This document shows positions 1-64,000 of a DNA stretch of 64,000 nt, piece after piece. A program made the position numbers and the translations under genes. How positions within the stretch are numbered: position 1 is the stretch's first letter; each line of letters opens with the position of its first letter. The notes beneath the pieces are model-generated. The model saw nothing but the letters and a program-made list of their open reading frames with translations. It made no database searches and was not told where the DNA came from. The stretch is from positions 29,784-93,783 of the forward strand of contig JAFXYP010000086.1 in the NCBI GenBank assembly GCA_017541665.1, read 5' to 3'. The DNA is from Lentisphaeria bacterium (GTDB lineage: Bacteria > Verrucomicrobiota > Lentisphaeria > Victivallales > UBA1829).

Positions 1-1
1 A

Positions 2-661
2 ATGATGAAGGGCAACGACAGCGTCTCCTCGCAGATGACCAAACAGAACGATTTGGATTTTTATTCCCTGGCCTTGGGGGGCTTGGAAGGCATCTCCGGA
101 GTCGACTGCATGTTTGTCCCGGTCAAGCCCGATCAGGTCCAGTTCCGCATCAACATCAACTCCCCGGATGCCGTGCAGAAGCAGGTGCTGAGCAGATCTT
201 CGGAACCGTCCCCCGCCATCAAGAAGCTGAGTGGCCGGGATCTCTCTTTTGCCTGCATCATTGACCCGGAAAAGATAGCCGGATTCAGCTTCCCGGAGCG
301 TGCAGGCAGGTTCGCCGAGTTCCTGAAACAGACGGATGAGATCGCCCTTTCCGTTTATGTGGCAGGAACGGAAATGATCCTTTCCGGCGCATTTTCCTTC
401 AAGACGGAATCTTCCGCCGCGGATTTCCAGACGGTGATAAAGCCTTTTTTGTCGGAGGCGAAGGAGATATCCGGAGCCGAAACGCCTCCCGGTGTTGCCG
501 CGACCGGAAAAGACGTTGAAGTCAAGATCCCGATCAGCATTTCCGATGCCTGGGATCTGATCTCACACATCACAGAGACGGCTGAGAATGTCGAATTTGA
601 CGAAACCGTCAACGAAGACGGAACGCCATCCGCTTCGCCGGAAACGGGATCGGACCAATAA
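2..661 (+). CDS. hypothetical protein with acidic C-terminus, possibly 5'-truncated by the window edge
   Basis: ORF in frame from base 2, co-oriented with and 50 bp upstream of the CpaF-type ATPase. I recognise no motif. Confidence 0.4.
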   Translation: MMKGNDSVSSQMTKQNDLDFYSLALGGLEGISGVDCMFVPVKPDQVQFRININSPDAVQKQVLSRSSEPSPAIKKLSGRDLSFACIIDPEKIAGFSFPERAGRFAEFLKQTDEIALSVYVAGTEMILSGAFSFKTESSAADFQTVIKPFLSEAKEISGAETPPGVAATGKDVEVKIPISISDAWDLISHITETAENVEFDETVNEDGTPSASPETGSDQ

Positions 662-711
662 CGAATCTTTTCTCTTCCGGGACACGAATCAAAAAACAGA
701 TGAGGTAAAAC

Positions 712-1785
712 GTGGAAAACGAAAATTCATTTCTCGTTCTTTTTCTTACTCCCGTCAAAGAATACCTGGAGGACGACGAGGTTTCCGAAATCCTGATCAA
801 CGGGCCTGAAAGCATCTACATCGAAAAACACGGCAAGCTCCAGAAAACGCCCGCGCGCTTCCTCAGCGAGCCCGCGCTGAAGGCCGCCGCCACAAACATC
901 GCGAAGTCGGTCGGCCGTCTCCTGAACGACGACAACCCCAGGCTCGACGCCCGCCTGCCCGACGGCAGCCGTGTCCACGCAGTGATCCCGCCCCTCACGA
1001 ACTGCGGAACGGTGATCGCGATCCGCAAGTTCAAACGGGATACGCTTTCCATCGACAAGATGCTGTCGTTCGGAAGCATCTCCGACGATGCGGTCCTGCT
1101 GATCAAGGCCCTCGTGGCGCTCCATAAGAACGTGATCGTCTCCGGGGCGACGTCCTCCGGCAAAACGTCCGTCCTCAACGCGCTGAGCAGCTTCATCAAC
1201 AACGACGAACGCGTTCTGGTCATCGAGGACGCCCGCGAACTCCAGCTTCAGCAGGAGCATGTCGTGAGCTTCGAGACACGCAAACCCGACAAAAACGGAA
1301 ATGGCGAAGTCACGATCCGGGACCTGATCATCTCCTCCCTGCGTCTGCGCCCCGACCGCCTGGTGATCGGCGAAATCCGTGGCGGCGAGGCCCTGGACCT
1401 GCTTCAGGCCCTCAACACCGGCCATGCCGGTTCCATGTCCACGATCCACGCAAACACCCCCCTCGACTGCCTGTTCCGCCTGGAAACATGCGCGCTCCTG
1501 AGCGGCATCGAGATACCCCTGATGGCTTTGCGCGCGCAGGTCGCATCCGCGATCGACGCGGTCGTCCATACGGCGCGCCTCTCCGACGGCTCGAGAAAAG
1601 TCATTGCGATCTCCGAAGTCCTCCCCCTGAAAGACGGGGAGTACCAGACCCGCGATCTGCTGGTCTGGCAGACGGACCGCATCGGCCCGGACGGAAAGGT
1701 CGAAGGACGTTTCGTCCTGAAGAACAAACCGTCATTTTTTGAACAGGCGGCGATCTCGAATCTGCCGCTGCCCAAATACGAATAG
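712..1785 (+). CDS. cpaF: CpaF/TadA-family type II/IV secretion (Tad-pilus type) ATPase
   Basis: GTG start 8 nt after GAGG. Walker A GATSSGKTS, Asp box VLVIEDARE, IGEIRG and His box GHAGSMSTIHAN. Confidence 0.85.
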   Translation: MENENSFLVLFLTPVKEYLEDDEVSEILINGPESIYIEKHGKLQKTPARFLSEPALKAAATNIAKSVGRLLNDDNPRLDARLPDGSRVHAVIPPLTNCGTVIAIRKFKRDTLSIDKMLSFGSISDDAVLLIKALVALHKNVIVSGATSSGKTSVLNALSSFINNDERVLVIEDARELQLQQEHVVSFETRKPDKNGNGEVTIRDLIISSLRLRPDRLVIGEIRGGEALDLLQALNTGHAGSMSTIHANTPLDCLFRLETCALLSGIEIPLMALRAQVASAIDAVVHTARLSDGSRKVIAISEVLPLKDGEYQTRDLLVWQTDRIGPDGKVEGRFVLKNKPSFFEQAAISNLPLPKYE

Positions 1786-1796
1786 GAGTCTTTTCC

Positions 1797-2564
1797 ATGA
1801 AAACACAAATCAAAATCCTCGCCGCAGTCCTGACTGCATCCGTCCTGTCCGCGTGTTCTGACCTCGCCACGTTCGATTACGACACGGCAGTCAGCCCCAT
1901 GGCGGAATTCCATGAGGTCGCTCCGAAGAAGACGGTCGCTGTCGTGCCGTTCCTGGATTACCGCGGAACGAAATACTATGACGCGACGCAGACGAAACAG
2001 GCCGAAGCGCATCCGGCAGGAGACCATGGATCCCTTCTCCTCGGATTCATCCCGCTCATGCCCGCCGGTTTTGTCGAAAAGGAACAGCCGGAAAACAGCA
2101 CCGGATTCGTAACCCTCGAAAAGTTCGAATTCGATCTCCAGAACGATCTCACGGACGCGGCGTATCAGAGCCTGAAGCAGTCCGGCCTCTTCACGAGCGT
2201 CGTCAAGGCCGATGCCGCGGAACAGGCCGACACGGATTACATCTGGCGCGGGAAAGTCACCAACACGTACTACGGCGGCAACATGTATTCCTACTTCGTG
2301 ACCTACCTCGTTTCCCCGGTCTTCTGGGTGCTGGGAGCGCCTTACGGAACGTCGCAGAACCAGCTTTGGATCAAATACGAGCTGATCGACCGCAAGACGG
2401 GAGACGTCCTCTGGACCTACGATTACCGCGGACACGATTACATCACCCACTGGATCTATGCCAGAATCGGAAAGGATGTCAGCATGTATCCGGAACTGAT
2501 GCGGCAGGGCATGAACTGCGCGCTCTGGGAACTCTCGCAGAAACTCCCGGTCCTGGACAAATAA
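1797..2564 (+). CDS. lipoprotein of unknown function
   Basis: N-terminal signal peptide ending in lipobox LSAC (Cys20). No other recognisable motif. Confidence 0.6.
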   Translation: MKTQIKILAAVLTASVLSACSDLATFDYDTAVSPMAEFHEVAPKKTVAVVPFLDYRGTKYYDATQTKQAEAHPAGDHGSLLLGFIPLMPAGFVEKEQPENSTGFVTLEKFEFDLQNDLTDAAYQSLKQSGLFTSVVKADAAEQADTDYIWRGKVTNTYYGGNMYSYFVTYLVSPVFWVLGAPYGTSQNQLWIKYELIDRKTGDVLWTYDYRGHDYITHWIYARIGKDVSMYPELMRQGMNCALWELSQKLPVLDK

Positions 2565-2695
2565 GCAATCAAGCCTGACATATCAGAAAAAGGGGGGACG
2601 CATCGGCTTTTCCCTGCAAGGCGGACCGAAGATGAGCGGAACCGCGTCCATGCAGCAATAATGCCGTAGCGTTCCGGCGTGATCGAAACACAAAA

Positions 2696-2728
2696 GGGCG
2701 GACCGTTCCGATATCCGGCGGTCCGCCC
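2696..2728. terminator. bidirectional hairpin terminator between convergent genes
   Basis: 10-bp GC stem GGGCGGACCG / CGGTCCGCCC with a 13-nt loop, followed by GTTCTTT. It lies between the lipoprotein (+) and GH43 (-) stops. Confidence 0.6.
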
Positions 2729-2750
2729 GTTCTTTAACAACCAGTCCGGA

Positions 2751-3722
2751 TCACTTGTAGGGGAAGATCGTCTGAATCTTTCCGTCGGCGTCATACTTGA
2801 GCTCGGTGAACTTCACGTTGCGTCTGTGGTTGATGCCGTTCGAGAGCTCGCAGTCGTGGTAGAAGAGATACCATTTGCCGTGATACTCCAGGATGGAGTG
2901 GTGCGTGGTCCAGCCGAGCACGGGCTCCAGGATGCGCCCCTGGTAGGTGTAGGGCCCGTAGGGGTTGTCCGCCACGGCATAGACGATGTAATGGGTCGTG
3001 CCCGTGGAATAGGTGAAATAGTATTTCCCGTTGTACTTGTACAGCCAGGGATCCTCGAAGTAGCGGCGGTCCTCGTCGCCGGCTTTGAGCGGCTCGCCGT
3101 TCTCGTCCAGGATGACGAGATCGCGGGGCGTCTCGGCGAACTCGAGCATATTGTCCTTCATGAGGGCGATCTTCGGGCAGACGGCGTTCTCGTCCTTCGC
3201 CGGCTCCGTGCCGTTCGGATCGAACTTGCCGGTCCGATATTTCTCGAGCTGGCCGCCCCAGAGGCCGCCGAAGCACATGTAGACCTTTCTGTCGTCGTCC
3301 GGGAAGGCGCACGGATCGATGCTGAAGCTGCCTTTGATGCACTCCGGTTCGGGCTTGAACGGCCCTTCCGGCTTATCGCAGGTCGCGATGCCGAGGCGGA
3401 AATTCCCGTCCTTGTCGCGGGCGGGGAAAACGAGGTAGTATTTGCCGTTTTTGAATGCGACGTCCGGCGCCCACATCTGGGTGCTGACCCACGGCACGTC
3501 GTACTGCGAGAGCGCGAGGCCGCAGTCGACCGGATCGCTGGTCTCGTCGTCCATGCGGAAGACGTGGTAGTCCTCCATCTGGTATTCGTCGCCGTTGTCG
3601 TTGTCCTCGCCGTCGTGCGGGATGTCGTGGGACGGATAGATGTAGAGTTTGTCGTTGAAGACATGTGCGGACGGATCAGCAGTGAACATGTGGGTGATGA
3701 GCGGTTTTCTCTGTTCGGCCAT
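2751..3722 (-). CDS. glycoside hydrolase family 43 (beta-xylosidase / alpha-L-arabinofuranosidase type)
   Basis: N-terminus MAEQRKPLITHMFTADPSAHVFNDKLYIYPSHD and WAPDV/GKYYL blade motifs typical of GH43. The ATG at 3722 is preceded by GGAG. The longer ORF extending to 3902 has no support. Confidence 0.8.
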   Translation of the reverse strand: MAEQRKPLITHMFTADPSAHVFNDKLYIYPSHDIPHDGEDNDNGDEYQMEDYHVFRMDDETSDPVDCGLALSQYDVPWVSTQMWAPDVAFKNGKYYLVFPARDKDGNFRLGIATCDKPEGPFKPEPECIKGSFSIDPCAFPDDDRKVYMCFGGLWGGQLEKYRTGKFDPNGTEPAKDENAVCPKIALMKDNMLEFAETPRDLVILDENGEPLKAGDEDRRYFEDPWLYKYNGKYYFTYSTGTTHYIVYAVADNPYGPYTYQGRILEPVLGWTTHHSILEYHGKWYLFYHDCELSNGINHRRNVKFTELKYDADGKIQTIFPYK

Positions 3723-3928
3723 GGTGGTCTCCTCGTCGAAGCCCCGCCCGTTTCGGGCGGTTGATTTGTTTGATTCCTGGGTTTTGGTTTCGTGTGATTC
3801 GCTGCAGGATACTATAGCAGATTTCGGACGAAAATCAAGCAGGAAACGCGTGATTTCCGCCGGACGGCCCGCATATAAAAACGCAGCGGACATTTCCGCC
3901 ACGGCTCCGTGAGATCGTCTGCCGGAGA

Positions 3929-6283
3929 CTATCGCCGCGAACCGTTTCGAGGCGGCGGATTCAGATAGGCGGCGGCCTCGTCGGCGTCGTCCTCGGGCTT
4001 GTCCTTTTTCGGGAAGAGGATATCCCGGACCTTTTCCAGGTTTTCCTTTCCGAATTCATCGTCCGGCATGACGATCAGCAGATGCTTGCACTGGCTCTCA
4101 GCCTGAAGGAATTTCCGTTCGGCGATGCTCGTTTCGATGACATGGCGCATGCAGTCGCACCACAGTTCAACGATGTCCTCGCGGTAGTCCACGGCGTGTC
4201 GCGGGAATCTGAGGACGTCCACAGCTTCCTCGTAACGCCCGGCCTCAGCCAGCCGCTCCGCATAGACGAATGCCGGAAGCATGGATTCCTTCTCCAAGGA
4301 AAACGCCGTCTTCGCCGCCTCCAGAGCCGCCTTTTCCTCTCCTTTCGCGCGGTGGACGATGGACAGGTTTGCGTAGACCAGGGACGGGGTGCGGTAAGTC
4401 TTCGAAATCGCCTCGTATTTCGCCTCCGCCTCGTCAAACCGGTCGTGCTCGCACAGGCGGTTCGCCGCGTAGAACGTGAAATCCGGGTCGACGTCCGGGG
4501 CCGACGCCAGCAGATCGAGCGCTTCCTTCACATTCACACCGTCTTCCGACAGGAGAAGCGCCGCCGCACGGAAGAATTTCGCGTACTGCTCCGTTTTTCC
4601 GCCCTTCTCGGCATCCAGTTTGCCGGCCATGGACGCCAGGTCCTCTTCCCGGCTGTTTCGGAGGCAGAACCGGAAATACCAGTTCAGCAGATCCGCTTCG
4701 AACCCGGACCGCTCCAGCAGGTCCCGGAAGACCGCCGCGGCTTCGTCCTGCCGTCCGGTCAGATCCAGCGCCATCAGGTGCAGCAGCCGGATCCCGCGGT
4801 CGGGCTGCCGTCCCGCCGCCTTTTCGTCCTCCAGAAGCCGAACGATGATCGGCAGGGCCTCTTCCGCTTTCCCGCTGAAAACCAGAAACTCCGCTGCGAC
4901 CCGCGTCAGCAGTTCGTCGTCCGGGAACTGTCCCAGCGCGGCCATCAGGTCCTCTTCCCTCGCCAAGCCTTTCTTGTACTGGTCCACGAGGATAATCTCC
5001 GTAAGCAGCCTGTTTCCATGCAAATACCAGGACAGGATCTTCGCCAGGTCGGCCGGCTGCGAGGGGTCCTTACGGTTTTCCGGCTTCTTCATTTCCTCCG
5101 CGATGTAGTTCAGACAGATGAACAGCGCACGGTTATGCAGGTCATGGAACGGCGGCTGAGAAAAAATCTCCTGCGCCACGGACCGTATCTCGTTGAACGA
5201 ACCGTTCGCCATCGCCACTCGCAGACGGATAAAACGGGAAAGCGGGGAATCGACGAGCTTGCCGGACTTGCGGACCGCGGTGGAGAGTTTCTTCTCATCG
5301 TTTTCCAGGTATGCGGCCAGGATCTCGCAGTAATCCGCCAGGAGCGGCATGGAACCCGGTTTGTTCCGCAGTTTCTTCTCCAGCTCCCTGAGCTTGTCCA
5401 GCCGGCACGTGAAGGCACAGCTCTCCGCATACAGCAGATACAGGTCGATATCGTCGATGGTCTTCAGGTACGGCTCCAGAATGGCGATCGCATCGTCAAA
5501 CCGGGACTTTGAAAAGAAATAATCCGCCAGAAGCGGCGTCCCCGCGAAATAATTGACCTCCATGGCCTGTTTCAGAAGCATCTCCATTTCCGCCCCGTTT
5601 TCCGCATCGCCGGCGTCACGCTGCGCCATACGGCGGATGGCGACATAGATCGCCTCGAACCGGATCACGGGATCCTCCGAGTGCATCGCCCGGTACAGGA
5701 AAGCATCCAGCTCGCCGTCGGACAGGGTCTCATAGGTGGCCATGAATTCCGCCATCCGTCCCAGCTCGCTTTTATGAAACGCCTCCGGGTCGGCGTCCAC
5801 ATATTTCCTGTAGGCATCGGCCCCGTCTTTCGGATAGCCCGAACGGTAGGAGGAGATCACAAAAAGATAGAGCTCCCGGTCCGTGAAAGGTTCATCCACG
5901 CGTGCCTTCCGTCCCAGGATGCCGTGCAGAATGGCGTAGCTTGCGGATTCGATCGCTCTGGCCAGCATCTTTTCGCGGTATTCCTCGTTCCGGGGATCCA
6001 GGGTGCCGACAGTCTGCCACATCTGCGCCTCCATCCCAGTATTGCCGAATTCATGGTAGATGTTCGCCAGCGCCACGAGCTCCGCTTCGGCCTCCGGGTC
6101 CTTCCGGACATACTGAAGCAGAAGACGCTCCGCCGACGCGTATTCCCTGTTTTCGTACGCGGCCATCGCCGTGCGGCGCATACGGATGCGCCGCATCACC
6201 TTCAGGCCGAAATGCCCGCACACCAGCAGAATCGCGAGGCAGGCGAGCCCCAGCAGGATGAGCATGATCTTTTTCCGGTTCAT
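3929..6283 (-). CDS. membrane-anchored TPR-repeat protein
   Basis: N-terminal TM helix (IMLILLGLACLAILLVCG) followed by many helical repeats with TPR-like A/Y/L spacing. Confidence 0.6.
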   Translation of the reverse strand: MNRKKIMLILLGLACLAILLVCGHFGLKVMRRIRMRRTAMAAYENREYASAERLLLQYVRKDPEAEAELVALANIYHEFGNTGMEAQMWQTVGTLDPRNEEYREKMLARAIESASYAILHGILGRKARVDEPFTDRELYLFVISSYRSGYPKDGADAYRKYVDADPEAFHKSELGRMAEFMATYETLSDGELDAFLYRAMHSEDPVIRFEAIYVAIRRMAQRDAGDAENGAEMEMLLKQAMEVNYFAGTPLLADYFFSKSRFDDAIAILEPYLKTIDDIDLYLLYAESCAFTCRLDKLRELEKKLRNKPGSMPLLADYCEILAAYLENDEKKLSTAVRKSGKLVDSPLSRFIRLRVAMANGSFNEIRSVAQEIFSQPPFHDLHNRALFICLNYIAEEMKKPENRKDPSQPADLAKILSWYLHGNRLLTEIILVDQYKKGLAREEDLMAALGQFPDDELLTRVAAEFLVFSGKAEEALPIIVRLLEDEKAAGRQPDRGIRLLHLMALDLTGRQDEAAAVFRDLLERSGFEADLLNWYFRFCLRNSREEDLASMAGKLDAEKGGKTEQYAKFFRAAALLLSEDGVNVKEALDLLASAPDVDPDFTFYAANRLCEHDRFDEAEAKYEAISKTYRTPSLVYANLSIVHRAKGEEKAALEAAKTAFSLEKESMLPAFVYAERLAEAGRYEEAVDVLRFPRHAVDYREDIVELWCDCMRHVIETSIAERKFLQAESQCKHLLIVMPDDEFGKENLEKVRDILFPKKDKPEDDADEAAAYLNPPPRNGSRR

Positions 6284-6308
6284 GTCCGATTCATCTTCCT
6301 TTGCCGGG

Positions 6309-7049
6309 TTATTGCTTGTTATGATCGGCCACGGTGTGTATCACGATGACGATGCCGCCTCCCAACGCGACGAGGAGCAGCGCGATCGGAGTCGACAATG
6401 AAAGGATCCCGTCCTCCTCCTCGGAATCCTCAAGGCGGGAACTGCTTACTATGAACTGGGACGAGATCTGGCCGTTCTTGCATGCGTTCTTTTCAAAGAA
6501 AAGGACCGCCGTCCCTTTGTCCAACAGACGCGAATCGTCGGACGCCCCGGTTTCGGCAACGGAGAAAACGTTTTTTTCCGCACCGTCTTCGCGCCCCGCA
6601 ATGCCGATTTCCTCCGTGACACTGTCCTCGAAGGAAATGGCGAAATCATAGGCCCGGCGCGCATCATCGCCATGATTGCGGAATGCGGCCGAACCGGCGG
6701 TCGCCGCCTTCCCGGATCCTGCTTCGGCAGCAGACGCCGCGTCGTCAGGGCCCGAAGCTTCCTGGGACACCGCATGCGCGCCGTCTCTTTCATAATCGAC
6801 CGAAAAGCCGCCGTTCTCCATCTCGGCGGCACCGCCGTACCGGAGCAATAACGCCGCACACAGGGGGTCGTTCTCCGCGGCATCAAGCAGAAAACGCGCA
6901 TAGGCATTATCGCCTTCCGGCACGGCGCCGCCGAAGGTAAAGATGGTCTCCCTGCGGGCATCTTCGTCCAACGGATCCTCCGCAACGGCGGAAGCGAGGC
7001 CGACGGAGAGGAAGAGCACGGCAGGAAGCAGAATGTTCCGGAGGTTCAT
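6309..7049 (-). CDS. secreted acidic protein with C-terminal hydrophobic anchor
   Basis: Signal peptide MNLRNILLPAVLFLSVGLASAVA and C-terminal helix IALLLVALGGGIVIVI. It sits 25 bp upstream of the TPR gene on the same strand. Confidence 0.5.
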   Translation of the reverse strand: MNLRNILLPAVLFLSVGLASAVAEDPLDEDARRETIFTFGGAVPEGDNAYARFLLDAAENDPLCAALLLRYGGAAEMENGGFSVDYERDGAHAVSQEASGPDDAASAAEAGSGKAATAGSAAFRNHGDDARRAYDFAISFEDSVTEEIGIAGREDGAEKNVFSVAETGASDDSRLLDKGTAVLFFEKNACKNGQISSQFIVSSSRLEDSEEEDGILSLSTPIALLLVALGGGIVIVIHTVADHNKQ

Positions 7050-7274
7050 ATTCGGATACCCTTCATGTTGTCACAGCTCCGGCATTTCAGGCCGGAGAAG
7101 CCGGATTATGCCATATTTCCCTTCGAACGGGTTCATCTTGTTCATCTGGCATAATATAGCATAAGATGCCTTTTTGTCAACGGATATTCCGCAAGTTTTT
7201 CGAGCCGTTCGGCAGCGGTCGGAAACCGGGAGAAACCATCCGGGGGACCGGAACGGTCCCGACCGGCAGCCGTC

Positions 7275-7637
7275 TCAGTCCAGATCGCGACGTTTCCTCT
7301 CCATGTACCGGATCTGGTCGGGACGGAGTTTGTCTTTCCAGATGATATACTCCGGGCAAATGAACGTAAACGGTATGCCGCCCGGATAATCCAAAGTCAT
7401 CCCGGAACAGCCGGTCCACACATAGTAGAACCCGTCTCCGAACGAGACGGAAAAGCCGATATAACGTCTCGCTTCGGCAGCCCTTCCCGGATCGCGGCTG
7501 TATTCCCGAACCAGCCTGCGGTCACATTCGATGAGCTCGTCGACCTGCCGCCGCACCGTCCAGAACGGGGTCAGTTTTGCAAGCGTCTCGCGAATGGTCA
7601 GGAAACCGGTAACAATCGGTGGAAATATGGTGCACAT
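7275..7637 (-). CDS. hypothetical protein (ORFan, 120 aa)
   Basis: ATG preceded by AAAGG at about 8 nt. I recognise no family. Confidence 0.5.
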   Translation of the reverse strand: MCTIFPPIVTGFLTIRETLAKLTPFWTVRRQVDELIECDRRLVREYSRDPGRAAEARRYIGFSVSFGDGFYYVWTGCSGMTLDYPGGIPFTFICPEYIIWKDKLRPDQIRYMERKRRDLD

Positions 7638-7746
7638 AGTTAAAGCCTTTCTTGTTTTGAGGTTAAATTGTCATTGCGAGGCACATCCTTGTGCCTGTTT
7701 TGATTCCGTTTTTGCGCGATCATGGCCGTTTCTTCGTCGGTCCCGG

Positions 7747-8283
7747 TCAAGTGTCGGCGGGCGGTTCGGGGCGAATCCGGCAGGCGCTCCGTATCGTCCG
7801 GATCAAATTTTCCATTCTTTTTCGATATTCCTTTCGTGAATCGTTTTCCCCGATGTACGGGAGACAGAACCGGTACAGGCTTCCCAGCGGCTCTCCGCGC
7901 TCATACCTGTTCAGGCCGGACTTCACATAATCGAGCTGGTCCGGCATCAGTTTCGCGAATCCGGGCAGAAGCATATTCATCCGGATTTCCTGCTTAAGCT
8001 CCAGGTTGAGCGTCCAATGCCGGCTGCGGTTTTCGGGGGCGGGGATCAGGAGATCGGCAGGGCCTCCCCGGAACGGGTCCATGCTGCCCGGGATGACCTG
8101 GCAGAGATCGCCATTCGTTTCGAGGACCAGGAGAAACACCTCCCACATATCGGTCTCGACGGCCGGGGGATGGAACTGGCCCGGAGCCGGACGCAGAAGC
8201 GGGTCGAATTCCCGTCTGTCGGATCCGGCGGATACCGCCAGCGCGGCGATCAAGTCAAGTAAATCATGTTTATAGAAGTTCAT
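7747..8283 (-). CDS. hypothetical protein (ORFan, 178 aa)
   Basis: ATG preceded by ACAGGA. I recognise no family. It is the first long ORF downstream of the micro-ORF array. Confidence 0.5.
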   Translation of the reverse strand: MNFYKHDLLDLIAALAVSAGSDRREFDPLLRPAPGQFHPPAVETDMWEVFLLVLETNGDLCQVIPGSMDPFRGGPADLLIPAPENRSRHWTLNLELKQEIRMNMLLPGFAKLMPDQLDYVKSGLNRYERGEPLGSLYRFCLPYIGENDSRKEYRKRMENLIRTIRSACRIRPEPPADT

Positions 8284-8507
8284 TCCTGTACACCATCGCG
8301 TGTTCTTTTCCGAAAAAACATTATCCTTTCGAAACTGAAATCTGAAATGATTTGCCGATGGGGAGTCCCCCCCTCGGGAACGACCGCATAGGGGGGGCGA
8401 TTTCCGATCCGCCGATTCAAATCGGCGTCATGGCAACAATTCAGACGACAATATCAATGGAAGTCTTTCTTTTCTTTTGGGTTCAGATGAGGGGGAAAGC
8501 GGATGGA

Positions 8508-8585
8508 TCAGCGGTTGTTGACAACTTTTTTGACAACTGCGACACCCGCGGCGGCAACAATAAAAGCACTCCAGGGGATAAACAT
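8508..8585 (-). CDS. micro-ORF A1: 25-aa hydrophobic peptide MFIPWSAFIVAAAGVAVVKKVVNNR
   Basis: Hand-translated. RBS GAAAGGAA lies 8 nt upstream of the ATG. One predicted TM helix with a basic tail. Paralogue of A2. Confidence 0.45.
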   Translation of the reverse strand: MFIPWSAFIVAAAGVAVVKKVVNNR

Positions 8586-8721
8586 GTTACGGTTTCCTTT
8601 CTGTTTGTTTGACTGGTTGCTGAGTTGAGGGAAATGAAGGTTTCATGGGGGGCATGCCCGCTCTTCCTGCGGACATGCCCGTATCATTCTGCTTTCATCA
8701 TCCTGTTTTTTCCTATGATAC

Positions 8722-8787
8722 TCAGTCTTCGAGCAAATCGATGATCGCCCGCAGAATATCAGCGACTTCACTGGAGATCAGGTCCAT
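8722..8787 (-). CDS. micro-ORF B2: 21-aa acidic amphipathic peptide MDLISSEVADILRAIIDLLED
   Basis: Hand-translated. RBS GAAAGGAAA lies 6 nt upstream. It starts 23 nt after the A2 stop. Confidence 0.35.
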   Translation of the reverse strand: MDLISSEVADILRAIIDLLED

Positions 8788-8810
8788 GAACTTTTTCCTT
8801 TCTTTTCGGG

Positions 8811-8888
8811 TCAGTCGTCAAGTATCTTCCTGACGGCGATTGCGGTCGAAACGAGGGCGGTGATGCCCTCCCATGCAATGAAGATCAT
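8811..8888 (-). CDS. micro-ORF A2: 25-aa hydrophobic peptide MIFIAWEGITALVSTAIAVRKILDD
   Basis: Hand-translated. RBS AAAGGAA lies 7 nt upstream. It aligns with A1 with a one-residue shift (FI.W ... V[KR]K[VI][VL][ND][ND]). Confidence 0.45.
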   Translation of the reverse strand: MIFIAWEGITALVSTAIAVRKILDD

Positions 8889-8986
8889 AGTGTGGTTCCT
8901 TTATGCTTGCGGTTCATTTGTGGGGTTAAGGGGTTTGTTTCGAAATCTGTTTCGCTCGTTCGGGAGCTTCACAGCCGTCATGGCGA

Positions 8987-9028
8987 TCAGTCGATCGTGA
9001 TGCCGCCGCCGTCGATTCGGATATCCAT
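8987..9028 (-). CDS. micro-ORF B3: 13-aa peptide MDIRIDGGGITID
   Basis: Hand-translated. It has the strongest SD in the region (GAAAGGAGGAAGCC-ATG). Very short, so the coding status is uncertain. Confidence 0.3.
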   Translation of the reverse strand: MDIRIDGGGITID

Positions 9029-9145
9029 GGCTTCCTCCTTTCCGCAGAAGGTTGATCGTGAGTGTCGGGACATACGGATTGCCGCTGCAGCCGGATTCGT
9101 CCCTCATCTGGCATTTGCCGTTGCGTGTTTCGTTCCTGCGACAAA

Positions 9146-17677: not shown

Positions 17678-18661
17678 ATGTTCACGTTTTTCCGCCTTTC
17701 CATGAACGCCTGCCGGGAATGCCTGCGCGAACCGGTGTACTACCTGATGCTGGTGGCGGCGCTCATCATGATCGGGCTCTTCCCGTATTTTGCGATGTTC
17801 GTGTTCCGCCAGCAGATCCGCCTGGTCTGCGACAGCTCCATGGCCACGACCCTGCTGTTCGGGCTGTTCGCGGCGGTGCTGTGCTCCGCACGCACGATCA
17901 GCCGTGAGATGAAGAACGGCACGGTCCTGCTGCTGATGTCGAAGCCTGTGTCGCGTTTCGCCTTCGTGATCTCCAAGGTCGGCGGCATCCTGGCCTCGCT
18001 CACGATTTTCGTCCTCGTCTGCAACTCCGCCACCTGGCTCTCCATCCTCATTGCAAAGGATCAATTCCGTCCGAGCACCCCGCTGCTGATCTGCTATTTC
18101 GGCGCGATCTGCCTGGCGGCGCTGTTCGGCGGCATCCGCAACTTCATCTCGCAGAAGTCCTTTTCATCCGGCGCGGTCGTCGCGATGGCAGTACTCTTCC
18201 CGGTCATTTCGCTGATCGCGCAGATCATTCGCAGCAGGACGATGTCCGATGTCATGAAGGCCGATCCCGAGAGCTTCATCGATCCGGGCGTGCTGCTTCC
18301 GGCCCTTTGCATGCTGTTCTTCGCCGTCTGGATCATGGGCGTCATCAGCTCGGCGCTGGCGACCCGGATGGAGATCGTGGGCAACCTGATGGTCTGCCTG
18401 ATCCTCTTCCTGATCGGGATGGTGCTGCACTATTTCGCCGCGGCGGCGTTCGGGACGGGTTCCGTGATCGCGCTGCTCTGCACGTCGCTGGTGCCGAACT
18501 GGCAGCTTTTCTGGATGGCCGACGCCTTGTCGAACCGCGTCGTCATCCCGGTGTCGTATTTCGCCTGGACGCTGGTCTACTCCGTCCTGTACGCAGCCGC
18601 CTGGACCGGATGGGCATTCTTCCTGTTCCAGGACAGCGAACTCGCCCGCGACACACGCTGA
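17678..18661 (+). CDS. ABC-2-type transporter permease-like membrane protein
   Basis: Polytopic (6 or more hydrophobic helices) with the EMKNGTVLLLMSKPVSR motif typical of NosY/ABC-2 permeases. It directly precedes the ABC ATPase. Confidence 0.6.
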   Translation: MFTFFRLSMNACRECLREPVYYLMLVAALIMIGLFPYFAMFVFRQQIRLVCDSSMATTLLFGLFAAVLCSARTISREMKNGTVLLLMSKPVSRFAFVISKVGGILASLTIFVLVCNSATWLSILIAKDQFRPSTPLLICYFGAICLAALFGGIRNFISQKSFSSGAVVAMAVLFPVISLIAQIIRSRTMSDVMKADPESFIDPGVLLPALCMLFFAVWIMGVISSALATRMEIVGNLMVCLILFLIGMVLHYFAAAAFGTGSVIALLCTSLVPNWQLFWMADALSNRVVIPVSYFAWTLVYSVLYAAAWTGWAFFLFQDSELARDTR

Positions 18662-18685
18662 CCGCAGAGGGGAGCATGTCCTGAC

Positions 18686-19417
18686 ATGATGATCGAAGCG
18701 GAACATCTCTTCAAACGCTACGGCACCCGGCTCGTGGTCAACGACCTGTCGCTCCGCGTGAACGTCGGCGACGTGCTGGGGTTCATCGGACCGAACGGCG
18801 CAGGCAAGACCACGACCATGAAGATGATCAGCGGCGTCATGCCGCCCTATGCGGGCAAGGTCCGCATCGACGGCATCGACATCGAGGCCGAACCGCGCCT
18901 CGCGAAATCGCGCATCGGATTCCTGCCGGAAAATGCCCCTCTCCACATGACCATGACCGTCCGGGATTTCCTCGCCTACACGGGCCGCCTGCACGGTTTC
19001 TCAGGACGCGAACTCGCACGCCGCGTCGACCGCGCCATCGAACGATGCGCCCTGAAGGAAGCCGCCGGACAGGAGATCGAATCGCTTTCCAAAGGCTACA
19101 AACGGCGCGTCTGCCTGGCGCAGTCCATCCTCCACGACCCGAAGGCGCTCATCATGGACGAACCGACCGACGGGCTCGACCCGAACCAGAAGCGCCAGAT
19201 CCGCGAGCTGATCCTCTCGCTGAAGGAGGAGACCGCCGTCATCATTTCCACGCACATTCTGGAGGAAGTCGACGCCGTCTGCTCCCGCGTCTTCCTGCTC
19301 TGCAAAGGCAAAACGCGGTTCGACGGAACCACGGACGAATTCCGGGCGAAGGCCGATGCGCTCCACACGGACCTCGCCGGGCTTTTCTCCGCCATGACGG
19401 AAGGAGAACAGGCATGA
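18686..19417 (+). CDS. ABC transporter ATP-binding protein (GldA-like)
   Basis: Walker A GPNGAGKTT, signature LSKGYKRRV, Walker B LIMDEPTDGLD. Confidence 0.9.
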   Translation: MMIEAEHLFKRYGTRLVVNDLSLRVNVGDVLGFIGPNGAGKTTTMKMISGVMPPYAGKVRIDGIDIEAEPRLAKSRIGFLPENAPLHMTMTVRDFLAYTGRLHGFSGRELARRVDRAIERCALKEAAGQEIESLSKGYKRRVCLAQSILHDPKALIMDEPTDGLDPNQKRQIRELILSLKEETAVIISTHILEEVDAVCSRVFLLCKGKTRFDGTTDEFRAKADALHTDLAGLFSAMTEGEQA

Positions 19418-22026
19418 CAGCATCCCTCCGCCGCATTTTCGCCGTCGCCTCGCGCGAATTCTTCGCGAGCCTCGCATCGCCCGCCGCATGGGTCTTCCTC
19501 GTGATCTTCCTCGTGATGGCGAACGTCTGCACGTTCGTTTTCAGCGACATCCTCGCGCTCGGGCAGGCGGAGCTCAGCCCGTTCTTCAACTGGATGCCGT
19601 GGCTCTTCATGTTCCTGATGCCCGCGCTCGGCATGCCGCTCTGGGCGGAGGAACGCCGCACCGGCACGTTCGAGCTCACGCTGTCCTACCCGGTCTCGCT
19701 GTGGGAGCTCGTCTTCGGCAAATACCTCGCGGGCATGGCGCTCGTGGCGGCCGCGCTCGCCCTGACCCTGCCGGTCCCGGCCACGATCGCCGTGCTGGGG
19801 GAGCCGGACATCGGCGCGATCGTCTGCGGCTACGCCGGCGCCCTGCTCGTCGGCTCGGCGTTCCTGGCGGTTTCGAGCTTCTGCTCCGCGCTTTCGAAGA
19901 GCCAGACGGCAAGTTTCCTGCTCGCGCTCCTGCTGTGCGCGCTGCTGATGTTCACCGGCTGGGACCGCGTGACCGGCCTGCTGTACCAATGGCTGCCGGA
20001 AAGCGTCTGCCGCCTCGTCTCCTACTGCACCGTCGTGCCGCACTACCAGGCGTTCCAGCGCGGCCTCTTCGACACCTCCGAGCTCGTCTACAGCGTCCTC
20101 ATCACCCTGCTCTTCCTGTATTTCGCGCGGACCGTGCTGGCCTACGCGGCGGCAAACGGAGGCGGGCTCTTCCTGCCCGGCGCGCTCCGCGACCGTTACA
20201 CGTGGAAGAATGTCCTCTCCATGGCGCTGTCGTTCATCGCCGCCGTCTACGTCTTCATCTGCCTCGCCCTGACGGCGGAGGCATTTCGCATCCGCATCGA
20301 CTGCACCGCCGACCGGGCGTATTCGCTCTCGCCGGAAGCCCGCGCGCTGGCGCGTTCGCTGGAACGCCACACGACCGTGCGCCTGTACGTCTCGCCGCCC
20401 GGCGCGGACACACCGAAAGACCTGCTCGGCTACGCCGAACGCGTCAAATGGCTCCTGCGCGAATTCAGCAAGGAAGCCGGCGGCAAGGTCACGCTCGAGA
20501 TCATCTCGCCCGGCCCCGACACGCGCGAAGAGGAGGCCGCCATCATCGAAGGGCTTCAGCCCGCGAAGAATGCCGGCGGCGAACGGTTCTTCCTCGGCAT
20601 GACGGTCTCCGCCGGGCAGCTCTGCCTTGCCGCACCGTTCCTCTCCCCGAAAAATGAATCCATGCTCGAATACGAGCTCCTGCGGCGCATCCTGCACGTG
20701 CAGGACCCGAAACGCCCCGTCGTCGGCGTCATCAGCCCGTTCCCCGTTCTCGGGCGCGCCCCGTCGCCGCAGACGGGCAGTGCCGGCGCGGCGGCCTGGT
20801 ACCTCTTCACGGAGCTGAACAAGGACTACACGCTGAAGGAGGTCCCGACGGACATCGGGAAGATCCCGGACGAGCTCGACGCCCTGCTGGTGGTGCATCC
20901 ACACGACTTCGACCGGCGGACGCTTGAAGCCATCGACGCCTACCTCGTGAACGGCGGCCGCCTGGCGGTATTCGTGGATCCCCTTTCGGCCTATGCGCTC
21001 GCATCGGCGCAGAAGGATTATTCCTATGTCAACATGACCGACTCCACGCTGGAGCCGCTTCTGACGGCATGGGGCGTGTCGTATTCCCCCTCGCGCCTCG
21101 CCGCCGACATGAACTTCAAGTACGACCAGCTGGACAAGTCCGGCGTCCGCAGGACGATCCCGACCGCGCTGTGCATCACGGAGGCAGGCATCGGCCGCGG
21201 AAACCCGGTCACCGGCGGCCTGACGTCACTCCGCATGAACTACGCCGGATTCTTCTCCCTGCGGAACCCGCCGCCATCGCTCGCATTCGAACCACTGGTC
21301 TACACGACCGACTACTGCATGCCCGCCGACGTGGCGGACCAGCCGGAACAGATTCTGGCCGACTTCCCGCCGCCCGGGCAGGGATCCGGCGGAAAGCTTG
21401 ACCTGCTGATGCACATTACGGGGCAGTTCCCGAGCGCATACGGACGGAAGGACGCCGGGAAGCCCGGCGAAGTCTACCTCTTCGGCGACGCCGACATGCT
21501 GTTCCACGACGCCTGCGTGGCGCAGGCCAAGGACGAGTTCGGCCAGACTATCGTCGTACGCAGCAACGACAACATCACGCTCATGGAGAACGTGGTGGAG
21601 TCTCTCTGCGGCGGCGGACGCCTCTCCTCGTTGCGCAGCCGCATCCCCATGTCCCGCCCGCTCACACGCATCATCGAAAGCCAGATGCGCGCCGACCTCG
21701 CGTTCAAGGACCGCATCCTGGCGCTCGCCGAGGAATCCATACGCCTGGAACAGCGCGTGGAATCCATCCGCAAACAGCTCATCGTGAGCGGCGGCACGGC
21801 CCGGCTCACGCAGGAGCAGCGCGACCTGCTGAACACCTACGAACAGAAGGACGCCGCCCTCAAACGCGAAATCCGCGAAATCCGCCTCCAGCTGCGGCAG
21901 GATCTCGACCGCATCAACAATACGGTCCGCCTCATCAACATCTTCCTGATCCCCGCGTTCGTCGTCCTCTGCGGCATCGCCTGGAGCACGGCACGCAAAC
22001 TCAAATGGAAACGGCACATCTCATGA
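19414..22026 (+). CDS. fused ABC-2 permease (GldF-like) and auxiliary component (GldG-like)
   Basis: The ATG overlaps the ATPase stop (ATGA). The N-terminal ~240 aa are polytopic (WAEERRTGTFELTLSYP motif). The remainder is a large extracytoplasmic domain ending in a C-terminal TM helix, as in GldG. The ORF-track start at 19045 is rejected. Confidence 0.7.
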   Translation: MTASLRRIFAVASREFFASLASPAAWVFLVIFLVMANVCTFVFSDILALGQAELSPFFNWMPWLFMFLMPALGMPLWAEERRTGTFELTLSYPVSLWELVFGKYLAGMALVAAALALTLPVPATIAVLGEPDIGAIVCGYAGALLVGSAFLAVSSFCSALSKSQTASFLLALLLCALLMFTGWDRVTGLLYQWLPESVCRLVSYCTVVPHYQAFQRGLFDTSELVYSVLITLLFLYFARTVLAYAAANGGGLFLPGALRDRYTWKNVLSMALSFIAAVYVFICLALTAEAFRIRIDCTADRAYSLSPEARALARSLERHTTVRLYVSPPGADTPKDLLGYAERVKWLLREFSKEAGGKVTLEIISPGPDTREEEAAIIEGLQPAKNAGGERFFLGMTVSAGQLCLAAPFLSPKNESMLEYELLRRILHVQDPKRPVVGVISPFPVLGRAPSPQTGSAGAAAWYLFTELNKDYTLKEVPTDIGKIPDELDALLVVHPHDFDRRTLEAIDAYLVNGGRLAVFVDPLSAYALASAQKDYSYVNMTDSTLEPLLTAWGVSYSPSRLAADMNFKYDQLDKSGVRRTIPTALCITEAGIGRGNPVTGGLTSLRMNYAGFFSLRNPPPSLAFEPLVYTTDYCMPADVADQPEQILADFPPPGQGSGGKLDLLMHITGQFPSAYGRKDAGKPGEVYLFGDADMLFHDACVAQAKDEFGQTIVVRSNDNITLMENVVESLCGGGRLSSLRSRIPMSRPLTRIIESQMRADLAFKDRILALAEESIRLEQRVESIRKQLIVSGGTARLTQEQRDLLNTYEQKDAALKREIREIRLQLRQDLDRINNTVRLINIFLIPAFVVLCGIAWSTARKLKWKRHIS

Positions 22027-23234
22027 AAAAGCGCAGAGCCGTCATCATGCTTTTCCTCGCGGCCGTCACGGCGCTCGCCGTGGTGTCCGAACTCCGCCTT
22101 CGCCGCGAATCCGCATCCGCCTCGGCGGCCGCGCGCCTCACCATGCCCGAATTCCGCCCGGAGGACGTCCGCACGCTCGAAATCACCTGGCGCAACCAGA
22201 AGAGCACGCTGAACTTCATGGCGGACGGCGGTTACTGGGCAGTGAAGGAACGCGCCGGGGCGCAGGCGGCGTCCGCGCTGGTCGCCGACCTGCTGGAGGG
22301 ACTCGCGAAGGCCGCACCGCTGAAAGAACTTGAGATCTCCGGCCCGGACGACTTCAGGGACCTGAACCTGGTCTCGCCGGAGGAGATCGCCGCCCCGGGC
22401 GCAGCATCCGACCTGAAGAATTCCGAGGGCATCCTCGTCGTCCTCCGCGACGAAAAAGGCGACGAACTCCTGCGCCTCATGCTCGGACGCGGCCACACGC
22501 GCATCGCCGCCGACCGGATCGGCAACCTGGCAGTCCAGGGCTACGACGGCCGCTACATCCGCGTCTGGTATCCCGGCCACAAAAGCCGCGTCTTCCTCAT
22601 CTCACGCGTCTTTGAGAAATGCGTGCCGAACCCGCGCCAGTGGCTCGAGCCGCTCTTCCTGTCCAAACCGGAAAACCCGGTGTATGCCAGGTTCCAGCGC
22701 AAGCACCCCGGCGCGGAAACGCCCTCGGTCGTCTGGTTCGCAAACGCTGCAAAAGACGGATTCCAGCTGCTTTTCCCGCAAGGCGAACTCGATCTGGAGG
22801 CTTTCTCCCAGAAATTCTCCGCGCTTGCCGCGCCGTTCTCCGTCGACCTCGTGAACCTCCCGCCGGACGACCTGAAATTCAACGACATCTTCCAGACGGT
22901 CATGGGCGACGGATTCGCATATCTGCTGGAATTTGCCAGGGTAGAATCGATTTCCGAGGAGGCCGACGCCAACGTTTATGCCGGACGCATGACCATCTCG
23001 TTCGACCCGGAAAATGTCCGACGCCTCATCGGCGAACCGGATGATGCCTTCGAACGCCGGAAAAAACAGCTCGCCGCCCGCGCCGAGTACGAAAAACGCA
23101 CCGCAAACGGTCGCGTTTTCCTGCTGAAGACCGGGCTGCTGGAGCTTCTGGCGCAGATCCCGGCAAAAACACTGAAAACCGCCGCTCCGAGCCCTTCCGG
23201 ACCGCCTGCCGCCGACGCGGAAAAGAAAGAGTAA
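22023..23234 (+). CDS. DUF4340-like protein (partner of GldG-type systems)
   Basis: ATGA overlap with the upstream stop, an N-terminal TM anchor, and the position immediately after the GldG-like gene. The family call rests on synteny. Confidence 0.5.
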   Translation: MKKRRAVIMLFLAAVTALAVVSELRLRRESASASAAARLTMPEFRPEDVRTLEITWRNQKSTLNFMADGGYWAVKERAGAQAASALVADLLEGLAKAAPLKELEISGPDDFRDLNLVSPEEIAAPGAASDLKNSEGILVVLRDEKGDELLRLMLGRGHTRIAADRIGNLAVQGYDGRYIRVWYPGHKSRVFLISRVFEKCVPNPRQWLEPLFLSKPENPVYARFQRKHPGAETPSVVWFANAAKDGFQLLFPQGELDLEAFSQKFSALAAPFSVDLVNLPPDDLKFNDIFQTVMGDGFAYLLEFARVESISEEADANVYAGRMTISFDPENVRRLIGEPDDAFERRKKQLAARAEYEKRTANGRVFLLKTGLLELLAQIPAKTLKTAAPSPSGPPAADAEKKE

Positions 23235-23237
23235 GCC

Positions 23238-24722
23238 ATGCCGAAATATACGTTCCAGTCTTTTCTCGCCGCCTTCGCGCTGCTGGTTTCCGTCTCCGCG
23301 GCGGCGCAGACCGTAACGGATGTCCCGCTCCAGGACACCGCCGTCAAAACAAAGTCGACAGCCGCTGCGCAATCCGCCGCCGCTGCCGCCGCTTCGGACG
23401 CGGCAAAAAAGGTTCCGACCGCCGAGGAAATCGCCGCCGAACGCGCCCGGCTGGAACGCATGCGCGCCGCATTGGCCGCGGAACGCGCAGCACTGGAACA
23501 ATACAAGGCCGACCTCGTCCGCCGCCAGCAGGAGGCCGCCGCTGCATCCGCCAGGGCAAAGGAAGAGGCGGAAGCGAAGATCGCCGCGGAGATCAAGGCC
23601 GCGGGTTCCGCCGCATCCATCCCGCCCCCCGCAAAGGATGACCCGGTCTCCGCAAAGACTCTCTCTCCGGAAGAGCTTCAGCGGCAGCGCCAGCTGGCGA
23701 TCGAACGCGCCAGGGCGATCGAAAAGGCCGTCGCAACACAGAAGGCCGCCGACGCGAAGAAAAAGGCTGCCGCGGCAGCACAGACGACCACGCCGAAGGA
23801 CAAGGACGTCGCAACCATGAAGCTCCGCAGGATCACGCAGGACAAGGTCCGCTACGTGCATCTGCGGGACGTCGCCGTCAACTACGGCCTCACGTTCGCC
23901 TACACGAAAAAATCCAATAAGATCTCCGGCGCAGTCATCTACGACAAGACGCGCAAGGCCGTCCTCTCCGCCACCTACCGCGAAGGCACGGTCAACGGCG
24001 TTCAGGTCCATTTTCTTTATCCTATCCTAATAAAAAATAACGAGCCGTACATCTCCGAAGTCGATTTCCTGACCTGCCTCGACCCGCTCCTGCGTTACAA
24101 GACTGCGATCAAGCTCGGCATGAAAACCATCATGATCGACGCCGGACACGGCGGCTCCGACCCCGGCGCCATGAACGGCACGCACAAGGAAAAGGCCTAC
24201 ACACTCCAAATCGCGAAACGGCTTCAGACACAACTCGAAAAGCTCGGATTCCGCGTGATCATGACCCGCACCGGGGACACCTATCCGACGCTTCAGGACC
24301 GCGCCGCCCTGTGCAAAAAATACAAGCCGGACCTCTACATCTCCATCCACTGCAATTCCTCCACGAACAAGACCCCCTCCGGGATCGAGACCTACCGCGT
24401 GGTCCCCGTCGGCGGCACCGAGACCAAAGGCTCCAAGGTCAAGACGGAAAAACAATCCGCAAACGAGTTCGACGCGAACAACTCGCGCCTGGCTTACGAA
24501 ATGCAGAAGGGCATGCTCGCCGCGACCGGTGCGACGGACCGCGGCATCCGCCACCAGGCGATCTACGTGATCGCAAACGCCACCTGCCCCGCGGTCCTGC
24601 TCGAGGTCGGCTACCTCTCCAATGCCGCCGAACTCAAGAAAATCGCATCGCCGGAGTACCAGAACAAGATCGTCTCCGGCATCCTCGCCGGACTTGCCGG
24701 GTACGGATCGTTCCTCCGCTGA
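23238..24722 (+). CDS. N-acetylmuramoyl-L-alanine amidase (Amidase_3/AmiC type) with Ala-rich coiled-coil N-region
   Basis: Signal peptide. Catalytic region IMIDAGHGGSDPGA ... DLYISIHCNS ... AVLLEVGYLSN. Confidence 0.85.
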   Translation: MPKYTFQSFLAAFALLVSVSAAAQTVTDVPLQDTAVKTKSTAAAQSAAAAAASDAAKKVPTAEEIAAERARLERMRAALAAERAALEQYKADLVRRQQEAAAASARAKEEAEAKIAAEIKAAGSAASIPPPAKDDPVSAKTLSPEELQRQRQLAIERARAIEKAVATQKAADAKKKAAAAAQTTTPKDKDVATMKLRRITQDKVRYVHLRDVAVNYGLTFAYTKKSNKISGAVIYDKTRKAVLSATYREGTVNGVQVHFLYPILIKNNEPYISEVDFLTCLDPLLRYKTAIKLGMKTIMIDAGHGGSDPGAMNGTHKEKAYTLQIAKRLQTQLEKLGFRVIMTRTGDTYPTLQDRAALCKKYKPDLYISIHCNSSTNKTPSGIETYRVVPVGGTETKGSKVKTEKQSANEFDANNSRLAYEMQKGMLAATGATDRGIRHQAIYVIANATCPAVLLEVGYLSNAAELKKIASPEYQNKIVSGILAGLAGYGSFLR

Positions 24723-24841
24723 TGCCTTTTCCGTGGCGGACGCAACGCATGGACAGCGACTCAATTTTAGAAGCTCCTTCCGAATTGTTTCGACTTTAAT
24801 GCAGTTTTTCTAAAAAAAAAGAAAAAAAAAGATGAGCGGGT

Positions 24842-24870
24842 TTGAAAAAAGGGGGAACGGGATGTATAGT
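24842..24870 (+). promoter_or_regulatory. putative sigma70-type promoter of the rpmJ-rplQ operon
   Basis: TTGAAA, 17 nt, TATAGT. It is preceded by a long A-tract (UP-element-like) and lies about 150 nt upstream of rpmJ. Confidence 0.5.
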
Positions 24871-25017
24871 ATTGTCTCTTGTGTGTATCGCAGCAAATTG
24901 TGGTGATTGCTGCGCATTCCATTGCACAACCGCACGTATGACAGGCAGAACCGGAGCATGAACTCCGGGGCATACTGTCATGGATTCGAACAATACAAGA
25001 TAACTCGGAGTACGAAA

Positions 25018-25134
25018 ATGAAAGTCACTTCGTCCATCAAGCGCAGATGTGAAAACTGCCAGATCATCAAGCGCAAAGGCGTGGTCCGCGTGGTCTGCTC
25101 CCGCAACCCCCGCCACAAACAGAAACAAGGCTAA
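25018..25134 (+). CDS. rpmJ: 50S ribosomal protein L36
   Basis: 38 aa: [38 protein letters not shown]. Confidence 0.95.
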
Positions 25135-25152
25135 GCACGGAGACAACCCACC

Positions 25153-25596
25153 ATGCCCAGAATTTTAGGTGTAGACATCCCGATGAACAAGCGCGTGAAG
25201 TATGCGCTTCAGGCCATTTACGGCATCGGACCCGCGATCGCGGAAGAAATCATCGCCAAGGCGAACATCGACCCGAACCTGAAAGCGAGCCAGCTTTCCG
25301 ACGAAAACATTTCGGCGATCACCACCCTGCTTCAGAACGACTACACGGTCGAAGGCGACCTTCGCCGTGAGATCATGATCAACGTCCGCCGCCTCCAGGC
25401 GATCGGATGCTACCGCGGCCTCCGCCACAAGAAAGGTCTCCCGACCCGCGGCCAGCGTACGCGCACCAACGCCCGTACCCGCAAAGGCAAACGCGTTACC
25501 GTCGGCGCCATCCGCGACAAGACCCAGCGCCGCACCGCCGCCTCCGACAAGGCCGCGGCCCAGGCCGCTGACGCCGGCAAAGCCGCCAAGAAATGA
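25153..25596 (+). CDS. rpsM: 30S ribosomal protein S13 with Ala/Lys-rich C-terminal tail
   Basis: [15 protein letters not shown] ... [26 protein letters not shown]. Confidence 0.95.
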
Positions 25597-25644
25597 TCCG
25601 CCTGAGATCAGCAAACGAATCAACAAAAAGGTCATTGATCCATC

Positions 25645-26103
25645 ATGTCTGACGAAATCAAAGAAACCGCAGCTGCGCCTCAGGCTGCAGCCGAAGCCGA
25701 AGCTCCGGCCGCGGAGGCCGCCGCGGTCGACAACAAGCGCAAGAAAACCGGCCGTTACATCCCCAACGGCATTGCTTTCATCCATGCTACGTTCAACAAC
25801 ACGAAGGTGGCGTTCACCGACCTTCACGGCAACGTGATCGCGTGGTCCTCCTCCGGCAAGAACGGCTTCAAGGGCTCCCGCAAGAGCACCGCGTACGCCG
25901 CACAGGTCGTCGCCGCCGACGCCGCCAAGAAGGCCCAGGCCTTCGGCATGAAGGACGTCGAAGTCCGCATCAAAGGACCGGGCGCCGGCCGTGAATCCGC
26001 CGTCCGAGGCATCGCCTCCACCGGCATGGAAGTCAGCTGCATCAAGGACATTACTCCGGTCCCCCACAACGGCTGCCGTCCCCCGAAGCGCCGCCGCAAC
26101 TGA
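25645..26103 (+). CDS. rpsK: 30S ribosomal protein S11 with Ala/Glu-rich N-terminal extension
   Basis: [30 protein letters not shown] ... [12 protein letters not shown]. Confidence 0.95.
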
Positions 26104-26201
26104 CGGTTCTTCCGTTATCCTGTCCGCACCGGTTTCCCGGCTGCCCAGTTTAACCCCGAACCGATAACCCAGTCAACTCTATTACAGGAGGTACTTCCTA
26201 T

Positions 26202-27230
26202 ATGGCTTCTGTACAAACATTCCCGATGCCGCACGGAATCGTCGTGGACGAAGAGACCGCGACGAGCACCTATGCCAAGTTCACCGCCTCTCCGTTCCAG
26301 AGCGGGTTCGGACACACCATCGGCAACGCTCTCCGCCGGGTGCTTCTCTCCTCGCTCGAGGGCGCCGCGATTTCCTCCGTCCGATTCGACGGCACGACGC
26401 ACGAGTTCTCCACGCTTCCGCACGTGATCGAAGACGTCACCGAGATCATTCTCAACCTGAAGAAGGTCAAGCTCAATCTGAACTCCGACCAGGTCAAGAA
26501 GCTCGAAATCCGCAAGAAAAAAGCCGGCCCGGTCACCGCCGCCGACATCATCACGGAAGGCACCGTCGAGATCCTCAATCCCGACCAGGTCATCTGCACC
26601 CTCGACAAGGATTTCCCGTTCCACTGCGAACTTGAGGTCTCCAAAGGCCGCGGCTGGCAGCCCGCCGAAGGCAACAAGCGCCCCGACCAACCCCTCGGGA
26701 CCATTGCGATCGACTGCCTCTTCAGCCCGATCACCTACGTCCGTTATCAGGTCAGCGCCACCCGCGTCGGCGACAGGACCGATATGGACAGCCTCACCAT
26801 CGAGATTCACACAGACGGCCGCATCACGCCCACCGACGCCCTGGAAAAGGCCGCGAGGATCCTCAAGGACCATCTCCGTCCCTTCCTCGGCAGCCATGCC
26901 GCCGATTCCGACATCTACAATCCCATCTCCGAAGAGGACATGAAGCGCTTCAAGCTCCTTACGCAGGACGTCGAAGTCCTCGAGCTCAGCGTCCGCGCGC
27001 AGAACTGCCTGAACAACGCGGACATCAAGCTCCTCGGCGAACTCTGCCTGAAGACGGAATCCAAGATGCTCAAGTACCGCAACTTCGGCAAGAAGTCCCT
27101 CGACGAAATCAAGGAAAAGCTTGCCACGTTGAACCTCTCCCTCGGAATGACCCTCTCCGAAGAACTCGAAACCGCCATTCTCGCCGAGGCCGAACGCGCC
27201 AAGGCTGTGAAGACCAAAGCGGGAGACTAA
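26202..27230 (+). CDS. rpoA: DNA-directed RNA polymerase subunit alpha
   Basis: N-terminal domain GFGHTIGNALRRVLLSSLEGAAI and C-terminal domain LELSVRAQNCLNNADIKLLGEL. Confidence 0.95.
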   Translation: MASVQTFPMPHGIVVDEETATSTYAKFTASPFQSGFGHTIGNALRRVLLSSLEGAAISSVRFDGTTHEFSTLPHVIEDVTEIILNLKKVKLNLNSDQVKKLEIRKKKAGPVTAADIITEGTVEILNPDQVICTLDKDFPFHCELEVSKGRGWQPAEGNKRPDQPLGTIAIDCLFSPITYVRYQVSATRVGDRTDMDSLTIEIHTDGRITPTDALEKAARILKDHLRPFLGSHAADSDIYNPISEEDMKRFKLLTQDVEVLELSVRAQNCLNNADIKLLGELCLKTESKMLKYRNFGKKSLDEIKEKLATLNLSLGMTLSEELETAILAEAERAKAVKTKAGD

Positions 27231-27234
27231 TATC

Positions 27235-27681
27235 ATGCGTCACCTCGTACATACTGCAAAACTCAACCGCAACTGCGGCCATCGCAAGGCCATGCTTGTC
27301 AACCTCGCATGCAGCCTGATCGAACACGAATCCATCCAGACCACCACGATCCGCGCGAAGGAACTCCGCCGCTTCGTGGAACGTCTCATCACCATGGCCA
27401 AGGCCGGCGGCGACCACAAGCGCCGTCTCGCCTACGCCAAGCTGAAAATCAACACCCCGTCCGAATTCGCCCAGACCAAGAAGCTCGTCCTCGCGAAGCT
27501 CTTCGACGAACTCGGACCGCGCTTCGCGGACCGTCCCGGCGGATACACCCGTATCATCCACATGCCGGCCCGCAGAGGCGACTCCGCCCCCATGTGCCTG
27601 ATCCAGCTCCTCAACGAGCCCGTCAAGGCCAAGGCGAAGAAGGAAGAGGCCCCCAAGGCCGAGGAAGCCAAGGCCGAGTAA
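27235..27681 (+). CDS. rplQ: 50S ribosomal protein L17
   Basis: MRHLVHTAKLNRNCGHRKAMLVNLACSLIEHESIQTT ... GGYTRI. Confidence 0.95.
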   Translation: MRHLVHTAKLNRNCGHRKAMLVNLACSLIEHESIQTTTIRAKELRRFVERLITMAKAGGDHKRRLAYAKLKINTPSEFAQTKKLVLAKLFDELGPRFADRPGGYTRIIHMPARRGDSAPMCLIQLLNEPVKAKAKKEEAPKAEEAKAE

Positions 27682-27781
27682 GCCTTTTGCTCAGCCTGTC
27701 CCGGTCGGGCAATCCCTGTCTGCTTTGCAGCGACGGACGATCTGCCCGCCGGACAGCAAGCCTTCCCTTTTAGGGGTTCAT

Positions 27782-27810
27782 GCCCTCCCGTCAAACGGAG
27801 GGCGTTTTTT
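27782..27810 (+). terminator. rho-independent terminator of the rpoA operon
   Basis: GCCCTCCCG-TCAAA-CGGAGGGC followed by TTTTTT. Confidence 0.75.
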
Positions 27811-28064
27811 GTGCCCGGAAAATGTTTTTTCGGCCTTCGTACCCTCGCGCAGCCGGACACTACTTCAACAGTGCTTGCACTGTCAACCGGAGAGCTTTTC
27901 TTTTTTTCCGGCAACGAAAAAAACGGGAACATTTACCGAAATGCGGTGTCTATGGCGAAAGACGGAGGTTTCCGCGCAGCGGACATGTTTCGCCGGGCTG
28001 AACGCCGGATCCGATTCCGATACAGCATTTTTCAACACCGACCCATTTGAGGAGATAACTTGGC

Positions 28065-29087
28065 ATGAGACAGGAAGAACTTCAGGAACTCCAAAGCAGA
28101 ATCTCGGACGCGTCCGCGTTCATCCGCCCGCTCCGCACCGAAATCGGCCGCATCGTCGCGGGCCAGGAACAGCTGATCGACCGCGTGCTGCTGTCGCTGA
28201 TCGCAAACGGACACCTGCTGCTGGAAGGCGTCCCCGGACTGGCGAAGACCCTGCTGGTGAAGACCGTGGCGCAGGCCATGGACGGCGCGTTCTCCCGCAT
28301 CCAGTTCACGCCGGACCTGCTGCCCTCGGACGTGGTCGGCACGACGATCTACAACCAGAACGACCATACGTTCTCGGTCAAGAAGGGCCCGGTCTTCGCG
28401 AACCTGGTCCTCGCCGACGAGATCAACCGCGCGCCCTCGAAAGTGCAGAGCGCGCTGCTGGAGTGCATGCAGGAACGCCAGGCGACCATCTCCGGGGAGA
28501 CCATCCCCATGCCGTCGCCGTTCCTGGTCCTCGCCACGCAGAACCCGATCGAGCAGGAAGGCACCTATCCCCTGCCGGAAGCCCAGGTCGACCGCTTCAT
28601 GTTCAAGCTGAAGGTGGACTATCCGACGCGCGAGGCGGAACGCTCCGTGATCGACCGCATGGCGCATCCGGAGACGAGCCTGCACGCGCTTGCCGTGGCG
28701 AAGCTCTCCGACATCGAAAACGCCCGCGAATGGGTCGACAGGGTCTACATGGACGAAAAGATCCTCGAGTACATCCTCGACATCGTGATCGCGACGCGCC
28801 CGAAACACCACGCGGAGCTCTCCAGCCGCCAGAACGGCGTGAAGCTGGGCGACCTCGCCGAGCTCGTGCAGTTCGGCGCATCCCCGCGTGCCGGCATCGC
28901 GCTCGCGCTCGCGGCGAAGGGGGCGGCGTTCCTCGAGGGACGCGCCTACGTGATCCCGCAGGACGTGAAGGCGCTCGCGCCGGACGTGCTCCGCCACCGC
29001 CTGATCCTCAGCTACGAGGCCGAAGCGGAAGGGCTCGACGCCGACAGCATCATCGAACGCATCCTGAACGAACTCCGCACGCCGTAA
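28065..29087 (+). CDS. MoxR-family AAA+ ATPase
   Basis: LLLEGVPGLAKT (Walker A), LADEINRAPSKVQSALLE (Walker B/sensor), RBS GAGGAG. Confidence 0.9.
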   Translation: MRQEELQELQSRISDASAFIRPLRTEIGRIVAGQEQLIDRVLLSLIANGHLLLEGVPGLAKTLLVKTVAQAMDGAFSRIQFTPDLLPSDVVGTTIYNQNDHTFSVKKGPVFANLVLADEINRAPSKVQSALLECMQERQATISGETIPMPSPFLVLATQNPIEQEGTYPLPEAQVDRFMFKLKVDYPTREAERSVIDRMAHPETSLHALAVAKLSDIENAREWVDRVYMDEKILEYILDIVIATRPKHHAELSSRQNGVKLGDLAELVQFGASPRAGIALALAAKGAAFLEGRAYVIPQDVKALAPDVLRHRLILSYEAEAEGLDADSIIERILNELRTP

Positions 29088-29158
29088 TCCACGGCCCGCA
29101 GCACGTTTTCCCTTCGCAGACACAAGAGGTTCCCAGTAATTTCAGCGAGGTTCACTCC

Positions 29159-30043
29159 ATGTTGACCAGAGACCTGCTCGCCAGGATCAGGAAAATCGAG
29201 ATCAAGACGCGGAAAGTCGTCGAGGAAATGACCGGCGGCGCCTACCGCAGCGTGTACCGCGGACGCGGCATCGAGTTCAGCGAGGTCCGCACATACACGG
29301 AGGGCGACGACGTCCGCGACATCGACTGGAACGTCACCGCACGCACGGGCGTCGCGCATATTAAGAAATATGTGGAAGAACGCGAGCTGACCGTGATCAT
29401 CGCGGTCGACATCTCGTCCTCCACGTTCTTCGGATCGGACGAGGACAACAAGCGCGACAAGATGGCGGAGACCGCCGCGCTCCTCGCATTCAGCGCCATC
29501 CGCAACAACGACAAGGTCGGGCTCCTGCTCTTCTCCGACCGCGTGGAATCCTACATCCCGCCGCGTTCGGGGCGCGCCCACGTCATGCGCGTGATCCGCG
29601 ACCTGGTCGCGACGCAGCCGCGCGGACGCGGCACGAACATCGCCGCCGCGCTCGAATCGCTCAGCCGCACGCTGAAGAAGAAAACCGTGATCTTCCTCAT
29701 CAGCGACTTCATGGACCAGGGCGACTTCTGGAAGCCGCTGCGGATCCTGAACCGCCGACACGACCTGGCGGCCATCCGCGTGGTGGACTCGCTGGAGACC
29801 GCCCTGCCGTCCGCCGCCGCGCTTGAGCTTGAGGCCTCCGAAACCGGCGAATGCTTCGCGTTCCCCGGCAGCAAGCTGGCCGCCACGCGCTACGCCGCCG
29901 CGCAGGAGCTCTTCGACCGCCAGCTCGAGGAAAACTGCCGCCAGGCGAAGGTGGACCTGATCGAACTGCCGTGCACGGGCGACATCGTAAAACCGCTGAT
30001 GGGATTCTTCCAGAAACGCGGCAAACGCAAAATCAGAGGCTGA
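29159..30043 (+). CDS. DUF58-family protein (VWA-like partner of MoxR)
   Basis: GIEFSEVRTYTEGDDVRDIDWNVTAR and IIAVDISSS, typical of DUF58. It lies within a spurious longer ORF starting at 27725. Confidence 0.85.
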   Translation: MLTRDLLARIRKIEIKTRKVVEEMTGGAYRSVYRGRGIEFSEVRTYTEGDDVRDIDWNVTARTGVAHIKKYVEERELTVIIAVDISSSTFFGSDEDNKRDKMAETAALLAFSAIRNNDKVGLLLFSDRVESYIPPRSGRAHVMRVIRDLVATQPRGRGTNIAAALESLSRTLKKKTVIFLISDFMDQGDFWKPLRILNRRHDLAAIRVVDSLETALPSAAALELEASETGECFAFPGSKLAATRYAAAQELFDRQLEENCRQAKVDLIELPCTGDIVKPLMGFFQKRGKRKIRG

Positions 30044-30052
30044 TACCCCATC

Positions 30053-31084
30053 ATGAAGTCAAGAATCATCGAAAAGACCTGGTTCCGGATGCTCCCGTTC
30101 ATCCTCGGCGCCATCCTGATCCTCCTGGTCGCCGCGGGCGCAGCGGTCGCGGTCCGCTGGCGTATGTCCGCGAAGGAGGCCGCCGATCCCGTTCTGCTCG
30201 GCGAGCCCGTTTACGAGTTCACGGAAAATGAAAAAGAGCCCGCCATCGGAGCGAAATTCCACGCGGTCCTGAAATACCGCCTGCCGTGGTCCGACTCCTT
30301 CAAGCTCGCCTCCGCCGAACCGGGCAAGAATCTTCAACTGATCTCCGAACCGGTTTTCCGGCGCACCGGCATCCGCTGGGGCTACTCCGACTGGACGCTC
30401 ACCGTGCCGCTTCAGGCATATCGCGGCGGGCAGTCGGGCGGCGGCTCCGTGCTTGCCGAATTCTTCGCGGGCAAGAGCATTGAGACGCCCCTGCCCGAGC
30501 TCAAAATCGCCGACCTGGTGCTGCCGTTGGACGACAACGGCACGGAGCTCTCGCTGGCGCCGCGCATCGAGACGCACGGCAGCCATTTTTCCCTGATCGC
30601 GACGAGCGTCATCGCCGTCGCCGTCATTCTCGTTTCGCTGGCTGTCTGGGCGCTTCTGGCGCACAGAAAACGCGAAGCCGCCAAACACATCAAGACGGCA
30701 TGGGAACGCGCCCTGGAGGCCATCCGCACGCTCCGCGGACAGGTCACCGCCGGGGCGGCCTCGCCGGAACTCGCCATCGCCGGGCTCACCGACATCGTCC
30801 GGCATTACCTGGAGGCGCGGTTCCATCTGCGCGCCGAACGCCAGACCACGCCGGAATTCCTGGCGGACCTGGAGCGGAGCGACCGTCTCCTGGAGGACAA
30901 GGACCGGAAGTTCCTGCGTTCGTTCCTGGCGTCCGCCGACATGGTGAAATTCGCACGCCTGCCCGCCGATCCGTACCTCTTCGAACAGGCATCCGCGAAG
31001 GCGGAAGAACTCGTCACCGGCACGATCCCGCGTGAGGACGGCGATCTGCATGCAAATCCGAATCCGGGAGGAGGCCGCAAATGA
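30053..31084 (+). CDS. two-TM membrane protein with DUF4381-like C-terminal module
   Basis: TM helix, ~190-aa exposed domain, second TM helix, then a cytoplasmic tail with ADMVKFARLPAD, as in the DUF4381 proteins of Bat operons. Confidence 0.5.
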   Translation: MKSRIIEKTWFRMLPFILGAILILLVAAGAAVAVRWRMSAKEAADPVLLGEPVYEFTENEKEPAIGAKFHAVLKYRLPWSDSFKLASAEPGKNLQLISEPVFRRTGIRWGYSDWTLTVPLQAYRGGQSGGGSVLAEFFAGKSIETPLPELKIADLVLPLDDNGTELSLAPRIETHGSHFSLIATSVIAVAVILVSLAVWALLAHRKREAAKHIKTAWERALEAIRTLRGQVTAGAASPELAIAGLTDIVRHYLEARFHLRAERQTTPEFLADLERSDRLLEDKDRKFLRSFLASADMVKFARLPADPYLFEQASAKAEELVTGTIPREDGDLHANPNPGGGRK

Positions 31085-32115
31085 AACTTGAATATCCCTG
31101 GATGCTTCTGCTGTTCATCCCGTATGCCGCGGTCCTGTATTTCGCCTGGACCCTGCATGCGCCGTCGATCCGCGTCCCCGGGCTGGCGCCCTTCAAACGC
31201 GCCGCGGGCAAGGGCCGCCGCCTGAACTGGCGCAAGCTGGTCCCGTTCGTGCTCTTTGCGCTCGGCGGAGCGGCCATGATCGTCGCACTGGCGCAGCCCC
31301 GCGAAGGGATCGAGGAAATCCGTTCGAAGGCAGACGGCATCGACATCATGATCGCGGTCGACCTTTCGCCGAGCATGAACGCCATCGATGCGCCCGCGCA
31401 TGTCACCGACACGCAGCTGCTGAACCAGCTTCAGCGCGGCACGCTCAAGAACCGCGTCGAGACCGCAAAGGACGAGATCGCGAGGTTCATTGAAGAACGC
31501 CCGAACGACCGCATCGGCCTCATCGCATTCGCCAGCCTGCCCTACGTGATGTGCCCGCCCACGCTCGACCACGCGTTCCTGCTGGCGAACCTGGAACGCC
31601 TCTCCGTCGGCCAGATCGGGGATGGGACCGGCATCGCGTCGCCGATCGCCAGCGCGGTAAAACGCCTGAAGGATTCCGAGGCGAAAAGCCGCATCCTGGT
31701 ACTCTTCACCGACGGTTCGAACACGGTCAACGGCCAGATCTCGCCGCGCGACGCCGGCAAGCTCGCCGACACGTTCGACATCACCATCTATACGGTCGGC
31801 ATCGGGTCCCGCCATGCCCGGATCCCCGTGCAGAGCCTCCTCGGCGGCGTTATCCTCCAGACCTACCCGGACGAATTCGACGAGCCGCTGCTGCGCGAAC
31901 TCGCGGACATGACCGGCGGCCGCTACTACCGCGCCGCCGACGCCAAAGGCATGGCGCAGGCCATGAGCGAGATCAACAAGCTGGAGAAAACCAGCGTGGA
32001 ACAGCCCGTCGTGGTCAACTGGCGCGAGCTTTATCCGTATTTCTGCTGGTTCGGGCTCGGCGCGATCCTGCTCGGGTTCTGCCTCCGCCAGACCGTCTGC
32101 CTGCGCCTGCCCTGA
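31081..32115 (+). CDS. VWA-domain membrane protein (BatA-like)
   Basis: ATGA overlap with the upstream gene. N-terminal TM helices, MIDAS IAVDLSPSM and a C-terminal TM helix. Confidence 0.8.
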   Translation: MKLEYPWMLLLFIPYAAVLYFAWTLHAPSIRVPGLAPFKRAAGKGRRLNWRKLVPFVLFALGGAAMIVALAQPREGIEEIRSKADGIDIMIAVDLSPSMNAIDAPAHVTDTQLLNQLQRGTLKNRVETAKDEIARFIEERPNDRIGLIAFASLPYVMCPPTLDHAFLLANLERLSVGQIGDGTGIASPIASAVKRLKDSEAKSRILVLFTDGSNTVNGQISPRDAGKLADTFDITIYTVGIGSRHARIPVQSLLGGVILQTYPDEFDEPLLRELADMTGGRYYRAADAKGMAQAMSEINKLEKTSVEQPVVVNWRELYPYFCWFGLGAILLGFCLRQTVCLRLP

Positions 32116-32393
32116 ACTGCGGCAGTACAACCCATTCCGCATTCTTTTCCGCATCCGCTCCGGGATCCGCTCCCGGAGCTTTTCTTCAATGCCATGCCCG
32201 GCGGAAGAAACCGGTGCTTTCCCCCCCTCATGCTTTTTACTTAAGATAAAAGCGGATTTTCTTTTCCGTTTTGCGCTTGACATTCACAGGGAGAGTCGCT
32301 ATATTAATAGAATAAGGCAAAACAACCCTGCCGGGACCGGAGCGCAACAGAGAAAAACGCATGGTCATCCGGCGTTCTCCCGGAGCATACAGC

Positions 32394-34943
32394 ATGAGCA
32401 AACATCTGGTTATCGTCGAATCCCCTGCGAAAGCGCGCACGATCGGACGCATCCTGCCGCCCGAATACATCATCAAAGCCTCCATGGGGCACATCCGCGA
32501 CCTGCCCGAAAATTCCTTCGGCGTCGATATCGAACACGATTTCGCGCCCCAGTACGAGGAAAGCAAGGCGCGCGGGCACAATCTCGGCGAACTGAAAACC
32601 GCCGCGAAGAACGCAGTCGACATCTACCTGGCATCGGACCCTGACCGCGAAGGGGAAGCCATCGCCTGGCACCTTCAGGAAGTCCTCCGCAAAATCAATA
32701 AGAAGGCGCATTTTCACCGCGTCTCCTTCCACGAGATCACCCGCAGCGCCATCAACCGCGCATTCCAGGCCCCCGGCGAGATCGACATGAACCGCGTTGA
32801 CGCCCAGCAGGCGCGCCGCGTGCTCGACCGCATCGTCGGCTACCAGATCAGCCCGCTGCTCTGGTCCCGCATCGAACGCGGCATCAGCGCGGGCCGCGTG
32901 CAGTCCGTGGCGCTCCGCCTGGTCTGCGAACGCGAACGCGAGATCCTGGCGTTCATCCCGAAGGAATACTGGATCTTCGAGGCCCTTTTCCAGCCGGAAG
33001 CCGCTCCGGGACGCTCCTTCCGCGCGAAACTGGCGAAAGTCGACGGAAAAAACGCCGACGTCGCGAACCAGGAACAGGCGGAAGCACTCCGCAAGCTCAT
33101 CGACGGCTCCTCCGCATGGCGCATCGCCGACCTGGAGACCACGCCTCGCCGCAAATTCGCGCCGCCGCCGTTCATCACCAGCACGCTTCAGCAGGCCGCC
33201 AGCTCCGCCATGGGGTTCACCGCGAACCAGACCATGCAGACCGCACAGCAGCTCTATGAAGGCATTACGCTCGAAAACGGCCCCGTCGGCCTCATCACCT
33301 ACATGAGAACCGACGCCGTGAACATCGCCGCCGAGGCGCAGGCCGCCTGCCGCGATTACATCGCCGCGACGTTCGGCGCGGATTACGTGCCGCCGAGACC
33401 CAACGTCTACAAGACCAAGGCAAACGCCCAGGCGGCGCACGAGGCGATCCGCCCCACCGACGTGAACCTGACCCCGGACAAGCTCCGTCCCTTCCTGAAC
33501 CCGGCCCAGCTGAAACTCTACACGCTGATCTGGCGCCGTTTCGTGGCGTGCCAGATGAACCCGGCCCTGCTCGAGACCACGACCGTCTCCGTCGAAAACG
33601 CCGCGCCGGCCCCGCACGTCTTCACGTTCCGCTCCTCCGCGACCGTGACCAAGTTCCCCGGCTTCCTCGCCGTGTACAACATCAAGGACGAAACCCACTC
33701 TCCCGAAGACGACCAGGACGAGACCGCTCCCGATCCAGAGCTCCTCGGATTGCTCCGCACCGGCACCGGCTGCACGCTCGCCGGATGCAGGCCGGAACAG
33801 AAGTTCACCGAACCCGCCCCGCGCTATTCCGAAGCCACGCTCATCAAGGAGCTCGAATCCAACGGGATCGGCCGTCCGTCCACATATGCCACGATCGTGA
33901 ACACCATCCAGGTCCGCAAGTACGTAAACCGCGAGAAGGGAAAACTCGTCCCGACGGACCTCGGGTTCCGCGTGAACGACTACCTCGTGAAATCCCTTCC
34001 CGAGCTCTTCCAGGTCGGATTCACCGCCGACATGGAAAAGAAGCTCGACAACGTTGAGGACGGCGTCGTCGAATGGACCGCCATGCTCCGCGATTTCTAC
34101 GGCGTCTTCTCCGAATGGCTCAAGGAAGCGAAGTTCGCCGACGCCCCGGACGACGACAAGGCCGCCGCACTCATCGGCATCCTCTCCGGATTCCAGGGCT
34201 GGGAAAAGCCCGTCGCGCAGCCCGGCGCAAAGCGCCCGTTCAATGAAAAGACCTTCTTCAACTCCGTCGTCGCCAAGAAGCAGTCCGGCGTCCCGGTCAC
34301 GGTCAAGCAGTGGAACGCTCTCCTCTCCATCGCGGCGAAGTACCGCGACAAGCTCGCCGGATTGGAGGAGACAGCCTCGAAATACGGCTTTACGAATGAA
34401 CTCAACGAGGCCCAGGAAAAACTGAACGCCCATCTGCAGGCGATCCGGGAACGCCAGACCGAACAGGTCGAAACGCCCAGGACCGAGGCCGATCCCCGTC
34501 TGGAGGCCGTCTTCCAGGCCGCGGAAAAGGTCAAATGGAACAAGGCCGAGCGCATCCGCGGCCGCGTGTACGACGATGCCGCGTTCGTGGAATCCCTCCG
34601 CAAACAGTACAAAGCAGGGAAGACCCTCAGCGCAAAGCAGATCGCCGCGCTTCTCCGCGTCATCCGCAAGTATCCCGGACAGTTCCCCGAAGGCGACCTC
34701 ACCGTCGCGACGCCCGTTCCCGAGCAGAACCCCGCCGAAAAGGCACAGATCGACGCTCTGCTGAACGCGTTCAAGTCGTTCGAAAGCTGGAACGAACCTA
34801 CGGTCCGCCGCGGACGCACGTTCAGCGACCGCGATTTCATCGCGTCCCTCGCGAAGCAGCACGCCTCAGGCAAGGTCCTCAGCGAAAAGCAGGTCGCCGC
34901 GCTGGAGCGCATGGCCGCCAAGTACAACTTGAAACCGGTATGA
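32394..34943 (+). CDS. topA: DNA topoisomerase I
   Basis: Toprim N-terminus MSKHLVIVESPAKARTIG, DPDREGEAI, and active-site region SGRVQSVALRL...YITYMRTD. The C-terminus is three ~65-aa repeats instead of Zn fingers. The ATG at 32394 is preceded by GGAG. Confidence 0.95.
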   Translation: MSKHLVIVESPAKARTIGRILPPEYIIKASMGHIRDLPENSFGVDIEHDFAPQYEESKARGHNLGELKTAAKNAVDIYLASDPDREGEAIAWHLQEVLRKINKKAHFHRVSFHEITRSAINRAFQAPGEIDMNRVDAQQARRVLDRIVGYQISPLLWSRIERGISAGRVQSVALRLVCEREREILAFIPKEYWIFEALFQPEAAPGRSFRAKLAKVDGKNADVANQEQAEALRKLIDGSSAWRIADLETTPRRKFAPPPFITSTLQQAASSAMGFTANQTMQTAQQLYEGITLENGPVGLITYMRTDAVNIAAEAQAACRDYIAATFGADYVPPRPNVYKTKANAQAAHEAIRPTDVNLTPDKLRPFLNPAQLKLYTLIWRRFVACQMNPALLETTTVSVENAAPAPHVFTFRSSATVTKFPGFLAVYNIKDETHSPEDDQDETAPDPELLGLLRTGTGCTLAGCRPEQKFTEPAPRYSEATLIKELESNGIGRPSTYATIVNTIQVRKYVNREKGKLVPTDLGFRVNDYLVKSLPELFQVGFTADMEKKLDNVEDGVVEWTAMLRDFYGVFSEWLKEAKFADAPDDDKAAALIGILSGFQGWEKPVAQPGAKRPFNEKTFFNSVVAKKQSGVPVTVKQWNALLSIAAKYRDKLAGLEETASKYGFTNELNEAQEKLNAHLQAIRERQTEQVETPRTEADPRLEAVFQAAEKVKWNKAERIRGRVYDDAAFVESLRKQYKAGKTLSAKQIAALLRVIRKYPGQFPEGDLTVATPVPEQNPAEKAQIDALLNAFKSFESWNEPTVRRGRTFSDRDFIASLAKQHASGKVLSEKQVAALERMAAKYNLKPV

Positions 34944-35587
34944 CCCGCATCAGCCGCACCAGAAGGATCGCTCTCTTTTGGGCGGCGGCGGCCCTGATCG
35001 CCGCCCTGGAGGCGGTCCTGACTGCGGCCTGGCTGGTCGGCGGGACTTCCCCGCGCGTCTATTCCTCCCTGGACGATATTCCGGCACGCGAGGCCGGAAT
35101 GGTCCTTGGAGCCCCGAAATATTCTTCGGGACGGCCGAGCCCCACACTTGCCGGACGGATCCGGGCTGCGGCAGAGCTCTATCACGCGGGAAAGGTAAAG
35201 ATGCTGGTCGTATCCGGCGCGGCCTATCCCGAAAGATTCTACGACGAGATATCCGCCATGACGCAGGACCTGGTCGCACTCGGCGTCCCGGAAGAGGCCA
35301 TCATCGGGGATGGGAAAGGGCTTCGGACGCTCGACTCCGTCCTCCGCATGCGCGGCGTCTTCGGGTATGACGACTTTATCACGATCTCCCAGCGCGGCCA
35401 CTGCAAACGCGCGCTTTATCTGGCGGAACATCACGGCATCTCCACCATCGGGTTCGAGGCAGGCATCCAGCCGGGCCTGTATCCGCATGAACGGCTTTCC
35501 GCCTCGCTCCGCGAGCCGCTGGCGCGCGTCAAGGCGGTCCTGGATATCGCGGTCGACCGCCGTGCGGAATATCCGGCCGAACGATAA
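34940..35587 (+). CDS. SanA/YdcF-family (DUF218) membrane-anchored protein
   Basis: ATGA overlap with the topA stop. N-terminal TM helix, then AGMVLGAPKYSSGRPSPTLAGRI ... VSG. Confidence 0.75.
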   Translation: MTRISRTRRIALFWAAAALIAALEAVLTAAWLVGGTSPRVYSSLDDIPAREAGMVLGAPKYSSGRPSPTLAGRIRAAAELYHAGKVKMLVVSGAAYPERFYDEISAMTQDLVALGVPEEAIIGDGKGLRTLDSVLRMRGVFGYDDFITISQRGHCKRALYLAEHHGISTIGFEAGIQPGLYPHERLSASLREPLARVKAVLDIAVDRRAEYPAER

Positions 35588-35604
35588 GATCGCCCCAAAC
35601 GGAC

Positions 35605-36345
35605 ATGGAGCTGAGAACAATGAAACCTGTTTCCGATACGGTTCTGATCCTGGCCGCGGGCGGCGCCTCCACCCGGTTCGGAGGAGGCTCGAAGCTTTTC
35701 GCGGAGCTGGACGGCATCCCGGTCTTCCTCCATGCCGTCCGCACGGCTGCCGCCGTGCTGGCGCCCGGCTCGATCATCCTGTCCGTCCCGGCGGCCGCCG
35801 AACACGATTTCCGCACCGCCGCGGAAAAGCATCTGCCCGGCGTCCCGCTGCATTTCACGCACGGCGGCGCGACCCGCACGCTGTCCGTCCTGAACGCACT
35901 CGAAGCGGCGGCGAAGCTCGGCGAAACACGTTTTCAGCTTGCCGCGGTCCACGACGCCGGACGCCCGATGCTCACGCCGGAACTTCTGTTAGCTTGTCTG
36001 GATGCCGCGCGGGTTCACGGCGGCGCCATGGCGTGCCGCAAAGTCGCCGAGACGGTCAAGCGCATCGCCCCGGACGGATTCCTCGGCGAGACCGTGCCGC
36101 GCGACGGCCTCCGCACGGCGGAGACGCCGCAGGTGTTCCATTTCGAACCGCTTCTGAACGCATACCGCCTCGCCGCCGTTTCCGGCGAGACCTTCACCGA
36201 CGACGCGCAGGTCATGGAGCGGTTCGCCCCGGTCCGCGTGTTCCCGGTCGAACACGAATTCCCGAATCCGAAGATCACGTACCGGCCCGACCTGGAGCTA
36301 TGCCGCACCCTGCTGCGCCTCCGCCACGAGGGAAACGACGCATGA
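35605..36345 (+). CDS. ispD: 2-C-methyl-D-erythritol 4-phosphate cytidylyltransferase
   Basis: ILAAGGASTRFGG.SKLF, VHDAGRP, and ETPQVF. The start could instead be the ATG at 35620. Confidence 0.85.
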   Translation: MELRTMKPVSDTVLILAAGGASTRFGGGSKLFAELDGIPVFLHAVRTAAAVLAPGSIILSVPAAAEHDFRTAAEKHLPGVPLHFTHGGATRTLSVLNALEAAAKLGETRFQLAAVHDAGRPMLTPELLLACLDAARVHGGAMACRKVAETVKRIAPDGFLGETVPRDGLRTAETPQVFHFEPLLNAYRLAAVSGETFTDDAQVMERFAPVRVFPVEHEFPNPKITYRPDLELCRTLLRLRHEGNDA

Positions 36346-38222
36346 AGCCGAAGGCGAAAGGCTCTTCGGTCCCGGATCCCGGCAAAGCCTTCCTGCGCCG
36401 CCGGGGCGTAAAGTCTTTTTATCTTCCGCTCGCCCTGATCGCCCTCGCCGCGGTCCTGCTCCGCATCGTCATGTCCGCGCAGGTCGCCGCGACCGATCCC
36501 TTCGCGTCCGATCCGCCGGACGTAACGGACATGGCGACCTACCACGCGCTTTCCCGCGGCATCCTGAACGGCGTTTTCCCGGCGGAATTCGTCTACCAGC
36601 CGTTTTATTACTCCGTCTTCCTCCCTGTCGTCAAGTTCCTGCTCCGCTCCGAATGTCTTGGCGTGGGCATCGCGCAGTCCGTCTGCGCCGGCGTCATCGT
36701 GTGGGTCGCCGGGCTGACCGGCGCGATGCTGAGGTCGCGGCGGACGGGTCTTCTCGCAGCGGCCCTGTGCGCGTTTTCCACGATGCTGTTCTTCTATGTG
36801 CCGTACGCGCTGATCGAGATCCAGCAGGCAATGTGGTTCACGTTGCTGCTGTATTTCACGCTGCGGGCGATGAAAACCGGGCGGCCGCTCCATTTCGCAC
36901 TCGCGGGCATGGTCCTGTCGTTCGCGATCCTCTCGCGCGGCAACGCGTGGTGCTTCCTGCCGGCGCTTTGTTTCGCGTATTGGACGGCCATGCGGCGGAA
37001 ACGCTTTCCGACGCGCGGAAAGGCCGTTCTGGCGGCGGTTCTCGGCCTTGCCGCAATCCTGCTCCCCCAGACGCCTTTCGCCGCCAGAAACACCCTTGCG
37101 ACGCATTCCCTGTCCGGTCCCTCGACCGCCGGCCCCGCGGTCCTCACGCTCGGCAACAACCCGGAATCGCCGCCCGGCGGCCTCCCGATCCCGTATCCGC
37201 CCACCTACGACGAGTGGATGGAGCACGCCGCCGAACGCTCCATCCCAGGCCGCATCCTGGACTGGTTCCGCGCGGAGCCGCTGGCATTCACCGTGCTTCA
37301 GATCGAGAAATTCTTCCTGTTTTTCGACGCGCACGAGATCCCGAACAACATCCAGTTGGGCGTGAATGCGACGGAAAGCGGCGTGTTCCGCATCTTCGGC
37401 ATCGTCCCGACCGGCCTGCTCATCGCACTGGCACTGGCGGGATTCTTCCTCGGCATACCCCGGCTGAAGAACCGTCCCGGCGAACTTCTGCTGCATCTCT
37501 TCCTCTTCCTGTACGCCCTCGCCACCGTGGCGTTTTACGTGCTGGCGCGGTTCCGCGTCCCGGTCATCCCGCTCTTCGCGGTCGGGGCGGCGATGTTCGC
37601 CACGGATTTCATGCGGACGGTCCGCGGCGGACGGAAAAACTCCAGGCACCTGTTGCTTCGTGTTCTCCCGGCGCTGCTCGCGGGTGCATATTTCGCATAT
37701 TTCTTCTACCCGGCCTATGCCGCCTGGTACGAACCCGGCGTGATGAGGCTGGCGCGGCCGGACGGCGTGCGGCTGGAGACGGCTTCGGCGCTGCTGACGC
37801 ACGACAACGGGCCGAATCTCCCGTACGGCTGGTTGTCGCTGCGTCTCTTCGATGACGGAAAAAGCGACGAGGCGTTTTCCAAGACGTTCTCCGCACGCGG
37901 GCTCGACCTCGCCAAATATTCGAAAGCCTACGTGACGGTCACGTTCTACACGGAACAGCCGCGCGTGGTCGACGTCGTCTGCAACGGCAAACGCGAGACG
38001 GTCTCCCTGGCTCCGCACGGTTCGTACCGCCTGCCGCTCATCCCGGTCCGCCTCGGCCCGTTCCCCGTTTCGCCGGACCTCAGATTCTCGTTTTCGTTCC
38101 CGGGGCTTGCGCCGGACATGATCGGACTGGCAGTCGACGAACACCGCGACTACGGACGCACGACCTACCTCAAGGAAGCCTTCCCGATGGAGGCGGTCGC
38201 AACCCTGGAGCTCGAGCCGTAA
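36342..38222 (+). CDS. GT39/ArnT-like polytopic membrane glycosyltransferase
   Basis: ATGA overlap with the ispD stop. About 10 or more TM helices followed by a soluble C-terminal domain. The family is assigned from architecture only. Confidence 0.55.
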   Translation: MKPKAKGSSVPDPGKAFLRRRGVKSFYLPLALIALAAVLLRIVMSAQVAATDPFASDPPDVTDMATYHALSRGILNGVFPAEFVYQPFYYSVFLPVVKFLLRSECLGVGIAQSVCAGVIVWVAGLTGAMLRSRRTGLLAAALCAFSTMLFFYVPYALIEIQQAMWFTLLLYFTLRAMKTGRPLHFALAGMVLSFAILSRGNAWCFLPALCFAYWTAMRRKRFPTRGKAVLAAVLGLAAILLPQTPFAARNTLATHSLSGPSTAGPAVLTLGNNPESPPGGLPIPYPPTYDEWMEHAAERSIPGRILDWFRAEPLAFTVLQIEKFFLFFDAHEIPNNIQLGVNATESGVFRIFGIVPTGLLIALALAGFFLGIPRLKNRPGELLLHLFLFLYALATVAFYVLARFRVPVIPLFAVGAAMFATDFMRTVRGGRKNSRHLLLRVLPALLAGAYFAYFFYPAYAAWYEPGVMRLARPDGVRLETASALLTHDNGPNLPYGWLSLRLFDDGKSDEAFSKTFSARGLDLAKYSKAYVTVTFYTEQPRVVDVVCNGKRETVSLAPHGSYRLPLIPVRLGPFPVSPDLRFSFSFPGLAPDMIGLAVDEHRDYGRTTYLKEAFPMEAVATLELEP

Positions 38223-38231
38223 AACGGAAAG

Positions 38232-38259
38232 GCCGCCGGATCGGGAGGATTCCGGCGGC
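38232..38259. terminator. bidirectional hairpin terminator between convergent genes
   Basis: GCCGCCGGA, 10-nt loop, TCCGGCGGC, with an A-rich 5' flank and ATTGGTTTATT on the 3' side. Confidence 0.65.
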
Positions 38260-38279
38260 ATTGGTTTATTGAGCTTGCG

Positions 38280-40574
38280 TCATTTCTGTTTCACGCACAT
38301 TACGTGGTAGACGCCGTCGATGCGTTCGGAGCCCTCGGTGACATGTTCGAATCCGGGGAACTCGGCATCCCACGTCTCCAGCTGCTTCAGGTATTTGATC
38401 TGCGGGCAGTCCGAGTCGCCGAAAAGCTCGCCGGACATCAGCATCGGGATCCCGGGCGGATACGGGATCACGGAGCACGCCGCGACGCGTCCCGCGAGGC
38501 TGTGGGACGGCACCATCTCCACGTCGCCGGTCACGATGCGGCGGTAGGCTTCGCGCGGAGTGAGCTTCTGGCGCGGGAGCTCGCTGAACGCCCGGTCGAG
38601 CATGGCCTCCGGCGTCTTCTCGCGGATGTAGCGGAACATGCGGTCGGAGAGGGTGCGGAGGCCGTCCCTGCTGTAGTGGGCGGGATATGCGGCGGCGAGC
38701 TCGGGGAAGACCTCGGCGACGGGCGTGTCGGCCTGGTACAGGCGCTTGAAGTTCAGGAGCGTGTTCAGGAGCGTGCCCCATTTGCCTTTCGTAATGCCCA
38801 TGGAGAAGAGGAACATGATCTGGAAGTCCGTGGTGCGCGTAGGGACGATGCCCTCGCGGTACAGGTAATACGACACGAGGGCCGCCGGAACGCCGCGCGG
38901 CAGGATCGCGCCGTCGTCGCCCATGCCGGGCGTAAGGATGCTGACCTTGACCGGATCGAGCATGACCCAGTTTTCCTCCAGGCCGGAGAACCCGTGCCAC
39001 GCGGCGCCGTTTTCGATGCGCCAGCAGCGCTGGTCCGTAGCGAGAAGCGAACGCGGCGCGTCGGCGAACGCGTACGTGCGGCCGGTCTTCGGCTCCATGA
39101 CCGTTTCGGCGTTCCACGGCTTGAAGAACCAGCTGCCGTCGCGTTCGGACTGGCGGCAGACCCGTGCGAGCGCCTGCCGGAAATCGACCGCCTCCTCGAT
39201 CACCTCCTGCGTAAGGGAGCGCCCGCAGCGCGCCATCATGGCGGCGGAGATGTCGTTCGAGGCGCAGATGGCATAGAGAGGCGAGGTGGTGGCGTGGAGC
39301 ATGTATGCCTGGTTGAACCGGTTGAACGGAACCGGGCGGCGGCCTTCGCGGACGTGGATGTAGGACGCCTGCGACAGGGCGTTCAGGAGCTTGTGCGTGG
39401 AGTGCGTGGCGAACACGGTCGCACCCTTGTGGCCGGCGGGGTCGCCGCGCATGGCGAAATGATCCTCGTACATGGGGTTGAACCTCGCATAGCCGTACCA
39501 CGCCTCGTCCATGTGGATCACGTCAACCGATTTTTCGAGCTCGCCCTCGACCTTGGCGCTGTTGTAGCACAACCCGTCATAGGTGCAGTTCGTGACGACC
39601 GCGTAGACGGGGCGCGCGCCCTTCGGCGCGACCGGGCTGGCGGCGATTTTCGAGCGGATCGCCTCGGGCGTCATCTCCGAACGGTGGATTGGGCCGATGA
39701 TGCCGTAGCGGTTCCGGGTCGGGACCATGTAGACCGGGGTCGCGCCGGTGAGGATGAGGCCCTGTTCGATGGATTTGTGGCAGTTGCGGTCGCAGACGGC
39801 GACGTCGGCGTCGGTCAGGACGCCCTGGATGATGGTGCGGTTGCTGCCGGACGTGCCGACGACCACGGAATACGACCGGTGCGCGCCGAACGTCTTCGCG
39901 GCGAGCGCCTCGCTCTTTTCGAACGCGCCCTCGTGGTCGAGCAGGGAGCCGATGCTGCCGCGTTCGATGCCGGTGTCCGTGCGGAAGAGGTTTTCGCCGT
40001 AGAAATCGAAGAATTTCTTTCCTTCCGGCGACTTGGTGAAGCCGACGCCGCCCTGGTGGCCGGGCGCGGCCCAGGAGTATTCGTGGTTGGACTCGTTGTA
40101 GTCCCAGATCGCCTGCATGAGCGGCGGGAGCAGGCCGTCGCGCCAGCGGCGGGCGGCGGCTTCGATGCGGCCGGCAATGAACCGCGGGCTGTCCTCGAAG
40201 ATCCAGACGAACTCGTTGGCGAGCGCCATCATGGATTCGCTGAGGTTGCGGCTGGTCGCGGCACGGTCGGCGAGCAGGAAGACCGGGACGCCCGCCTGGC
40301 GTTCCCGGACGTGCCGCAGGAAATCCAGCGTGCGGCGTTCGGCGAGCTTCTCGAACTCCATGTCGGTGGCGACGAGAAACGCGTCGATGTCCATGTCCGT
40401 GGCGGCGATCGGGAACGCCTCGCAGACGCTCTGCGCGAACTGGACGACGATGCCCCGGTCCGCGAGCGCGTCGGCGAGCCGCGCGACGGCGTTGTGCATG
40501 GCGGAGCTGTTTTCGGAAAGGATGTCCTCCACGATGAGGACCTGTCTGACTTGCAGTTCGGTCGTATTATTCAT
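38280..40574 (-). CDS. inducible-type Orn/Lys/Arg decarboxylase (fold type I, with N-terminal wing domain)
   Basis: 764 aa with a response-regulator-like wing domain at the N-terminus. PLP region FATHSTHKLLNALSQAS. Substrate not assignable by eye. Confidence 0.85.
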   Translation of the reverse strand: MNNTTELQVRQVLIVEDILSENSSAMHNAVARLADALADRGIVVQFAQSVCEAFPIAATDMDIDAFLVATDMEFEKLAERRTLDFLRHVRERQAGVPVFLLADRAATSRNLSESMMALANEFVWIFEDSPRFIAGRIEAAARRWRDGLLPPLMQAIWDYNESNHEYSWAAPGHQGGVGFTKSPEGKKFFDFYGENLFRTDTGIERGSIGSLLDHEGAFEKSEALAAKTFGAHRSYSVVVGTSGSNRTIIQGVLTDADVAVCDRNCHKSIEQGLILTGATPVYMVPTRNRYGIIGPIHRSEMTPEAIRSKIAASPVAPKGARPVYAVVTNCTYDGLCYNSAKVEGELEKSVDVIHMDEAWYGYARFNPMYEDHFAMRGDPAGHKGATVFATHSTHKLLNALSQASYIHVREGRRPVPFNRFNQAYMLHATTSPLYAICASNDISAAMMARCGRSLTQEVIEEAVDFRQALARVCRQSERDGSWFFKPWNAETVMEPKTGRTYAFADAPRSLLATDQRCWRIENGAAWHGFSGLEENWVMLDPVKVSILTPGMGDDGAILPRGVPAALVSYYLYREGIVPTRTTDFQIMFLFSMGITKGKWGTLLNTLLNFKRLYQADTPVAEVFPELAAAYPAHYSRDGLRTLSDRMFRYIREKTPEAMLDRAFSELPRQKLTPREAYRRIVTGDVEMVPSHSLAGRVAACSVIPYPPGIPMLMSGELFGDSDCPQIKYLKQLETWDAEFPGFEHVTEGSERIDGVYHVMCVKQK

Positions 40575-40617
40575 ATTGCATACTCTCCTTTTTGGTTGTC
40601 GGCGGAAAAATGGATCG

Positions 40618-42096
40618 TCAGAGTTTGAGCTTGCCGGTCGCCGCCAGCACGACGGCGATGATCGCGATGATGACCATGGCGATCGCGCATGCGGCTTCCA
40701 GCGGCGTGAACGACGGCTTGTTCTTCAGCTCGGGGTCGGTAGCGTCCTCGCGGCCTTGGGCGCAGGCGCGCATGTACACCGGGATGCCGATCACGAGGAA
40801 GCAGAACGCCATCAGCAGATAGGTGAGCCCGGCGGCGTAGATCATCCAGAGCGCGTAGAGCGTGCCGGCGACGCCGCAGAGCATCGCGAAGGGGCGCTTC
40901 ACGGGCAGGTTGCCGGGATAGTCGTCCGTCGCGCAGAGTTTCCAGAGGTATGCCGTGCAGGCGAGGTAAGGCGGCAGGATCATGACGGACGTGATGGAGA
41001 GCATCGTGTTCCAGGCGTTGTTCTCGAAATAGACGAAGATCATGGTGAGCTGCATGAGGCCGCTGGTGACCCAGAGCGAGGCGGACGGGCTTTCGTGGGC
41101 GTTCTCCCGGCGGAAGAACCGCGGGAACGTGCCGTCGAGCGCGGCGGCGTACGGGATCTGCGCGATCATAATCGTGAACGCCAGCCAGCTGGTCATGAGC
41201 GCGATGATCACGCCGAGGTTCATCACCCAGCCGCCCCAGGAACCGACGATCTTCGCCATGATGGGCGCGGTCGACGGGTTCTCCAGCGCGGCAAGATGCC
41301 CCTGCGACATGTAGCCGAACGGGAGCATGGAGAGCAGGAAATAGATCGCGAGGCAGGCGAAGAAGCCGAGTATCGTCGCGGTGCCGACGTCGCGCTGGCT
41401 TTTCGCACGCCCGGAGATCACCACGGCGCCCTCGATGCCGATGAACGTCCAGAGCGTGACGAGCATCGTGGATTTCACCTGGGGCATGATGCCGCCGAGC
41501 GGCTTGTCCGCAAGCGCTTTCGAGAACGTGTGTCCCCAGAAGTCGACCCGGAACACGTCGAACCGGAAGACGAACAGCATCACGACGATGAAGAGCAGGA
41601 TCGGGACGAGCTTGCAGATCGTGCCGACCACGTTCAGGAACGCCGCCTGCTTCACGCCGCGCAGGACGAGGAAGTTCATGAGCCAGATCACGCAGGAGCC
41701 GCCGAGGATCGACGGGATGTTGTTGCCGTGCGTGAACCAGCCGGGAAAGAAGTAGTTGAGCGCGTCCATCAGCAGCACGGCGTACGCCACATTCCCGAAG
41801 ACGTTGCAGAGCCAGTAGCACCACGCCATCTGGAATCCGGCGAACTTGCCGAATCCGAGGCGGGCGTAGGCGTAGATGCCCGTGGTGGCGTCCGGCCGCG
41901 CATCGGCCAGGATGCGGAACGTGTTGGCCAGAAAAAAGATCCCGACGCCGGTGATGATCCACGCGATCAGCACGGCCCCGGCCCCCGCCCCCTGCGACAT
42001 GTTCTGCGGCAGGCTGAATATGCCGCCCCCGACCATGGCGCTGACGACCAGCGCAGCCAGCATCATCACGCCAAGTTTCTTCGATTGATCTCCCAT
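40618..42096 (-). CDS. APA-family basic amino acid/polyamine antiporter (ArcD/CadB/PotE-like)
   Basis: N-terminus LAALVVSAMVGGGIFSLPQNM closely resembles ArcD-type antiporters. About 12 TM helices. It lies upstream of the decarboxylase in the same operon. Confidence 0.8.
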   Translation of the reverse strand: MGDQSKKLGVMMLAALVVSAMVGGGIFSLPQNMSQGAGAGAVLIAWIITGVGIFFLANTFRILADARPDATTGIYAYARLGFGKFAGFQMAWCYWLCNVFGNVAYAVLLMDALNYFFPGWFTHGNNIPSILGGSCVIWLMNFLVLRGVKQAAFLNVVGTICKLVPILLFIVVMLFVFRFDVFRVDFWGHTFSKALADKPLGGIMPQVKSTMLVTLWTFIGIEGAVVISGRAKSQRDVGTATILGFFACLAIYFLLSMLPFGYMSQGHLAALENPSTAPIMAKIVGSWGGWVMNLGVIIALMTSWLAFTIMIAQIPYAAALDGTFPRFFRRENAHESPSASLWVTSGLMQLTMIFVYFENNAWNTMLSITSVMILPPYLACTAYLWKLCATDDYPGNLPVKRPFAMLCGVAGTLYALWMIYAAGLTYLLMAFCFLVIGIPVYMRACAQGREDATDPELKNKPSFTPLEAACAIAMVIIAIIAVVLAATGKLKL

Positions 42097-42253
42097 AAAA
42101 TAACCCCTCCCGGTTGTGTGTTCGGGGCGAATCCGCCGGCAACCCGTCCGGTTTCAACGGCGGAGGCGCCCGTTGTTTTTTTTGGAACAGGGGGAGGGAC
42201 CTGCGGACACTGCCGGACCCGGACGCCCCTCCCCCGGATGTCCGTTTCCTGTT

Positions 42254-42281
42254 ACAATAGCACGGTCCGGCGGGAATTCAA
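42254..42281 (-). promoter_or_regulatory. putative promoter of the antiporter-decarboxylase operon
   Basis: On the minus strand: TTGAAT, 16 nt, TATTGT. This would give a leader of about 150 nt. Confidence 0.35.
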
Positions 42282-42338
42282 ACGCGGAAATGTGCCGCCG
42301 GAACCGGAAAAAAAGGGTGAAAGGACGGGAAAATGCCC

Positions 42339-42366
42339 TTGCTTTTTCCCGAAGACGATGTATAAT
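42339..42366 (+). promoter_or_regulatory. putative promoter of mraY
   Basis: TTGCTT, 16 nt, TATAAT, about 70 nt upstream of the mraY ATG. Confidence 0.45.
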
Positions 42367-42435
42367 ATTCCGCAGCAAACCCTGCACCCTGTTTTTTTCA
42401 AAAAAAACCATTCCAATCCCCCCGTACACGCCGCC

Positions 42436-43533
42436 ATGCTCTATTACCTCGTCTCACTCATCCCCGACTTCGAAACGACCCCCCTCCGCCTGTTCAACTA
42501 CTTTACGTTCCGCGCCGCCGCCGCGCTGGTCACTGCCACGCTGCTGGGCATCCTGCTCGGCCCGCTGACGGTGCGCCTGCTGAAGAAAGCCGTGGCGCCG
42601 CCGCGCCTGGAGGGGATCATAGCCGAAGAGTTCGTGGACCATTCGAAGGACAAGACGCCGAGCATGGGCGGGCTGCTGGTGGTGGCGAGCATCATCCTGG
42701 CGACCTTGCTGTGGGGCGACCTGACGAACCGCCTGCTCCTGCTCTTCCTGTGCACGCTCGCGGCGTTCTCCGCCATCGGGTTCATCGACGACTTCACGAA
42801 GATCAAAAGCAAGAAGGACGGCGTGTCCGCCAAGTACAAGCTCGTCTGCCAGTTCGCCGTCTCCATCATGGCGATCCTCGTCTACTCCCACCTCACGCCC
42901 GAGATCGCGAAGACGTTCCGCCTGCTCTACGTGCCGTTCGTGAAGGACCCGGTCTGGGTCATGCCCTACCCCGTGGCGGTCGCGTTCGCCGTCTTCGTGC
43001 TCGTCGGCACCTCGAACGCCGTGAACCTGACGGACGGGAAGGACGGGCTCGCGACGGGCTGCACGATCTGGTGCATGATGACGTATGCGCTGATCGCATA
43101 CCTGTGCACGAACGCGATCTTCGCCTCGCACCTGGACCTGCCGTTCATCCGCAACGGCGCCGAGATCGTCGTGTTCGCGGCCGCGATCATCGGGGCGTGC
43201 GTCGGGTTCCTGTGGCACAACTGCAAGCCCGCGTCGATGTTCATGGGCGACACCGGCAGCCTCGCGCTCGGCGGCATCATCGGGTTCATCTCCATCCTCG
43301 TGAACCAGGAACTCCTCCTCATCCTCGTGGGCGGCGTCTTCGTGATGGAGATCGGGTCCGTCATGATCCAGGTCACCAGCTTCAAGCTGACCGGGAAACG
43401 CGTCTTCAAATGCACCCCGATCCACCACCATTTCGAACAGCTCGGCTGGACGGAGACGCAGATCGTGACGCGGTTCTGGATCCTCGCGGGGCTCTTCGCG
43501 CTCGCGGGCGCCGCCACGATGAAGCTGCGCTGA
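42436..43533 (+). CDS. mraY: phospho-N-acetylmuramoyl-pentapeptide transferase
   Basis: MLYYL...FNYFTFRAAAALVTA N-terminus as in MraY, KTPSMGG, DDF.K, NAVNLTDGKDGLA, and MGDTGSLALGG. It is the last third of a spurious 1138-codon ORF. Confidence 0.95.
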   Translation: MLYYLVSLIPDFETTPLRLFNYFTFRAAAALVTATLLGILLGPLTVRLLKKAVAPPRLEGIIAEEFVDHSKDKTPSMGGLLVVASIILATLLWGDLTNRLLLLFLCTLAAFSAIGFIDDFTKIKSKKDGVSAKYKLVCQFAVSIMAILVYSHLTPEIAKTFRLLYVPFVKDPVWVMPYPVAVAFAVFVLVGTSNAVNLTDGKDGLATGCTIWCMMTYALIAYLCTNAIFASHLDLPFIRNGAEIVVFAAAIIGACVGFLWHNCKPASMFMGDTGSLALGGIIGFISILVNQELLLILVGGVFVMEIGSVMIQVTSFKLTGKRVFKCTPIHHHFEQLGWTETQIVTRFWILAGLFALAGAATMKLR

Positions 43534-43575
43534 GGCCGGATCTCCTTTTCCGGTCATCTTGAGGGGAGACAAGCC

Positions 43576-44010
43576 ATGAAAAAGAAAGTCAAATGGCTGA
43601 TCTGGATCGGGAGTTTCGTCCTTCTTGCGGTCCTTTCGATTTCGGTTTCCGTTTTCATTTCGAAGCGCAGTCGCGATCCGGTTTTCGATCCCGCTCCGCT
43701 GATCGGATTGACGAAGGAAGAAGTCCTCGAACTGGCATTCGACCAATACCCGAAAAACGGGCGCGGCGAACTGAACATCCTGGTTCATGAAATCAATCAG
43801 TACGGAAATACGTCATACGTAAATCGCTATTACAAAACCCTCGAAGAAGCAAAAAACGATGCCCGCCTGATGGGGTGGGACGTCTGGGAGACCAACGGGC
43901 GGAAAAAGTTTTCCCTTTCCCTTTTCCAAATACCGGTGGAATACTATGTTTTCTATTTCGAAGACGGAAAAGTCGTGAACGTGGAAACGACGATCTGGTA
44001 CATGGAATGA
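43576..44010 (+). CDS. membrane-anchored hypothetical protein
   Basis: RBS GAGGGGAG and an N-terminal TM helix. More A/T-rich by eye than mraY. No recognisable family. Confidence 0.5.
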   Translation: MKKKVKWLIWIGSFVLLAVLSISVSVFISKRSRDPVFDPAPLIGLTKEEVLELAFDQYPKNGRGELNILVHEINQYGNTSYVNRYYKTLEEAKNDARLMGWDVWETNGRKKFSLSLFQIPVEYYVFYFEDGKVVNVETTIWYME

Positions 44011-44433
44011 TTATTTGAAATCGAGGGGGGAGCCGGAGGATTTCTTCGGCTCCGGGCGTTTTTCGTAGTCCGGGCAGTCGTCCATCGGCTGGACCTCGCA
44101 ATGCTTGCGCGTGCAGATCACGGCAAAGACGTTCACAAGCGCATGGGCGCAATCCCGGCAGAAACGGTGTTCCGCAGGAGTGTCCATGTCCAGGATGGAG
44201 GGTTTCTTCTCTTCAGCGAAATCATTGCCGAAAAGCGCGTCCAGCGCCTTGCGCCCGGCGGAGACCGAAGCGGAGTCCGAAGATTTCGGGGCGTCCGCTG
44301 CGCCCGCGTCCGTGCCGCAGAACGAACAAACCAGGTGTTCGCCCTTCACGTCCCAGCCGTCGAGGATCTTCTCCAGCTTCGCGAACGCGGTACGTCCGCA
44401 GGCGGGACAGGTGAACTGCTCGCCGGGCTTCAT
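44011..44433 (-). CDS. zinc-ribbon protein of unknown function
   Basis: CPAC...CSFC ribbon plus a second Cys cluster (CRDC...C...C...C). ATGA overlap with the upstream AI-2E transporter gene. Confidence 0.5.
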   Translation of the reverse strand: MKPGEQFTCPACGRTAFAKLEKILDGWDVKGEHLVCSFCGTDAGAADAPKSSDSASVSAGRKALDALFGNDFAEEKKPSILDMDTPAEHRFCRDCAHALVNVFAVICTRKHCEVQPMDDCPDYEKRPEPKKSSGSPLDFK

Positions 44434-45908
44434 GTGCCGGAATCCGCGCTGTCGTGCTGTACCGGCACCGGTTTACGGCGTCTGCGCCGGTTTAATGTCT
44501 CGTAAAAAAGCGGGACGAGGAGCTTCAGGAGGGCGGCGGCGGGGACGGCCAGGATCATGCCGGAGATGCCGGCGATCACCGCGCCGAGCAGCACGACGAT
44601 GATGGTCTCCACGAGCGTCAGGCCGATGGCTTCGCCGACCAGCACCGGGTACAGCAGGAGCTGTTCCAGGATCACATGGATCAGCAGGTAAGCCAGCGTG
44701 ATGCCGATGATGGGCATCACGATGCCTTCCTGCGCGAAGATAATCGTCACGACGACGGACAGGAGGGCCGCCAGCACGGGGCCGAGGAACGGCAGCAGGA
44801 TCGTGGAGCCGGCGATGAGCGAGAGGACGGGCCAGAAAGGCACATTGAACGGGATGAAGATCAGCGCGTACAGGACAGTCTCCAGCACGATGATCCAGAA
44901 ATAGCCGACCAGCCATGCCCGGAACATCCCGTAAATGTGGTCGATGATCCGCGCGGCGCCCTGGCGTTCGTGTTCGGAGGCGTCAGGCAGCCAGCCGCTT
45001 TCGTAGATGCTGCTCACGGTCCATTCGCCGAGGTTCTGCCCGGGATCCCCGCGACCTGCGGCGAAAACCGCCATTTTGAGGAGAAAATAGTAGTAGAAAA
45101 AGAGGAACATGACGAGGTCGAACGCGAACGTGCCGACCCAGGCCGTGACGTGAAACGCATTCTTGATCAGCCCGTTGCCCGCCATAAACATGTATTTCGC
45201 CAAATCGGCGTTGTGCTCCTCCATCGCGTCGGAGAACCGGTTCCGCAGGCGTTCGCGGACGTTCTTGCCGGCGTTTTCATCCGAGGGCGGATCAAGACGG
45301 TCCAGCAGTTCGCCGATCTTCTGCTCCAACTTCTCGACCACATGGTTGTTCTGCGCCCACTGGGACATGGATTCGCCGGACATGGAAGCGAACGGCCGGA
45401 TGAAATGAACGAGCATCCAGCCGAGAAGGACCGTCACGACCACGACGAAAATGACCGTCATGGCGGAGGCGCGGGTGGCGATGCGGGTTCGTTCCGCCGC
45501 GGGGATCCCGTCGGCGGCGGCCTGTTCCCCGGGATCATTTTCCGCTTCCTGCGATTTCGTCTTATCGCCGAGGCGGCGCGTAATGCGCCTGCGGAAGGCG
45601 GTGAACGGGGCATTGAGCTTCACGAGAAAAGCATGGACTCCGCGCATGAACTTCGTCCCGAAGAAACGGCGTTCCAGAAGCTGTTCAAAATGGATCGACA
45701 GGACGGCGGCCAGGATACCGAAGAAAAGCGATTTGACGAAGACCGCCGCCAGCACGAACAGAACCAGGATCACGAAGACCGGGATGAAGCCGTGCGCGGG
45801 CGCGACGAACGCTTCCGCTTTCGGACGGCGGAGAAACGATCGGGTCGATGAAACCGTAGTGGACGATTCCGCCCGACCGGAGCCGGTCTTGTCCTGTCCG
45901 GATTCCAT
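44430..45908 (-). CDS. AI-2E family transporter (PerM/UPF0118)
   Basis: The C-terminal half (IPFNVPFWPVLSLIAGSTILLPFLGPVLA ... LLYPVLVGEAIGL) is typical of the family. The N-terminal region is long. Confidence 0.75.
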   Translation of the reverse strand: MESGQDKTGSGRAESSTTVSSTRSFLRRPKAEAFVAPAHGFIPVFVILVLFVLAAVFVKSLFFGILAAVLSIHFEQLLERRFFGTKFMRGVHAFLVKLNAPFTAFRRRITRRLGDKTKSQEAENDPGEQAAADGIPAAERTRIATRASAMTVIFVVVVTVLLGWMLVHFIRPFASMSGESMSQWAQNNHVVEKLEQKIGELLDRLDPPSDENAGKNVRERLRNRFSDAMEEHNADLAKYMFMAGNGLIKNAFHVTAWVGTFAFDLVMFLFFYYYFLLKMAVFAAGRGDPGQNLGEWTVSSIYESGWLPDASEHERQGAARIIDHIYGMFRAWLVGYFWIIVLETVLYALIFIPFNVPFWPVLSLIAGSTILLPFLGPVLAALLSVVVTIIFAQEGIVMPIIGITLAYLLIHVILEQLLLYPVLVGEAIGLTLVETIIVVLLGAVIAGISGMILAVPAAALLKLLVPLFYETLNRRRRRKPVPVQHDSADSGT

Positions 45909-45914
45909 GTTCGG

Positions 45915-46958
45915 TCACTCCGTGACGATGGACTTGCCGGAACCTTCCGTGACCTCGCCGACGACGAAGGCACGGATCCCGGCGGATTCGGCGGCGTCCA
46001 TGGCGGCCTTGGCGGCATCGGGACGCACGAACCAGACCATGCCGACGCCCATGTTGAACACACGATAGGCTTCCTGCACGGGGAGGCTGCCGATCTTCAC
46101 CATGAGATCGAAAATGGCGGGCTTGAACGGGATCTTCGAGGTATGGAAGACGGCGTCGACGGTCTTCGGCAGGATGCGCGGGACGTTGTCGATGAGGCCG
46201 CCGCCGGTGATGTGGGCGATGCCGTTGATCGCGACGCCCGCGGCTTTGGCGGCCTTGATGGCGGGGAGGTAGCAGACATGGGGCTTCAGGAGCGCTTCGC
46301 CGACGGATTCGCCGCCGAGCTCGTCCGGGGTGGATTTCACGGTGTATCCGGCGGCATCAAAGAGCAGCTTGCGCGCGAGGCTGAATCCGTTGGTGTGGAG
46401 GCCGTTGGAGGCGAGTCCGATGGCGACGTCGCCGGGGGCGATGTGTTCGCCGGTGATGATCTCGCTCTTCTCCACGATGCCGGTGATGATGCCGACCAGG
46501 TCGAAATCGTCGCCGTACATGCCGGGCATCTCCGCGGTCTCGCCGCCGAGGACGGCGCAGTTCGCGGCGCGGCAGGCGTCGGCGATGCCGCCGAGGACCT
46601 GTTCATAGAGCGGGCTGCGGAGCTTGCCGATGCCGATGTAGTCGAGGAAATAGATGGGCTCCGCGCCCTGCACGGCGATGTCGTTGATGCAGTGGTTCAC
46701 GATGTCGAAGCCGACCGTGTCGTATTTCTGCATTTCCGAGGCGACCATGAGCTTGGTGCCGACGCCGTCGATGCTGGCGACGAGGACGGGTTCGCGGTAT
46801 CCCGGGAACCCGGCCTGGAAGAGGCCGCCGAAGCCGCCGATGGGAGCGAGCATTTCGGGGCGGCGCGCGGCGGCGAGACGGGGTTTGACGCGTCCGAGGA
46901 GTTCAGTGGCGAGGTCGATGTCGACGCCGGCTTCTTTGTAGGAGGAGGGAGTTTGCAT
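45915..46958 (-). CDS. purM: phosphoribosylformylglycinamidine cyclo-ligase (AIR synthetase)
   Basis: YKEAGVDID, GGFGGLF, DGVGTKL and GGETAEMPG. Confidence 0.95.
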   Translation of the reverse strand: MQTPSSYKEAGVDIDLATELLGRVKPRLAAARRPEMLAPIGGFGGLFQAGFPGYREPVLVASIDGVGTKLMVASEMQKYDTVGFDIVNHCINDIAVQGAEPIYFLDYIGIGKLRSPLYEQVLGGIADACRAANCAVLGGETAEMPGMYGDDFDLVGIITGIVEKSEIITGEHIAPGDVAIGLASNGLHTNGFSLARKLLFDAAGYTVKSTPDELGGESVGEALLKPHVCYLPAIKAAKAAGVAINGIAHITGGGLIDNVPRILPKTVDAVFHTSKIPFKPAIFDLMVKIGSLPVQEAYRVFNMGVGMVWFVRPDAAKAAMDAAESAGIRAFVVGEVTEGSGKSIVTE

Positions 46959-46989
46959 GCGGCGGGGGGCTTTCGTGTTATGGATGATG

Positions 46990-47793
46990 TTATTTGAGTT
47001 TCAGGTTGGAGAATGCGGCGCCGAGGCTGCCGAAGGGTTCATTGCTCTGCGGAAGCGGATAGCCGGAGAGGATCCTGTTCTGCGCCTCGAAGACCGGGGC
47101 GAGGCCGGCCTGCGCCAATTCGAGGATCCTGTCGAGCTGCTCGCGGTCGAACGGGACCTCTTCGGCGGTGCCCTGGAGTTCGATGAACTTGCCGGACTCG
47201 GTCATGACGACGTTGAAATCGACGTCCGCGCCGGAATCCTCCTCGTAACAGAGGTCGAGGAGCGGCACGCCGCCGCGGATGCCGACGCTGATGGCGCCGA
47301 CGTTCTCACGCATGGGAAACCGCTGGATCTTCTTCTCAGACAAGAGCTTGCGGAATGCGATCTGAAGTACGACGCTGGCGCCGCAGATGGAGGCGCACCG
47401 GGTGCCGCCGTCCGCGTCGATCACATCGCAGTCGATGTAGAGCGTGTTCGGGCCGAGCGCCTGCAGGTCGATGACCGAACGGAAGGAACGCCCGATGAGG
47501 CGCTGGATCTCCATGGTGCGGCCGGACTGCTTGCCGCGGGAGGCCTCGCGCGCGACGCGGGTATTACCCGCGCCGGGGATCATGCCGTATTCGCTGGTGA
47601 CCCAGCCGCCGGACACGCCCTGCTGGCGCATCCATCCGGGGACGCCCTGTTCGAACGAAGCGGAACAGATGACCTTGGTGCCGCCGACCTCGATGAGCGC
47701 GGAGGCGATCGGGTGGGCGAGGTAGTCGGGCGTGATGCGGAATTTGCGTGGCTGCGACGGCGCGCGTCCGTCAATGCGTCTGGTGTTGTTCAT
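46990..47793 (-). CDS. rph: ribonuclease PH with short C-terminal extension
   Basis: GWVTSEYGMIPGAGNTR, GRTMEIQRLIGRS and DCDVIDADGGTR. Confidence 0.95.
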   Translation of the reverse strand: MNNTRRIDGRAPSQPRKFRITPDYLAHPIASALIEVGGTKVICSASFEQGVPGWMRQQGVSGGWVTSEYGMIPGAGNTRVAREASRGKQSGRTMEIQRLIGRSFRSVIDLQALGPNTLYIDCDVIDADGGTRCASICGASVVLQIAFRKLLSEKKIQRFPMRENVGAISVGIRGGVPLLDLCYEEDSGADVDFNVVMTESGKFIELQGTAEEVPFDREQLDRILELAQAGLAPVFEAQNRILSGYPLPQSNEPFGSLGAAFSNLKLK

Positions 47794-47827
47794 GCAGGAT
47801 CCATTTCAACGGTTCAAAAATAAAAAA

Positions 47828-47939
47828 GCCGCCGCCCGACAGATGACCTACGCGCAAGGTCTTAACGCTTAGAGCTGCTTTGTTCCCAACCTGACTCGGT
47901 TCACGCAATTCCATCGCACAGGGTCCGGCGGACGACGGC
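47828..47939 (-). ncRNA. ffs: small (4.5S-type) signal recognition particle RNA
   Basis: The minus strand reads GCCGUCGUCCGCCGG...GAGUCAGGUUG-GGAA-CAAAGCAGC...GUCGGGCGGCGGC UUUUUU. This gives the domain IV GGAA tetraloop with conserved AGG/AGCA loops, a closing terminal helix and a U-tail. Confidence 0.85.
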
Positions 47940-47943
47940 AAAA

Positions 47944-48894
47944 TCATGCTGTTTTCATTTTCCGGGGAGAATTTCCCCTGCTATTTACTTTACACCGCTT
48001 TGAAAAATATTCAAGGCAAAGTGTGAGTTCCGCCCGTAAATTTTTCCGTTCGACGATCCGGTCGATGAAGCCCTTCTGGAGCAGGAACTCCGAAGTCTGG
48101 AACCCGTCCGGGAGTTGCGCCTGGGTGGTCGCCTCAATGACGCGGCGGCCGGCGAAGCCGACCATGGCGCCCGGCTCGGCCAGGATCAGGTCGCCGAGCG
48201 AGGCGAAACTGGCGGTGACGCCCGCTGTGGTCGGATGGGTCAGGATCACGATATAGGGCAGCCCGGCCTCCTTGTGGCGGTAAAGCGCGCCGCTGGTCTT
48301 CGCCATCTGCATGAGGCTGATGAGGCCTTCGTACATGCGCGCGCCGCCGCTGGCCGTGACAATCACGAGCGGGAGACCTTTCGCCGTGGCGGTCTCAATG
48401 GCACGGGTGATCTTCTCGCCGACGACCGCGCCCATGCTGGCGCCGAGGAACCGGAAATCCATGACGGCGAGAACGTACGGGATGAAGTTGACGGCGGTGA
48501 CGCCCGAGATCACGGCATCGCGGAGGCCGGTCTTCTCGTGGTTGGCGCGGAGCTTGTCCACATAGGAGGAAACGCCTTCGAATTTGAGCGTGTCGACGGA
48601 TTCGAGCTTCGAGTCGAGCTCCTGGAAGCTGCCGAGGTCGGTCAGCAGGTCGATGCGCTCCAGGGCGGTCATCGGATAGTGATAGCCGCACTTCGGGCAG
48701 ACCTGGAGGTTCTCCTCCTTGCGGCTGGAAAAGATCAGTTCATTGCAGTTCTTGCATTTTTCCCAGAGCCCCTGCGGGATGTCCTTCCGTTTCGCGACTT
48801 CGCTCTGTTTCTGGAGCCCGTGATGCGTAATGACGCTGGCCGGGACCACGGGGGTGATCGGCAGAGGTTTGATTTTTTTGGTAAATGCGGCCAT
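47944..48894 (-). CDS. accD: acetyl-CoA carboxylase carboxyltransferase subunit beta
   Basis: Zn ribbon CKNCNE...CPKCGYHYPM and the carboxyltransferase core GGARMYEGLISLMQMAKT. Confidence 0.95.
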   Translation of the reverse strand: MAAFTKKIKPLPITPVVPASVITHHGLQKQSEVAKRKDIPQGLWEKCKNCNELIFSSRKEENLQVCPKCGYHYPMTALERIDLLTDLGSFQELDSKLESVDTLKFEGVSSYVDKLRANHEKTGLRDAVISGVTAVNFIPYVLAVMDFRFLGASMGAVVGEKITRAIETATAKGLPLVIVTASGGARMYEGLISLMQMAKTSGALYRHKEAGLPYIVILTHPTTAGVTASFASLGDLILAEPGAMVGFAGRRVIEATTQAQLPDGFQTSEFLLQKGFIDRIVERKNLRAELTLCLEYFSKRCKVNSRGNSPRKMKTA

Positions 48895-48938
48895 GGCAGC
48901 ACCTTGTAAATGTGGGTCGATTCCGGCTCGTACGATCG

Positions 48939-49658
48939 TCAGCGACGGGCGGCCGAAACCGCAAAGACCCGGGAGGCTCCCGCGTCAAGCAGTGCGGACG
49001 CCGCCGAGGCAAGCGTGGTACCCGTCGTCAAAACATCGTCCACAATTAATATAGCACGCTTTTCGCATTTTGTCGAGTCCGTCGGCGAAAAAGCGCCCAT
49101 TAAATTCAAAATTCTTTCCTTGCGGCTCAGGCGCGCCTGCTGCCGGGTGCGTTTGCACCGGCGGAGCGCCCGGACCACCGGGACGCCGAGTTCCGCGGAG
49201 ATGCCCTGGCAGATCAGGTCGGCCTGGTTGAACCCGCGCTGGACGAACCGCGTCCAGTGCAACGGGACGGGCACGATCATATCGACGGGGCATGGGAGTT
49301 CGCGCTTCAGCTTGCCGCCGAGCAGGCGCCCCAGCGCACGCGCGAATTCCGGGCGATTCCGGTATTTCAGCATCATGACCGCCAGGCGGGCATTTCCCTC
49401 CATATGAAAGAGCGAGAACGCCCGGCTCCACGGGCGGGGCGGCTGGTGAAGGCATTTCGGGCAAACTTCCAGAATGCCGTCCATCGGGCCGCCGCAACCC
49501 GGGCAGTACGGCGGGACGATGAAGGGAAGCGACTCCAGGCACTCCGCACAGAACATACCGGGGGATCCGTCGAACGGAGGCTTGCCGCAGACCGGGCATC
49601 GGAAGGGAAACGCCGCGGAAAGACATGCGGTCAGCAGGGATTCGAGGCGGGACGGCAT
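48939..49658 (-). CDS. comF: ComF-family protein (phosphoribosyltransferase domain)
   Basis: N-terminal double CxxC motifs and the C-terminal PRTase loop ILIVDDVLTTGTT. Confidence 0.8.
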   Translation of the reverse strand: MPSRLESLLTACLSAAFPFRCPVCGKPPFDGSPGMFCAECLESLPFIVPPYCPGCGGPMDGILEVCPKCLHQPPRPWSRAFSLFHMEGNARLAVMMLKYRNRPEFARALGRLLGGKLKRELPCPVDMIVPVPLHWTRFVQRGFNQADLICQGISAELGVPVVRALRRCKRTRQQARLSRKERILNLMGAFSPTDSTKCEKRAILIVDDVLTTGTTLASAASALLDAGASRVFAVSAARR

Positions 49659-49667
49659 GGCGCAACC

Positions 49668-50822
49668 TCAGTGTTTTTTCGAGTAGGTGCCGTCCGGGTT
49701 CTTGCGGACGCGGTGAAGGATTTCCAGGCTGATCATGGTGGAGATCACGGCAGACGGGGGGATGCCCGCGGTCTCGGAGATCGTGTCCACGTTTGCCGGC
49801 CCCTTCGCCAGCACGTCCAGGATCGCCGTCTCCTCCTCGGAGAACATGGAGTCATCGAGGTCGTCCGCCTCCGTCCGGTCGGCGTCGTCCGAGGCGGCAA
49901 ACGGGCTTACGGGCGTTTCGCGGAGCGAGGCGGGATGGAATCCGGGCAGGAAATCGAATTCGTCGAGGATGTCGTCGAAGTTCATCACGAGCTTGGCACC
50001 CTGCTTGATGAGCGTGTTGCAGCCCGCCGCCGAGGGATTGTCCGCCTCGCCCGGCACGGCGAAGACATGGCGCCCCTGTTCCAGCGCCTGGGCCGCGGTG
50101 ATCAGCGAACCGCTGTTGACGCCCGCCTCGACCACCAGAGTGCCGCAGGAAAGACCCGCGATGATGCGGTTGCGCATCGGGAACGTATGGCGCGTGGGGG
50201 CCGTGGTCATGGGGAACTCGGAGATCACGGCGCCGCCGGTCCGGATAATGGCGCGGGCGAGGTCGAGATTTTCGATCGGATGCAGTTTGGCGAGGCCGCC
50301 GCCGAGCACAGCGACGGTCCTGCCGCCCGCGTCGACCGTGGCCTGGTGGACGATGGTGTCGATGCCGACCGCGAGGCCGCTGACCGTAGTCCAGCCGCCG
50401 TAAGCTGCGGATTCCGAGAGGTGCCGTGCCATGCGTGCACCGTAGTTGGAGGCGTTGCGCGTGCCGACGATGGAGATGGAGCGGGCGGCGAAGTCGGCGG
50501 AGAGGGAACCGCGCATGTAGATGCAGAGCGGGGCGTCGCGGAGCTCGCGCAGGGATGCCGGATATTCGTCGTCGGTGCGGCAGAGGATGGTCACGCCGCC
50601 GTTCTTCGCGATCTCAAGTTCGCGGCCGAGATCGACGAAATCGCGCCAGCGCAGGATGCGGTCGGCCAGCTCGGAGCTGATGCCGCGGATGCGGGCGAGC
50701 GAGGCGGCGTCCGATTCGAAGATGGCCGAGACGGAGCCGCAGAATTCGATGAGGGCATTGGCGCGCGAACCGCCGATGCCGCTCAGCATGTTCAAAACGA
50801 TGCAGCCGTCATGGTCGTTCAC
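49668..50822 (-). CDS. dprA: DNA-processing protein DprA
   Basis: GLAVGIDTIVHQATVDAGGRTVAVLGGG ... FPMRNRIIAGLS ... VVEAGVNSGSLITA, plus a C-terminal winged-helix tail. Confidence 0.9.
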   Translation of the reverse strand: MNDHDGCIVLNMLSGIGGSRANALIEFCGSVSAIFESDAASLARIRGISSELADRILRWRDFVDLGRELEIAKNGGVTILCRTDDEYPASLRELRDAPLCIYMRGSLSADFAARSISIVGTRNASNYGARMARHLSESAAYGGWTTVSGLAVGIDTIVHQATVDAGGRTVAVLGGGLAKLHPIENLDLARAIIRTGGAVISEFPMTTAPTRHTFPMRNRIIAGLSCGTLVVEAGVNSGSLITAAQALEQGRHVFAVPGEADNPSAAGCNTLIKQGAKLVMNFDDILDEFDFLPGFHPASLRETPVSPFAASDDADRTEADDLDDSMFSEEETAILDVLAKGPANVDTISETAGIPPSAVISTMISLEILHRVRKNPDGTYSKKH

Positions 50823-51906
50823 AGACTTCCTCCCAGACGGCCTGGATCGCCTCGCGCGGGACGTCCGTACGGACTTCGGCGCGGCCGATGGCGAGCGGCA
50901 GGACGATGCGCGGCACGCCGGAAACGGCTTTCTTGTCCGAAGCCATCGCAGTTAGAAGGGCGGCCGGGGCGCAACCGGACACCGTGACGGGCAGACGGTA
51001 CTGACGAAGCAGGGCGGATATCTTCGCGGCGGAATCCGCATCCAACAGGCCGAGCCGGACCGAAAGCCGGGCGGCGGCGGCGATACCGACCGAAACCGCT
51101 TCGCCATGCTCGAACCCGCGGTAATCCTGAACTTTTTCGATCGCGTGTCCGAACGTGTGCCCCAGGTTGAGCAGCATGCGTTCGCCGCGTTCCTGTTCGT
51201 CGCGGGACACGACGGCGGCCTTCAGGGCGCAGGAACGCGCCACGAGGGACGCGAGGCGGGCATGGTCGCGGAAGAGCGAGTCCCCGGCAGCCGCCAGTTC
51301 GTCGAAGAGCGCGCGGTCGAACAGGACGGCGTGCTTGATGAGTTCGGCAAATCCGTTCGACAGCTCGCGGGACGGAAGCGACGCCAGAAACGTGGTGTCC
51401 ATCAGGACGGCTTTCGGCTGGTAGAACGTGCCGACCAGGTTCTTGCCTTCCGGCAGGTCCACGCCGGTCTTGCCGCCTACGCCGGAGTCGATCATCGCCA
51501 GAAGCGACGTCGGAATCTGCACGCACCGGATCCCCCGCATGTAGACGGATGCGGCAAATGCGGCCATGTCGCCCGCCACGCCGCCGCCGAGCCCCACAAC
51601 CAGCGAACCGCGGTCAAGCCCGGCACGCGCGGCGTCCCGGCAGATGTCGCCGATCGTCGCAAGGTGCTTGGAGGTCTCACCGGCGGGGAAGACGGATTCC
51701 GCCACGGCGGAAGCCCCGGCGACCAGCAGCGTCCGGTGCAGGAGGTCGCCGTACAGAGGGAAGACGTTCGAATCGGAAACGATCAGGACTTTCACGCCTT
51801 TCACGAAAGGCGCCAGAAGCCGGACGGACGCACATGAAGAAAAGAGGTCCTGCGCTACGGAGATGTCGTAGGAACGCGCCCCGAGGCTGACTTGCACGGT
51901 TTCCAT
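50809..51906 (-). CDS. aroB: 3-dehydroquinate synthase
   Basis: GGGVAGDMAAFAASVYMRGIRCVQIPTSLLAMIDSGVGGKTGVDL. The ATG at 51906 (METVQVSL) lies just after the hisA stop. Confidence 0.9.
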   Translation of the reverse strand: METVQVSLGARSYDISVAQDLFSSCASVRLLAPFVKGVKVLIVSDSNVFPLYGDLLHRTLLVAGASAVAESVFPAGETSKHLATIGDICRDAARAGLDRGSLVVGLGGGVAGDMAAFAASVYMRGIRCVQIPTSLLAMIDSGVGGKTGVDLPEGKNLVGTFYQPKAVLMDTTFLASLPSRELSNGFAELIKHAVLFDRALFDELAAAGDSLFRDHARLASLVARSCALKAAVVSRDEQERGERMLLNLGHTFGHAIEKVQDYRGFEHGEAVSVGIAAAARLSVRLGLLDADSAAKISALLRQYRLPVTVSGCAPAALLTAMASDKKAVSGVPRIVLPLAIGRAEVRTDVPREAIQAVWEEVCERP

Positions 51907-51907
51907 G

Positions 51908-52645
51908 TCAGCGGGCGCCTCCGGCCGCGGCCAGCAGCTCGGCATAAGTCGTGCGCCCGTCGTAAAGCGCCTTGCCGACGATCGCGCCTTCGAGATTGGC
52001 GCAGCCGAGCGAGATCATGCCGCGGACATCCCCGGGCGAGCTCACGCCGCCGGATGCGATGATCCGGCAGTCCGGGAGCTGTTCGCAGAGGCTCCGCATG
52101 AACGGGAGGTTCGGGCCCTTCAGCGCACCGTCGGTGGCGATGTCGGTGAAAATGAAACGTGAGATGCCGAAGAGGAACAGCGTCCTGGCAAGCGCCGCGG
52201 CATCGACCGTGGAGGTCTCGACCCAGCCGCGCGTGGCGACCTTGCCGTCGCGGGCGTCGATCCCGGCGACGACCTTCTCCTGGCCGAAGGCATTGATGAA
52301 GTCTTCGGCGCTCTTCGGGTCGTCGCAGACCGCGGTCCCGAGGATCACGCGGGAAACGCCCAGGTCGAACGCGCGTTTCGCATCGTCGACGGTGCGGATG
52401 CCGCCGCCCAGTTCGCACGGGATGGAAACGCGGGAGCAGATCGCGCGGATCGCCTCGGAATTGGTCATCGCGCCGGACTTCGCGCCGTCGAGGTCGACCA
52501 GATGGATCAACGGAGCCCCGGCATCTTCCCACACGGCGGCCTGGTCGGCCGGCGTGCTCTCGTAAACCGTCTCCTTCGCATAGTCGCCCTGGAAAAGACG
52601 GACGCAGTTCCCGTGAAGCAGATCGATGGCGGGAAACAATTTCAT
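51908..52645 (-). CDS. hisA: ProFAR isomerase (HisA)
   Basis: MKLFPAIDLLHGNCVRL ... HLVDLDGA ... GGGIR. ATGA overlap with the hisH stop. Confidence 0.9.
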   Translation of the reverse strand: MKLFPAIDLLHGNCVRLFQGDYAKETVYESTPADQAAVWEDAGAPLIHLVDLDGAKSGAMTNSEAIRAICSRVSIPCELGGGIRTVDDAKRAFDLGVSRVILGTAVCDDPKSAEDFINAFGQEKVVAGIDARDGKVATRGWVETSTVDAAALARTLFLFGISRFIFTDIATDGALKGPNLPFMRSLCEQLPDCRIIASGGVSSPGDVRGMISLGCANLEGAIVGKALYDGRTTYAELLAAAGGAR

Positions 52646-53271
52646 GATGGGATCTCTCCTTTGCACAGGGCCGAGAACCCACGCAGGATCGCCAGCCCGT
52701 TTTCCTGGCTTTTCTCCGGATGGAACTGCGTCGCGGCCAGGTTGCCGCGCGACACAGCCGAGGTGAAACCGCAGATATAATCCGTTTGTCCGGCGGTCAC
52801 GGACGCATCATCCGGCACGACATAGAACGAATGGACGAAATAGAACCATGCGGGCTCCTTGAACGAGGCAAAGCACGGATGCGACGAACGGAACGAGACT
52901 TTGTTCCAGCCCATGTGCGGCACCTTCTCCGTCTCAGAAACGAACTTGCGGCAGCAGCCCTTCAGGATGCCGAGGCCGGCCACGCCGGGCGCTTCCTCGC
53001 TGGACTCGAACAGCATCTGGAGCCCCAGGCAGATCCCGAGAAACGGCCTGTCCGCCGCCGTCCAGTCGCGCAGGAATCCGGTGAAACCGGTCCGTTCGAG
53101 GTTCTTCATCGCATCGTGGAAATTTCCTACGCCCGGCAGAACGACGCCCGCGGCATCCGCGGCCTCACCCGGAGAACGGATGATGCGGACTTCGGCGCCC
53201 GTATAGATCAAAGCCCTCTCCACGTTGCGGAGATTGCCCATGTCATAGTCGATGATCGCGATCAATGCCAT
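52642..53271 (-). CDS. hisH: imidazole glycerol phosphate synthase, glutamine amidotransferase subunit
   Basis: IAIIDYDMGNLRNV, GICLGLQML (catalytic Cys) and TQFHPEKS. Confidence 0.95.
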   Translation of the reverse strand: MALIAIIDYDMGNLRNVERALIYTGAEVRIIRSPGEAADAAGVVLPGVGNFHDAMKNLERTGFTGFLRDWTAADRPFLGICLGLQMLFESSEEAPGVAGLGILKGCCRKFVSETEKVPHMGWNKVSFRSSHPCFASFKEPAWFYFVHSFYVVPDDASVTAGQTDYICGFTSAVSRGNLAATQFHPEKSQENGLAILRGFSALCKGEIPS

Positions 53272-53401
53272 TATGGCCCCGTCCTTCTTACTCTTACTTT
53301 AAAAAAACGCATACTATCAATATACGCCTTTTTCCTCGAAAAGTCAAATTTTCCGCAGTGGCGGGACCGGTCGTGCCGGGTGTTTCCCTTTGGGATGGAT
53401 G

Positions 53402-54628
53402 TCACCGGGCGAAGACGAGCAGAAAACCGGCGATCCCGCCGAGGATGAATCCGAGCAGCTGGATCATGCCGAGTTCCTCGCCGGACACGTCGCGGACAAG
53501 CCTGTGGACTTTTTCCGGGTCCAGGCCCAGGATCGACCTGCGGATGTGGCCGGGCAGATCGAGCCCGGCAATGATCGCGTCTTTGTTCCGGCGGATCTGC
53601 TGCTGCAGGAAGACCCGGATGCCCGGCAGGATCTGTTCGCGGATGATCTGCCACACGAGCTCGTCCTCCAGGAACTCCAGCAGTTTCCCGGCGAGGTCGT
53701 CGCGCAGGGCCGTGAGCGCATCGCCGATCCCGGCGTCCCGCTTCAGCGCCGCGATGTCCGCCTCAAGCTCGGTCGAAAGCAGATATCCCTCCAGGCGAGA
53801 CTCGAACTCCGCCAGTTTCTGTTTGACCTGCCGGTCGGCATCCTGCCCGGAGAGCTTGTCCCGAATGGAGCTTTCCAGCTTGCGCCACGGCAGGTTTTCC
53901 CCGTTCGCGCCCGTAAAGATGCTCAGGACGGCCCCTTTGATCGGATTGTCGTGCATGTACTCCGCGATCATCGCGGGCATGTTCGCGCGGATTTCGCCGA
54001 TCAGGCCGGGGGTCTGCTCCTTCAGTTCGTCCAGGATCTTTTTCCGCAGCGCTTTGTTGCGGATTACTTTCTCCTTCACGAAACCTGTGCCGTAGAGATG
54101 GTAGAACCGGCGCACGTTCGACGGAGTGAATCCCGCCTCGATGCCCGTGGATCCGGCAGTATCGAGGAACGCCGCGATCCGCCGCGTGAGCTCCTGCTTC
54201 CGGTGTTCGTCCCGGATATAGTCCGCGACCATCGCGTGAAGCCGGTCCGCAAGCTCGGGATCCTGCATGGCTTCGCGGATCCTCCGCCGGATCTGAAACG
54301 CGATCCGCTCCGGCGGCATCAGGTTGGCGGGGATCTGTTCCGCGAGCGTGTCCGCCAGGCCCGGCTGGTTCTTCGGGATCATCCCCTGGAGCCCGCCGAG
54401 CCATCTTGCAGGACGGTACGGACGGAAGAGCAGCTGGATCGCCAGCCAGTTCGTGAGGTAGCCGACCGCGGCCGCCGTGAAGACGGGAACCAGCCAGTCC
54501 GTGACGGCCGCGGGGAATTCCGCTGCGCCGGTCCTGCGGAGCACGCCGCACACCACCGTCGCAGCCAGGGAAAACAAGCTTATCCCGAAGCACATCGTAT
54601 TCAAGGATTTCATTGTCTGTTTTTTCAT
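53402..54628 (-). CDS. DUF445-family membrane protein
   Basis: AVGYLTNWLAIQLLFRPYRP and a C-terminal TM helix (IQLLGFILGGIAGFLLVF), as in DUF445/YheB-like proteins. Confidence 0.7.
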   Translation of the reverse strand: MKKQTMKSLNTMCFGISLFSLAATVVCGVLRRTGAAEFPAAVTDWLVPVFTAAAVGYLTNWLAIQLLFRPYRPARWLGGLQGMIPKNQPGLADTLAEQIPANLMPPERIAFQIRRRIREAMQDPELADRLHAMVADYIRDEHRKQELTRRIAAFLDTAGSTGIEAGFTPSNVRRFYHLYGTGFVKEKVIRNKALRKKILDELKEQTPGLIGEIRANMPAMIAEYMHDNPIKGAVLSIFTGANGENLPWRKLESSIRDKLSGQDADRQVKQKLAEFESRLEGYLLSTELEADIAALKRDAGIGDALTALRDDLAGKLLEFLEDELVWQIIREQILPGIRVFLQQQIRRNKDAIIAGLDLPGHIRRSILGLDPEKVHRLVRDVSGEELGMIQLLGFILGGIAGFLLVFAR

Positions 54629-54811
54629 TCTGCACCTTTCCGGTCATGGTTCGATGATTTCGTATCGGACAATGATTACAATATACCGCCGCCCACGCCA
54701 TGAAATGTCATAGCGGGAACGGCGGGCGATATTCCGGGATCGGGATCACCCGATCATTCGCAAATCCAATACGGCTCTTCAAATTCGACCGGGCATCCCC
54801 GGTTGCGTTTT

Positions 54812-55177
54812 CTATCTTCTTTCAAACACCAAGCTGCTGTACATCCCTGTTGCGGGATCATGCCCTTCACCTTTGACTCGGTACAGGGATTTTATTGCTT
54901 TGATAAATTCCTTGATCGCAAAAATCACACTGGCGATAGCAGTAAACAGTTGAGCAAACAGTTTCAGCATTGCGATTATTTTATCTATCTCTTCCGGGGT
55001 AGGCATTCGAAAAGCATTATAGCATAAATAATCAGGATTGTTCGAGGATTCCGATGGCATTATGTCGCATTTTTTTACAAGGAATTTGATCAAACCAGGA
55101 TCTTTGACCAGAATAACATCTTCCTTGTCGATCACGACGGCTTTTGCAAACTCAAAACGGTTTTTTACTTCAACCAT
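54812..55177 (-). CDS. small protein P2 (121 aa), paralogue of P1, unknown family
   Basis: RBS AAAGGAGAAGACC-ATG. It shares the N-terminal module MVEVKNRFEFAKAVVIDKEDVILVKDPGLIKFL, a central hydrophobic/amphipathic helix and a C-terminal GHDPATG motif with P1. The gene looks A/T-rich by eye. Confidence 0.65.
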   Translation of the reverse strand: MVEVKNRFEFAKAVVIDKEDVILVKDPGLIKFLVKKCDIMPSESSNNPDYLCYNAFRMPTPEEIDKIIAMLKLFAQLFTAIASVIFAIKEFIKAIKSLYRVKGEGHDPATGMYSSLVFERR

Positions 55178-55233
55178 GGTCTTCTCCTTTGTTTGTTTTA
55201 GACTTGGTTATTTGTGGTGTTTTTGCGAAAGAG

Positions 55234-55353
55234 TCAGGTTCCATCTTCAGCAGAGTTTTTTGAGACGGCTTCTCCTCAGGCAGAAGACTTCGATTTCTTC
55301 GGTTTGACGGCAGTTTGCGCGGCTTCGGATTTCGTCCCAGCAGACGTTTTATC
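55234..55353 (-). pseudogene. decayed duplicate of the 3' end of the WYL regulator gene
   Basis: The in-frame translation ...SAGTKSEAAQTAVKPKKSKSSA*GEAVSKNSAEDGT* aligns with the regulator C-terminus ...SAAGKKASSAPKAKPKRKSHTRKRIVSKSSVEGCP*. The stop sits at the homologous position. The 25-nt box after the stop is conserved at 22/25 positions. Confidence 0.6.
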
Positions 55354-55408
55354 AAGACCGTGCTTATCCGATGATTTGCGAATCAAATACAGCTTTCGTT
55401 TTCGATTA

Positions 55409-55780
55409 TCATTTCTCCGCTTGTTCTTCTCTGCGTTTCCTGAACTTAACGCAACCGACCTTCCCCGTTTCAGGATTGAAGCCGTCGATCGTAACATCAT
55501 ATTCTTTTTCAAGCGCTCTTTTCACAAGATATGTTCCGCAGATGAGGATGGCGATTGCGATTATCGCTTCAATAATAGGTTCAATGACATCAGGGGAGAG
55601 CTCTAACGAAAGAGTGCTGTTCATCCCGCAAGGTCCGCCGGAGGAGGAGGGTTCCGGCAGTTTGACATGGCCTTTTTCTATAAGGTACTTTATCAGCTCA
55701 GGGTCTTTTACTATGATTTCATCCTCTCCGTCTATCACGAGAGCTTTTGCAAGCTCAAAACGGTTTGTTACTTCAATCAT
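55409..55780 (-). CDS. small protein P1 (123 aa), unknown family, predicted single hydrophobic helix
   Basis: RBS AAAGGAGAATGCC-ATG at 55780; the ORF-track start at 55843 would overlap the regulator. MIEVTNRFELAKALVIDGEDEIIVKDPELIKYL, helix IIEAIIAIAILICGTYLV, and C-terminal GFNPETG. Confidence 0.65.
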   Translation of the reverse strand: MIEVTNRFELAKALVIDGEDEIIVKDPELIKYLIEKGHVKLPEPSSSGGPCGMNSTLSLELSPDVIEPIIEAIIAIAILICGTYLVKRALEKEYDVTIDGFNPETGKVGCVKFRKRREEQAEK

Positions 55781-55833
55781 GGCATTCTCCTTTATGTTCG
55801 GTTTGATTATTACGTAGTGTTTTTGCGGAAGGG

Positions 55834-56937
55834 TCAGGGGCAACCCTCAACAGAACTTTTCGACACGATTCGTTTTCGGGTGTGGGATTTTCTCTTCGGC
55901 TTGGCTTTCGGTGCGGAGGACGCCTTCTTCCCGGCGGCGGAGGCGGCCTCTCCCCGGTTGCGCTCCCAGATGAGCCTGCCCGCGTCGGCGACCTTCGCAC
56001 GGAGTTCGGCCGGCTCCAGGACCTCGATCTTCCCGGATTCGCCGAGGACCCAGCGGATGACCTCGTGTTCGAACGCGGGCTTGAGGGTGATGACGAGGGA
56101 GCCGTCGGTCTGCGGTTCGACCTTGAACTGCTTCACGGGCTGGTGCTCGCGGAGGTAGAACGCGATGGACGCGTCGCAGCGCAGGCGGATGCCGCTGACC
56201 CTGGGGTAGATGAAAAGGCCGTTCTTCCGGGTGTCCTCGATGAGCTTCTTGTCGGAGATGAAGGTGTCGCCGGCATACGAGGCGGAGAGGATGCGCTGGA
56301 TGGCGTAGACCTTCACGTCCTTCGTACCGGATTCGTAGCCCTTTGTGTACCACACGCCATTGCGGAACGCGAGGATATGCGGTTCGAAACGGCGGACGGA
56401 TTCCGGTTCGTTCGGCTTGTGGTAGGTCAGCTCGACGACCTGATGCCGGCGCCATGCGTCGAAAATCCTCTTGAAGACCTCCGGGGCAACCGCGGACTTG
56501 ATGCCCGTGGCGCAGAGGATGGACTCGATCATGGCGTCATCGAAGAACCTGGAACTGTTTCCCGCCAGCGCACTTTCCATCGCCGAGTTCGCCCTTGTCC
56601 GGACCGGTTCGGGGAGGAAATCGGAAACGAGGCGGGTGCTGAGCAAGGACATGCTCAGGACATCGTCGTTCATGAGCGGGACGTTCAGTTCCCAGCCCGG
56701 ATTGACCAGGAAATAGCCGCGGTTCACCGGATCGTACTCGATCGGGGCATTGTATTCATTTTTCAGCGTCTCGATGTCGCGCATGATCGTCCGCGTGCTG
56801 CATGTGCAGGAGATGTTTTCCTCCGCGTCGGCCCGCAGCAGAAGCCGCGCGAAACTCCCCGCGTTCGGATAATTGTTCTTCCTCATCTCCGCAACGAATT
56901 TCATCAGCCGCAGCGCCTGTCTGCTCTGTACGCTCAT
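55834..56937 (-). CDS. HTH-WYL-domain transcriptional regulator (BrxR/CapW/PafBC-like architecture) with Lys/Ala-rich tail
   Basis: N-terminal wHTH (SFARLLL...STRTIMRDIETLKNEY.APIEYD...GY). Central WYL region (VELTYHKPNEPESVRRFEPHILAFRNGVWYTKGY). C-terminal extension domain. Confidence 0.8.
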   Translation of the reverse strand: MSVQSRQALRLMKFVAEMRKNNYPNAGSFARLLLRADAEENISCTCSTRTIMRDIETLKNEYNAPIEYDPVNRGYFLVNPGWELNVPLMNDDVLSMSLLSTRLVSDFLPEPVRTRANSAMESALAGNSSRFFDDAMIESILCATGIKSAVAPEVFKRIFDAWRRHQVVELTYHKPNEPESVRRFEPHILAFRNGVWYTKGYESGTKDVKVYAIQRILSASYAGDTFISDKKLIEDTRKNGLFIYPRVSGIRLRCDASIAFYLREHQPVKQFKVEPQTDGSLVITLKPAFEHEVIRWVLGESGKIEVLEPAELRAKVADAGRLIWERNRGEAASAAGKKASSAPKAKPKRKSHTRKRIVSKSSVEGCP

Positions 56938-56974
56938 TTTTCACACTCCATTCGGTTTTAATGAATTGAATGTT

Positions 56975-57002
56975 AATATATGCCATTTCCGAACCATTGC
57001 AA
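56975..57002 (-). promoter_or_regulatory. putative promoter of the WYL regulator cassette
   Basis: On the minus strand: TTGCAA, 16 nt, TATATT, about 35 nt upstream of the ATG (RBS GGAG). Confidence 0.5.
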
Positions 57003-57054
57003 GTGTCACAGGAGAACAATTGCTGAAAAAAGTGAGAGATAAACAAGGATCGCG

Positions 57055-57080
57055 ATGCTCCCCTTGACAAACGGGAGCAT
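57055..57080. promoter_or_regulatory. perfect 8-bp inverted repeat, candidate operator
   Basis: ATGCTCCC, 10 nt, GGGAGCAT. It lies about 50 bp upstream of the -35 of the WYL promoter, in the divergent intergenic region. Confidence 0.35.
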
Positions 57081-57155
57081 GATACGGCCACGGACGGGGG
57101 ATGCCTTTTTTTCGTTTTTATGGACAATCTGCGGTTGATTTCGCAAAAAAACGCC

Positions 57156-57183
57156 TTGCAGAAATCAGAATCCGGGCTATATT
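57156..57183 (+). promoter_or_regulatory. putative promoter of the type IIA topoisomerase operon
   Basis: TTGCAG, 16 nt, TATATT, about 150 nt upstream of the B-subunit ATG. Confidence 0.45.

Positions 57184-64000: not shown

Follow-up and report, generated by a model that had tools for sequence, protein, structure and literature searches.

Introduction

CapW and BrxR are WYL repressors that sense single-stranded DNA and stand at the head of defence operons (PMC11662680, PMC9122601). DriD, a WYL regulator of Caulobacter crescentus, activates didA, which encodes a 71-aa division inhibitor with a single transmembrane segment (PMC9186387, PMC4211646). We have analysed a locus from an uncultured rumen Lentisphaeria bacterium, contained in a 64-kb window (the whole stretch of DNA under study), in which the order on the minus strand is promoter, WYL regulator, P1, P2 and DUF445. 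P1 and P2 encode small paralogous proteins; these and their relatives are referred to below as P.

Like BrxR and CapW, which control BREX, CBASS and other systems, the regulator has three domains of the same kinds, its gene is the first of a same-strand unit with short gaps, and a quasi-palindromic box accompanies the gene. However, the genes behind WYL here match no catalogued defence system, the regulator is a conserved, resident Victivallales gene and not part of a mobile island, and the box lies before DUF445 and a divergent GTPase gene, not before P. The locus also resembles DriD–didA and PafBC, in that the WYL regulator is conserved and chromosomal and has as its partner a small protein, specific to the lineage, with a single predicted membrane helix (PMC9186387, PMC4211646), but P, unlike didA, is strain-variable, duplicated, adjacent to the regulator and without a box for the regulator in front of it. 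The best reading of the locus would make P1 and P2 accessory stress or conflict effectors co-transcribed with WYL; a defence role is possible.

The WYL regulator

The regulator gene (55834..56937, minus strand) encodes a 367-aa protein in which Pfam recognizes WYL (2.6e-13, residues 153–219) and WCX (1.1e-13, residues 250–321). The match to HTH_11 is weak (0.0044, residues 46–75) and below the Pfam cut-off, and residues ∼331–367 form a short Lys/Ala/Ser/Pro-rich C-terminal tail. PADLOC WYL models match the protein at 4e-27. Its best PDB sequence match, to PafC, is weak (E 1.7e-3), with the aligned part covering WYL and WCX; BrxR (E 5.9e-3) and CapW (E 0.05) are also matched weakly, over the WYL domain. 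Judged by these domain matches, it is a genuine member of the wHTH-WYL-WCX superfamily to which PafBC, DriD, BrxR and CapW belong and in which a winged HTH at the N-terminus, WYL in the centre and the dimerisation domain WCX at the C-terminus make up a single polypeptide. A first-pass annotation of this DNA had proposed just such a 367-aa regulator, with a promoter TTGCAA-16-TATATT, and both are indeed present. The promoter is of the sigma-70 type (56975..57002, read from 57002 to 56975 on the minus strand) and its −35 hexamer is abutted by TGTGACAC, which sits at −71 in the WYL promoter region of the window and likewise in that of locus L028. Upstream of 16 WYL orthologues, TTGCA-N∼17-TATATTAA is kept.

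Orthologues of the WYL gene, 62–85% identical, are present in 15 Victivallales species, all of which lack P. The regulator gene is resident and conserved, and it was not acquired together with P1 and P2. Its composition is native (61% GC, GC3 0.85, matching its neighbours), and the flanking genes are housekeeping genes (parE/parC-like, his, aroB, dprA, accD, rph), with no defence island or mobility genes among them. The tract of low GC at 54601–55900, the longest in the 64-kb window, is confined to P1, P2 and their spacers (GC3 0.43–0.47 for the two genes, against 0.84–0.86), so that the A/T-rich block of the first-pass annotation shrinks to this part and does not take in the WYL gene. The same annotation had suggested that WYL and P were acquired horizontally as one cassette; a regulator that is resident and native in composition, between housekeeping flanks, contradicts this. 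Its proposed check for enrichment in defence islands returned only those flanks and no PADLOC match for P1 or P2, and the defence-system neighbour expected of BrxR/CapW-type regulators is thus not found here.

These observations bear on two explanations. In the first, the locus is a defence module: WYL represses, phage or DNA damage de-represses, and P1 and P2 permeabilise or block the membrane, with two paralogues broadening specificity. We consider this rather unlikely. P does lie directly behind a wHTH-WYL-WCX gene, as in BrxR/CapW-headed operons (PMC9122601, PMC11662680), and the slot downstream of WYL orthologues elsewhere holds genes for a KAP NTPase, AAA_14/DUF4143 and AAA-ATPase_like+PDDEXK_9, which are typical of variable regions. 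Nevertheless, WYL is resident and present without P in 15 species, across which its neighbours are heterogeneous and no catalogued defence system recurs, and at the locus itself P1 and P2 have no PADLOC match and the flanks carry no defence or mobility genes. In the second explanation, the regulator is DriD/PafBC-like and serves a DNA-damage checkpoint, with P blocking division or envelope synthesis during repair, as DidA, SidA, YneA and ChiZ do. A WYL gene that is conserved and chromosomal, like those for DriD and PafBC, would suit this, as would the topoisomerase-IV-like genes that adjoin the locus in this species and the nearby dprA. For reasons that emerge below, we regard a checkpoint as unlikely.

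A candidate operator

DUF445 (53402..54628, minus strand) encodes a 408-aa membrane protein (Pfam DUF445, 8.5e-23) and is a conserved partner downstream of WYL in the clade. An 18-bp quasi-palindromic box, GCCATGAAATGTCATAGC (54697..54714, no strand assigned), precedes it, 11 nt upstream of a TATATT (54680–54685, minus strand), and within the 64-kb window it alone scores 15/15. The box precedes DUF445 in every WYL–DUF445 locus and is found upstream of WYL in other species. Besides DUF445, the recurrent neighbour of WYL orthologues is a divergent gene for a double GTPase, adjoining WYL in 10 of the 15 loci, and each of these two partners adjoins the box. We propose GCCATGAAATGTCATAGC as a candidate operator of the WYL regulator. 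BrxR/CapW-type regulators repress their operons from inverted repeats at the promoter, and single-stranded DNA releases them. The bare heptamer TATGACA is marginally enriched in the window, but it resembles a −35 hexamer, and it is the full 18-bp form that carries meaning.

Upstream of P1 and P2, no copy of the box reaches 12/15; the sole perfect copy is downstream of P2, and the best copy in the WYL promoter region of the window scores 11/15. Because neither the WYL promoter region of the window nor the region upstream of P1 and P2 has a good box, control of P by WYL is putative. The lack of a box upstream of P counts against a defence module. It also counts against a checkpoint, since the didA promoter has a DriD site (PMC9186387), as does the nature of the boxed recurrent partners, the double GTPase and DUF445, which are membrane proteins and not repair genes.

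P1 and P2 form a small orphan family

P1 (55409..55780, minus strand) encodes a 123-aa orphan with an N-domain (residues 1–35), a linker, a helix (63–92) and a beta-hairpin (94–115); its paralogue P2 (54812..55177, minus strand) encodes 121 aa with the same four-part architecture. The two proteins are 37% identical (BLASTP, E 4e-20), and both genes have the identical ribosome-binding site AAAGGAGAA-nn-CC-ATG; strong ribosome-binding sites are conserved across P genes. When 1.84 billion representatives were searched exhaustively with a profile, six P family clusters emerged; two more members came from the 90% set, and a metagenome scan was run with a four-sequence alignment. The family comprises about eight distinct forms with ORFs of 119–138 aa, all from rumen or gut Victivallales; the nearest relatives of P1 and P2 are P0004 (45% identity) and P0003 (47%) respectively. 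The N-terminal module, a DP... motif and a C-terminal (D/N)PxTG are kept down to 30% identity in at least eight forms, and the variable linker and hydrophobic helix are family-wide as well. The earlier description of P1 and P2 as real but unplaceable paralogues, with identical strong ribosome-binding sites and a common N-terminal module, linker, helix and C-terminal motif, therefore holds, and most of it extends to the family.

Neither P1 and P2 nor any other member matched a curated family above threshold in Pfam or NCBIfam, and the family had no significant match in PADLOC or PHROGs and none in a PDB profile search. Profile matches to bacHORMA_2 (E 0.14), DUF6404, FtsX and others, each from one member, are at chance level, as are the best single-member matches in Pfam and NCBIfam (E 0.027–0.2). 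The exhaustive search also returned ankyrin-repeat proteins (P0007–P0010), which match residues ∼28–56 repeatedly; their likeness is that of a helix-turn, added up over the repeats, and is not homology. Outside the clade there are no P homologues, the exhaustive profile search having returned clade-internal members and repeat-protein noise, and it found no homology of P to DidA or SidA. IMG/VR viral contigs, INPHARED phages and PLSDB plasmids contain no relatives of P, and we reject a mobile-element origin for P.

Known defence genes tend to occur patchily across lineages, having spread horizontally. The confinement of P to one syntenic slot in one clade, and its absence from the viral, phage and plasmid collections, are thus further points against a defence module. 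Damage-induced division inhibitors are lineage-specific and poorly conserved, and often lie beside a damage regulator, as yneA and Rv2719c do beside lexA, which would suit the checkpoint. That P has no homologue outside the clade counts against it.

So narrow a distribution might also mean that P is an evolutionary by-product, a young gene, born locally or left by an element, that is under weak selection, hitch-hikes, drifts to loss and has no important function. Frequent loss of P, an N-terminal frameshift in the copy at locus L014 and a low GC3, which fits weak selection, agree with this. We consider it very improbable, since ORF length, four-part architecture and motifs are kept to 30% identity in at least eight forms, the strong ribosome-binding sites are conserved, and both paralogues are intact in 10 of the 10 same-species contigs examined.

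Predicted structure and membrane insertion

In the AlphaFold models of P, a small beta-alpha-beta-alpha domain at the N-terminus is joined by a disordered linker to one transmembrane-like helix, and a beta-hairpin forms the C-terminal part; two independent runs agree on this architecture, with a pLDDT of 65 for P1 and 81 for P2. The linker is Pro/Ser-rich. The confidence of the P2 model is a further point against a functionless by-product. When both models were compared with PDB and BFVD by Foldseek, as the first-pass annotation had advised, nothing scored below E 0.2 and no fold match to a known family emerged. Hydropathy maxima (Kyte–Doolittle, 19-residue mean) are 2.0–2.8 in all members. 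The hydrophobic helix noted earlier thus appears as one predicted membrane helix by both hydropathy and AlphaFold, and we predict that P1 and P2 are single-pass (bitopic) membrane proteins, with insertion and topology deduced from hydropathy and shallow-alignment models. The charge distribution hints at an N-out/C-in orientation, which would be unusual for an N-terminal part of 60 residues that lacks a signal peptide.

One hydrophobic helix between short domains, which is predicted for P and would liken it to DidA (PMC4211646), favours the checkpoint, but the folded N-domain and the C-terminal hairpin of P (119–138 aa) have no counterpart in DidA. Phage superinfection-exclusion proteins, class III holins and membrane immunity proteins are likewise small, with one hydrophobic helix, fast evolution, low GC, tandem divergent paralogues and copy-number variation. 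Unlike these, P has no phage or viral relatives and no profile match, and its surroundings contain no prophage and no gene for a lysin, toxin or secretion system; PHROGs, viral contigs, INPHARED, the BFVD fold search and the flanks gave no indication of a holin, phage lysis or exclusion protein.

One slot, variable among strains

Wherever the context is visible, P lies between the WYL gene and DUF445. It is immediately upstream of DUF445 or its leader at L001, L012/L013, L015, L031 and on the P0011 contig, and the WYL gene lies upstream of P at L001, L012/L013 and L031; the L015 and P0011 contigs end before that region. Because every visible context is the WYL–DUF445 slot, P homologues do not occur mainly without WYL, and the association proposed in the first-pass annotation stands.

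Within this slot the number of P copies per locus is 0, 1 or 2 among close strains. DUF445 directly follows WYL, without P, at L017, L027 and L028. L001 and L027 are ∼99–100% identical outside a replaced segment consisting of P, present in L001 alone, and the first ∼55 codons of DUF445, such that the DUF445 N-termini are 57% identical and the rest 99%. In L031, which belongs to the same species as the window (∼98.3% identity), a single P1/P2 chimera replaces the two genes. The variability anticipated for the P1/P2 segment is therefore evident between near-identical strains in both pairs. A second assembly has two P paralogues, which brings the independent, deep-diverged tandem duplications of P to two. 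Judged by these alignments, the copy-number variation arises by homologous recombination and unequal crossing-over.

Presence and copy number that vary among strains, and two independent deep-diverged duplications, are what a defence module would lead one to expect. In contrast, a protein that is dispensable among near-identical strains and duplicated in others would be unusual for a checkpoint. The replaced segment suggests another explanation, that P is an accessory subunit or modulator of DUF445, co-varying with and exchanged together with the N-terminal transmembrane segment of DUF445. The first ∼55 codons of DUF445 do lie inside the strain-variable segment, and P is always immediately upstream of DUF445. 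Yet three species have DUF445 and no P, no clear N-terminal signature in DUF445 separates P-plus from P-minus loci (three versus three sequences), and DUF445 has a boxed promoter of its own, with a hairpin between it and P2. We judge this partnership improbable.

Rate of change

P proteins are 30–47% identical, compared with 71–85% for the flanking proteins; by this measure, P changes at the amino-acid level much more quickly than the genes around it. When the window is compared with L031, three non-synonymous and no synonymous changes fall in P2, none of either kind in WYL and one, synonymous, in DUF445, counts that are tiny and that come from this comparison alone, the same-species contigs being nearly clonal. 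The skew towards non-synonymous differences between strains would favour a defence module. Much of the divergence is, however, concentrated in the disordered linker, and relaxed constraint rather than an arms race may therefore explain part of the rate; changes concentrated in the linker also agree with a by-product. The atypical codon usage of P in all hosts (GC3 ∼0.45 against ∼0.8) is likewise expected of a defence module, but its low GC3 could be that of a weakly expressed, fast-evolving gene drifting to AT-biased mutational equilibrium, instead of a sign of foreign origin.

A proposed role for P

In our proposal, which we think has an even chance of being correct, a lineage-restricted gene encoding a small bitopic membrane protein has been inserted between the resident WYL regulator and its boxed target DUF445, and P1 and P2 are its two diverged tandem copies. 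Because the gaps are short and neither a terminator nor a recognisable promoter was found between WYL and P1 or between P1 and P2, P is probably co-transcribed with WYL from the conserved promoter. The single WYL–P1–P2 transcript would probably stop at a G+C-rich hairpin (54786..54805, minus strand, listed on the plus strand in the scan) directly 3' of the P2 stop. This region folds with z = −3.3 over 91 nt, lacks a clear T-run on the minus strand, and is a possible transcript end.

By analogy with DriD, PafBC, CapW and BrxR, the probable signal for the regulator is single-stranded DNA or a related cue of damage or infection. The targets that it reaches by way of the 18-bp box would probably be DUF445 and, in species other than this one, the divergent dynamin/septin-like double GTPase, and these genes together would make up a membrane-centred stress regulon. 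P would be an accessory, dispensable membrane component, most likely one that arrests or perturbs some process of the envelope once the operon is up-regulated. That this role lies in conflict, be it phage exclusion, abortive infection or immunity, is a tentative suggestion with the chances against it; a damage checkpoint of the DidA/SidA kind is a less likely role, and partnership with DUF445 a slightly less likely one still. A stricter form of it strikes us as improbable: WYL and P as a minimal two-part abortive-infection or exclusion module, with WYL as sole sensor of single-stranded DNA or a related cue and one hypervariable bitopic protein of new fold as sole effector, diversified in place at one fixed slot by tandem duplication, unequal crossing-over and allelic replacement, and not by island transfer.

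Should P1 and P2 turn out to be membrane effectors that are induced, the few WYL-controlled outputs would gain a new protein fold, and a resident WYL regulator would be able to pick up lineage-specific effectors within its own transcription unit, with strain-level turnover at one fixed locus. The case concerns a tiny family in an uncultured organism, known here from sequence and models. Perhaps more useful in the short term are the 18-bp box and the likely regulon (double dynamin/septin-like GTPase, DUF445) of a Victivallales-wide WYL regulator, through which stress signalling could be put to the test in a gut phylum that is uncultured and has hardly been studied.

The duplicated leader of P2

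The ∼100 nt upstream of P1 are homologous to the ∼100 nt upstream of P2. Before P2 there is a relic of a WYL 3' end with a leader (55204..55306, minus strand), comprising a K/S/A-rich tail, an in-frame stop and then a 5' leader with homology to the P1 leader. The relic matches the WYL 3' end of the window (blastn, E 6e-8) and that of L001 (E 9e-6); its frame-1 translation is KPKKSKSSA*GEAVSK, and the L001 tail reads KPKKSSAAGNAVSKKTSKD*. A WYL tail in this position points to duplication or recombination. The P1 and P2 leaders and the WYL–parE intergenic region also have in common a 14-mer, TTYCGCAAAAAMAC. We rejected it as a regulatory site because its other matches in the window (8.3–13.5 kb) lie in A-rich intergenic tracts and because the P genes of other species have no conserved copy of it upstream; in P1 and P2 it is part of the duplicated leader.

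Organization and composition of the locus

On the minus strand, 53.4–57.0 kb of the window carries, in order, a promoter, the WYL regulator gene, the small paralogous genes P1 and P2, a hairpin and the gene of the membrane protein DUF445. A sequence scan placed the sigma-70-type promoter (TTGCAA-16-TATATT) at 57002..56975, and the ORF list gave the 367-aa regulator at 55834–56937, P1 (123 aa) at 55409–55780 and P2 (121 aa) at 54812–55177. The gap between the WYL gene and P1 is 53 nt and the P1–P2 spacer is 231 nt; P1 and P2 have the ribosome-binding site AAAGGAGAA in common and are 37% identical (BLASTP, E 4e-20). The first-pass annotation had described this promoter, regulator, gene pair and shared ribosome-binding site accurately, as judged from ORFs, sequence, BLASTP and Pfam. 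Directly 3' of the P2 stop codon lies a G+C-rich hairpin of the minus-strand unit (54786–54805; hairpin scan and folding), followed by the 408-aa DUF445 protein (53402–54628; Pfam DUF445, 8.5e-23). Because the gaps are short and no promoter or terminator was detected between the genes, P is probably co-transcribed with the WYL gene.

In the window species the locus is flanked on one side by a GyrB/ParE-like gene and its 920-aa partner, and on the other by hisH, hisA, aroB, dprA, accD, rph and purM. These are housekeeping genes, and no mobility or catalogued defence genes were found in the flanks. The 920-aa ORF (59202–61964) has no Pfam family in the contig records; its C-terminal ~220 residues are Pro/Ala/Lys-rich low complexity with PAPAPA and AKPxPA repeats.

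The whole block had been called A/T-rich by eye. This holds for 54.6–55.9 kb, the longest low-GC tract in the 64-kb window, with a GC3 of 0.47 in P1 and 0.43 in P2, but not for the WYL gene, whose GC3 is like that of the neighbouring DUF445 and parE-like genes (0.84–0.86 for the three) and which is native by composition. In every host, P has a GC3 of 0.43–0.54, against 0.69–0.86 in neighbour genes. A weakly selected gene may drift toward an AT-biased mutational equilibrium; such drift and exchange with a lower-GC gene pool both fit the low P values.

The regulator and its relatives

Pfam identified WYL (2.6e-13) and WCX (1.1e-13) domains in the regulator, with HTH_11 below threshold, and generic PADLOC WYL models also matched it. 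The closest solved structures are very distant, namely PafC (E 1.7e-3), BrxR (5.9e-3) and CapW (0.05), with alignments that span the WYL and WCX domains. Orthologues with 62–85% identity are present in 15 GTDB species representatives, all of them MAGs from rumen or gut that carry the label Lentisphaeria, Victivallales, Victivallaceae or, in one case, Kiritimatiellae; the window therefore comes from an uncultured Victivallales-type bacterium. The 15 species loci have no synteny with the window past WYL and, in some, DUF445.

Throughout the DUF445-linked clade, where the whole protein has 365–401 aa, the regulator carries a Lys/Ala/Ser/Pro-rich, histone-H1-like C-terminal tail that varies strongly in length and sequence (residues ~331–367, 55834–55947, in the window; likewise L001:190-487 and the WYL 3' ends of the L016, L027 and L028 loci). 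More distant orthologues, of 327–341 aa, are without it. The same-species contig L011 is a mosaic within the WYL gene (L011:1-700 against window 56700–57020), with ~45 differences, mostly synonymous, in the first ~80 codons and a different upstream region, the remainder being near-identical. This is a recombination tract with its end inside the HTH region.

An orphan family of predicted membrane proteins

The k-mer-indexed searches returned near-identical copies and the homologue P0003, and nothing more. An exhaustive profile search of 1.84 billion representative proteins yielded six P-family clusters, and two more members, P0011 and P0012, came from profile-searching the 90% set; ankyrin-repeat proteins that also surfaced in the exhaustive search were rejected as noise. 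No member matched a Pfam, NCBIfam, PADLOC or PHROG profile or a PDB sequence, no relatives were found in IMG/VR viral contigs, GenBank phages or plasmids, and the 64-kb window holds no third paralogue. With about eight distinct sequences in all, P is a genuine orphan family, new and unclassifiable, in agreement with the earlier remark that P1 and P2 could not be placed in any family.

Two AlphaFold runs on shallow alignments were concordant (pLDDT 65 for P1 and 81 for P2). The predicted N-domain, beta(2-4)-alpha(7-16)-beta(22-24)-alpha(27-36), is followed by a linker that is disordered and rich in Pro/Ser, a single long helix (residues about 61–98) and a C-terminal beta-hairpin bearing a conserved (D/N)PxTG. 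Foldseek searches of PDB and BFVD with the P1 and P2 models returned no similar structure. In every member the 19-residue Kyte–Doolittle mean of the helix core reaches 2.0–2.8, values that would fit a membrane span. In all members the helix is flanked by acidic residues on the N-side and is richer in Lys/Arg on the C-side, so that by the positive-inside rule the C-terminus would be cytoplasmic.

Between species, P is 30–47% identical, compared with 71–85% for WYL and DUF445. L031 is a locus of the window species (about 98.3% nucleotide identity, WYL protein identical). Against it we found no changes in the WYL gene (1104 nt), one synonymous change in DUF445 (1227 nt), five synonymous and one non-synonymous in the parE-like gene (1863 nt) and three non-synonymous and no synonymous changes in the P2 body (366 nt); all these counts are small. 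Differences between P1 and P0001, and between P0005 and P0011, are concentrated in the disordered linker and close to it, and relaxed constraint therefore accounts for part of the divergence. We consider it very unlikely that P is simply a near-neutral young gene.

A fixed slot of variable content

Every P member with readable context (the window, L001 with P0003, L012/L013 with P0004, L015 with P0006, L031 and the P0011 contig) is found between WYL and DUF445 or the conserved DUF445 leader. The WYL gene was seen upstream of P in the window, L001, L012/L013 and L031, and the DUF445 leader is recognisable beside P in L015; the short contigs of L015 and P0011 end before the upstream WYL position. 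The proposed association of P with a WYL gene was borne out by homology search and neighbourhood check, no homologue with readable context being found outside the WYL–DUF445 slot. An HMM search of six-frame ORFs found no P-family ORF in the 15 WYL species loci, and in the related species L017, L027 and L028, which have no P, just 84–110 nt separate the WYL stop from the DUF445 start. L001 and L027 share about 99–100% identity across the WYL core and from ~codon 55 of DUF445 on, and the segment comprising WYL tail, P and DUF445 N-terminus has been swapped, with P0003 in L001 and none in L027; the DUF445 N-termini are 57% identical, the remainder 99%.

L031 has a single P gene in which the P1 leader and first codons are fused to the P2 body, as would be expected of unequal crossing-over between P repeats. 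Two further paralogues are present in GCA_016648615.1, on small contigs ending at the repeat. P copy number is thus 0, 1 or 2, and this second pair implies that P duplicated at least twice. In the window, the ~100 nt 5' of P1 are homologous to the ~100 nt 5' of P2, and the last ~100 nt of the spacer align to WYL 3' ends (window E 6e-8, L001 E 9e-6); one frame of the spacer reads ...KPKKSKSSA*GEAVSK..., and the L001 regulator ends in ...KPKKSSAAGNAVSKKTSKD*. The P2 unit therefore consists of a relic of a WYL tail, the leader and P, and the tandem pair arose from duplication or recombination of a segment running from the WYL 3' end through P. The nearest relatives are P0004 for P1 (45%) and P0003 for P2 (47%), so the tandem copies stand for two allelic lineages of old date.

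The data document these dynamics well: a fixed slot, tandem duplication scarred by the WYL tail, and allelic replacement among strains that are nearly identical. In turnover, duplication and rate of change P is like conflict genes; taking this together with the housekeeping flanks and the lack of PADLOC matches to P, we regard a role in conflict or defence as somewhat unlikely.

After MVEVKTKFDL the reading frame of the P0005 gene is broken by a frameshift or stop (L014:88-140), the called protein beginning at an internal Met; P0011 is its intact form. The break is due to a sequencing error, or else the copy is decaying. In related species a 77-78-aa zinc-ribbon protein is encoded 3' of DUF445 (L012:2606-2842, L017:8447-8683, L027:8555-8791, L028:8518-8754) or directly 3' of the WYL gene (L016:7361-7594); in the window hisH is found 3' of DUF445 instead. 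Immediately downstream of the L023 WYL orthologue is a 35–39% GC island on the opposite strand (L023:7200-9700), encoding a KAP-family P-loop NTPase and a zinc-ribbon protein, so the slot behind the WYL gene is variable in other lineages too.

Comparison with known WYL systems

The ssDNA-sensing wHTH-WYL-WCX proteins include activators of damage responses, DriD (PMC9186387, PMC4211646) and PafBC (PMC11804915), and repressors heading phage-defence operons, BrxR and CapW (PMC9122601, PMC11662680). DidA, a 71-aa single-TM division inhibitor, is among the DriD targets (PMC9186387, PMC4211646). The window's regulator is a conserved resident gene, like DriD and PafBC, and heads a same-strand unit, like BrxR and CapW; P recalls DidA-type inhibitors in size class and predicted single helix. 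A WYL regulator beside a small membrane protein would be a variant of these known arrangements. The resident regulator and the DidA likeness would suit a damage checkpoint and the turnover of P recalls conflict genes; we think a checkpoint role unlikely. Because the likeness to damage-response, defence-operon, DidA and conflict genes is mixed, we chose the reading that P1 and P2 serve as accessory single-pass membrane proteins of a membrane-centred stress regulon and are expressed together with the WYL regulator; we give this reading about an even chance. The organism is uncultured, and we infer function at this locus throughout.

A candidate operator and the likely regulon

Alignment of the upstream regions of 16 WYL orthologues revealed a conserved promoter and an inverted repeat ~130–140 nt before the start codon. 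This repeat, an 18-bp quasi-palindromic box with the pattern G[AC]CA[CT]NNN[AT]TGTCAT[AG][CG]C, goes with the WYL gene in almost every Victivallales locus; judged by the information content of the pattern, chance alone would give about 0.02 strict matches in the 357 kb examined. It is likely to be the operator of the WYL regulator. The sole copy in the 64 kb (54697–54714) lies between P2 and DUF445, 11 nt upstream of TATATT. Elsewhere the box was found at L001:972-989, L016:7226-7243, L017:7115-7132, L026:5866-5883 and L029:5862-5879, and in two copies each in L024 (5861-5878 and 6998-7015) and L028 (5865-5882 and 7181-7198). It stands in front of DUF445 in every WYL–DUF445 locus, directly 3' of WYL in L016 and L024, and upstream of WYL in L019, L021, L023–L026 and L028–L030, in some only in relaxed form. 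There is no box at P1 or P2, and the best in the window WYL–parE intergenic region scores 11/15, which 80 random sites equal. No binding site thus supports direct control of P by WYL, for which the argument is the probable co-transcription. P occurs beside DUF445 or its leader, and DUF445 also occurs in loci that have no P; that P is an accessory of DUF445 is, in our view, distinctly unlikely.

An ~850-aa protein is encoded next to the WYL gene, in divergent orientation, at 10 of the 15 species loci. It combines two P-loop GTPase domains (Pfam Septin, MMR_HSR1, Dynamin_N) with a DUF697 segment and matches PADLOC LeoA and mad8 weakly (E about 1e-11). It lies on the minus strand at L028:1852-4422, L029:1818-4391, L024:2317-4710 and L023:3205-5763, and is partial in L019, L020, L022, L025, L026 and L030; it is absent from the corresponding position in the window. 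An FHA, vWA or 160-aa gene lies between GTPase and WYL, with boxes within that intergenic space, and the L028 arrangement is GTPase <- WYL -> DUF445. Since the GTPase and DUF445 recur beside WYL, the regulator's conserved partners are membrane-associated proteins, P being a late, clade-specific addition.

At 57055–57080, about 120–145 nt upstream of the WYL start, the window has a perfect 8-bp inverted repeat, ATGCTCCC-N10-GGGAGCAT, at the position where other species carry the 18-bp box.
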